Shown here piece by piece: positions 1-60,715 of a stretch of DNA of 60,715 bases. This DNA is from Girardia tigrina (lineage: Eukaryota), in contig MQRK01231964.1 in the NCBI GenBank assembly GCA_001938485.1, forward strand, positions 1-60,715, read 5' to 3'. A program made the position numbers and the translations under genes. Under the pieces are notes generated by a model. The model was not told the DNA's origin, ran no database searches, and worked only from the letters and a program-made list of their open reading frames with translations. Numbering within the stretch: the first letter of the stretch is position 1; the number at the start of each line of letters is the position of its first letter.

Positions 1-255
1 CTACTTGATATCAAAACTCCGTATGACGAGACTGAAAACCTCAAATCTGCAAGAGAACTCAATGAAACCAAGTATGATCCCCTGGAAAAAGAAGCTAAAG
101 CCAAATACCCAGGATGGAAAATTAAACTTGGGACCATTGTCGTAGGATGTCTCGGATCCTGGCCGGAGAAGAACAACGAGGTACTAGTGGATTTGAAGTT
201 ATCCGAAACCGCAATCAATAGTCTCAGGAGAAGATGTGTAATCTCCAACATCAAA
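1..255 (+). mobile_element. C-terminal restriction-like endonuclease (RLE) region of a non-LTR retrotransposon (R2/NeSL-type group), partial
   Basis: Frame 1 reads LLDIKTPYDETENLKSARELNETKYDPL...TIVVGCLGSWPEKNNEVL, matching the D..p.e...K..KY / vvG.lGsW RLE pattern. A hairpin-rich probable 3' UTR follows the gap (333-415). Confidence 0.8.
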
Positions 256-1639
256 NNNNNNNNNNNNNNNNNNNNNNNNNNNNNNNNNNNNNNNNNNNNN
301 NNNNNNNNNNNNNNNNNNNNNNNNNNNNNNNNCCTGGAACGAATTCAATCACTGGACGTTTAAAAGACGCTGTAGTCTAAAACGGCCCTTTCTCTGTGGT
401 CATCTGTGACCCTAATTTTCTAATTGTTTTATGATAATAAAATTTTGTAAACACATTTGACCAATGCAAAACAATTGCACACCGACAAAATACATTTTGT
501 TTTGAATTCCTTCGTTCTTTCCAAGTTGTTCAAAAAATAATTGATTTTAACGTCAGAATATACACATTGTAAGGTAAAATCTATATAATAGGGATAAAAA
601 TAAGATAAATTTTATTTATTTTCGGCAAGTTTCCATATAGTGTACCTGCTTGGTACATTTTGTGAATGTTTTTTTAAATTTTGCGAACATGTTAAAATTA
701 ATAAGAAGATTTCGGAAAATAATTTTTAAATATTTTAGTAAGAAATTGTTATTTAAATTTGTTCGAATAATTAGAGATTTAGAAATAGAATTGAAATTTC
801 TCAATCAAGCAATCTTGCAGAGACTTGCAGTTACTTATTTATTGTTATTTTATACTACCAAAAGAGCGAATTTATAGCATCATCGTCATCATTTAACTAA
901 ACAATTCACAATCTTTCATTCTATTCTATTCTCTTATTATTTGTTTGTTTTAATGTGATTAACCACTTTGAGCATCTTCACTCAAATGAAGTCTCATTAA
1001 TAAAATAACAAATAATTATTCAGTCTAAAGTTATTATTTATTCAATTAAATTTTCTTCAATAAACTTTATTAATATAAATAATAAATATTTTCCGTGTTT
1101 GTTTAAATTAATCAAATTTCTTCATAAATTAATTTTATTTATTTTTTGTCAGGAATGAAATATTTTTCCCGAAATCTTTTGCCTAAATAATAATTTATAT
1201 TTACTTATTAAATTTTCAGAAATTAACGAAAATATTTTCACAATGTAAATTGTAATTTATCGATTTTCTTAAATCCACTTAAAGCGTCAAGAAATTCAAG
1301 AGGAAAAAATTTAAAATATTTTTGAACCAATTTAAACAAAAAAAAACAAAAAAATAATCAGATTAAAATTATTTAATAAAACACGTCTCCATGAACGCAT
1401 ATTAAAATACTTAAAAAATTTGCAATGCCACATCAAAACAACTAGCGAACATTAATATTAAATGTGAGCGCTCTGTGATGGTCTGCCGGTTCAACAAAAT
1501 ACATTTTTTCTTTTATATTATTTTATATATGTAGATGTACTAATGTAGAACTACTTATATTTATTTTTTCTTTTTGTGTCATTTCCAAATGGAAGATCAT
1601 GCTATTAATGAACAATTACAAATGGTTAATAATATTGAA

Positions 1640-1925
1640 AACAAAACTCCTCCATTAAAAAATATATTAGAGACAATATATTTCGACGGATCAACAGTCA
1701 TCTTCAGATCACTAATTAATAATCAATTCACCTGTATATAAATACAAAAATGATGATTATGTAATCGATTGCATGAAATCATGCTAATCAAAAATTCTCA
1801 ATAAGCTGGTTGAGACGGCCGATTGAACATTGATTTTAGGGCTATGTGACCTTATTAACAATGCTTCACACGACACTCTCTCCCAATAACTGTTAAAATG
1901 CTTACACAGAATTTTGAAATTATCT
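1640..1925 (-). mobile_element. Penelope-like element 3' fragment (end of GIY-YIG domain plus 3' UTR)
   Basis: The - strand reads HFNSYWERVSCEALLIRSHSPKINVQ, homologous to the 59660-59843 copy, and is followed by a hammerhead motif. Confidence 0.8.
1672..1710 (-). ncRNA. Minimal type I hammerhead ribozyme motif (PLE-associated)
   Basis: GAT CTGAAGA T GAC TGTTGATCC GTC GAAA TATA TT GTC. Confidence 0.7.
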
Positions 1926-2153
1926 GTGTGTCATGTCCAAATATCTTATCTTTTATTCTGAGATAAAGATACTTAAAATACCATATTCATTTCTTGAAAA
2001 AGTTTGATAAGTTAATTGAACAACATTATAATACTTTCATAAATTATAATATTCATTTCAAATTTTACCATTTACAATTAATACACCTTTTAAAATGATA
2101 TTATTTAATTAAAACAATTGAAATATTCGTATATTCAGATAATAAATTGCAAA

Positions 2154-2196
2154 TATTGCTGATGATGATGTATGTAACATCGAAACATGTTCAATA
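2154..2196 (+). ncRNA. Minimal type I hammerhead ribozyme motif in a Penelope 3' tail
   Basis: TATTG CTGATGA T GATGT ATGTA ACATC GAAA CATG TT CAATA. Stem I is 5 bp, stem II is 5 bp, and the stem III region is the palindrome ACATGT. Confidence 0.8.
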
Positions 2197-2214
2197 ATTG
2201 TATAAAAGAAGCTT

Positions 2215-2553
2215 CAGTAAAACCTCTCTATAAAGTTCCCTCTTTATAAGATGCAATTCTCTATAAGGAACAATATTTTTTTAATTTATATATACATTAA
2301 ATATATATACATTAAATATACATAATTAAAAAAACAATAAAAAAAATAATATAAACTACTTATAATTTATAAGTAGATATCTTACAATTAATATTGTTCG
2401 GGAACTCCGATTTTTTTGTTCTTTAATTATAATGTAATGAAATGACCTTCCCAGTAACTGGAAAGCTGATTAAAGCAACATCGTTGAAATATTCTAGTTA
2501 TAGAGAGGTAGTTTTCTCGATCCCAAATAACTCCTTATAGAGAGGTTTTACTG
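2215..2553. mobile_element. pogo/Tigger-type MITE with an internal DINE/Helentron-like fragment
   Basis: TIRs CAGTAAAACCTCTCTATAA / TTATAGAGAGGTTTTACTG followed by TA. Internal 2330-2415 matches the repeat at 25000-25110. Confidence 0.8.
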
Positions 2554-3949
2554 TATAATAAAATTATATATTCTATATATATATATAAATATATATATAA
2601 TTGAGCCTTAGGAACCCTAATTTGATATTTTTGAAAAACATTCTTTTAAAGCTTTTCTATAAAATTGACTATTATAATAAATTTCTTAAAAATGCTTTAA
2701 CAAAATTATTTTTCAAATATATTTATATAAATAATATTTTATTTTTTATATATATTTATAGCTAGTTTTATAATTCCTATGTATTTTCTATGTACTTTTT
2801 GAAGTTAAAGTAGTTGTAGAAATTGTGCGTCATTTATTCATCGCATTTTTGGTTTGGTGATCCATTGCGCATTGGGTTAAGCCATGCTTGATAAAAACAG
2901 AGTTCTGACTGATGGTCGTGATGGATAAAAGTTCAGCTATTGTATCTGATTCTCAAAAATGATTCGCAAATCGACCAAAGGAAGAATTGCAAAATTAACT
3001 TTAAATATTTTAAATTTTAATTTTTATAAAATAAAACCATAAAAAGATTTGGAATGTCTTTTAATAAGACTAACTTTATGGAGCCTCTTTAAAGACAGCC
3101 ACAGTAAAAAAACCTTCATCAATACCTTCATAAAAGTACATAAATATAAGTGTCTCAATCACATTTTTATTTGTTTATAGCCAACCAAAAACAACAATTT
3201 GAAGTATAAGAAAAAGAACGTCTTGCAAGAATACTTCAAGTAATTAAAGTTGAGCTTCACTAACTTCTTTAATATCCTTCCAAACTAAGTCAGCATTTAA
3301 AAGTAAAGACTAAACCCTAAACTAAAGCGTCTTCTTTGGAGTCAGAAGCAAATGTTCAAGACGGTGTCGAAAGGTCAAAGTAGTACATATTTAAATAAAT
3401 ATACGTTATTACTAATTATTTTTATATTTAAATTTATTTGTATATATTATTTTACTTAATAAATATAAATAAATATAATATGATGGTATATTATATAATA
3501 TTTAATATGTTGAAGTAAATACATTTCTTTAAAAAAATTAGTTTTTCCCGGTCCACTTTTTTTGCTTATCTTATAGGATTCTCGATGAAGATCATGAAGA
3601 TGAACCCTCGTGGCAAATTTTTGAAAATCTAAAATTTTTTAAATGTAACCTATACATCTTTCCAGGAGTGTAATTTATGTATATTACACAGTGTAAAATT
3701 GGAAGCATCAAGTCGTCAATGAGCTGTTTTAGGGTGATTTATGTACTAAGTTAGAAAGACACAAATAGTACATTCCTTAACAGCAAGCGCAATGGGGTAG
3801 GACAAATGGTCCTGAGTGTCATTTTGGTTGTTAAAGTAAGACAAATATTGATGTATCAAATACTCAATTAATAAAACATTCCAGATATTGGTTTTTCGTT
3901 TGCAAAAAATTTATTGTGCGTCACGGTATGAAAACTGAGATGTCATATG

Positions 3950-3953
<4 letters not shown>

Positions 3954-4000
<47 letters not shown>

Positions 4001-4070
4001 NNNNNNNNNNNNNNNNNNNNNNNNNNNNNNNNNNNNNNNNNNNNNNNNNNATATATATATATATATATAT
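3954..4070. repeat. (TA)n microsatellite spanning a gap
   Basis: Direct reading. Further (TA)n runs occur at about 30667-30706, 39726-39763 and 43380-43411. Confidence 0.95.
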
Positions 4071-6497
4071 GCGCTAAAAATAAGACGACGCTTTACTAGA
4101 TAACAATCTCATCATTAGGTCAATCCACAACATGTACTCAACTATAACACTATATGGTAACAAAAAAAAATTGATGATGAGATTATCCTCTTAAACGCAT
4201 CGACTTTTTCTCCTTGGTATATATATATATATATATAGTATTAAAAGTCAAAATCGATTAGCTTTTAGTTAATCTAAAATAAAAGAAACATATAAATAAT
4301 CATAATACAAAGAGATGCATAATTTAAAAAGCGCGTTATAAATGACGTCAATTATTTAAACAAAATCAGAACAATATATATATATATATAAGGTGTTTTT
4401 TCCGGGACAACGTAACTACCAAGTTAGCGCTATTTTGGATAATGGTCAGATAACAACTCATACGGCTAGGTGTTGGGAATCGGACAGTTTATCATATTTT
4501 ATCATCACTAGAAACTTGTGAAGCCCGGAAAAATTTGGGAAAGTAAAATCCTGAACTCTAAGGTGCTTCCTAAGAACATGTAATTTTCTTCGACAAAAAT
4601 GGGAATCTTTAGTTTATTTTGGAATTTTTAATTTTTGTTTAAACAAAATTACCTAAGGAGTAAGGATACAAAGAACCATATGTAATTGCTATACCCCTGT
4701 AATGATGCATTTATTTGGTATTCATAGAGGTTTTATTTTTTCCTATAATTTGTATTTTGGAAATAAATTGACATACTTAAATAATATATTTTTATTCTTG
4801 TTATAATAATCATGGTTGTGATATAAAAGATTCCGATTATTTCCGTTTCAAAATATTAATAGGTCGACGGGCTTAGTCAAGACCTCCTAGAAAAATTGAG
4901 TACTTCAAGCAAATTTACTTCAATAGTTTATTTATGAGTCAAATAACTTTAATATATATTTAATTTTTTTAGTGGTAAAAGTGACGATAATACTCAGTGT
5001 CACTTTAGAATAACATATTTGTAGCTTAAAAGTAAGCATAAAAAGGTCAGTGAGCTTTTGAAGAATGCAGAATCATCAGTTAAAAAACGATAATCAAAAG
5101 CAGACAGTGAAAGAATAGGTACAATGACATAACGACCGTGAACAATTGTTACCTAGCAGTAACAGCAGCAGTCGTGAGGAACCATTTTGTAAACAAACGA
5201 AGCATAACTGATAACTCTTCAATACATTGAATATAAAAGTATAAACAGTGAGTTATACATAGTTATATACATAATTAGGTTTTTGAACGGAGCCTTACAA
5301 AAAATTATTTAGTTTGGTATATTTATTAATATTTTTAATGTAAAATGTTGTATCTATACTACTGACCACTTGTTTTCCTAAATATATTTCTTTGAATATA
5401 TTTAAATATATATTTAAAATAAATAAATATATTTAAAAAACCGACACCAGTAATGGAAGCAAGTCTTCAGAAAATCTGTCTTAAACGTAAAAACATCATA
5501 AACATTTTATAAATAAATTATAAAACTAAAAACAAAAATAAACTAAACATAATAATTAGGGCGGCAAACGATTATTTCGGCAAACGAAATTTTATGTTAA
5601 TAGTTAACTTTTGAAAAAGCAACGATTAATTAATAGTTAATTTTGATTAAGCCCCAAATACTTTTTTTGAATATGTTATGTTTCAATTAGAAATATAAAT
5701 TATGGTCAAACAATTATTCATCACGAAAATTCAAAATACAAATTTTTCTTCATGGTCAGAGAAAAACATTTCCAAATACAAAATTCAAAATAGCACTCTC
5801 AACGTACATATTTAAAATATTCCCGGTACAAATTCCCGGTTGTCAGATAATATTGAGTCCTTCGAAAATATCTCGCGATTGAAGTTCACCAAGACACCCA
5901 CCAAGACTGGTGGAGAATTGGACTTTCGTTTTTTATTTATGTTTAGTTTTTATTTAGTTGGTGAAATTATATTTCGTTTCATATTCGAATTATTTGTTAA
6001 TGAATAGTTTTTATTCGATAGTTTTAAATAAGCAATTATTTTTTACTAAGTTTTTTCCAAAACACAAATCAATTCGACAACACCTTATTAAGTTCTCTAA
6101 AAATCAAATTAATCTGATATTTCTTTTTGTCAGGCACTAAAAAAAACAAATTTCTTTTAACAAACACAATTCCAATTTTTACAATTTCTCCGTCCATCAA
6201 AATCTCACAAACCATTATTTCATACTATAGTGACCACTAATTAATACAAACTCGTTTTCTCGTGGAATTACACATTCACAAATAATTTAAACCGTCTTCA
6301 TTCATTTCACACATAAAAAATGATCATTCAATAAATTTCATAATTAATAATTTTTATCATTAATTAATTTTTTTTAACAATTAAGAAAATAAATGTTAAA
6401 AAATACTCGAATCAAAAAGGAAAAAATGAGACGAAAAAAGTGAACAAATTAAATTTGTAAATAAAAGAAAATCTCGAACAAAAAGAATATTGTTTAA

Positions 6498-8872
6498 AAG
6501 TTGTCCTATGTCCCATTGAAAACTTATATCTTGTGTGTACAATGGTCCTGAACTGGAATTCTCACCAATCTTCGTGACTTATTTTTTCTCTGAGTACTAT
6601 TTCAAACAGAAAAAACTCTGGAAAAAAATGAAGAATAATTCTTGTACATCCAAATAAGTGTCTATCTATGTTATGGGTATGACATACCCATCTATTCAGA
6701 ATGGTCTTTAATTAGCGAAATGAAAACGATAAATGCACAAAAACTAATTTTGTTCGTAATTTCTCATACTCAATTGTCCTTGACATTATCAGAAAGTCAC
6801 ACGCACACATATATATTGACACACACACACACAGGAGAAGAGTTTATAAGTCATGAGTACAGGTTTTGCGGATGTCTGCTCGGTGATCCACGCATCGGGG
6901 CTTTTTGCAGATAGGATATCCCCATGAAGTTTTTCTATCTTTTTCTGTCGGACAGAAGGCGCATCGCTTGTTTTTTTGCAATTTGAGGGGCTCCAATTCT
7001 TCATTCACAATTGAATTCACTTCATAGCCCAAGAGCTCCATGGTGTCTTTTATCTTAAAATTTAATTTCTCTGACTGAATAGGACGCTTGATTTGATTAT
7101 CCGCGAGCTGTTAAGCTGCCTTTTTCAAGAAATCATAATGAGACTCATGCTGTCTGACTGCACTGTGGCATCCTTGATTGTAGATAATGCAGCCATTATT
7201 GGTTGAAATGTTGATGAGGTTGAAAAATATGGCATACGGCCGATGTCGACATTTTCGTTTGCATGAAAACCCCTTGATTTTTTTTGAAAGTGTCAACACC
7301 TGACTTGGTGCGATTGTACAGTAAAACCGTGGTTGGCTTTTAATTGACAGAAGGAATGGGCACAACGCGATGTAAAGTATCAATCAGTAAAACCAGCTTC
7401 GTTCCCTTATCCAAAAAAGATACAAGCACTGCTCTGCTACCATCGTAATAAACCTGGGTATCCTTTCGGGTTCTTTCCTTCGTTGACCGCACATCTGGTG
7501 GCACTCCGCGATTGTTATGGCGTATTGTTCCAATATACGATATTCCTTGTTGTTTCAATTCATGAGCCAATTCGAATCATAAAAACCAACTGTTACCTAA
7601 GTAAAAGAAAAGTGAAATATAATCATGTATAAATTTAAAATTATTACATGACTTACCTGTGAGGTGACGTCCCGTGTTGAGATAAAGCTTGATGAGATGA
7701 AGGGTCTTGGATTTTGCTGTGACATTTTGATTTGACAGGACAACTATTAACCTTTGTCAACATAAATGTTTGAATTCAGAGCATAGAAAGTCTCGGCATC
7801 ACAAAGCCACAACAGTTTGATGCCGAACTTCCCAGGCTTCGTCCCAATATACAGTTGAAACTGATTTGGGCCATTGAATTCAAGCAGTTGTTTATCTACA
7901 GTACGATATTCACTAGGAACATATACGTCTCGTAGCTTTCTGTTGAAAACTTCAGTAATACTTCTAAAAGGAGCCAAGCTATCTTGTTTATCTCTCCGTA
8001 ATGATCATCAAAACGAAGCATTGATTTTATTTGCAGAAAACGTTCCATCGTCATGGTTGCTCTACATATTGGAAATCCATCTCGAGCAGACCATAATTCC
8101 AAAACATCGTTTTATATTGTACGAAATGCTCCCATAATAATTAGGTGACCAATAAATGCTACATTTCATCCCTGTCGTCCATTTTCCATTTCTTCTTACA
8201 ACTGGGATGGCTGTTGTTCCATTTCTGAATACGTCTGCTAATAATAAAAATTTTTTGAGAGTTTTTAATATAATATAAAAAGTAAAATGTATAATTTTTA
8301 TGTGGAACGATTTAAAAAAATTAATAAAATTAAATGAAACGATTAAATATTCTAAAATGTTATCATAATTTAAAATTGATTAATAAAAGTAATGAAAAAA
8401 TCAAATATGAATACTTATAAGTATTTTTATTTATATCGTTTTAAGATTTATAAAACAAATTGTTTCTCAAAAAAATAATAAGTTTGTTTAAATATTAGAT
8501 TTAAACATTTTTTTGTGTGGTATAATAAAAGTTTTGATGTCAGAAATATCTCATAGTAATAATTCCGACGATGTTCCTAGAACCTCTAATAATACAAAAA
8601 CTGAAAATGTTTTTACACCACTCAATTCTAAATTGTTTATCTTTGAACACATATTTGGAATCTATACCAAACATCGTGCTCGTACCTTATTGTCAATTTT
8701 TTAGTCATGTTTCGTTGTCGAAATAAATTTACCTTACTTAATCACTTCTATGATAAATAAAGTACGTATCAAACAAATTAAATAGAATCATTACCTGTGT
8801 GGGTAATATCCACTGAGTATGCCATACCCATAACAAAGACAACGCCTGATTTATTTTCACATAGGACAACCG
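6498..8872 (-). mobile_element. piggyBac DNA transposon, decayed
   Basis: TTAA on both sides, TIRs (AA/CG)GTTGTCCTATGT, and subterminal inverted repeat TGTTATGGGTATG / CATACCCATAACA. Confidence 0.85.
6844..8240 (-). pseudogene. piggyBac transposase pseudogene with a spliceosomal intron at 7597-7656
   Basis: Motifs TMTMERFLQIKSMLRFDD, TVDKQL, KPGKFGIK, YIGTIR and the C-terminal CRD KRCAFC..CKKPRC..H. Multiple frameshifts. Confidence 0.9.
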
Positions 8873-10848
8873 TTAAATAATCATAATACAATTTTGCGTT
8901 GATTTAAATATGCTATAATTTTCTCCGATAATATGAAAAAATGTGATTTTAAAATGCTGATCTAACATGGATTACATCGATTTCTATATTAGACAGAAAA
9001 TACGATGGAACAATTTAAATCGCCATTTCATTTGGCGCTAATTTTACAATATCTTCTGATTATATTGAACAGTTCTGGAATATTATATCTGAATCTAAAG
9101 TTTATTCTTCGTAAATTAGAAGTTACTTAAGAAGCAACATATCACTCTTTGAAAATTGCAAAAGAAAATTATAGATTTATCATATTAAATCAAGTTCTTA
9201 TTACTGATTCAGATTCAACCGGTATGCATCTTTTTTCCGAATAAAGTATAAGCTGCAGCAATGACCAATATCATTTTCAATATCATACGATGCTCTTAAT
9301 GGAGTCGTTTATGGGGGTAGTAAAAGAAAATAGATTTATCACGAACCTTTGGTTAATGCTAGTGATCCAATTGTCTATATCTGAGACGAATATCTCGAAA
9401 CTATTCAAAACTCAAACAGAACAATGATCTAGGTATAAATTTTACTCTGAGAGTCTTTCTGTTCTCCCTACATGTTATGACCGGGTGCATTTTCATGATT
9501 TATTTCAGTCTTATTTCAGAGTTGTTATTACTTTTATCGTTATTGTTTGTTATCGGTTGATTCAATGTTTGCCAATTATGATTTCTATTTATTTCTTGTA
9601 TATTCTTGTATTGTAGGTTAAAAGCGATAATTTTGATCTTCTTTTGTGTCATTTTTATAATGTATTTCTTCAATACATCAATTGTTTTTTGTATTTTGAA
9701 AGGTTTGAAAATACTTACTTAAGTAATATCTATTGTTACTATACAAATCTTATGTTTTATTGTTTAAAGTTGCTATAAATTGAAATGAATAATCATGACT
9801 TTAAAGTCGTTTAAATTTACGAAATGAAGCTGGACCATACCTTTGGTGCAAACATTTACAAACTTAAAAATTAAGAAAAGATTAATTAGATTTGAATTTA
9901 AAACTATGTTTAAAACCTATTTGCACTTAATTTTTTTTCATTATAAAGGTTCGGAATTAACTCACAATGCGTCGATATTCATACTTTTAATCAACCACAT
10001 TTTATCTCATTATTTTTACCAATTAACATTCTCTGAGTATTTACCTATTGTGAATGTATAAACAATATCTATGGAACGATTAGTAACCCACCGGCATAAT
10101 TGCAATCTGGTTTATCGATGAAAATGACCGCTCAAAAAATGTGACTTGTCTTTAGGTGAATTTTAAATTGCGTATTGTAGGATTAACACAAATTCAATAC
10201 CTCTCATTAGAAGGATTTCGTATTTATTTTGTGAAGTAAAACCAATTAATGTCATTTAATAATATAATTTTAATAATGGAATCCCTTTTTTGTTATTTTC
10301 CCGTTATAGTATACAGCTTGAAGTACCTACCTCATTTCCTCAGTTCAAATAAATAAGAGCCTCGAATTTTCAAGAATATTTTTGGAGAAAGACAACATTA
10401 CCCTCTCCTTTAATTCCTATAAAAAATAATGTAATGTTAATATTTTGTATTATTTTTTATACCTAATAATTTTTGTAACTTTGATGAACATTTTAAATGT
10501 TGAAAGCTTTACGTAGCACTTCCATTGACCATAAGGCTATTTGAAATGTCATGTTGATATGAACTTTTCAATTATTATTTAATGTTACATAAAGGTTTTA
10601 TTAACTTTGTGAATAATGACTGATTCCTATTGAGTTTCAGAAATTTATTTACCATTATTTTTCGATTAGATCAGAACTTATCAAATCTTATAATTATTCT
10701 TCGTACCACTAAGATCACTTTCTTTAAATCTTTCAGTGTGTTTGTATTATCAATCTTTGTAGATTATTATTGAATTTACACAAGACTAGTACTTCATTAT
10801 ATCATATATTGCATGTTCATATGTTCGATACCATAAATACCTTGGCTA

Positions 10849-13463
10849 CAGTCTTCCCCCGAATATAGTACGCGCGCACTTTATTCGAATAGAACACGCA
10901 TGCGTATTTTATTCGAATAGAACGCGCGCGTACTATATTCGATTTGTACTGTGTAAATATAATTTCAAATGCACATTGTACGTGAAGTAAACTTTTCAAA
11001 CTATTCTTTCTTAAATTATAATTCACAGTCTTTGTTAGGAATTTATATATATATAAATTTTTTGAGTTGACTGGTTTCTTCAAAGTTTTTATGATANNNN
11101 NNNNNNNNNNNNNNNNNNNNNNNNNNNNNNNNNNNNNNNNNNNNNNNNNNNNNNNNNNNNNNNNNNNNNNNNNNNNNNNNNNNNNNNNNAATTTGAACAG
11201 CTATAAAATGAATATCGAATCAATAATTTCAAGTAGAAAGAATTATACCATCAAGCAAAAGCTTGATATCTTAAATGAAATAAAAACAGGTGAGCCTGGA
11301 AAAAGTTGCAGTGCTATTGCTAAATTACATGGAATTAACGAATCGGTGTTGCGCGGTTGGAAGAATAAAAAGGACAGTTTTCTTGAAGCGGTAAGTAATC
11401 TAAATACTTGTACTCGTAAGAGCAGGAGATTAGCTGGTGGTGGAAGGCAGCTTGAATATGCAGAAATAGAAAATAAAGTTCTGCAATGGGTTTTGTTACA
11501 GAATGAGAAGGGAATCCGAGTAAAGGAAAAATATATTCAATTGAAAGCCCTTTCAGTTCGAAATGAGATTATAGCTCACAACGATAATGAGGAGTTGAAA
11601 AAATTTCAAGCATCACTCGGTTGGGTGGAACGTTTCAAGAAGCGAAACAATTTGATTTCACGACGTTTTACCACTCCGAAGAAGATTCCAGATAATGTAG
11701 ACGAAATTTGTAGAAGCTTCATTCAGAATTTTCACCACATTATTGCAAAACTGAATGTAAAGGCAGAAAATATTATTAATTTTGATCAAGTACAAGATAC
11801 TTCGAGTGTGAGCTCAAAACTACGATAACCACAAAAGGGACAAGAGAAGTTTTTTACGTAAATCGTCAACATCACACAAACGTTTGACTTTTACATACGC
11901 AATCACTGGTGCTGGAAAAGTTTTAAAACCCCATCTGCTTTTTTCCGGACTTGTTAATAAACCAAATGTAGTTAAGCAATTTTTAGTTGACGTAAATCGC
12001 ACAGGTATGTGGAACGAAACAATTTTAATAAATTTCATTGCTGATGCGATTATGACGAGAAGACAATCAGCTTTTGGTAGAGAACCTGTTCTCGTTTTGT
12101 GTGATTNTTATGGCACACATGTAAAGTTTGTTGAATTGGAAAAAGAGAAAAAGAAATATGCTAAACATAACATTCATTTCATGCTAATACCACCGAATAT
12201 GACCGGATTGCTGCAGCCTGAAGATGTGTCACATAATAGAAGTTTCCAGCAAAATTATTCTACAAATTATGATAAATATCTTGCGGATGCCTTAGAAGAT
12301 GATAATCCCAATTTGTGTACTAAGGCTGGAAATATCAAATCACCTAATTATTCTTTGGTTTCCAAGTGGATTCTAGAATGGATAGACTCCTTGTCTCATG
12401 AAACTGTACAGAAAGCTTTTAAAGTTTGTGGGCTGGNNNNNNNNNNNNNNNNNNNNNNNNNNNNNNNNNNNNNNNNNNNNNNNNNNNNNNNNNNNNNNNN
12501 NNNNNNNNNNNNNNNNNNNNNNNNNNNNNNNNNNNNNNNNNNNNNNNNNNNNNNNNNNNNNNNNNNNNNNNNNNNNNNNNNNNNNNNNNNNNCTGGCCTG
12601 TGAATAACCGTACGAGTTTTTTTCATTGTATTTGGAAGGCGATTAATGAAACAACGAAAGATTTCGAAAGTTGGCTTGCTGAATTTACAAGCAAAGTCTT
12701 AAAATTCATTGATGAAGATGCTAATTGTAAGCAATTGCTTGATGCTTCTGAAAAAACCGTTTTGCAAAATGGCGAATCTACTGGAACAAATTTGGAAATT
12801 TTTGCTGTTTCTATGTTAAATCAATGGAAAATTAAAGTTACCACCTTAGATGATGAAGCATGTGAAGTATCAAGTTTCATTTATGAAGTTGTTTCACCAG
12901 AAAAAACTATTCACATTGTTAAGCACAATGAGTATTACGGATTAGAATTATAAAATTAATTTATAATTTCTTATTTTTTATTATTATTTTTTACAAANNN
13001 NNNNNNNNNNNNNNNNNNNNNNNNNNNNNNNNNNNNNNNNNNNNNNNGAAAAAACTATTCACATTGTTAAGCACAATGAGTATTACGGATTAGAATTATA
13101 AAATTAATTTATAATTTCTTATTTTTTATTATTATTTTTTACAAATAAATTATAATTCTTTAATTTAATTTTTTTTATATATTACAGAATGAAATTAAGC
13201 TATGAAATAAAGCAATGTAATGTACAATTTTTGTTGATTTTTACTTATGTAGATATTTCAGAAAGACTTATATTATATTTAAAGGGTAATTTAAAAAAAA
13301 CTATAATGTTTTAAATTTTAAATATTTTCTAGACACTCGAATATAATACGCGCGTTATATTTGAGTGCGCATCTTATTTGAAAAAAACTATAATATTCCA
13401 AATTTTGGATATTTTCTAGAAACTCGAATATAATGCGCGCGTATTATATTCGGGGGAGGACTG
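10849..13463 (+). mobile_element. pogo-family DNA transposon, near full length
   Basis: TA TSD on both sides and TIRs CAGTCTTCCCCCGAATATA..CGCGCGCA / TGCGCGCG..TATATTCGGGGGAGGACTG, with subterminal repeats. Confidence 0.92.
11208..12953 (+). pseudogene. pogo transposase (HTH + CENP-B HTH + DDE_1) with a C-terminal OTU-like extension; one frameshift near 11791 and an N gap
   Basis: RKNYTIKQKL, FQASLGWVERFKKRNNL, NFDQV(P), LCDxYGTH, LLQPEDV, KAFKVCG. The open frame at 12594-12953 lies inside the TIRs. Confidence 0.85.
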
Positions 13464-13937
13464 TAGGCAAGTCGGAAGTACCTATGCATCTTATCTTTGG
13501 TATATCATTTCATAAAACAATATATTAACACGTTTTTTACAAATATCAGAGGGCAGTATGTAACCATTAAGGTGTGGTATCATGGTACATAGCAAAGACG
13601 TAATGTTCCCCCCTCATTGTATTTTTATAACAAAAATATCGTAAATTATTCGTATTTTTCTCCTTGTAACTTTAATAATTGATAAACATTATGCGAATCA
13701 AAATTAATCCCTGTTTTATTTTTTATAATTTATATTTCTTAAACTGGATTAGTGTTACTTTTTGCAAACAATATATTTTATGACAAGTTGCTTTATTATT
13801 ATTTATATTTTTAGGTTATGAAAGAACCATAAATACGCTCTCTATGTCTATAAAAATTATTTATTATCTGTGCATTGTTAACAAAAACATAAGAATTTCT
13901 TACAGTAATTGTTACGTGATCTCTACTTATTGTATTA

Positions 13938-14902
13938 CAGTGAAAGCCACTTAATAGGACCACTGGTTAATAGGACCAGCCGCTTAATAGAACCAAATTC
14001 TGTGGGACCGAATCATTTCCTATGTTTCGAATATTAAAGCAGCAGCTTAATAGGACCAGTAAAAGTCGGTTAATGGGACCACTCATGAAACTGTTTGACC
14101 CTTCAAACAACATGAAAGTCATGAAAAACGTGTTTTTAGCGTAGGGCATACACCCACCCCAATCAACATACACATACACAAGTAACAAAGAAGCAGGTCT
14201 TGACTGAATTTGTATTTACTGTATTTGTTCTTATCTTTTTAGCTGCAGAGAGCACCTGCTACATTTGTAGCACACACACACAGGACACAGCAAGAGGAAA
14301 AGTGTCCTGCAAGCAAACGTACAGTTAGTGGCGGCAGCCCCATACACTTACCATCCCAGCTACGCATGTGTGTGTGTCGCCTTACTCGACATCAATCTTG
14401 CTAGAGCACAATGGGGAGAGTTGCAGACTGGCTGCTGACGAGAGCTGCAGCAAGCTCACACCCTCTTATGAAATCGTCACCACCAACTTCTCTCTTGCTG
14501 GTAGGACGCTTCTTCTCTTGCTGTGTGGGTGTGTGCTGTGTGCTGAGTGAGAGAGGATAGAGCAGATTAGAGTACAAGTTGCCGAATCCTAAGTATGCTG
14601 TACAGTAAAGTAGTACAGAACTGTATCGCCCAATACTGTACATAGTTAAAGCGTTTAACGTACTGTTTATACGAGTGTGTATAGTAGTGTGTACTTCAGA
14701 GCTCTCAAACTGTTTAGACCATCACAATCGGTTTGCAGGTAGTTTTAAACCGATGGCGACATTTAAAAACACGCAAAATGTTGTAGCAACTCGAAAAGTG
14801 TACTTTGTCAAAAAATAACACCACTTCGCTTAATGGGACCAGTCGGTTAATTGGACCAGTTGGGCTTGGGACAAATGTTGTCCTATTAAGCGGCTTACAT
14901 TG
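13938..14902. mobile_element. pogo/Tigger-type non-autonomous element (MITE), relatively GC-rich
   Basis: TA TSD, TIRs CAGTGAAAGCCACTTAATAGGAC / GTCCTATTAAGCGGCTTACATTG, and repeated TTAATRGGACCA subterminal motifs. Confidence 0.85.
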
Positions 14903-16371
14903 TAATACATATTTATATCAATTTAATAAAATAATACGACTTATATAATAACACTTTTTTAATGCTTTAATAGTAATAAACTAGATTAAAATAAGAAAAA
15001 TTATTTTCATTAGACCCGGAAGGATATGAAAGGCTTGAAAGAAATATTTGTGTTGAATTTTTAAAATTCATATGTTGCATTTGGTATTTGGAAATGTTCA
15101 ATGCAGAGAAACTAACAGGTGGAGTAGTCATAGTGCTTGTGTTACGGGTCGTTCTGGACAGATTTTTCTTCAGATATTTTTTACAAAATTAATAAAATTC
15201 AATACTAAAAAATAAATTCAAATTTTTGTTAAAATTAATCAAGTTTGTCTGAAAACAAATTTGCTCGATAAAGTCAATCGAAATTCAAGAAAATTAAATT
15301 CGTACACAAAACAATTTCGTTTCAAAAGTAATTTTGCTTTTAAGAAAGTTAACTCGCCTAAAAAATAAATTTGTTCCAACAACAATCTCAAAAAAATCTT
15401 TCGAAATGAAAATCATTTTTAGAATATTCTTTGAAAAATCAATCAAACTCAAAAGATTCGTTTAACAAAAATCCATAACTCAAAATTTCGTTTGAATAAA
15501 TTAAAAATCCACAAAATTTTCAAAAGATTTTTTGGAGGTTAAAAGTGATTGGTCGACCAATCAAACTATATCCATAAATACGATACTGCAACACACACCA
15601 GCACAGTTTGGTCAATCCAAAGCAAAACAATAATAATAACTAGAACAAAGACATATTTGTTTGAGTGAACAAAATAATCATTCGGATTCACTGTAATTAT
15701 CTTTTTCAAATAAATTTCAAGCACATTATATTGTAAGAAAATCAAATCAACATTCACAAGACTATATATATATATATATATGTTGATAAATAAAATAATG
15801 CTAACTGTAAAATATCATTCTAATTATCTTCTATTAATATTGAATGAAAAAGGTTTTTATGTTTATCTTAATTATTTTCTTTATACGAATGTATATAACG
15901 TATCGTCGTTGCCTTCCTATCTCTTTTTATCAAATCCAAATAGATTGCCATTACTTCTTTTTTTCGTACAACTGGCTATTCTGATATGGGTCGACGCATC
16001 TTTACAATTGCAAATTGATTATAACATATTATGTAGTTAATGATAATATATTATTTTTGATATATTAATAATATAAATTTATAATTATATTGTGTTTTCT
16101 TTAGGTTTCTATATGTAAATAATAAGTAAAATAAACATTGTTAAAATTTGCATTGTAATATCTTCTAGTTGAAGGTTATAAGTGATTGATATTCACAAGC
16201 CAAATTTGAAAATTGTTAGAAATAATTTATTAAATAATTCTTAAATATAATAAAAAAATTATAAATAAATAATATATATATAAGTAAATTATTATTTTTA
16301 CATTATAAAATTAAACATTTTTATTAAAGTAACCTAATTAATTGCTAGCAAAAATTAATTAATAACAATAA

Positions 16372-19300
16372 CACTGTGTAACAATTTTTTCCCGCAAAAC
16401 AATTTCTATGTTCCTTACACAATTTGAGTATGCTGATTACGAATATGATATTAGTTTTTGCACACCATCTAATTATTTGCCGCTATTTAATATTTTCTTT
16501 ATTATCTATTTTTCTGTTTTAGATTAATACGAAATAGACTTCCCTTTTGTTTAAACGTATCAATAACTCATTTGCATTATTAAGTATTTTCAATTACCGA
16601 CCATGACGAGCAAGCGAGCTTGTTAAATCTCTCACGATTCCTTTTGGTATATATGCGGGTATTATATAGCTCCAAAACAACGAAAATATGCATTTTCAAC
16701 TGGTAGCATGTGGTGCGATCCATAAGTTTTTAGACCCGACAAGAAAGCAAAGTCCAATCAACTTTATTTTTTCAGATTCAGTACATGACATCAAAGTAAA
16801 TCATTTCTCAATGTATGAGCCTTGTAAATCAATACACTTGCACCAGTGAGCAACAAGCTCAGAGAACGTATTTTTGTAGAAAATTGACAGGCAAAGAATT
16901 GAGAATATCAAGGACTTTAACCTTAATGACATCAACTGAATGAAAGTGGACACCTTTCAAATGTTTCTTTAGGTGTTTAAACAACGCAAAATCACTTAGG
17001 GATAAGTCAGGGCTATAGGGGGACTGGGAAACCAACTGAAAGTCACAGTCATCCACATAAGTCAATTTGCTCGCGAAGTGTGAATGGGTGCATTGTCTTG
17101 AAGGAGCCACATTGGGATCTCTCTTGGCTTCCTACGAGACTTTCTCACATCGCGAAGTAATTCAACATAATACTCCTTATTCATTGTCAGGCCTTTCTCA
17201 AGGAAATCAATTTTAATAATGTCATGGGAATCTCCGAACACAATCAGCATTGCTGCTCGCTTGTGCGAGGTGCCGCTTCGAAATTTTCTGGGAGCACTTT
17301 CACAGGGCACCACTCAGAAAATTGACGTTTGCTCTCAGGCACATACAAGCTCACAGGGCTTCATATTGTGTAACGATGTTGTTGATGAAGCGATCACCAT
17401 GAGTGCGAAGCAATTCCAAATTGGGAGTGTAACACTGCAAACGTTTGTCCCACCTTTCACCGGATAGGAATCGGGGAACAAAACGTGAACACAGTTTGCG
17501 AACTTCAAATGATTGCAGAATATCATATGTAGAATGGTTGCTGATGGATAGACACTGTGCAAGTTCACGGATGCTTATTCGTCTCTCTTCCGACACGATT
17601 TTCATGCACAAATCACTTTTCCCGGGTAAAATTTCATATGGTCATCCTGATTTCTCGGCATCAAAAACGGATTGTCGGCCATGTTTAAAGTCTCTGATCC
17701 AATTATACAGTGTTGCACGTGATGGGCACTGGTCACCGTAAGCTTCCTGCAACTGCTGCAAAATATCGCAGCTTTTAGTATTGCGCAGGAGCAGAAATTT
17801 TGTCACGCTGCGATATTCGACGTTACTGTCCATGTCTACAATAAAAAGTTAAATAATGGCGGTACGCAGCACTCACACACACAGGTTGGGTTTGGTGAGT
17901 CATACCTGTAACCAATGATATCTCATCTATTTATAATATCAACGGCATATACGTCATAATCTTATTTATCAACGAGTCTAAGGACGTAGGGATCGCATCA
18001 CGTAAATTATGCACTGCTTATGAGGCTTACTTTGGTGTTCCTGTAACTGATCAAGAAAAATCATGGGCGCCACATTTCAGTTGTGATACTTGCCGGTCAA
18101 ATTTAGGAAAATGGCTAAATGATAATCTCAGCAGCTTGCCTTTTGGAATCCCTTGGATATCGAGAGAGTCAAAAAATCACCACGATGATAGCTATTACTG
18201 TATGATAGACATTTCCGAATTTTAAAATGTCAGAGATCGAAAAAGTCTTATTTATCCAAACATCCCATCATCTTTAGCCCCGTGTTCTACTCTAAAGAAT
18301 TACCAGTATTTCAAACACCACCTCTAAAAGCCATCTCTGACTATGAGTTTTCTCATAAAAAAAGATAGTGACGCTGACGTGGATATTGTTGAAAAAAGTC
18401 CAAAGAATGTCCCGCACTTTCCTAATCAACAGGAGCTTGATGACTTAATAAGAGACCTAGAACTTACGAAATCAAATGCTGCTCTACTTACCTCTCGTTT
18501 GAAAGAGTAGAATTTGCTGGATCCAAACTGCAAATCATCAATTTATCGAAAGCGACATGAACGTTTCTCAAAGTTTTATACGATGAAAGACTCGTTGTGC
18601 TACTGCTCAGATATGATTGGGCTTTTTCAAGAAATTGGTTATGAACATCATCCAAGTCACTGGCGGATTTTTATCGACATCTCAAGTAGAAGTCTAAAGA
18701 CTAGATATACAAAGTATTTCTGCTTTCTTTGTCTCTGGGACAGTATGGCTACAGATCACCACTATGCTACAAAAGATTGGTCCCTTAGAGACGCACTTCT
18801 TCCTGGAAAGTACAATATCATACACCCTCCTTTAGTCGAAAAAGAAAAGATCTTGTTGCCGCCATTACATATAAAGCTTAGACTTGCGAAACAATTTGTA
18901 AAAGCTTTAAATCCCAGCGGACGAGCTTTCAAATATATTAGCACAATGTTTTCCAAGTTGTCTGAAGCCAAAGTCCAAGCTGGTGTATTCACGGACCCTC
19001 AATTTAGATTTATATTGACGTCAGAGGACTTGGAAAAGAAGATGACTCCTAAAGAAAGGAATGCCTAGAGAGCCTTTAGGAAAGCTGTGGAAGGATTCTT
19101 GGGAAATAAGAAGAGTGACGAGTACCAACTACTGATCAGTGATTCTCTCAAACACTTCGAAAAACTGGGCTGCAGAATGTCAGTGAAACTTCCTTATTTG
19201 CATTCGCATCTACATTGGTTTCGGGAAAACCTTGGTGACTTTAGCGAGGAACAGGGGGAATGATTCCACCAGGATATGTAAACAATAGAAAAAAGGTACC

Positions 19301-19707
19301 AAGGAGTGTGAGATACAGCAATGATAGGAGATTACCTTTGGTTTTTTATTAGAGACGATAGCACACAACATAAAAGACAGTCTCGTGCAAACCTTCACTT
19401 TTGATTGTTCACACATGACTTTACAATCCACTGTTATCCTATTCTTGTCAGTTTGAGCTTCTTTGCTATTAATATTTTGAACTATAACTTCTTGTGGAAC
19501 ATTTTCTGGTCATTACAACAAATCTGAAACGAAAAAAATTAAAAAATGAGGGTTTTTTTGCTAAATTCCTTTTTTTAAATTCCTAGGTTAATTCGGAGAT
19601 GGAAAAAGAAAACCGATAACAAATTCAAAACCAGCATGCTGAAAAGTATCAAAAAATTCTGAAAACCGTTTACGGGAGAAACTTTCGAAAAATTTTGTTA
19701 CACAGTG
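16372..19707 (+). mobile_element. Chapaev3 (CMC superfamily) DNA transposon with a decayed transposase (about 16603-19404)
   Basis: TIR CACTGTGTAACAA and 3-bp TAA TSD. Protein motifs AYEAYFG..DQEKSWAPHFSC, YTKYFCFLCLWDS, LLPPLHIKL, SEEQGE*FHQD. Confidence 0.9.
16709..18002 (-). mobile_element. mariner (DD34D, irritans-like) nested in the Chapaev3 CDS; transposase pseudogene
   Basis: TIRs (C/T)GTG(A/G)TGCGATCC..TTAGAC.CG. Motifs SRFVPRFL, LLQDNAPIH, PYSPDLSLSDFALF. The Chapaev3 frame rejoins across the insertion. Confidence 0.9.
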
Positions 19708-20279
19708 TAATCTATGAATAAGTGAAATGATTATTAATTAAAGAAAAGAAGCGGAAAATCTGTTTGAATTTCTGTATAATAAATTATTTCTGTATATCGT
19801 AATGAGTATAAATTATTTTGGAAGATAAATGTATTATTCTAGAAAATAAAAAAATATTCTAGAATATAAATTAATTAAACTGGAAGATACTTTTTTGAAT
19901 GATATCATCAGATAAATAAATTAAAACTGAAGATAAATAAATTTACTAAAATCAGCAGATACATTTTGATGTTTTAAATGTTTTTGTTTTAAATTTAAAA
20001 ATTAAAGTTTTAATTTAAAATTAAAAAAGGTAAAAATTTAAATAAAAAAGGTAAAATAAATTATATTATTATTATTGTAAATAGAATTTTAATCAAAAAG
20101 CCATAAATCTAAAAATTTTCAAATTACTGAACCAAGAAAAAACAAATCAAAACAATAAAAAAAGAAGTCAGAAACCTAGAAGAGGAAGATTCAGATGACT
20201 CAAGTGATGATTCCAGTGAAGAAAAATTCATCGAAATCCTAAATCAACCACCAAGATTTCAGAAAGTAGATAGAAATAG

Positions 20280-20480
20280 TGCAAGATCCAACAATTAGCG
20301 TGGAAAAAAACGACAGATAATTCCAAAAAATTATATTTGCAAACTTTTATTACCGCTTGTCTGCTATTGTGAATATACTTCAGTACCACTTAGGAAGCCA
20401 AATATGCCATTGGATCCAAAACAGAAGCGTGGTCGACCAGCATAAATCACTCTTGCTTTGTAAAAAATGCCTATTCATGT
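20280..20480 (+). mobile_element. MULE transposase C-terminal remnant inside an AT-rich inverted-repeat region (about 19712-20731)
   Basis: NYICK..., then MPLDPKQKRGRPA*ITLAL, typical of SWIM-tailed MULEs. Confidence 0.5.
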
Positions 20481-21832
20481 GCCTAGGATATTAATAATTC
20501 TAATAATTCTAAAAAACCTAAAATGTAATTTTATGGATGAAACTTGTTAAAAAAATTAATTTTATTAATTAAAACATCTTTTCTTTTTTTCAATTTATCT
20601 GCTGGTTTAGTTTATTTATATTCTAAATTAATTAATTTTGTATTTTAAATATAGTACTAATTAAATTTAACTTCTGGGATCATTTATTTATATTCTGCAT
20701 TAATTCATTTATCTACTGTTTTATTCATACCCTATCATAATTGTTATTTTTCTGAATGAACTGCAATATCAAACTGGCCATTTCAATTAACGTAACGCAA
20801 TTAACTGCTTGCAAAAAAGGAATTAAAGGGTTAGATAGTAATGATAATTCTACAAATTATAATTGTAATAATAATATTAATAATAATAAAAATAAATGTG
20901 AATAAATTTATATAAAATTAGTAATTTGTCATACAAAAAATAACGGGTTTGTATATAACATCGAACAAATTTTTGTGAATTTTGTTTTAGAGGAGAAACT
21001 AACAAAAAAAACTGTTCGATTCACATGAGGCGCCTATATCGAAGTAGACCCAAAAAGAAAAAAATAAAAATTTGAAAAATTCGTCATGACTCTATCAAAA
21101 TATTATTTGGAATTTTCAAAAATAGAATGTCGAATTTATCTTTGTCTATCGATAAAAATGTTCGAAGAGAATTTATCGGAATTTCTAATCAAAATTAGTG
21201 AAAAATGTCGAAATTTAAAAATTCAAATCAAATTATTGAATTCTAATTTCAATGAAGTGTCAATTAATATGAACGAAGATGTCTCGCAATTCAGTGTCAA
21301 TGATTCTTTTAAAATTGACAATTTACGCACATCGAAATTAATGAATTGATTTGGTAATTGGAACTAAACAGAAATTGTTTTGAATTAGTTTTGATATATA
21401 TTTTGAGAGGTGAATTTTTATTTTGTATGTGTGTAAGTTTTATTTAAAAAAATAAAAATAATAATAATTAAATAAACGAAAAAAAATTAATTATAGAAAA
21501 AAATAATTATCGGAAAAAATTATCGAATAGATTGTAATTGTTTGTTAAATAAGTTTAAAAAATTACGTTTGTTTAAACGCTTCAATGAAATTATGGTTGT
21601 AAATGGTTGATTTTCGATTTACTGCGCAAATGAGTAATCTGTGTTGAGTGGTTTTGTGTGCGATTCGAAGAAAGGTGAAATTTGAAAGAAAAATAAAAGA
21701 ATACATCGGTGTCTTGGTCTTTTAATAAATTTGGCGCGAAATTTTATGTGGTTAAAATTGATATTTGTGTTCGTGATCACAATTGTAAAATTTTGTGGAT
21801 TAATTGAATAAAAAAGTTTTGAGGCGTATTTT

Positions 21833-22387
21833 TTAAATCCAACAACAATAAAATTATTAATGAATACTGAAACCGAATTGAAATACGGAATCGTAAATTC
21901 CAAAGGTTCATGGCACAATAAATACAATGAGATTTATTGTTCTACTTTGGAGGATTGAAATACGAATATTCCGAGGGTGATATCCCTTGTGTTTTCTTAA
22001 TATGGAGAAATCGTCAATTTGAATCTCAATTGCGACCAACGCACCGCTCGATCGAAGGGATTTTGTTTCATTTGCTATGAAGATCAAAGAAGCAGTCGGA
22101 CATTGGGAGTCGATCATGTCGAAGATTACAGACTATGGGCTCATGATAAAGACGCGAAAGACGTCTTGAAGAAGTTCATCTATGAGCACGGATGCGGACC
22201 GGAATACGATGAAATTTTAAAACAATTACAAATCGAATTGGATGAAATCAAAAGGCGATTGTATTTGGAGGTCGATGAGTTCGAATTGAAGAAGAAAGAG
22301 CTGGGTGAGCTTCGATCTATTTCCCCCTGTGTCCCGCAGTCCAACCCCCAACCTTGGGACACCGCCACCGCGCTGCACCTGCTCTAA
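21833..22387 (+). pseudogene. RBMX2: RBMX2/Snu17(Ist3)-like RRM protein pseudogene, intronless
   Basis: NP..IKL..ETELKYG..KGSWH..Y, GGL.YEYSEGDI.CVFS*YGEIVNLNL..D..T.RSKGFCFICYEDQRS, RTLGVDHVEDYR, GCGP. Contains a stop, a frameshift and an internal deletion. Confidence 0.88.
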
Positions 22388-22399
22388 CACCAACAGAAA

Positions 22400-23100
22400 C
22401 TATTGATAAATTAATTGACAAAAATCGTAATACTAAAATTACAAATGTTTTAAATCAAGATCAATCTTGCAACACTATTAATAAATGTTTAGAAATTGGA
22501 TATTTTCTGATAGTACAATATTCAGAGCGGTTTAAAATATTAAAAATTCTATTCTGAAATCGTTAAATAATGCGATAAGTATAAAAGTAATATCCTGTAC
22601 AAAAAATTGACAGCATGTTCGGCTATAAATCTCCAACACCGTTAGGATTGTGTTCGGATCTCATTTATCAATATATGCGTAATAGTTGTAACGCTACATG
22701 CACAGGAAAGACTTCACGTCATCTCTGTAAGAGAATCTAGGAACACATTTGTAATGAACGTGGAAGTAACATTGCCGGACATAGAAGGCAAAGTAAAGGA
22801 GATATAAATTCACCATACTTTAAAATTCTGTTAATTAAATTTAAGAATTATTGGGAGAGAGTGACATGTGAAGCGTTATATATAAAAACCTCAGATCCTA
22901 AAATTAATGTTCAAACTGCATTCTCTACAACTTTGTTGAGGGTTTTTTTAATGAAGTACTGATGACAAATTGATTACATAATCACTAACTATACTACAAA
23001 AGCTGCTTTTGTTTTTAAAAAGATCATTTGTTCTGACGATGACGGTTACATCACCGAAATTAATAACATTTAATTAGTTACAATTTTTATAAAGAAATAA
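22400..23100 (+). mobile_element. Penelope-like element 3' part (GIY-YIG), decayed
   Basis: LCSDLIYQY...SCNAT.TGKTSRHL.KRI*EH, then YWERVTCEALYIKTSDPKINVQ, with a hammerhead downstream. Confidence 0.85.
23028..23070 (+). ncRNA. Minimal hammerhead ribozyme motif (partly decayed stem II)
   Basis: CTGACGA T GACGG TTACA TCACC GAAA TTAA TA ACA. Confidence 0.6.
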
Positions 23101-23655
23101 TAATAACAAAATTAATAATAATAATTAAACTAATAATGGTAAAAAAATAAAATAATTGAAACTAAAACTACTCATAAAACCAAATTGAAAAAAGTAGTAT
23201 AAATGACTTGAGTGACGCCAGAAAGCATTCGTCATGTATGTCTTTTGTAAAATTGCTGATTGAAAAATTGAAGTACAAAAGAAGAATAAAATTTTATTTC
23301 TGGGTGCAACAAGTTTGCCTACGCTTCTCTGAATGCATTCTTCAAACAAGACTTGCTTAACTGTAAACCACATAATTTAAACAAACAATTCAATTACTGA
23401 CATTTATGTATGTATAGTTTCATAATTTGTAGACAACAAACAATTACTTTTTTAAAATTTTATTTATATATCTAAAAATATTTCAATTTCAATGAGTATT
23501 AAAACTATTATTTATTGAAATGTGTCTTGGCATTATGTTGATTCTTTTATTTTATTCAAACAGTCTTCTTTCCTTTATTTTATTGTTTTCTTCTCTCTTT
23601 TTCTTATTTAATTCGTTTTATTAACTTACTTTCTGTGTATATATATATATATATA

Positions 23656-24850
23656 TATTATTGAGTCTTGTGAACGCAAGTTTAGTATTTCGAAAATATA
23701 ATTTGATTAAAGCTTTTTTAATACAACTATTGGACATGTTTCGATTTTTAAAAANNNNNNNNNNNNNNNNNNNNNNNNNNNNNNNNNNNNNNNNNNNNNN
23801 NNNNNNNNNNNNNNNNNNNNNNNNNNNNNNNNNNNNNNNNNNNNNNNNNNNNNNNNNNNNNNNNNNNNNNNNNNNNNNNNNNNNNNNNNNNNNNNNNNNN
23901 NNNNNNNNNNNNNNNNNNNNNNNNNNNNNNNNNNNNNNNNNNNNNNNNNNNNNNNNNNNNNNNNNNNNNNNNNNNNNNNNNNNNNNNNNNNNNNNNNNNN
24001 NNNNNNNNNNNNNNNNNNNNNNNNNNNNNNNNNNNNNNNNNNNNNNNNNNNNNNNNNNNNNNNNNNNNNNNNNNNNNNNNNNNNNNNNNNNNNNNNNNNN
24101 NNNNNNNNNNNNNNNNNNNNNNNNNNNNNNNNNNNNNNNNNNNNNNNNNNNNNNNNNNNNNNNNNNNNNNNNNNNNNNNNNNNNNNNNNNNNNNNNNNNN
24201 NNNNNNNNNNNNNNNNNNNNNNNNNNNNNNNNNNNNNNNNNNNNNNNNNNNNNNNNNNNNNNNNNNNNNNNNNNNNNNNNNNNNNNNNNNNNNNNNNNNN
24301 NNNNNNNNNNNNNNNNNNNNNNNNNNNNNNNNNNNNNNNNNNNNNNNNNNNNNNNNNNNNNNNNNNNNNNNNNNNNNNNNNNNNNNNNNNNNNNNNNNNN
24401 NNNNNNNNNNNNNNNNNNNNNNNNNNNNNNNNNNNNNNNNNNNNNNNNNNNNNNNNNNNNNNNNNNNNNNNNNNNNNNNNNNNNNNNNNNNNNNNNNNNN
24501 NNNNNNNNNNNNNNNNNNNNNNNNNNNNNNNNNNNNNNNNNNNNNNNNNNNNNNNNNNNNNNNNNNNNNNNNNNNNNNNNNNNNNNNNNNNNNNNNNNNN
24601 NNNNNNNNNNNNNNNNNNNNNNNNNNNNNNNNNNNNNNNNNNNNNNNNNNNNNNNNNNNNNNNNNNNNNNNNNNNNNNNNNNNNNNNNNNNNNNNNNNNN
24701 NNNNNNNNNNNNNNNNNNNNNNNNNNNNAACCCATTGCGACACCGTCTTCCTGCATGTACCATTCATCATTAAAAAGGAAAGGTACATTTTTGGCACAAA
24801 ATTTTAGTAGTTCTTTCAGTGCCTGCTTGTTCATTAATTCATTCACACAC
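23656..24850 (-). mobile_element. Penelope-like element (RT fragment, gap, 3' tail with partial hammerhead)
   Basis: LKELLKFCAKNVPFLFNDEWYMQEDGVAMG is the PLE RT motif. The 3' tail is near-identical to 25835-25920 and contains GAAACATGTCCAAT. Confidence 0.85.
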
Positions 24851-24859
24851 TAAATTCCA

Positions 24860-25115
24860 TGTGTGTGTGTGTATCCATGGAATTTAGAAACCTGTTTTTG
24901 AAGGCCTTCTACTCAATCGATTTTTTTCAAACTTTGCATACTCATTCTCGATGACAATAAATGATAATGTCAAAATTTTATCGAAAAAATATTTTTAAGA
25001 TCCCAAAATGGGAAAACGGAATTCGGAGTTATCGAAAAATATTAATTGCAAGATATCTATTTATAAATTATAAGTAGTTTATATTAATTTTTAATGTTTT
25101 TTTAATTGGAATTTT
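24860..25115 (+). mobile_element. DINE/HINE (Helentron-associated)-like interspersed repeat
   Basis: (GT)n head followed by TACTCAATCGATTTTTTTCAAACTTTGCA. Homologous copies at 2330-2415, 33342-33691 and 35300-35507, the last ending in CTAGT. Confidence 0.55.
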
Positions 25116-25199
25116 TTAAATTTTTTAGTTAGTGTGCTTTAGAGCCACTGAAATTGGGAATTGAAGTGAAAGTGAAGAATTCCATGAAGATTTCATTAC

Positions 25200-25700
25200 T
25201 TCCATGGAACAGAGTGATTTCAGATTAGCCAGGATGATAAGACAAGGATGTGTAATGAGGTCCCATTCTTTAAATTAGTCTTTGATGAAGTCAATCAATC
25301 TGCACAGTAAGGTTTTACATATGGGATAACATGGAAAAATGACAGTAATTATGAAATTCAAATAAACAGATTAACATATGTTGACGATATCATCGATTCT
25401 GATATTAATTGTGTGATAGAAATCAAGATGTATATATAGACACACATTTTCCGAAAATGGATGAAAAATCAACTCTGCCAATACGAAAGTCATGTGCCTT
25501 TCTGATGCTTTGGTGATGCAAATATCGCAAATAAGGTGTGAAGAGATCATCATAGAATGAGTGAAACAATTTGTTTATCTAAGTCGTTCATGCATCAAAA
25601 GTGGAAGTTGTGATCGAAATATTATTCAGTGAATACTATACCTATTTTTAAAAAAGTGAGCCAATTTGATTAATACTACAAGCGATCTCATGGCTGTAGA
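25200..25700 (+). mobile_element. Highly decayed RTE/L2-type LINE reverse transcriptase remnant
   Basis: IRQGCV, LTYVDDI (YADD motif), VKQFVYL..., G.C..NI. Confidence 0.65.
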
Positions 25701-25834
25701 AATATGTAAACCACATTCAAAAATGCGAAATGAGTGAATCTGAAGAGTCGAGTAACCTATATTCCATTAGGTAACTAAAAACCATCATATGCATTTTAAA
25801 AAATAATATTTCAGTTTTATATATGTATATATAT

Positions 25835-26690
25835 ATTATTGAGTCTTGTGAACGCAAGTTTAATATTTTGAAAATATAATTTGATTAAAGCTTTTTTTAT
25901 TTAATTATTGGACATGTTTCAATGTTTATATACATCATCATCAGCAATTTTCGGATATTTAGTATATGAATATTGAATTGTTGGAATAATACAATTTTAA
26001 TAGATACATTTACTTTAAAAGTTATATTACGAATTAAATAGTATTATTTATTAAAGTATTATTGGGTAATAATTGCAAAAATATTTTAATTAAAAATTTT
26101 AAGTATTGAAATAACCTTACTTTGCCCATTCTGAATGTTATTTGATGGGTTGTGGTGTCTTATTAGTAGAGATTCACAAAACTGTCGTTCGTAATGNNNN
26201 NNNNNNNNNNNNNNNNNNNNNNNNNNNNNNNNNNNNNNNNNNNNNNNNNNNNNNNNNNNNNNNNNNNNNNNNNNNNNNNNNNNNNNNNNNNNNNNNNATC
26301 GACTCATTTGCGAGTGCTCGCTAATCCGGGTTTTGAGATGACGATTTGTCTCTCCGATGTACGAGTTTTGACACCCGTCACAATTAAATTTATATACCAG
26401 ATTAGCTTGCAAATCATAAACTGTTTTCGATTTGTTTAAGAGGAAACTTTCCAACTTTGGATGTGACAGAGACTACTTTAGCACTACTTATACTCTTCTT
26501 AAACGCTCTAAATCCTTCAGAATATGGTATTTTAATGATTTGTTTGTATTCTTCAGTATTCTCTTCTTTTAATTGTTTCTTAACTCGTACATCTGTACAT
26601 AATTTGTCTAATGTTATCCTAATGTTGTGTTCTATTTGCTTGTTTGTATACATATTGTCCCTCAAGCGCCTTCTAAGAATATTTATATAA
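25835..26690 (-). mobile_element. Penelope-like element 3' part (linker + GIY-YIG + 3' tail)
   Basis: IKIPYSE, NLVYKFNCDGCQNSYIGETNRHLKTRISEH, ESLLIRHHNPSNN. Confidence 0.92.
25907..25948 (-). ncRNA. Minimal type I hammerhead ribozyme with canonical GUC cleavage triplet
   Basis: ATTG CTGATGA T GATGT ATATAA ACATT GAAA CATG TC CAAT. Confidence 0.82.
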
Positions 26691-27397
26691 GAATATTTAT
26701 ATTAACTTTTATTTATATTAAATATTTATATTTATTTATAAGAATATTTGAAAAGTATATGAAACGTTCATTCTGATTTAAATGAATTTGGTTGCGTCCG
26801 AGTTAACTTTTATTTATGTCAAAATTGAACTTTCTATAGATTATATATAATTATATAGATTAAATTATTTTTTACAAAACAATGTCACTAAGGCGTCTAT
26901 TGTGAAGACCCTTTTACCACTTCCGAAGAATTTTAGAATTATGAAATATATAAAGTTAAAAAGTATTTAGTTTATATTTTCTTTCTTAGATATGTTGATT
27001 TTCATATGATTAATAATATTTTCAAAGAATGCTTTTCGATAGCAAAGTTAAAAGTTTGAAAATTTTAGAAATATTGACAAAAATCTAAGTGCTTAAGTTC
27101 TTTTCGTCGTCATTTCATTCTTCTGAGACTAATTTTTTTCATATGGGAGTTTTGTTTTCACAATTGTTTAAACATGGGAGCTAAGAACCTTACAAAACGG
27201 AACCCTAATCTAACTATTTCAGATAGATATCTAACATATTATTCTTATTTGTTTTTTCTGATAAATCTTTTAAGTAAAATTTGACAATGATAAAATTGTT
27301 TGATAATAATGAAATAGTATTAATAAAGCTACTTATAATATCAATATTTCAAAAACAAATATAAATAATATATATACAGCTTAATTTACGTGAATTT

Positions 27398-27480
27398 TCT
27401 GCGTGGCAAACGGCGAACAGAGCCTCTGAAACGATCCCTCGGTTCGAATGACGAGTGATGGTCTATTTTATCTGCACAAG
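27398..27480 (+). mobile_element. tRNA-derived SINE / Pol III-type remnant
   Basis: A-box-like GTGGCAAACGG and B-box-like GGTTCGAATG at tRNA-like spacing. No complete cloverleaf. Confidence 0.45.
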
Positions 27481-27845
27481 TTTTCTTCGTGATTGATTAA
27501 AATCAAAGCCGAAAAAACAATTTTATAATTCTTCAGTCTCTTCCTTCTTCGAAAGAAATCTGTATTTACTTGATCCGAGTTTTACACAAATGAAAAAAGT
27601 GAAAGATTCATTAAACTTTTTTAGGCATAAAAAACTGAAATTCCAACATCTGTGTTTAAAATCACTCATTTAAACAAATACAAAAATAATTATAAATTCA
27701 CACATGTATGGACAATGTGTATTATACATTAGAGAAGTGTTTCACAACGTGGGGTATACACCCAACGAGGGGCAATTTAGATTTAGAAGGGAGATTTAAA
27801 ACTTGACTCATCTTAAAATGAACCAGCAAAGTTTTATGATGATTT

Positions 27846-27989
27846 AAGCTGTGCTTTCTTTGATGCTGTCGGCACAATGTAATGTAATCGATTAGCCGCC
27901 AATATCGCAGTTTTCGCCGACCGGTAGATTTAATAACATTATCATTCTGATATCTGCCACTACGGACGGCGTCAAAGAAAGCACAGCTT
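27846..27989. mobile_element. Small MITE / foldback element
   Basis: Inverted repeat AAGCTGTGCTTTCTTTGA(T/C)GC(T/C)GTC at both ends. Confidence 0.75.
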
Positions 27990-28218
27990 TCTGATAATAA
28001 TTTAATAATAATTTTATAAGATGAAATAATACAAAAATTTAATATTCATAGAATCTCTTTATTTATAAAAAAATTAAATTTTAAGGTCAAACAAGATTTT
28101 TTTTTTACAAACAAACATATTTGTTTTCTATTATTTGAATGAAAATCGCTGTTCTCATTTATTTATGTAATTAACTTCTTTGTTTGATATATGGATATGT
28201 TTAAATAATATTATAGGG

Positions 28219-29658
28219 TAGTGGTCTCCAACCGCTGGTCCGCAGTAGAATTCTACCGGTCCATGTAAAAAGTTTTTGACAATTTGAACTTTAAATCAAA
28301 ATATAAAGTTGGAAAAATTATAACTGAAGACAAGAATTCAGTTCAAAATAGAAAAATCATTGCAATAAAAATCATATGAAAATAATAAATCTCAAGTAAA
28401 AAAGAATAGTTTCAAAACAAAAAATCAGTTCAAAATCAAAAAGTCTCAAATTTATAATGAAAAATTCTCAATTTAAAATGAAAATCCAATAATTATAAAA
28501 TTTATAAGTTTTATTGATAATTGTTTGAATCAGTATAATTAATTTAGAATTTAAATTGTCTATTTTTAGATTTTCAAATCTATGGGTTGAAAGTGGTACA
28601 AAATGATCCATCAAAAGATTGAAAGCTTTTTAAAGTGTGGGCTTCTCCAAAAGGAATTGCATAGTACTGATACAAGTGCTGAATGAGTGCGGAGTTCATT
28701 GGTTTCTGATGTTCAGGCGACAAAGCAATCAGGCAATGATGGTAGTAAAATTCATACAAGAAAGAAGCTGAGACAAAGTTTTGTTCGATATTATTGATAA
28801 GGACTAAATAAAGAAATAAAAAGAATAAGGAATTGATTGCGAAGGTTGCTTACTTGGCTGATATATTCTCAATTTTCAATAATTTCAACTTGTCTCTCCT
28901 AGGAAGAATAACGACTATTTTCACACTTTGGAATAAGGTGGAAGCATTAAAAAATAAACTGTTATTGTGGATGCAGTTCTAAACAACAAAAGAATTGCCG
29001 ATGTTTACCCTTCTGGATGACTATTTGATGTCTACTGACTTGAACCGAACAGTTGTTTGCAGTGTACTAAATCAGCATCTCCAGGGATTGGTTAACTACT
29101 TTAACCAGTATTACCCTAAAGATGAAGATCCACTCACTGAGAACGTTTGGATTTGTGATCCATTTAAAGCAGACATTAACTCCATGAAACTTACTCCAAA
29201 ACTTACCCTAGAAACAAATTTTAAATCAATGCCTTTGAAACAGTTCTGGATTTCTGTGAGGGAAGAGTATCCAATTCTCAATGAAAAGGCTAGGAATCTT
29301 TTGATTACTTTTGCATCAACATACCTTTGTAAAAAAACGTTTTCTTCCACGATAGCTATTAAAAACCAAATATCGAAACTGACTTCAAGTAAATGCTGCT
29401 CTGTGCCTATCTAAAACATCGTTACAGCTGCACCCTGAGAAGATTTTAAATAAAAAGCAGCAGCAGATTTCATATTGAATCGATCTGATTGTATTGTGTT
29501 GTGTTTTGTGTCCCACTGTAATGTTTAAATAAAATTTATGTCTATATAATAAACATATAATATGCATCAAGTAATATATTATATATATGCTGACCGGTAC
29601 ACAAAGAAATTAATATAATTTTGCCGGTCCGCGATCAAAAAAAGGCTGGGAATCGCTA
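28219..29658 (+). mobile_element. hAT (Buster/Charlie) element, internally deleted
   Basis: TIRs TAGTGGTCTCCAACC / GGCTGGGAATCGCTA and 8-bp TSD (T/G)TATAGGG. Motifs LKVAYLADIF, FW...EEYPIL...LLITFASTYLCKKTFS. Confidence 0.88.
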
Positions 29659-29659
29659 G

Positions 29660-30400
29660 TATAGGGTGTTCCAAAAGTAATGGAAGGATGTATGTTTTAA
29701 TTTATCTCCCGAAAGGCATATTATTTCGCGGAAATTCATATTTATGTTTTAACACTGAATATTCTCAGTTATTTACAGATGAATGAAGTTTCAACGCGAC
29801 GCCCTCTTCAGGAGAGAATCAAAATTGTATTTCTCTTCACACAATTCCAGAATTAAGAAGAGGTACGAAGATAGTGGCGTTTTCATTTTGCTACGTCGCC
29901 TCCTAAGTTTAAGACGATCAAGGCTGTGTTTAAGCGATTTCAGCAGACTAGAAGCGTTGAAGATCTCCCCAGCTTAGGGCGCCCAGCTACTTCTACAACA
30001 CCTTAACAGCTCGAACAAGTTCAAAAGTTGGTCGCCACAGATCCTTCAATGTATGTATCTCGTGGGGCAGCCGCTCTTGGGCTGCTTTAGCACTACTTTA
30101 GCACTACTTATTGTTCTACAAATATTCTTCTTAAACGCTCTAAATCCTTCAGAATATGGAATTTTAATGATTTGTTTGTATTCTTCAGTATTTTCTTCTT
30201 TTAATTGTTTTTTAACTCGTGCATATGTACATAATTTGTCTAATGTTACCCTAATGTTGTGTTCTATTTGCTTGTTTGTATACATAAACAATTTGGGCTT
30301 GTGAAACTTGATCTTAAGTCCTACCGCCCGCAACACATGCCAATGCTCAGACCTCGAATTACAGACCCTTCAAATTTCAGATTGAGTTTATGACTTAGGA
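29660..30400 (+). mobile_element. Tc1/mariner (maT/DD37D-like) 5' remnant, interrupted by a Penelope fragment
   Basis: TIR-like TATAGGGTGTTCCAAAAGTAATGG and a decayed N-terminus with S..D.P..GRP motif. Confidence 0.55.
30076..30290 (-). mobile_element. Penelope internal fragment, near-identical to 26472-26653
   Basis: Direct sequence repeat (MYTNKQIEHNIR..LDKLCT...IIKIPYSEGFRAFKK). Confidence 0.9.
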
Positions 30401-30663
30401 GAAGATGAGAGAGATACGATGTTGCATATAAATAATAATTCAAATATTTTAGAAATTTAAGAGTTGAACAGATAGTTATTTCATCTAAACACGCCCAGTA
30501 GAATGGTCGAGATTGCCGAATGTCTATTAATCATAGAGCAAGAATAAAATATTGTTATTTTAGGCCAGCATTTAAAACTAAAAAACATTTATCTGTACCA
30601 CTTTCATACACCTTGAGTTCTTTCTTTTTTTCAGAAGATCAAAAAGGAAATCGAACTTTATGA

Positions 30664-30709
<46 letters not shown>

Positions 30710-31225
30710 CATCAAGTGTTCTTACTACTTAACCAAGCTTCTATTTTCTGATATTGTCTCTTTTATCTAATGTACTAAGAGTTCCTTTTTCTAATAATAC
30801 GAATCCATTTTTAAAATTTTTTCTCTTCCAGTATGATATAATAATTTCTTATTTCCCAAGGATTCAAAAATTTGACCTGTTCAACTTTAACAATCTTTGC
30901 AATCTTATTTTTAATGAAATTGTGTTTCTTCCAAATAGTGTCCTAGGAATCTAACCCTTCTCTTGAAAAATAACTTATATTAACGCTTACATTAACTCAC
31001 ATTGTCTGTTTGTTTGTTTGTTTATTTTTTAAAATTTTGTAAAAGAGTTTTCAGCAATGTTCTGTAGTCTGATTGATCCATTATTTTGCATTTTCTTAAT
31101 TTTGAAGAACAATGTGATTAATAAGTCATTTTTTGCGATTATCCACATATGTGTTTTGAAATTAAGTAGACTTTGATTTAAAATTTATAATAAAATTTTG
31201 TGATTTTGATTCATTATTAGTTATA

Positions 31226-31367
31226 CCGTCAGACCTCTCGTATCCGCCCCCTCTCATTCCGTCGCGATTTTCATTTGACGGAGCTTCAAATCGCCATTGA
31301 AACGATCTATCATATCCGCCACACTTTCGAAAAAAATCGACTCCGATGGATACGAGAGGTCTGACTG
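31226..31367. mobile_element. pogo-type MITE
   Basis: TA TSD and TIRs C(C/A)GTCAGACCTCTCGTATCC / GGATACGAGAGGTCTGACTG. Confidence 0.85.
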
Positions 31368-33341
31368 TAGTTTATTTCAATGAAAATTTGTCACAAAAAA
31401 TTTTAATAAAGAAACGAGTGATTTTCAGAATTGGGAGTATTGGACTTTCCAATTCTTTTTCCGTGAGAAAAACAATGTTATGATGGTTTCCATGTGATAT
31501 AAAATCATTTTTCGGAACAGTATTCCGAAAACCGGGTATCCAAGTCAATTTTTATGGCACATTCCCACTGATCATATAACCTCTAACAATAGTGTTACTC
31601 ATTATAACCTAGAAAAGGCCAAGATCCATGTTTTAAAATCTTTGATTAGTTAAAAACACAATATTTACACCATATAGTAAATATTTAAATACATTATTTT
31701 CTATCAAAATTTATGCTCGGACTCGTTCCATCATCGTTTCCATCGTTTATAAAATCATTAAAGAAAACAGAAATTAGGCTCTCCAGCTATCCTTCGTTTC
31801 AGGTTTTTCGTCTCCACACAAACTGAAAATCGCCCTTGTCTGATGATTTTGTAAATGGAGAATAAAAAAGAAATGACAGGTAAATAGGTTCGACGAATAG
31901 AGAGGATAGAACAACCTTATTCACCGTCAAAGAAGTAGAAAGAAACATACACTGTTTGTCCTTCGGAAATACAGTCATCTTTCTTATACTCTTCACGACT
32001 TTAACCGAAACTTATGATCCACTTGAAATCATCTGTTTTCTTAAATGCGTTACCCCCAAAACCAGCCGTCGATAATTTCACGAAAGGTTTTGATGATGCC
32101 GCTCCATCTGTTCATCAATTTCAATCGTCTACAAGAGAATATTCACATGCCTGGACGACCGCGCAGTTACAAACGCTTCAGCAAGTCCCTCACTTGATAC
32201 AAACAACCGTGATTGCGGCATTGATTAAAATAAAAACAACGCTGAAAGAAAATGAAAAAGTGCACTTAATTTATTGTACCAAACACATAAAAATATGCAG
32301 AAATACATAGCGATAACAGAAACTATTTACACAGTGATTATGTACAAACAATCAAACATCAAACAAACAAACACATATAATAATAATGATAATTGTAATA
32401 AGTACTAATAATAATACGAATACGTAAATGCATCGAGCGATGTCGATCCGCGAGAAGATAGAGAAACAGAAGAGGAATGATGAACGGGCCGGGCGACTGG
32501 CGACCGAGTGATGGCAGTGGGAAAAACATTAAAATTAATAGAAAAAATAGCGTAATTTATTTCGATTTGTGACAGGAAAATCAACGAAAAAATAATATAA
32601 TAAATGAATTGGTATATTTCTCTCGAATAAGGCAATAAATATAATTAATAATAACGAAGAAATGAAGAATTGCTGATGATAATGATAGTAAAAATAATCG
32701 TAATACTATTAAATAGTGATATTAATAGTAATAATAATAAAAGACATCTTAGAAAATAGATATGGATAAGAGACACGCTGATAATGATTTCAAGGCTGAA
32801 GGATGTTATTCCCTACAAGGACAACTGGGGGAGGACAATTTGGACGCTATTGCAACAGCAAGAGATTCGGTCTCGAGCAATAATTAATCGTATTGGGTAG
32901 GGCAGAGTTGAGGAAAACGGTGTTCGAAGCTGCGAGAGAAGTGTTGATGGAATTGAGGGGCCGGATCAATATCTGAGAATCGTTATGTTGTTTGAAGGAA
33001 TTATTTACCGACAAAAATTTGTTGGGGATTCTGTACGATGATTGTCTGTGGTGGAAATTAAAAGAGAAATGGTTGGAATTGTCAGGAATAATGGCTTCAT
33101 TGGCATTGACAGTGTTGACACATGGAGGCGGAAATATTTGCCGCTGACTTTTAGGTTTAGGAAACGAAGGAAAATTAATGGACGATCGATCGATGACATT
33201 GTTGCTGTATATTTTCTTTGATATCCAGTGAGCAATATCCACATGGTTGATGGTTTTTCGGATGGTCTGCTATAATATACGCGTCAAATGGATATACATG
33301 CTAAATACATCCATAAAATGCAGAAGAAATAAATATAAACC

Positions 33342-33691
33342 CTAGTAAATCAAAAAATTATATTTTTTATATCCATTCTTTATGCAGACAAGAACTCTAC
33401 TTTGCCAATAAAGTTTTAATTAAATAAATAATTTTAAAAAACAATAAAAATTAATATAAACTACTTATAATTTATAAGTAGATCTTTTTTAACAACGAAC
33501 TTTCCGTTTTTCCCATTTTGAGACCTTAAAAAGTTTTTTTGATACAATTTTCACATTATCATTTATTGTCATCGAGAATGAGTAAGTGTGCAAAGATTGG
33601 AGAAAATCGATTATATTAGCTTTCTTTCTAGGTATACAGGTATCTGTATCCATGGAATTTAGAAACCTATTTTTGAAGGCCTTTTACTCAA
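33342..33691 (-). mobile_element. DINE/Helentron-like repeat with an inverted 5' segment
   Basis: Reverse-complement match to 24917-25110 and 35300-35507. Segment 33645-33691 matches 24870-24916 in + orientation. Confidence 0.6.
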
Positions 33692-33885
33692 AGAATGGAA
33701 TAAATCAACTCTATTTGTCTGTTATAAAGTATATCCTCCAGTTTACTTAACAAATATTATAGTTTTATTTTTCAGTTCTAATTTCACTAATCATTATGTC
33801 GACACCCTTCTATTTAACACCACTTAATTTTAAAAAACATTATTTAAACATTATTGCATAAACAATGTATATTGTTATCTTGGAA

Positions 33886-34162
33886 CAGTAGTACAACCAG
33901 GGGGTTCAAGGGTGCATTTGCATCCCCCCAAAATTTCTAATTATATTTAAAATTTAGAAAAAATAAAAATGAAATGAATTTAATTTGAAAATTCGACTCA
34001 AATTCAAATTCCTATACTCACATGTAAAAATAACATTATTTAAATTCATGTATTTATTCAGCGTTTTATAAGAAATCAATTAAATACATATTTTTTGAAA
34101 TTTTTAATGTGTTCAAAATTATTTTTTGCACCCCCCAATAAGAATTTCTGGTTGCGCCCCTG
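33886..34162. mobile_element. hAT-type MITE
   Basis: Ends CAGTAGTACAACCAG / CTGGTTGCGCCCCTG, with degenerate 8-bp TSD TCTTGGAA / CCTTAGAA. Confidence 0.7.
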
Positions 34163-35299
34163 CCTTAGAATTATCATTTTCTAGGGGATCAAATTATTTA
34201 AAAATATCAATAATTTAAAAAAAATCCAGCAAATTTTTACTATTAATCAGTTCTCAAAAATCTTTTCAAATCTAAAATTCCTTTGAACGTACCGGTAAAG
34301 CTAGGAAGTCAAATTCTATGTCTTGTACCTCTCCGAGACAAACCGTCATCTTCAAACTGCAATTGAAATAGCTTCATTCTTCACTAAGTATTTCCAGTTT
34401 ATTTCGCATTGATTTGGATCAAAGAAGCGTCAACTTATCATTTATATTCAAATAAAGACAGTTCCTGGTCGTCCTGACATGCACTATAACTATCAACTTA
34501 GCATATCCTAGGACGGGTTTCTATAATGACAGTTTAATAAATCTCATTAGCAACATATCTCTTCTTAGGACGAGTTAGCATACTGGACATAAAACAGCTG
34601 GTAGCGGAGCACCTACATTTATTTTTGAATCGAAGCACGGGAAATGTATATTTCATGAGTTCTGGGTTTCCGAAATAAAATCAACCGTCAAAGATGCGAG
34701 TCGAAAGATTGACAAAGATAGTTTTTCAATTTATAACATTCTACTTTGATATTCTATAATTTCTTAATATGCGCTTCAATTATTAAATTGCTCAATAAAC
34801 AAGTACGAACTAACAAACTAATCTGATAATAACTAATATTATTATGAACCAACAAGCAATATTCGACAGTTCTAATGGGAATGATATTTCCATGCATCAG
34901 TAATGTAAATTGCTTTGTTATGAAGAACCACACAACAGTTGCTTTCATGTGATCCACCAGTGAAGTGAAACATATTCCAAAGGATAAATTGATTGATTTG
35001 ATTTTAATTACAAAAACAGTGCACCTTTAAATGGGATTGATATATTTGTGGAAAAAATATAAAATCAATGATCTTCCAAATAGAAACGTGTTCCTTTCAG
35101 CTGAGCAGTAGTTAAGGAATGCATTGAGTGCAATAGCGTCATATGATAAAGGGGTCTACCTTTATTCGTCTTATATTACTTGCGTAAGTATGATTCTGTA
35201 TTGAAGAATGTTATGAATTAGAGTTTCCAATCATATTAAAAAAGAATGTCATTCTTAAGAAAAATGAATTAATTTAACAAATTTCTTTGTTTTTATTTT

Positions 35300-35507
35300 T
35301 TTTGAAAGGTCTTAAAATGGAAAAAACGGAAAATTCGGAGTTCCAGAACAATATTAACTGAAAAATACCTACTTATAAATAATAAGTAGTTTATATTAAT
35401 TTTTATTGTTTTTTTAAAACATTTTTTAAATTAAAATTTTGTTATCAAAGTAGAGTTCTGTCTGTTCAAAGAATGAATATAAAAAATTTAATTTTTTGAT
35501 TTACTAG
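35300..35507 (+). mobile_element. DINE/Helentron-like repeat 3' part
   Basis: Homologous to 33342-33530 and terminates TTACTAG|T. Confidence 0.55.
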
Positions 35508-36500
35508 TTTAATCTTTTTAAAATTAATTTTAAATTAAAAAAATTTATTTCACTTTAAATCCATATCAACTTGATCAGTAGATTTACAACAAAAACTAAT
35601 AGAAATATTGTTTTTAATTTATATGAGCTTTCAACTTTGAACCGAATTCGAAATGAATTAATGATAGTTTTTGTATTCAAGTCCCAAATTACTACAGGAT
35701 GTCTTTAAATAGCAAGAGTCGCTATCAAAGATGTAAACAATTTACAATACGATCTAAAGATAATTGAGTCAATAATAATTCATCTATTTCTATTTATCTG
35801 CTTGATTAATTACCGTTTTCAATTGTATGACAAAATAGAAATCATTTTGGGTTAAATCACAATTTTGGATATTACAAAGATGTATTAGTAACCAAGTGGA
35901 ACATAATGACCCATGATTATAATTTAACGAACATCCTTCTACAAACCACAAAATATGGTCATAAGTAAATGGATAAACCTTAGTGAAGTAATGTAGGTCT
36001 GCATTATAGTGGATTTATTTTTTAACAATATGATGTTTTGTGTCTATGCGAAGAATAAGGAGCTTGACAAGTGCATTCGCCCCTAATATCTAGAGATATA
36101 AAATGAGCGCAATATATGATAAACTATGCTCACAGATTGAATGAAAGAATGAAGGATAAAAAAGTAAATTATCACAAACACTATTTAATGGGATGTTGAA
36201 TATAACATCTTAAATAGTTTATAAAATAATTTTTAGCTCCCATATAATTTGTATGTCCAATATCGAACTAAAATTCCAAACGAAACCTAAAGTCTAAACA
36301 CCTGTCTGAGAAGTATTAACAAGGATCAGCATCAGATATCTACAGGAGTGATTATTGTAGTTGAGGTAAGTGGCAAGACGTTAGTTAGACAAAAATTATA
36401 CATTTTCATACAGAATCATGTGAAATTCGTAACGAAGATCATACAATCAGTTCTCAAATAATAGCTATCTGGGATCAGATATAAATTTCCTTTAAATCAT

Positions 36501-38355
36501 CAATGTAGCAACCGGAAAAGTTGCAAAAAGTTGCAAATAAAGTTGTAAAATTTGCAAAAGTTGTACCTTTTTGTTGACTTATACAAAAATATCAAGATCT
36601 GTATAACATTTTAGTAGAAAAAATATTTTATTACACTTAAAATTTATGTCTCTTTCTAAGAGTTTTTTCAGCATTGAAAAGCTTCTTTCAACAGCTATTG
36701 ATGTTACAAGAATTTTTCCGTAAATTCTTCGTTTGTATCTTTTAAAAAAATCTTCTTTGGGATGCTGGCATTTCTTCAACAATTTTTTTCACGGATAAAT
36801 GTTTCTTTGAACTTCTGTGTTTTATCACAGATGATTTTCTTCGGATTTTGACAATACAACCACATATATTACAAAACAGTTCCGAATTTGCTCCGAGTAC
36901 GAATTCTCCGCGAAACATTTTTATATACCATTGAATTTTTATTGCTTTTTATCAATTCCAACACTCATTTTTAAGAAATATGTTGTTTTCAATTAAATCA
37001 TGATTTTTAAAACAAAGTTTAATGAATAATTAAGTTATATATTAGGTTGGGGAAAAAGTAATCCATTATTTTTTTATTCATTATTTATCGATCAAACAAT
37101 TTCAAATTTATGCTCTTTGTCAAGGTAACATTTCACAGTAATTTCACAAAAAATTTTTTGCTTTTTTTATTCAGTTCCGAGTTACAGGGTGTTAAAAATG
37201 GAAGTCAACAAAGAAAAAAATCGGTACATTTACAATTTTTATGCGATAAATACGAAAGTGCAAGCCAGGCGGGTGTTATTGTGAATGGTGTTTATGGTGC
37301 CAATACTGTAACAGCTAATTACACGGAATTTTGGTTTCGTCGATTTCGTGGAGGCATTTTTGATGTTAAAAATGCACCCCGCACAGGCAGGCCTATCGTT
37401 GAAAATGTCGATAAAATCTCGGCAATGATCAAAGTTGACCGGTATGTTAGTAGTCTTAGTATCGCACGGGAGCTGAAGATCGACCACAAAACGGTTTTAA
37501 ACCATTTTGGCAAAGGAGGATTCAAAAAGAAACTTAATGTTTGGGTTTACACCAATTAACACCAAAAAAACATGATGGATCGAATTTCCCATTTCTTAAA
37601 CGGATAGTTACTGGGGATGAGAAATGGGTCACATACGACAATATTGTACAAAACCGATCATGGTCAAAGCACGGTGAAGCACCTCAAACGGTCGCCAAAC
37701 CAGGAATAACGGCCAGGAAGGTTCTACTGTGTATTTGGTGGGACTGGAAAATAATCATTTATTATGAGTTGCTTCTCTATGGCCAAACACTAAATTCAGA
37801 TCTGTACTGTCAACAACTGAACCGTTTGAAGATAGCAATTGATGAGAAACGACCAGAATTGGCAAACAGAAGAGGTGTTGTGTTCCATCACGACAACGAC
37901 AGACCACACACGTCTGTAGTGACTCGCCAGAAACTCAGGGAGCTTGGTTGGGAAGTTTTAATGCATCCACCATATAGTCCGGACCTGGCACCAAGCGATT
38001 ACCACCTTTTTCTCACATTGCAAAATTTACTGAGTGATAAGAAATTGGGATCAATAGAAGATTGTGAAAATCGATTACTAAAGTTTTTCGCCAATAAGGA
38101 CCAAGACTTCTACGAGAGAGGCATTATGAAGCTACCTTCAAAATGACAACTAATTATACAACAAAACGGTGCATATTTGACTCCAAGAGGACAATCCGAA
38201 ACATTTAAATAAAGTTTTGAATTTCACGCCAAAATAATGGATTTCTTTTTCCCCAACCTAATATATGATTTTTTTCAGTTTTACTTAATAAAGTTAACAA
38301 AAAAAGTTGCAAAAAGTTGCAAATTTTGCAACATTTTGCAACCCGGTTGCACTTG
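36501..38355 (-). mobile_element. Non-autonomous hAT-like element hosting a mariner
   Basis: Ends GCAACCGG / CCGGTTGC with AAGTTGCAA subterminal repeats, and a TSIAVERSFSMLKKLL hAT dimerisation-type remnant. Confidence 0.6.
37042..38261 (+). mobile_element. mariner (DD34D, mellifera-like), near full length; transposase pseudogene 37198-38212
   Basis: TA TSD and TIR TTAGGTTGGGGAAAAAG(T)AATCCATTATTTT. Motifs VTGDEKW, HHDNDRPH, HPPYSPDLAPSDYHLF. Confidence 0.95.
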
Positions 38356-39723
38356 TCATCAACAACTGATGGCCGAAAAACCTATTAACCAGACTGAGTG
38401 ATTCATGATTTATAATAATAATGATTCAGGTGAGTATTGTTGGTCTTCGAGCTTCACAACTCGAATTAAATAAAGTTAAAATGAATCTAGAAGGAGAATT
38501 TTCAATCCATGCAGGATGCTACTCATGTTTTCGTAACTTGAACGACATGAACTATTACATAAATTTCCAGATTTTAACTAGCTAAGCGATGTGGAAGATT
38601 GCTCAGATGTCAATACCTTAAAAGACGAAGTCTTACGATTGTTTAATCCTGATTCTCAATAAAGAAGGAGGATTAATACTTTAAATTCAAGCTTCTTAAC
38701 TTATTGAACTGATAATGGAATGGTTTTGATTTATCATCCTATAAAGATAAGACAATTAATAAATCAAAGTTAAGAACAATGATGCTGGTTTTAGGTGAAA
38801 TTTCATCAGACCTTTGAATTCCTTAAAACGTTATTTCATTAATTCTCCAAACACTTTAAATGTTGTTGAAAGTCAAGACAAATTGACGATTTGCACTCAT
38901 TTTGATAGCAGCTGGGTTCAATTTGCCCCCTAATGTATGAAATAATTGGGTAAATATAAATGGTTTGATTACTTTGGAACTAAGTAACGGAATCATCTGA
39001 ATGGTAAAAGAGCCATTAGCAAGAAAAAGTCACACTGAGCCAAGATAAGAAGACAACTTCAACAACATTCAACAGATATATTTTGATTTCAGCAATTCTG
39101 AAAATAATATACATTTGTTATGCAAGAAAGGTGTATTACTTCTGGTGACCATGCTGAAAAGTGAGTTCTACAAAATTTTATATTAATCTGAAACTACTAG
39201 AAATACATGTTTGATATCCATCTGTTATGTGACTTTCGTGCAGGATGGAAACCATTTCAAACCTAAAACTGATTAATGTGTCTTTAAAACTTAACAGTCA
39301 TAACAATGTAAGCCTTACATGCTCATCTGTAGGGTTAATGTAGCTTATACTACAAGTTCAAAAAGTTACTCATGTCTCCTAACAATATAAAATCATGAGT
39401 ATCCTTAAATACCAAAATACTAATTTTTATATACGTGTAAAATGAAATATAAAAAATGATTTTGATAAAAAATATTTTTAATGGTGAAATTTATGTTTTC
39501 AAAAATAATAAAAAGTTGCTTATTTAAAAAATATTTTAACATAATTTAAAAGTGATTTATATCCAATCAGAATTCTGACAAATATTCTGTGTTTGAAAAA
39601 CTCTCTTTTGGTTTTTGGTCTTGAATGTTTAAACATCAGTTCTATCAATGAACGATCCATTGTTGATGTTTTGATAGGATCGATACATGTCGTGCATTGT
39701 GAAATAAAAAATAGTTACTCAAA

Positions 39724-39769
<46 letters not shown>

Positions 39770-40367
39770 ACAATGAATATAATACAAAAAATATCATGTA
39801 TAGTTAGAACTAACCGATTGCTTTAAAAACATTCTTCTACTCATTAATTCATACCCCCTCGTATTATCTAAAAATAAATCTGGAATAAATTATGTTGTTC
39901 ATTATAAAAATAATCTATTTTATTATTCTTAAGAAAATTAAGTTACAATCAATTATTAATGAAATATTTGAATAATATCTACTGAAAGACAATTTTGCAT
40001 TAAACACGTATTCTAAATCAAAATTTTACTTTGATCCCATAACTTTACCATAGAGTTACAAATGTAATGGCCAATTAATGGAAGTTTATATTCAGAACAA
40101 CAGAAAAATATTGTTATTTTTAGTTTAGTAAGCCAAATAAGGTTAGTGTTCCAAAAGGGAATAATGTAATTTGTGTTCGTTCAAAAGGTGTTCCTTCTAA
40201 TATCACATTGCGAAATCGCTATTATTCGACGCTTGAAGGCCATGGTAGATGAAGTCTTCAAAAGCCATCTAAAATTCAAACCCCTCACCTAATTTCTTTC
40301 ATTGTAAGACTAACAAATAGTCTCTATAAATTCGATTTAATCAAATATCATCTTTAATAGTCTACAG

Positions 40368-42368
40368 CAGTGATGACGATCCAACGGCACGCGTGCTACA
40401 AGTTGCCCGTTTGAAAGTTTTGATGGTACGCACAAAAGTAAAATTATTTATGTACACTTAATTTATAATTTATGATACAAATTTGTAATACTGAATATCT
40501 ATCTTAGTATGTTATTTTATTATTAAAAGTATATTTATATTTAGTATTATTTAGTATATATATTTAGTATTAAAAGTATTTAAGTATACATTTTATTATT
40601 AAAATATCGCATTAATTCTCTCGAAATATATAAAGATACGCATTATATATTTTTTTTGGGCTCGAGGTTAATTTACCGAAAATCAATTCACCGAAAGTCA
40701 ATCCATGTAATTTATTAAAAATTTATTAAAATCAAATTTTAGAACGATAATAAAATAAAAAAATAAAATAAAATAATCAATTCAACGAAAATAAATCCAT
40801 GGAATTTATTGAAAATTTATTAAAAACAACACCACAAATTCTTTTAATGAATAATTAGTATCCAATATTTATGTGCAACTTCACGCAAGTATTCAGAAAT
40901 GCTAACATTTTGATCCCAGCCGGCAACAAGTCTTCTCAACCTTTCTGCACTATCGCGATATTTTTTCCTTTGACGAGCAGGTTCCTGTCCTCTAATGTAT
41001 TGCTCTATGCGTACCTCGTTTAGACTGTTCTTTTTTGATACCAGAAATAAATTTCCAGATATTGGGATGGCTTGCAGATATCAGTTGTTGGAATCCTCTC
41101 TATCATCGTTCGATGTTGTTGTTGGTTTTGGGAAGCCCTTAAAGAACACCATCAAAGCAATAACACATTGCATGTGTAAACATTGGAGGACAGCGACCCT
41201 GACGATGCCATGGACGCCCAATCCACATGTTTTCGAAGTAATCGAGGACAGGCTGAGCTTCCTGAGGTAAAATATTACTCTCGCAAAGAGCATCAAATGT
41301 GACTACGACTTCTATAGTTAGAACAAAAGCCAGAGCGGGAAGCATTCGAAGCTTCAAAGCAAAATCAGCATCATTCTCGTATACTTCTTTCAAGCTACTT
41401 GCTTGTATTTTCCGCCAAATACACTGGCAAAAATGGGAAAAACAACCACGATGGATTACAAGAGGATATTCGCTGTTTACCTAGTTTTTCATTGACTTTT
41501 CGAAGTCAGTCATGATGGTCCGAGGATCAGCAGCAGGCTTTAACTTCTTCTCCTTTCTCAACAGACGGTCATACGTTTTTTTTCTTTTTACCTCCCAGCA
41601 GCGCATACACCAGAAGAACAGTGTAGTTGGCTTACATTCCATGAATGGTATATAATTGCTCAAGTAATGATGGAACGGTCTTAAAGGTGCCGTCGGCATA
41701 CCAGTGTTTGGAACATCCAAGAAACTGCAGGTTTCTTTGTGTTTTAAATATGAGTATGCAGTCGTCTTGATGACCAGAGTCGTATAGAAGAAACTCTTCT
41801 CCTCGTTCAGTAAGTTTGTACTCCATAGGAAATACAATATCACGACGAAAAATTGGGACATCTGGCTCAACATTTTCTCTTACCCGCGCATTTCTTATTG
41901 CGCGCTTCATGTTTGATACACTTGGTAATTTTGCCGCAGCATCTTGACTTGCTCCGACTGACGCGGTAGACACGATATAAGTTGGCGCATCACGCGTATT
42001 TCTTGCTGTATCTCGGATAGCCGTCATTATCTTCTTTGCTTCCGCATGAGCTGCATCTCCCACTTGATTATGTTTACCCCTCTTGTTAAGAATAATAGTA
42101 GCTTCAGTTATGACTCGCGCTCTGCATTTTACGCGTTGATATCCTTCGCAGCACCAATAAACCTTTTCCCGCACTTCTTTGTTTTTATAGTATAAAAAAG
42201 AGCAGTTTCCGCTTTTCTTTCTCACTGGTCACAAATTTCAATTCCATATCGATTAAATTATCTACCAAACTACGATATTAAAACAATTTTATTGTGGCAC
42301 GTTACTTATTTAAAAAAGTATTTTTATAACTTTGTGGCACGGTCATCAAAAAAGATTCGCCATCCCTG
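40368..42368. mobile_element. hAT (Buster-type) MITE hosting a MULE
   Basis: Ends CAGTGATGACGA / TTCGCCATCCCTG and TSD GTCTACAG / GTCTAAAG. Confidence 0.85.
40658..42247 (-). mobile_element. MULE (FLYWCH + MULE DDE) transposon, transposase pseudogene 40855-42247
   Basis: VYWCCE....CRARVIT..KHNQ, WYADGTFKTVPSLLEQLYTIHG, IMTDFE, GCFSHFCQC, LDYFENMWIG. One TIR remnant with AATTCACCGAAA repeats. Confidence 0.9.
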
Positions 42369-42492
42369 GTCTAAAGTATAAAGATATCTTAATGTAGCCG
42401 CTAGTCGTTGAATTTCGAATGTTACTTTTTAGTTACTTACAATACCACCAATCGAGTATAAAAGAAGATTACTTTACAAACTTCAAATAGAA

Positions 42493-42528
42493 GACCTGAA
42501 GATGCATGTGAAGATGAAACATGTTGTC
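42493..42528 (+). ncRNA. Hammerhead ribozyme motif, decayed stem II, in an isolated Penelope tail
   Basis: GAC CTGAAGA TGCATGTGAAGAT GAAA CATG TT GTC. Downstream AAATGGCGTTT is shared with 48821. Confidence 0.55.
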
Positions 42529-43375
42529 ACTAAAAATAAATTTTATATGGATAAATGGCGTTTTTGTTATTTATATTTAGTTACGTTTTAAGTTTTAGGA
42601 ATCTTCTCTTCTTGATAATGATTTTTTAGTTTTGTACTCTTATAACTACTAATCAACCTCAATAAAAGTTTGTATATTTTATGACTATTTATTTGACCTT
42701 AGACTATCGTATATGTTACAACTTGCTTTAATTTTTTAAATTCAAACATCTTGCAACCATGCAAATCAGATGATATTGTTTAAGTCTTTTGCGAAAGTTA
42801 GACTTACTTGATTTATATAATATTATTTTTTTTTCATTTAAAAAAATAAAAAAAATACAAATTAACTTCAAAATTTAGAAGTTTCTGGGACCCATAATTT
42901 ATTAAGTTCAGGCTGTAATTTCCGATGAGAAGGCGATAAAAAAAATTTTATTTATATTATTTATTTTATTTATGGAAATACCAAATATATTAAATGTTGA
43001 GATGGAGGATAAAGTTTACAAATAACAATAGACTGGATGAAAATAATGAAAGATGGAGAAACGTCGTGAACGCAGTTGGGGACTTCAATTAACAGTTCTC
43101 GACATAGGCTGATATGCTTAAATCATAAACTGTTCACTAATTCCCCTTCATTTAACAGCAAATTTGTCTTAATTTTAACATAATCACACTTACACTATAA
43201 TTTTTACAATTGCAATTTGTCAAAAATAAAACTGTACTTTCTCCTTCATTTAGGCTGTTTAATGAACTTAATTTGTAAAGTGTTTTACTTTTATTAGTTA
43301 TTGTTCTGCAATTTTGTTTACTAACAAAGATTATGTTTAAAAATATTTTCATTGATGGACTCATAATTCTAATAA

Positions 43376-43414
<39 letters not shown>

Positions 43415-44269
43415 AAGTAAGGCATTGCTGCACTGCGGTCTTATTCACTCCAAGCCTAGAAGATATTTCCCACTGTGACAGACCTTATCTCTGTTACCCA
43501 AAAATTGAGCCACAGTAGTAGAAATAGATTTCATAGGAGCAGTACCAGAATTTTGTGAATTCAATACCTGACCGTATCCGTGTTGTATTCAAGGATGTTC
43601 CAACTCGCTATTGCTACAATACGATTTTCTAAGTATGTATAAATGTTTTCCTGATTATTTAGACTAATAAATATTGAAGGTCAACTTCTCGTTTTTAAAA
43701 TTCAGAAAAAAAAGAACAACATTTTTAAAGAGGTTTTAAACTTTTAGCTACTACTGTGGACATTCCATTGAGACAATATACTGTTACAGTACTATATCGA
43801 AAGTCGATGTCAAATTTCGACCTCTGGTTCACTTACTAACCACAAAAAATGAATTACTAAACATTGCTCTTTGATGTAAACATAGAATGGATCAGCAACG
43901 ATTAACAGCATTATAGCAGCAATAGAACTAATCTATCAGGATCTAACCAAAGCAGACATAGCAACATTTAAATTACGCATGCGTCATCTACGCTTCACGA
44001 ATGTACTAATAATATGAAGAAAAATATAACCAAATTGTGGATAGTAGTTGACTCTTCCTCGTAAAAATAAGTATAAGAATTAGTAAATTTAGAATTAGCG
44101 CATATCCTTAAATAAGACCCCAGTCTCTAATAAGCGCATGTTACTGTAAATAATTTATTCTATAATGCCTTTCATATTACTCAGAACGGTGATAAAAATG
44201 CATGCTTATTACTGCAAAGTACTATATTGAGAATAAACAGAAATCAATAAACAGAATAAAGACAAATAA

Positions 44270-44720
44270 TCAGTAACTGTGTAGAGTAGCACCACGATTG
44301 CGAATACAAGCCTGTAGTCTAAGTGGCATGGATTCAACGAGTGCTTTACAGAGTCTGTAAATAGGCATCAATGTTCCAAATGGGCTTAATGCGTGAAATG
44401 AGTTCCTCTGTATTTGCAGTTGGCCTAAAAATTGGCCTAAAAGTTTTCTATGGGGTTCATGTTACATGAATTAGGCAGCCATTCCATGCAATAGATACCG
44501 TAGTTGTCGAGGTGCTGACATGTGTTTATAGATACGTGGCAGGGGACGTTGTCCTATTGGAAGACCCACTGCCACTGGGTAACCACAAATCAGCTGATGA
44601 TAGTAGGGCATTATCAATTATGTAGATATAAAATACTGCACAAACAAAATACTGAACAGGCAAGCACGATCATACTCAAGCAACATACTCGGAAACACAA
44701 CCGTTCTCAGTAATATGAAA
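44270..44720 (-). mobile_element. Tc1 transposase 3' remnant
   Basis: FQ*DNVPCH, MEWLPNSCNMNPIENF, LVESMPLRLQACIRNRGATLH. Confidence 0.8.
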
Positions 44721-44842
44721 CGCATTGTAAAAAGTAGCAGTAAAACAGGTAAAAGCCATCAATAAAAATAGTATTTACACTATTTGATCAATGAATATCA
44801 TAATACACCAAAGAAATTCGAATGTAACAAATACAAACTTAC

Positions 44843-45896
44843 CAAATGCTTCTTGGATGTGAGATTTGGAAATGTGTTTTGAGATTCTTTTATTTTCAGA
44901 AATAGAGATATTTTGCATTTGTGATTTATGGGAAGTATTTCTACTGCTGTGCAATGGTGCTGCCGGAGTTAAAGTGGAATTTTTTAATGTATTTATTGAA
45001 TATAACCTAGTCGTGGAATGATTCGAATTTTGTAAAATAGATCTAACCACCGGATTTTTCATATTTTCTACTGGATTTGATATGTTATTGGCAGATTTTG
45101 AGTTTTTGATAGATGAAACTTTCACACATTTCGATGACGACTTAAGAATAGACGACTTCATGAGACTGCGTTTCGGTGATTTAAGTTTAGGAGAAACAAC
45201 TGGTTTATGAGAAATGCTTTTAGATTTAGTGTTTTGTTTCGAGTTTGTTTTATATATTGTACAATTTGTAAGGAAATAATAAGATGGGGCTGGTATTAAT
45301 GGAGGCGGTCGAGGAGATTTTGGAAAGTTTTGTAATAAAATTGTTTTGATTGATGATGATGGAACGAATGGAGGCGCGGGTTTTAATTTAGGTATGTCCA
45401 CCAATAAATGTTCTACAGTTGATAAAGGAATACATGATAATTTGGGGGAAGGATCAAATCCTACAGATGTAATCATACAATCATCCTCTTCTCTTTTTTC
45501 ATTTATTTCATCGTGGTCTTTCTCTGATTGATTATCTTGATTTTTTTCGAGGATTAAAGGCATTTGGTATTCTTTTTCGTTGGCATTACAATCGCTGATG
45601 TTGTTGTTAGAATCGATATTATTCATAATTGTGTTAGGAGTTGTATCAAACGAATCTATATCAACCTTTGTTGGTGAATCGAGATCCATTGACTCAGGAA
45701 AACCTTGTAAACCGTTACTTGGCTGAAAGGAAACTGGTGAAAGAGTTGAGGTGGCATTTAATGAACTTTCTGCGAAGCATGATTCTTCTTTAATAGGAGA
45801 TGGACAATATTCATTTGTAGACTCGAATACATCCTTTTGAATTTCGTCAATCCTTTCCTGTCTAGAAATAAATTTAACCATATAAAGTTCGATCTT
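44843..45896 (-). CDS. Large exon of an unidentified host gene (Ser/Pro/Asn/Lys-rich, probably disordered)
   Basis: 1054-nt stop-free frame in AT-rich DNA, with acceptor TTTATAG|AAG and donor TTG|GTAAGT. No TE motifs. Confidence 0.7.
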
Positions 45897-47139
45897 CTAT
45901 AAATGTATTAATTTTCTAAATACATTACTACATTGAAGAAAAAGATCATACAATGTGTACAGGTTTTGTTTAAAGAATCTCAATATATTATCGTACAATT
46001 ACAAACTTTTCTTTACTTAATTTTGCCTATAATCGTCCTTCAGTCTACTCTTAGACTTAAACGTTTACTTCCAGTTCAGTGAATACTTTAGTAGTCAAAA
46101 CAGTTTTTTGAACATTTTTGGACTAAGAATCGAAATAAAATATGACGGAAATCAGAGTCTTAACATAGACAACTTTTATTTCTGGTTAAAATTGAGCCTC
46201 CAAATACAAAGCTAAAAATCTTACATTATATAGATTCACTCTGTCAAATTTAATATTGCTCATCTTACTATTGTAGATCTTATATTATCAAAATGTTCAA
46301 TTTCGATGAAGTATTCGAATGCAGTTTTTACCCTGACGGTCATGCCAACAACTGAGATTCAGAAACCTGGGTAATTTTTTAGTACCGGTCCCGAACGGGA
46401 CAGATGAGATTCTGGATATAAAATTTTTTTGGAAAATAGAATGAAGAAAGAGAATAAAACGACTGAAGGCAACGTCCTAGCAGTAATAGTAATGATCATT
46501 GATTGATGAATAACTTTTGTGATCTAAATTGAATTGCAGACTTTGGAGAAGAGTGACCATAGGAATATTTGTTAGACTCGTATTATCACTAGGTAACGAT
46601 GCTATTAGTAAACGATGCTATTAGACTGAACACCATTAGATTTTTAGGTGATCTGAATGGAAAAAAATCGAAAGAAAGTTATTGAAAACTACTAATACAA
46701 TATTCAACAGAGGAGAATTAGAAATTCCGAATAAAAATTTACTCAAATAATGATATGGAGATTGTATTCAAAACGAAATACTTATATATGTGATTTCTAA
46801 TCAAATGAATGTATTTAGTTTGCTTAAAAACCATATTTGGTTATAAAAAGTAATTAAGGTATTCATGATTTTTATGATTGAAAGAATTCAAACATTGTTT
46901 GGATTTATTTTTTAAACAGCTTTTCCTATATGTAGTCAATATTTCACTAAAGAACTTCTTTTTCACATATATAAATTCTGTATTTTGTCCCATAGTGTAT
47001 AAGTAATCTGCAATCAATATTTAATATGAATTTTAATGAATATGGGGTGAAAATTGATAAAAAACTAATTTTAAATTTAGTCAAGTTAAGTTCTTGAGTA
47101 CTGGTTATATTTTATTAGGAGACCCTTAACTATTTAAAA

Positions 47140-47360
47140 ATTTGAGTTTTCTGTTCTACAAGAGGATTTCGATCAACAGCACGAGTGGCGATTCCGTGAA
47201 TCTCTATTGATGAGGCACTACAACCAATTAATTAGTATTCAACATGAACAAAGTAAAATATTTAATAAAATAAAAATTGACATTATAAACCAATAATTTT
47301 TAAATTTATTATATGTTTTCTTATTATTTTACCATTTTTGTCTTAGATTTTAATTTTTCC
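47140..47360 (+). mobile_element. Penelope 3' remnant
   Basis: EFSVLQEDF...RFRESLLMRHYNQLISIQHEQSK. A homologous inverted copy lies at 50760-50950. Confidence 0.65.
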
Positions 47361-47789
47361 TTCATCATGTATACGAAAATTATATATAAAACATTAAGTA
47401 TAAATTATTTTAATATAATATTATTTATTTAATATTTTAACAATACAAAGAACTGCAAAGAATGTAAAGGAACAACAGAATAGAAAATAAACCATTATTT
47501 TTTAAATTTTATTTCAACTACAATTTTAGCAGGAATTGTCTTTGTACTGTATTGTATCTACCTGGTTAGTTAAATACAATTCAAGACATTATTGACAAAA
47601 GACAACTAAGGTAACTGAATAATAACAATACTTCGACCGTGTATTTCGGTTTGGGTTTCGTTTTGTTTTAATTAATTTTCTAAACGAAAATTGGCTTTCG
47701 CAAAACAGTTTCATAATTATTAGATTGTTTAAAAAAATAATGTCGTTTTTTTAACCTTAATCTTTAAAGACAGATATCTCAGCGCAGAA

Positions 47790-48075
47790 TCGACTTTATT
47801 AATCGAAATAAAATCCGTTAGCATCAATACACTTGCCAACGTTGCACAAGTTTATTTATTCCGGTTGTATAAAATTCATGCTTTCTGGAGGCGATGAAAT
47901 CGTTTGAAGGCAGTTTTAGCATGCCCTTGATTTTTGAAGTATTTCTCCTGGAGGAAAATATCAAGATGTTTTAAAAAGTGATAATCAGTAGGCGAGAGGT
48001 AAGGTGAGTATAGCGGATGACTCAAAGTTTCGTAGCCAAGTTCGTTCAACAGTTGCATTGTCAGACGTGCGATGT
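47790..48075 (-). mobile_element. mariner (cecropia-like) 3' fragment
   Basis: LNELGYETLSHPLYSPYLSPTDYHFLKHLD. Confidence 0.85.
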
Positions 48076-48336
48076 ATGGCCGATCCATGCAACACTTCTT
48101 GAAAGGCCGCCAATTCGAAGCATTCGGTGAAGTTGAAAAAGCATGTCAAGAGTTCTTCAAATCGAAGCAGGCGGAATGGTACTTTGACCAGATCCGAAGG
48201 CTTGCAGACCGTTGGCAGAAAGTAGTCGAAAACTATGGACTGTACTTTGAAGATTGAGTGTTATTTATTTAAAATAAATTCTTGCACAAAAAATTGTATT
48301 TTTCATTCTTGACCGGGAACTTTTAGGACAACCTAA
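48076..48336 (+). mobile_element. Second mariner 3' fragment with right TIR
   Basis: RSMQHFLKGRQF...LADRWQKVVENYGLYFED, then GGAACTTTTAGGACAACCTAA|TA. Confidence 0.85.
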
Positions 48337-48384
48337 TAGTAGTACATTTGTTGACTAATAATATGTTATATTCTAAACGCTAAG

Positions 48385-48860
48385 TGTTCCAGTGACAAGA
48401 TTAAAATTTAAATGTCACAAGTGTGAATCCTTGTACATTGGAGAAACAAATCGTCATCTCCGCACTAGAATAGCTGAACACACCCAATTGAGTAGAAATA
48501 GCTCGATTCTAGATCACATTAAAAAATGCAGAAATAGAGANAAAGTTAACTATGAAACTGAATTTACAGTTTTGAAGAAAAATTTTGACACATATCATGA
48601 GAGGATAGTCACTGAGGCATTATTAATAAAGCATTTAAAACCATGCTTAAATGTTCAAAGTGAATTATCCAAGCATATTAAAATATTTTAATATTAATTA
48701 AAAAAAAGATTAATTGCGTAATAGTCAATGTGCCATATAAATGACTTGTAATTTGAAATTTACTTCACAACTGATGATGCCGTAATGGAGAAACATGTTT
48801 TGACAAATAAAAAACTTTTTAAATGGCGTTTGTTCTTCATTTTCTTTACAAATAAATTGC
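48385..48860 (+). mobile_element. Penelope-like element 3' part (GIY-YIG)
   Basis: FKCHKCESLYIGETNRHLRTRIAEH...EALLIKHLKPCLNVQ. Confidence 0.92.
48768..48802 (+). ncRNA. Minimal hammerhead ribozyme motif
   Basis: CAA CTGATGA T GCC GTAAT GGA GAAA CATG TT TTG. Confidence 0.7.
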
Positions 48861-49199
48861 CATATATATATATATATATCCTATAATCTTGTTATTGTGG
48901 TCTGCATCCCTACAGGACATTAACGCATATTTATCTGCACAACAAACGATTTCTTATACTCTGAATTCATTGGTCAGTGGAAACGTTTAATATGAGGAAT
49001 AAGCTTTTCAAATATCCTGGTATTACAATAATATAAAAGACCAAGTATACTATTGCAATCTAAAATGATTATTTATTGTATAATTAATCTATTATAAAAA
49101 TGGCCTTGATTGATTTTAAAAAAAATTTGTCTAAAATCATTCAAATCAATCGATAAATCTTTGCTAAGACATAATTAGACCAATAGAAGTTTGTTTTTT

Positions 49200-50000
49200 A
49201 ATCACAAAATCGAATTTATGTACAAATGAAGTTTCTATATATGACCCATGACGCTCTACACATTTTTAACGACACTAAAATTTTCAGAAATGCAATTTCG
49301 AAAAAAATTGAGTTTACTACTTGAAGAATTATTTGCAATTTAAACGCTTCTTTTTAAATCAGAAAAGGTAGTAGTCACTGAACACGAGATCAGAAATATA
49401 AAGAGGATATTGAAGAAGCGTCAAATTAGTCTCAACAATTCTGATCTTGAAAATATCCTCCGAGAACTGATTCATCTTGAGAAACCACGCCGGCGTCTGT
49501 GTCTACCTTCTCCTCCTCGTTTTACTTTTCATACAAGTTTTTTTTGTAATATTTAGCATTAATCTGAACTGATTTGACATAGAAGTTCAAGTGTTCCACA
49601 TTCCTGTTGTCTTGAAAAATGGTTATTTTTATTTAACAAAACCATTTTTATACTCATGAATATAATTGCTAAGTACAGTTTTAGTGCTTGTAAAATATTC
49701 CAAACAACTTGCCATATTCTGCTTCTTAGTATCGCTATTGGTTTCATAATTGATTTCACGATTTCCATCAATCCCAAAATTTCCCCACATCAAAAGCCTT
49801 AAGTCGAGCATACGATGCTGTGATCCACGTAAACATGTTTTTAAAATTTATCAAGCTTATTGTCAAAACACTTTTGTGGTCACCTTTTCTGTCGTCATCA
49901 CAAAACTGATGTGTGACTATTTTTGAATACATTCACACAGTTCTTAGGCGATAAAATTGAGCACAGGCAGGCTAAAAGAACTTGTAAATTTCAAAGCTGA
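49200..50000 (-). mobile_element. Ancient mariner remnant
   Basis: LLQYPLYISDLVFSDYYLF (decayed HPPYSPDLAPSDYYLF). Confidence 0.6.
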
Positions 50001-50709
50001 TTTTTTTACAAAACTAACAATTATCATGCACATATTTGTTAAAGTGAAATCATACCTGATCATTTTTAATAATTAAAAATGGTCATCTTTCACGCATATA
50101 ACCCGTGGATCATATGTGATTTTATAGACGTCACACGCCACTCACAGGGCATAAAAATGGGTGGGGTATACTAAAAATATTTTACACGAGAAAAACTAAA
50201 ATTTCACGATGATAACTAACGGATAATGTGTGATTTACTTGCATACTAAAAAGTTATTTTTTCTCAATCTATTAGATAAGGACAAATTTAATGATTCATG
50301 TATCTCAAAACATTGAAAGACACATCCATCCACTTAGGTGATCATATGGTTGTCAGATTTGGCGTTACTCATGCCATATACGAACTGTATATGTATACAT
50401 ATAAATAATGATAAAATACAGAAGGAGAATTCTTAAAATAAAACGTCAACTACTTCAGTAAAGATTCAACATAAGATTCAAATGTCTCACTTACACATTA
50501 CATCCTTGTTTGTCATCTGACAATTTGTGCTAAACCTTCATCTTAATCTTTCAATTTTTTAACAATAGTTTATTAATCACTAATTTTGTTCATTGTAACG
50601 TTGTTTGGTTCTTGAAGGTCAATCGTATTATAAATGATCACAGATATTAAATTAGATTAAGAGTTTTAACATTATTCATGAACAACTTAAACGTTTTTGA
50701 TAATATGAT

Positions 50710-50950
50710 CATAATAAATGTTTTGAAGTTCTCTTAAATCATCATCACCAATTATAAATACATACCAATTAACTAAAATATAAGATAAAATGGTAAAATA
50801 ATAATAAAAATACAACAAATGTAAATATTATTGGTTAATAATGACAATTTACCTTTATTAAAGATTTTAGGTATTGATGAGGTCAAACTTTGCTCATGTT
50901 GAATTTTAATTAATCGCTGGTTGTAGTGTCTTATCAATTATGATTCACAA
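50710..50950 (-). mobile_element. Penelope 3' remnant with a dead hammerhead
   Basis: Homologous to 47200-47350. Motif AATTG GTGATGA TGA...TC AAAA CATTT. Confidence 0.6.
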
Positions 50951-52339
50951 GATTTACTTTTGCAATACCACCAGTGCTCAAGAACTCGTGGTTAAAAATT
51001 AGTACTATTTCGAGAGACAAAATCGTTGTCTGAAAACCCGGATATGTGAGCATTCACAATCGAATTAATTGAGTAACGTTATTCGCTCCTGGTTGTGTTG
51101 TAAGAGAAGAACCTCATCCATTTTTAAAATTAATTTTTTTGTTCAAAAAAGGTTTGACGCAACATAAAATATATGTACAGTGTTCTTATCTTTTATCTAG
51201 TCATAAAAATCACAATCACAAAACATAAATATTTAATTAAATCTTAATATTCAAAATAATTTAAAAGGTTTTACAGATTATTAATAATATTCATGAAAAA
51301 CATGTAATAAATAATAAATGAAAAATAATGACTCTTGTTCTTTCAAGTACTTCATAATATATTAATTTTATATTAAAAGTGTGAAGGACAGGCTCACTCT
51401 TAAAATTTTTGAAACAATTAATTTTTATAAAGAATTTTCTAAAATAAGGGAATATTTAAAATCAAAAGTTTTCTAAGCAATTATAATGTAAAAATATATC
51501 TTAATTAATTTTAAAAATTTATTTTCGGAAATAATCGAAATTTAATTGTAGAGTAAAAACTTAGAATGAAATTAATTGGGAAATAATGGATTATTAAATT
51601 ATTGATTTAAAAGAAATATATAAAGACAAAGATAATTGTATTTGTACTAATTTTAAAAGTTATTCTAAAAAATAAAAGAATGAACTTTGTTGCCAGAGAT
51701 GTAAATAAAAAAAACAGATAATTTTAAATTTTAAAGTCAGTTTGAAATTCTGCAAATTAAAGATTTGACAAATACTTAATTCTAAACAGTTTCGTAAAAA
51801 AATTAATTAAGAATTTTATCATTAACGTTTCGTAATAATAATAAAAATTTGTAAATTACTGTAAAATACTGTAAATTATTTTTTGTATTTAAAATAATTT
51901 TAGGTGATAAAAAAATTTAAACTGAAATATTGATAATAAATAAGACGTTAAAATCTTTTATTAATTAAAAAAACGTTTTCATAAAAGAAAATGACATTAA
52001 ACTAATTTTATATAATTCTAAAATAATAAAAATCATTTTGTTAATTTAGTAAAAATATGACTACAATAAATTATGTTGGTTTTAAATTAAATTAAATTGC
52101 AAAATAGTGGAATGTAAATTTTCAAAATAAAGAGAATAAAAATTTTCAATTTTAAAATAGCTTATCAGTATTTATAATTCTATATTTTTATATAAAAATC
52201 GGGTCATAAAGAAAACAAAGAAAAGTTCCTCGACAAAAAATTGTTTGAATAATTGTTATTTGTGATAGAAATAAAATTTGGTGTTAATGAGTTATAATTT
52301 TGATAAAGAAACCAACAAAAAGTAAATGAGCCAATAAAA

Positions 52340-52480
52340 ATAAATTTTGTAATAATTAATTTCGATGGTTTAACCGCCATCAACAGAAAAAGTTTTGAAA
52401 ACAAAAAGTTACATATGAAGTGCAGTTAGTAGGTTTGTAATTAATACGTCATCAGTACATGATTTAAAAAACGACAAATA
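52340..52480 (-). mobile_element. Penelope 3' tail with a decayed hammerhead
   Basis: Homologous to 22950-23070. Motif CTGTTGA TGGCGG TTAAA CCATC GAAA TTAAT. Confidence 0.65.
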
Positions 52481-52619
52481 AAATTTTAGAGTGATGTTTT
52501 TTTTAATAAATACTTACTGATATTATAGATGAATTTGTTTGATATTTTACGATAATCTAAATACAAATCTAAAAATAATTTGAAAAAATCAAAAAAAATT
52601 TAAATAATAAAAATTTTAT

Positions 52620-54240
52620 TTGCATTCAAAAATTTCCTTTCATTCATTCTAACCAATTATATAAATCCTGAAATTTTTTAATGGGAAAACTATTTCATAA
52701 TGATAAAATTTTATTCTTCAGATCAATTCTATTTTCAGGACATTTTTTCCTAATTCCTTTTTCATAATTGCCAAAACATTCTCTATAGGACATAGATTTG
52801 AGCTTCTTGAAGGTCATTTCCAGTAGGAAATATTATTTGTCATCATTTAAGTTTTTGCAAACTTAGACATATGATAATATGCTCCATCTTGTCAAAAATG
52901 TAAATTTGCATTGTCAAAATATTGTGAAATAGATGGATGAGACTTTCCGTTAATATCTAGGTATACTTTGTAGATTTCATTATGTCCTATATAAAATGAA
53001 GACAGTCAAGTTTGCTTTGCTTATTATTAAGAACACCAATTTGATTTTTTATATTTTTATTTAAACAACAATTTTGATTGTCCTCAAGACAATGTTTGTC
53101 AAAACTTTCGTACATTTGCATTCAAAGCGACATTTATTAATGGTTTTAATTCTCATTATTTTTTTAGAAAATGGGGAAATAAATATTTAAATAAAATATT
53201 CACTCAACACTTATTGGATAATAATTAAAATGATAATTAATTTTTTAAAAAATATTAATTTGATTTATTTATTAAATATTATAAAAATTAATTAACTTAT
53301 TTAAAATTTTAAAATTATATGAAATTAAAAATAAATTTAAACATTACATATTTTTAGATAATAAGAATTAAAATATTAATCATCCATCTGGGTAGGAGAG
53401 ACACATTTCCAAATCAACATACACATTCAAACACAAAACATCAAACATTCAAAAATTCCTTACACTTATCATACAACCAAAATTCATTACACTCTCTATA
53501 AATTTCAGAGTTCGGTTTAAATAGTCTGATAATACCAATGAGGTACTAAGTCTTTCCATTTTCCACCGATTTTCCATTTCGGCTCATAGACAATTCAAAA
53601 CCAGAATCATTTGAAAAAAATAACTTTATTCCAAGCATTTCGGCTCCATTTACTATGATTCCAGTTTACTATTGGTCCAGTCAAGTCTCTTTCATAGGTT
53701 TCAGAAAGGGTTTTTCAGTGTAATAAAATGTTTATATTTCATTAAGAAAATCTGACCTTGCAGAATGATTAATATAATTCATGTATTCTACATGTAGATG
53801 GATAAGAACAAAATCCTGTTTGCATACTTCATTTCTCGTTCATTTTTAGTTGATAATAGTAGCACGACAATAAACACCTCTTCAAACACCTGTTATCAGT
53901 AGGCAAAGTCCACTTTGGTCGTCCAGATTTCTTTGGCGAAGAGTAATTCTGTCAACATTTAGCTTTTTTAATGTTATCAAACACCTTCGATTTACTTTTA
54001 TCTAAAATTTGTGAAATTTCTCTTACTGATTTTCTTTTAACATGAATGGTAAATATGTTCTCATGCATTTCAGTATCCCTCTTTTCCACGAACCATATTT
54101 CTCAAAAAACGTAAATTTAATTGACTCAAATATTTAAACAATAATAACTACATGTATTTTTACTAATAAATTATATTTAGTTTAAAATAATTCATTGCCC
54201 ACATTTATATTATAATTTTTATTAAGTGTCCGAAATCTTG
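52620..54240 (-). mobile_element. Decayed Tc1 element
   Basis: MVRGKE..., KSVREISQIL..SKSKV, KKSGRPK, VIFFNDS, and the FPTGNDLQEAQ/PIENVL region. Confidence 0.7.
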
Positions 54241-54974
54241 TGATTCGAAAATCATATTTCCGAATTCATTTGAATTAGAGAACAAATTTTTAAATGTAAA
54301 TAGAGTTTTTATTATTTAAATTTTGATTTGATTTCTTCAAATTATTTTAGAATTATATTTAGATTTTCTTCAAAGATCAAATTAATTCATATATAATACC
54401 AACAAGTATTTTTAATTATAATTAAAATTTTTAAGAAAAATTATTTTACGAGTCCGAATATATATGAATATGGATATTATATAGTTTTACAAGAGTTAAT
54501 CTTTTTCAAATAATTCTAAAATTTTTAACTTTTGAGACTTATGTTTGACAATGATTTTTATTTACAGTAATATTACTTCCGCCATTATTACAACTATGGT
54601 GCCGGATTCTCTTTTGTAGCCCAATAACTATTTATTTGTCAACTTGCCAAATTTATTCAATGTTAATGTAATATTATAACTGTAGAGAACAAATTTGGTA
54701 GAGAATTTTACCTCTTATCTTAATTACAGTTTTGCAAAAAAATGTTCTTTTAATATTCAAGCAAACGCTATTGTGTATTTTTCTTTTGAAAAAAAGAAAA
54801 AGATTTGTACCAAAGATAAAAGGAACAATAATATATACGTGATAGATTTCTATTGGATAATTTTGTGTTTACATTACATTTTTATTGGATTATTATTTCA
54901 ATTTCTTTTTAGAAATAATAAAATACATAAATTGTTTCAATAATTTAATTTAATAGAATAATGTTTATCTTATT

Positions 54975-56180
54975 TGTAGTTTCACCAGAAATAGAACAAC
55001 AAAGTTTATTTAAGTACAACATAAAATTACAACTTCTGTTTTTTTATCACTTATATAAACAAATTTAGTTTCGAATATTTAACAACATTATTACATCCCG
55101 CCAAAAATAAGGTATCCATTTCGTAATCTCTGTACCACGGTGGTTCTCTTCTCTCTCGTTCGCTTCTGCGATGTTCGTCACGATTTGTTTGGTCCATGAT
55201 CTCTTCAACACTCGATTCCTCATCAACTGCTTCACTCTCGTTTTCACTGCTTTCTAAATCATCAATAAACTCGTTTTCATGATTATTCTGATTGTCAGAT
55301 CGTTTTCTGATATCCTGAATATGTCTCGGAATTCCGTCTACTTCGTATTTGTTGTGATAATACCCCGACCCCATTGATTTGTACATCGAACATGTTGACT
55401 CGGCTTGACATACACTTTCTCTCCTACTTCGAACAATCTACAGTCGTCGCTCATCGGTTCCACGTTTATTTTTTCACCCATTATCCTCCAATTATAGTTA
55501 AATAATATATCACTTCGCGATTTAATTTCATCTTTTCTTCTTTTAGGATCTATATTATACCAATATACAGCTTCAGCAATAGCAATATTCGATCTCTCCG
55601 CTATTTTTTTATCGTACGGTGACAGCGCTCCACAATACCATTCGTACTACGTCTATGCGCACATCGATAGTCTATCTTAACACTCCATTTAATACACAAG
55701 TTTGTTTGAATTTGTAACCTGTAAAAGCTCCTCCATTGTCAACAAGGATTTCTGTGGAAGCTCCATGCTCCATAAATAATTCATCGAGAATTTTTATTAC
55801 GTCGTCGGCCCCTTCAGTTTTTACTTCTCTCTAAATAGAGAATCGACTGGGTCCACAATTAATTACTGATAAATACACTCTTTTCTTGTAATGAGTATGA
55901 TCTATAGCCAACCTTTCCCAACATTTGTCTACCGATAATGATGCCTTTTGTGTTTTTATTGGGACGGGATCAATACTGCTACACCGTTGACAGTTTCGAA
56001 CATCACTCTCAACATCCTTTTTCGACACTTCAATACCTTGTTTTTCTGCTATCAGAAAACTTTTCTCGATCCAAAAATGATGTCGCTCATGACTCTTTCT
56101 TGCATCATTTAATTTTCTCTATTGTTGAACAATACAACATTTCCTTTCTGTCCATTTTCTTGCTACTCTAGTTAAGACAT
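54975..56180 (-). mobile_element. Gypsy-type LTR retrotransposon 3' remnant: integrase plus 121-bp LTR (54975-55095)
   Basis: HHCC zinc finger (H...HFG...C..C), WERLAID, CGPSRF, ILVDNG, RRSERER..PPWYRDY. A G-rich tract precedes the TGT...ACA LTR. Confidence 0.8.
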
Positions 56181-57189
56181 TATCTATGATAAATATTGGG
56201 TTTTCAATACCTTGATGATGCAGTAGTCTTTAATTTCTTTGAGGCTGTTGGGGTTACTTTTGGTGAACTTTAAATTTTTGATATTTTTTAAAAATCATAT
56301 TTATATTTTATATAAATTAAAAATAATGTTAGACTAATTAAAAAGAAATAATCTTTTAAATAAAAAATTTAAGTTTATAGATAATATTTTTTACTAATTA
56401 AAATAAATAAGATTTTATAAAATATATATTTTATAGGTAACATTTCGACCAATTAAATTGAAANNNNNNNNNNNNNNNNNNNNNNNNNNNNNNNNNNNNN
56501 NNNNNNNNNNNNNAGTTTATAGATAATATTTTTTACTAATTAAAATAAATAAGATTTTATAAAATATATATTTTATAGGTAACATTTCGACCAATTAAAT
56601 TGAAATAATTTTTGTAAAAATTATATTTCACATTACTAATTAAAATGAAATAAGTTTTGTAAAAATTTTAGAGTAATGATAATATTTTAATTAAATTGAG
56701 ACAAATTTTTATAAAAATTAAGTTTTAAAAATTCACAATTAAAATATCATCTTCGAAGTTAAAGAATATTGTAAAGAAGATTTTGATATATTTTGTAACA
56801 CTATTTAAAATAAAATTAGAATGTTTATTGTACACGGAAAGTTTTATGAAAAAAAATAATTTAAAATGGAATGATTTAAAATTAAAGAAAATTATTTAGG
56901 AATTGAATTTTTTACAGGATATGTCGATTAAAATATTTCTAAAGATCTAAATTTATAAACATTGTAAAAAAAATAAAAAAACAGAAACAAAATAAGATTT
57001 ATGCAAAATTGAAGAAAATAACATATATATAAGAAAATTTAGATTTTTATACATCGATATTATTATTTATATTTAGAATTTTGAGATCTGGATTATGTAA
57101 TTAAAATATTGTTCCTCATAAATTTGTTTCAATAATGAAAATTGTAGTAGAAATAAAGTTTACAAAATTATGACTTCGAATTTTAATCA

Positions 57190-57570
57190 CGAACCTAATA
57201 GAGACATTGTTTAAAGTTTTCGCCATTTACTGCTCCTTCAAATATGACACTATAAATCATGCAATATTTGTTCATTGCCGCTAGTACTGAAATATTACGA
57301 CTTCTAACCACCGGAACAGTCAAAAAGGTGGGTTCTCCTCGTCTACTTCTATTAGGATTTGGACGAGTAACAACAGCAAAGCCAACTTTGTCCAAAATAT
57401 AAAGTTTCTAAAGTTCTAAACTTCTAATGCTCGAAAGTTTGCAGCATAAACTGTTCTGAGCCCAATTGTTTTAGTGTAATTTCTTCGCTCAGACACCAAC
57501 GTAACATCTTTTAGAGTGTAGTGAAACTCTCTTAAAGATTTATCCACTGCGCTTAGGTCGATTAAGTTTA
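57190..57570 (-). mobile_element. Tc1/IS630-like (DDE_3) transposase remnant
   Basis: FHYTLKDV..V..RRN, D.VGFAV, RSRNISVLAAMNK, GAVNGENF. Confidence 0.7.
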
Positions 57571-57769
57571 TTTGCAAGTAAAAAATAAATTTTAAAATTT
57601 AGTTACTTCTTTTTTACACAATGTTTTCTGTATTTATATATTTGACGAATGAGACATTTTGTGTTTGAATTTGTTATTAAATAGCCTGCAAAAATTATGA
57701 AATAGTCCATAAAACCCTATAATAAAAATATGAAAAAACTAAATAATTAAAAATAAATCGATCTCAATA

Positions 57770-58976
57770 CAGTGGCGGATTTAGATTTTGGTGCGCAGGA
57801 GGGGCGAGGAAACTTTCAAGGGGCGCCAAAAAGAATAAAGGTAGTACTATCCCTACTAATTTTAATATTGAGTAAATACTATAATATACACGATTTGTAC
57901 GCTCCTCGCTATCTTGTTCCAGTGGTAGGCAGCACCAAAAAATAACTATTAAAAATAATGAAGTTTTGTTGACCCGTCATTATTACCGACTTTTAATAAT
58001 AGTTGGGTTTACTCCAGTCGGATATATTTAATATTAATAAATGGCTGTAGTGTAGAGTGGTAACTGGAGTGTATTAACTCCCTTTGGACTTTATAGACAG
58101 ACAAAACGTGTACAAGTAGCAAGTGGAAAGTGAAATCTTAAGTCTCAGTAGTATTCTCCACTACCCAAAAATATTATGCCTGCTAGCCTACTACATCATC
58201 TATATCTTACAACACGACATGGTAATATTACAAATAGTAAAGCATCAGCAGTAACATGTTGCAGCGTACACGTTATTAATACATACGAATAAAGGCAAGA
58301 ACGTTCATATTCCATCAATGTTTTCATAAGAGCTGTTGGCGTCGATGCACTGAGACTTCTTTGCTTCGATGAGTCCGTTGATGAGCTCATAACAGGCGCT
58401 GAGTTCGTTCTTGTTAGGATTAACGAGTTTGATGAGAGTATCGACGATGCTATTGAGTATCATGTCGGCGGAATTATTATTGTTATCGTTGTTGCTGTAA
58501 CCAATGGTACCGTTACTGTTAATGTTGTTGTTCTTATTATTATTATAATCGTTGTGATTGAAATATTCATTTATTTTATTTATTTAAATGTTTATTTATT
58601 TTATTTAGAGTTAGTGGGAGAATTTCTAGTTTGCAGTTAGAAGGTATTAAGAATTAATTTGATGTGCTTTTAGTTAAGGTTGTTTTGTAAGTGTTTTTAA
58701 TAGTTGAATATGGTATTAATTGGTTTGTTTTTTTTTTGAGTTAAGAATTTGGGATTGTTAGAGTTGTTTTGTTAAAGTTAAAGATTAGAAAATGTTAGAA
58801 AATAATACATACCAAACCAATCCATTTAGTTCTTCTGCATCACAGACCTTGTGTCAGTGTTAATGATGAAACTTCATCATAATGCAGCTAATTCTTGTAC
58901 ACAAAACTACACATTTATAAAAGTCATTTTGGGGGCGCCATTTAGAATCCCACAGCTATAGCTAAGTCCGCCACTG
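57770..58976. mobile_element. hAT-type non-autonomous element with cargo
   Basis: TIRs CAGTGGCGGA(T/C)TTAG and 8-bp TSD TCTCAATA / TCTCGATA. Confidence 0.88.
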
Positions 58977-59539
58977 TCTCGATAGCTGTTCAAGTGAGTC
59001 ACTATTATTGCTACTATTAGTGTTATTATACGATGATTCCCTGACAACTGGGTAACGGGACAATATATATTCAATATCAATTGTTGCTCACATAACATAA
59101 ACATAATCAATAAACAAATAATATTTCATGTAAATTATAAGAAATAATTAATAAAAAAGGATAAATAATGAAAAATATTAAATAATTAATTAAAAAGACA
59201 TTAATAATAATTATAAATAACAAATGATATATAAATTATATAGAGATATAAGAATAAACAACAAATTAATAATTAATAAAATAAGTAAATAACATAAAAT
59301 AAATTAATGAAAATTATAAAAAAATAATCGCATCTTAATAATAAATAATATATAAATATAAGAATAAACAACAAATAACAAATTATTGGTAAATAATAAA
59401 AACAATAATAATAAATAAAATATTTTATAAAAATAATTAATGTATAATTAAAAATAAATAGCAAAAAAATCAAAAATAATTAATAATTAAAATATGAATA
59501 ATAAAAAATTAACAAAATTAATAAAAGTCAAAAAATTTT

Positions 59540-59843
59540 CGTCAAAATATATTGTTATTAATTTCGACGGATCAACCGTCATCATCAGACTGAATTAACA
59601 ATGATATACTCGCGTTTATATATCAAAGCAATGTTTATGTAATCATTATGTTATTTAAATCATGAAAATACTTTCAATAAAGTTGAAGAGGACATTGGTG
59701 TTTGGACATTGATTTTAGGATCACAAGATTTGATCAACAATGCTTCACACATCACCCTCTCCCAGTAATTATCAAATTGTGAACACAAAATCTTAAAATT
59801 ACTTACGTCAACTTTACTATTCAAACAGTTCTTCTTATGTTGA
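59540..59843 (-). mobile_element. Penelope 3' end, copy 1 of a tandem pair
   Basis: FKILCSQFDNYWERVMCEALLIKSCDPKINVQ followed by a hammerhead. Confidence 0.9.
59554..59590 (-). ncRNA. Minimal hammerhead ribozyme with intact core
   Basis: GT CTGATGA T GACGG TTGAT CCGTC GAAA TTAA TA AC. Perfect 5-bp stem II and palindrome ATTAAT. Confidence 0.8.
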
Positions 59844-59893
59844 NNNNNNNNNNNNNNNNNNNNNNNNNNNNNNNNNNNNNNNNNNNNNNNNNN

Positions 59894-60037
59894 AGCCTCC
59901 CTGGACGTTGGCTGGGATGTATTGAGCACAATGGCGACTACTTTTCGCATTTGCGTGACGCGGACGATTGATCAAATATTTTATATTTTATTGTATTTTG
60001 GTGTCTTTTTTGTGACAAAACTTATGAGGCAACCCTA
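59894..60037 (+). mobile_element. Tc1/mariner 3' end with TIR inserted at TA
   Basis: SLPGRWLGCIEHNGDYFSHL, then AAAACTTATGAGGCAACCCTA|TA. Confidence 0.65.
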
Positions 60038-60600
60038 TATATCAAAGCAATGTTTATGTAATCATTATGTCATTTAAATCATGAAAATACTTTCCATAAA
60101 GTTCTAGAGGACATTGGTGTTTGTAGTCTGATTTTAGGATCAAAAGATTTGATCAACAATGCTTCACACATCACCCTCTCCCAGTAATTATCAAATTGTG
60201 AACACAAAATCATAAAATTACTTACACCAACTTTACTATTCAAGCAGTTCTTCTTATGTTGAGCAATATTGCTATCACTTTCCCTGCGATTATGTTTCTG
60301 AATCCGTTGACAGAGATGACGACAAGTCTCTCAGATGTATGTGGCGTCACACCCATTACATTTATATTGATAAACTAAATTGGAACATAACCCAGTTGGA
60401 GTGATAGATTTACTACTAAACAAACTTCCTATCTCACATGATCTAGATACAATTTTTAAATTTAATAAATTATTTTCATCATGTTTCAAAATAGAGTTTT
60501 TGTATTTCCTGAAACCCTCACAGCAGGGAACAGTGAAAACAAATCCAATATTATCATATTTATTATTTATCTGATTTTTGTTTTTGTCGCCATTTATTGT
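60036..60600 (-). mobile_element. Penelope 3' part, copy 2 (GIY-YIG)
   Basis: NLVYQYKCNGCDATYI*ETCRHLCQRIQKH. Diverged duplicate of 59617-59843. Confidence 0.9.
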
Positions 60601-60715
60601 ACAGTGCGTTCAAAAAGTAACTGTGCATCTGCAATTTCAAAACAAGAACGATATCCTGTGTTCTAAAAATCAATAACAAAATATTTTGAATAGTCAATTT
60701 TATGTGAAGAACAAT

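What the first reader, a model, noticed from the sequence alone, without database searches (positions are those of the whole stretch)
12594..12953. pogo transposon carrying an OTU-fold-like (pseudo-deubiquitinase) module inside its TIRs
Seen in sequence: after the DDE domain and a gap there is a stop-free 119-aa frame ending about 500 bp before the right TIR. It has three OTU-like blocks in the right order and spacing: NNRTSFFHCIWKAI (cf. GDGNCLFRAV), GESTGTNLEIFAVSMLNQWKIKV (cf. WGG.LEI.ALS.L...I.V) and TIHIVKHNEYYGL (cf. I.L.Y...HY..L). The nucleophile Cys appears to be Ser and the catalytic His appears to be Tyr. Established: OTU domains are known cargo of some Helitron and Ginger elements; I do not know of them as a standard part of pogo transposases. 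Inference: a transposase fused to a catalytically dead ubiquitin-binding module could aid target choice or evasion of degradation. The transposase also shows an atypical DD39D spacing by my count.
Basis: partly seen in the sequence, partly recalled or inferred. Interest (0 to 1): 0.78.

Follow-up and report, generated by a model that had tools for sequence, protein, structure and literature searches.

The report
Pogo transposase with dead OTU domain
The 119-residue frame is the C-terminal domain of a pogo-type "cut-and-paste" transposase; it has the fold of an OTU deubiquitinase but lacks the catalytic cysteine and histidine, a combination I found in no paper on pogo elements.

Summary
Window 10849-13463 is a young but broken copy of a pogo element, with 40-nt inverted ends, TA duplication, CENP-B/Tc5 HTH domains and DDE_1.

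The frame 12594-12950 gets no Pfam or PDB sequence hit. An exhaustive profile search found 35 relatives, and every one with N-terminal context sits at the C-end of a pogo-type transposase.

The catalytic Cys position is Ser or Thr in 26 of 28 relatives and never Cys. The His position is Tyr or Phe. So this is an ancient pseudo-enzyme, not recent cargo.

In sister copies the DDE domain and the module share one frame, 52 codons apart. At least four pogo families in this genome carry the module.

DD39D is counted correctly but is not atypical for pogo (published range DD29-59D). Ubiquitin binding remains untested. A separate DDE_1 ORF in the same genome carries a canonical OTU with Cys and His intact.

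The parts
10847..10848 (.). Left TA target-site duplication
   Evidence: Read. Homology among 30 or more copies starts at 10845-10846.
10849..10888 (+). Left terminal inverted repeat (begins CAGTC)
   Evidence: pair I1: 48-nt arms, 90% complementary.
10860..10941 (.). Subterminal GC-rich palindromic repeats, probably transposase binding sites
   Evidence: families D2 and I2. The same unit recurs at 13337-13365 and 13424-13452.
11208..11825 (+). N-terminal DNA-binding region: CENP-B_N (about 11232-11387) and HTH_Tnp_Tc5 (about 11457-11663). The first catalytic D is at 11784-11786. The frame ends at the stop at 11826-11828.
   Evidence: Pfam: HTH_Tnp_Tc5 E 2.9e-13, CENP-B_N E 6.2e-7. ORF table.
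11795..11883 (+). Broken stretch. The reading frame changes twice between the first D and the rest of the DDE domain, so this copy is dead.
   Evidence: Frames read. The HTH is in frame 0 and the DDE in frame 1. By eye, the middle piece reads in the third frame.
11884..12435 (+). DDE_1 catalytic domain. Second D at 12103-12105, third D at 12223-12225 (DD39D). An n sits at 12107.
   Evidence: Pfam DDE_1 E 4.9e-9; spacing computed.
12437..12592 (.). Run of 156 N. Going by sister copies, it covers the linker and the first roughly 10 residues of the module. It was not filled.
   Evidence: Sister copies have 156 nt (52 codons) between DDE end and module start, in frame. Here the distance is 158 nt and the frames differ.
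12594..12953 (+). Catalytically dead OTU-fold domain (119 aa plus stop). S8 (12615-12617) sits at the Cys site. Y114 and Y115 (12933-12938) sit at the His site.
12998..13047 (.). Second N-run, flanked by an exact 98-nt duplicate (12900-12997 = 13048-13145). This is an assembly artefact.
   Evidence: family D1.
13424..13463 (-). Right terminal inverted repeat (ends GACTG)
   Evidence: pair I1. Homology among 30 or more copies ends at 13466.
13464..13465 (.). Right TA target-site duplication
   Evidence: Read.

Best explanation
Window 10849-13463 is a recently amplified but now broken copy of a pogo-superfamily DNA transposon.

Its transposase, intact in the ancestral element, is a single polypeptide. 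It has two N-terminal HTH domains, a DDE_1 (DD39D) catalytic core, a linker of about 50 residues, and a C-terminal domain of about 130 residues with the OTU deubiquitinase fold.

That domain has lost the catalytic triad. The nucleophile Cys is Ser, the general-base His is Tyr or Phe, and no acidic third residue is conserved. It therefore cannot work as a cysteine protease.

The dead state is shared by every relative found, including four separate pogo families in this genome. The domain was therefore kept by selection for a non-catalytic role.

Shown: the fold, the fusion, the missing triad and the deep conservation.

Inferred: it serves as a binding module. The most likely ligand is ubiquitin or a ubiquitin-like modifier held in the old S1 site. 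This would tie the transposase to ubiquitin-marked chromatin or repair factors, or shield it from turnover. I put about 0.4 on this ligand. The conserved Ser may simply cap the first helix.
For: Fold:
- AF2 with the 39-sequence alignment gives pLDDT 94.4 and pTM 0.87; all five models are at 92.7 or above.
- Foldseek's top hits are nairovirus vOTUs, E 5.5e-5, probability 1.00, TM 0.71.
- Even the poor first model (pLDDT 59) ranked OTUs first.

Sequence level:
- hhalign of the module profile against canonical OTUs from the same genome gives P 4.5e-5 and places S8 on the catalytic Cys.
- 17 of the 30 nearest ESM-Atlas clusters are PF02338 OTU.

Fusion:
- In sister copies, DDE and module share a frame, 156 nt apart.
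- Open frames reach 360-501 aa.
- P0009 is a 577-aa protein with HTH, DDE and module.

Dead triad and conservation: see the column counts.

Depth:
- 35 relatives at 21-41% identity to the window module; every one that has N-terminal sequence before the module is pogo-type there.
- Families A to D in this genome.
- Among six family-A copies, pooled pN/pS is 0.29 (small numbers).
Against: - No Pfam OTU hit in any of the 39 members, and no HMMER hit to any PDB OTU. Homology therefore rests on predicted structure plus one modest profile-profile score.
- The model is a prediction, and I could not inspect its coordinates. The His-site mapping is good only to within one residue.
- There is no evidence at all for ubiquitin binding. 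Some OTU pseudo-enzymes are not known to bind ubiquitin (my recollection).
- The window copy is out of frame and its N-terminal strand is masked.
- Transcription evidence is a single 191-nt metatranscriptome contig, which could be DNA carry-over.
Confidence: 0.78

Rival explanations
1. The domain has the OTU fold but no longer has anything to do with ubiquitin. It would act as a dimerisation or regulatory domain of the transposase (synaptic-complex assembly, autoinhibition) or dock some other host protein.
For: - The triad is entirely gone.
- CENP-B, a pogo-derived gene, acquired a dimerisation domain in its C-terminal region (PMC7386202).
- Nothing here shows ubiquitin binding.
Against: - The motifs that line the ubiquitin-tail cleft in canonical OTUs are the best-conserved parts: the Cys-loop helix, the G...E.xA.S helix and the aromatic His-loop.
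- Active OTU or Ulp1 domains recur at the C-termini of other transposases (PMC2836005), which points to a ubiquitin-pathway link.
Confidence: 0.35
2. The domain is still an enzyme: a Ser-nucleophile hydrolase (isopeptidase or esterase) that uses a different base.
For: Ser or Thr at the nucleophile position is nearly invariant (26 of 28), which is more than a dead site strictly needs. E68 and D86 are highly conserved.
Against: - No His at or near the His-loop in 33 of 34 relatives.
- By my motif reading, E68 lies in the helix motif that canonical OTUs also conserve, where I take it to be structural.
- Ser is a favoured helix N-cap, which explains its conservation.
- I know of no OTU with a Ser nucleophile (own knowledge).
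Confidence: 0.07
3. The OTU likeness is spurious, or the frame is a captured host fragment unrelated to the transposase.
For: No Pfam or PDB sequence hit. The frame in the window is separated from the DDE by a masked gap and a frame change.
Against: - In-frame continuity in sister copies.
- The module was found only on pogo-type transposases, across 35 database relatives and four genomic families.
Confidence: 0.03

Closest known systems
Ginger1 DNA transposon transposases with a C-terminal OTU domain (Bao, Kapitonov and Jurka 2010, PMC2836005)
   Same: A DDE-type cut-and-paste transposase with an OTU domain fused at its C-terminus, inside TIRs, in aquatic invertebrates.
   Different: Ginger1 uses a Gypsy-integrase-like DDE core, and its OTU is recognised by Pfam PF02338. 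Here the core is pogo DDE_1, the OTU is invisible to Pfam, and its triad is gone.
OTU domains of Helitron/Helentron proteins
   Same: OTU carried by a DNA transposon protein.
   Different: These are rolling-circle elements with Rep/helicase proteins. Their OTU is aligned with yeast Otu1 and Ginger OTUs in PMC2836005.
OTUD1, OTUD2, OTUD3, yeast Otu1/Otu2 and nairovirus vOTU (minimal OTU deubiquitinases)
   Different: Only 9-16% identity. These have the Cys/His(/Asp) triad; the module has Ser and Tyr instead.
FAM105A/OTULINL, an OTU-family pseudo-deubiquitinase (PDB 6drm)
   Different: A host membrane-associated protein of the OTULIN subfamily, with a larger domain and no transposase link.
Canonical pogo/Tigger transposases and CENP-B
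   Same: CENP-B_N plus HTH_Tnp_Tc5 plus DDE_1, DDxD triad, TA duplication. CENP-B also gained an extra domain in its C-terminal region.
   Different: The two large pogo surveys list no OTU domain (zero mentions of OTU). CENP-B's added domain is a dimerisation domain (Pfam CENP-B_dimeris), not OTU.
DDE_1 plus canonical OTU ORF in the same genome (L041:67-2370 = G000:C13971:905-3208)
   Same: A DDE_1 (DD35D by my count) transposase-like protein with a C-terminal OTU.
   Different: - Its OTU passes Pfam (E 2e-14) and keeps Cys and His.
- It lies about 250 residues after the DDE domain.
- Its DDE is only 19% identical to P0009's.
- Only 3-4 copies were found.

Membership tests
OTU deubiquitinase superfamily (Pfam PF02338; MEROPS C85 and relatives) | The OTU alpha/beta fold: helical lobe plus C-terminal beta-sheet, with the first helix carrying the nucleophile | tested here: met
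OTU deubiquitinase superfamily (Pfam PF02338; MEROPS C85 and relatives) | Sequence match to the family profile above the curated cut-off | tested here: not met
   No PF02338 hit in the window peptide or in any of 39 aligned members. No HMMER hit to PDB OTUs. Only an hhalign P of 4.5e-5.
OTU deubiquitinase superfamily (Pfam PF02338; MEROPS C85 and relatives) | Catalytic Cys at the N-terminus of the first helix | tested here: not met
   S8 aligns to the Cys. Across relatives the column is S23, T3, L1, N1 and never C.
OTU deubiquitinase superfamily (Pfam PF02338; MEROPS C85 and relatives) | Catalytic His in the last beta-hairpin | tested here: not met
   Y114 or Y115 lies at the His position. The columns are F/Y/I and F18/Y12/H1.
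OTU deubiquitinase superfamily (Pfam PF02338; MEROPS C85 and relatives) | Third triad residue (Asp or Asn), either three residues before the Cys or two after the His | tested here: not met
   Position 5 is variable (E8, I4, N3 and others). Position 116 is G13, A9.
OTU deubiquitinase superfamily (Pfam PF02338; MEROPS C85 and relatives) | Binds or cleaves ubiquitin or a ubiquitin-like protein | not testable with these tools
   This needs biochemistry. The complex prediction gave no verdict, so it counts neither way.
pogo superfamily of IS630-Tc1-mariner transposons | DDE_1-type catalytic domain with a DDxD triad | tested here: met
   PF03184 E 4.9e-9. D at 11784, 12103 and 12223. DD39D, inside the published range DD29-59D.
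pogo superfamily of IS630-Tc1-mariner transposons | N-terminal CENP-B_N and HTH_Tnp_Tc5 DNA-binding domains | tested here: met
   E 6.2e-7 and 2.9e-13.
pogo superfamily of IS630-Tc1-mariner transposons | Terminal inverted repeats and TA target-site duplication | tested here: met
   pair I1. TA at 10847-8 and 13464-5. Copy boundaries confirmed.
pogo superfamily of IS630-Tc1-mariner transposons | Placement in a named pogo family (Tigger, pogoR, Lemi, Passer, Mover, Fot) by phylogeny | not tested

The most novel reading that the evidence does not exclude
A whole clade of pogo transposons has turned a deubiquitinase into a ubiquitin (or ubiquitin-like) reader built into the transposase. The dead OTU domain would dock the enzyme on ubiquitin-marked chromatin or replication/repair factors, steering where or when the element integrates. 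Alternatively it would act as a decoy against ubiquitin-dependent host restriction. The canonical, Cys/His-bearing OTU on another DDE_1 protein in the same genome would represent the enzymatic ancestor state.
Probability: 0.3. Interest if true: 0.75.

Novelty: new variant of a known kind. Interest (0 to 1): 0.55.

Why it matters
OTU and Ulp1 proteases fused to transposases (Ginger1, Helitron, Mutator) have long hinted that DNA transposons use the ubiquitin/SUMO system, but the purpose is unknown.

This case adds pogo, described as perhaps the most widely distributed DNA-transposon group (PMC7386202), to that list. It does so in a form where catalysis has been lost but the fold has been kept across deep divergence.

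That separates binding from cleavage. If the domain is needed for transposition, the requirement must be recognition, not deubiquitination.

It also shows that Pfam-based surveys of pogo miss a conserved domain that only structure prediction reveals. The module HMM could be used to re-annotate pogo elements and possibly domesticated genes.

Tried and rejected
- Pfam on the single peptide and on all 39 aligned members: no OTU hit.
- HMMER profiles A1 and A3 against PDB sequences: nothing relevant.
- Word-index protein searches with the 119-aa peptide, with the P0009 module region and with the canonical-OTU region of L041: no relatives.
- First AF2 run with only genomic families A and B: pLDDT 59, too weak to use alone.
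- Complex prediction of the module with this genome's own ubiquitin unit (L064:1495-1722): no verdict, median score 0.22, controls not run. This is no evidence either way.
It was redone by reference.
- Rejected: the DD39D spacing as a special feature.
- Rejected: recent capture of a host OTU gene. There is no nucleotide or HMMER-level similarity to the canonical OTUs of this genome, and the module is shared by four old pogo families.
- The masked stretch 12437-12592 was not filled. Frame continuity was judged only from coordinates and frames of sister copies.
- A printout unintentionally showed residues of another copy upstream of its module. These were neither used nor reported.

Full report
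**1. What is at the coordinates**

Window 12594-12950 reads as 119 codons without a stop, ending at TAA 12951-12953. It lies inside a 2.6-kb element bounded by 48-nt inverted arms (10841-10888 and 13424-13471, 90% complementary).

The element proper starts CAGTC at 10849 and ends GACTG at 13463, each next to TA. Homology among at least 30 other copies begins at 10845-10846 and ends at 13466. The shared sequence is therefore the element plus TA plus one base, which suggests a CTAG-like target preference.

Upstream of the frame are:
- CENP-B_N and HTH_Tnp_Tc5 domains (11208-11825; E 6.2e-7 and 2.9e-13);
- a DDE_1 domain (11884-12435; E 4.9e-9).

This is a pogo-superfamily transposon.

The copy is dead:
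- The HTH frame stops at 11826.
- The frame changes twice before 11884.
- There is an n at 12107.
- The module sits in a different frame from the DDE domain across the masked run 12437-12592.

A second N-run (12998-13047) is flanked by an exact 98-nt duplicate. This is an assembly artefact that inflates the distance to the right end.

**2. Is the module part of the transposase?**

I did not fill the masked stretch. Instead I mapped the three protein pieces of the window onto 27 sister loci and compared only coordinates and frames.

In L002, L005, L008, L021, L025 and L014/L015 the DDE end and the module start are in the same frame, exactly 156 nt (52 codons) apart. The stop-free frames containing the module reach 360, 374, 406 and 501 aa. 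In the database, P0009 is a 577-aa protein with HTH, DDE_1 and the module ending at its last residue.

So the ancestral gene is one ORF and the module is its C-terminal domain. In the window the distance is 158 nt. Either this copy carries a 2-nt indel in the masked part or the N-run length is not exact. I cannot tell which.

**3. What the module is**

Sequence methods give nothing:
- No Pfam family for the peptide or for any of 39 aligned members.
- No HMMER hit to PDB sequences.
- No word-index hits.

The exhaustive profile search of 1.84 billion representatives found 35 proteins (best E 1.2e-27). Wherever they have N-terminal sequence, it is pogo-type: eight match DDE_1 and three match HTH_Tnp_Tc5.

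With this 39-sequence alignment (A2), AlphaFold2 gives pLDDT 94.4 and pTM 0.87, with all five models at 92.7 or above. The model has four to five helices followed by a four-stranded sheet.

Fold searches return OTU domains only:
- Foldseek agrees: nairovirus vOTUs, E 5.5e-5, probability 1.00, TM 0.71.

Two other lines agree with the fold result:
- hhalign of the module profile against canonical OTU domains taken from this same genome gives P 4.5e-5.
- 17 of the 30 nearest ESM-Atlas clusters are PF02338 OTU.

I conclude that the domain is a divergent member of the OTU fold superfamily.

**4. The active site**

The hhalign alignment puts T7-S8 on the N-C of the canonical DGNC motif. The chain ranges are consistent with this: model residue 1 pairs with vOTU 33, Otu1 113 and OTUD1 313. 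By my recollection of the published numbering, the catalytic cysteines are 40, 120 and 320, so S8 falls on each.

At the C-terminus, forced alignments place the catalytic His on Y114 (template L057) or Y115 (L041, L056). Both are Tyr.

Across the relatives:
- Position 8 is S23, T3, L1, N1 and never Cys.
- Position 114 is F11, Y9, I4 and others.
- Position 115 is F18, Y12, H1.
- Position 5 (three residues before the nucleophile) and position 116 (two residues after the His site on the Y114 register) show no conserved acid.
- The structural OTU motifs are kept: G60 29/35, E68 33/36, A71 23/36, S73 21/36 plus A12, W78 27/36, D86 28/36.

The domain is therefore a pseudo-enzyme, and that state is ancestral to the whole clade found.

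**5. Depth and selection**

A search of the genome with the module profile finds 111 matches. They fall into at least four pogo families:
- A, the window's family: 92-98% protein identity. Six full-length copies differ at 4-9 of 357 nt.
- B: L029 to L040, about 30% identity to A.
- C: L067 to L073 and L076.
- D: L074 and L075.

All four have Ser at the nucleophile site and sit behind a pogo DDE domain. Database relatives are 21-41% identical to the window module. Conservation of fold-defining positions over that distance is the main evidence for purifying selection.

Within family A, six full-length copies show 18 variable-site events (codon positions 2, 7 and 9) and a pooled pN/pS of 0.29. 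This is suggestive only.

**6. The DD39D remark**

The count is right. However, relatives have DD35D (six proteins) and DD37D (P0009). Gao et al. 2020 report DD29-36D for Tigger, DD29-42D for Lemi and DD29-59D for pogoR (PMC7386202). The spacing is not unusual.

**7. Comparison with what is known**

Ginger1 transposases carry C-terminal OTU or Ulp1 domains, and some animal Helitrons carry OTU (PMC2836005). The authors proposed a role for the ubiquitin pathway in transposition.

The two large pogo surveys never mention OTU. Full-text searches combining pogo, Tigger or mariner with OTU, ovarian tumor or deubiquitinase found no such report.

Within this genome I also found a 767-aa ORF (L041:67-2370) with DDE_1 (E 4.8e-22; DD35D by my count) and a canonical Pfam OTU (E 2e-14). 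It keeps the DGNC cysteine and the H-Y histidine. It is present in 3-4 copies. Its DDE is only 19% identical to P0009's.

So a DDE_1-OTU association also exists in a canonical form with the catalytic residues present. The window's family is the catalytically dead form.

**8. How it probably works**

Shown: the fold, the fusion, the loss of the triad and the long-term retention.

Inferred: the domain acts by binding, not cleaving. The best-conserved parts are those that line the ubiquitin-tail cleft in canonical OTUs. Other transposases repeatedly recruit ubiquitin or SUMO proteases. I therefore favour ubiquitin or a ubiquitin-like protein as the ligand (about 0.4).

A ubiquitin-independent docking or oligomerisation role is nearly as likely (about 0.35). 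A Ser-based hydrolase is unlikely (about 0.07) because no base is conserved.

The complex prediction with the genome's own ubiquitin gave no verdict and counts for nothing.

**9. Expression and host**

Near-identical sequence occurs in runs labelled with four coded organisms. It also occurs in pond, aquatic, biofilm and leaf-litter metagenomes.

One metatranscriptome contig of 191 nt covers 12785-12962 with one mismatch, and a 375-nt contig of a possible RNA run covers 12594-12906. This is weak evidence of transcription. I did not identify the host species.

**10. Limits**

- Coordinates of the model were not available, so the active-site mapping is indirect.
- The masked stretch was left unread. 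A printout unintentionally showed another copy's residues upstream of its module, and they were not used.

**Verdict**

This is a new variant of a known kind (transposase-OTU fusions). It is notable for occurring in pogo, for being invisible to Pfam and for being catalytically dead.

Noticed in passing
L041:67-2370 (= G000:C13971:905-3208); also C55063, C96396, C60563: A 767-aa ORF combines a DDE_1 transposase domain (DD35D by my count) with a canonical Pfam OTU domain that keeps its Cys and His. Only 3-4 copies were found. It may be a low-copy pogo-like element or a domesticated gene. No TIRs were found on the short contig.
   Followed up: partly
G000 genome-wide; example L078:2342-4720 (-): Ubiquitin (PF00240) gives 3445 first-look candidates, many inside long ORFs. 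The example ORF (792 aa) joins PRMT_C, a ubiquitin unit and DUF1759, which I recall as a BEL/Pao Gag-like domain. This suggests retrotransposons carrying host gene pieces, including ubiquitin.
   Followed up: partly
L032, L033, L034, L035, L038, L039 (family B): Several family-B copies share one internal deletion. It joins the DDE motif around the second D directly to the middle of the OTU-like module. This is an amplified non-autonomous derivative.
   Followed up: no
window 12900-12997 and 13048-13145: An exact 98-nt duplicate lies on both sides of a 50-N run. This is almost certainly an assembly or gap artefact, not biology.
   Followed up: yes
window 10860-10941 and 13337-13452: GC-rich palindromic subterminal units (about 28 nt, core CGCGCG) occur three times at the left end and twice at the right end. 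They are likely transposase binding sites.
   Followed up: no
L014/L015/L023/L026 (G000:C226761:13295-14561): Two module copies lie about 890 nt apart on one contig, each preceded by a DDE fragment. This is a local tandem duplication within a family-A copy.
   Followed up: no
P0010 (KAL3680025.1): One module-bearing pogo protein is annotated in a liverwort (Riccia sorocarpa) assembly on a 51-Mb contig. The clade is therefore not confined to this host; alternatively this reflects transfer or contamination.
   Followed up: no
window 12594-12998, in public runs: Near-identical sequence (0.85 of sampled words) is held by runs under four coded organism labels. It is also in pond, aquatic and biofilm metagenomes. 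Partial matches (0.23-0.36 of words) occur in leaf-litter metatranscriptomes. This fits a common freshwater or soil animal, or recent horizontal spread.
   Followed up: partly
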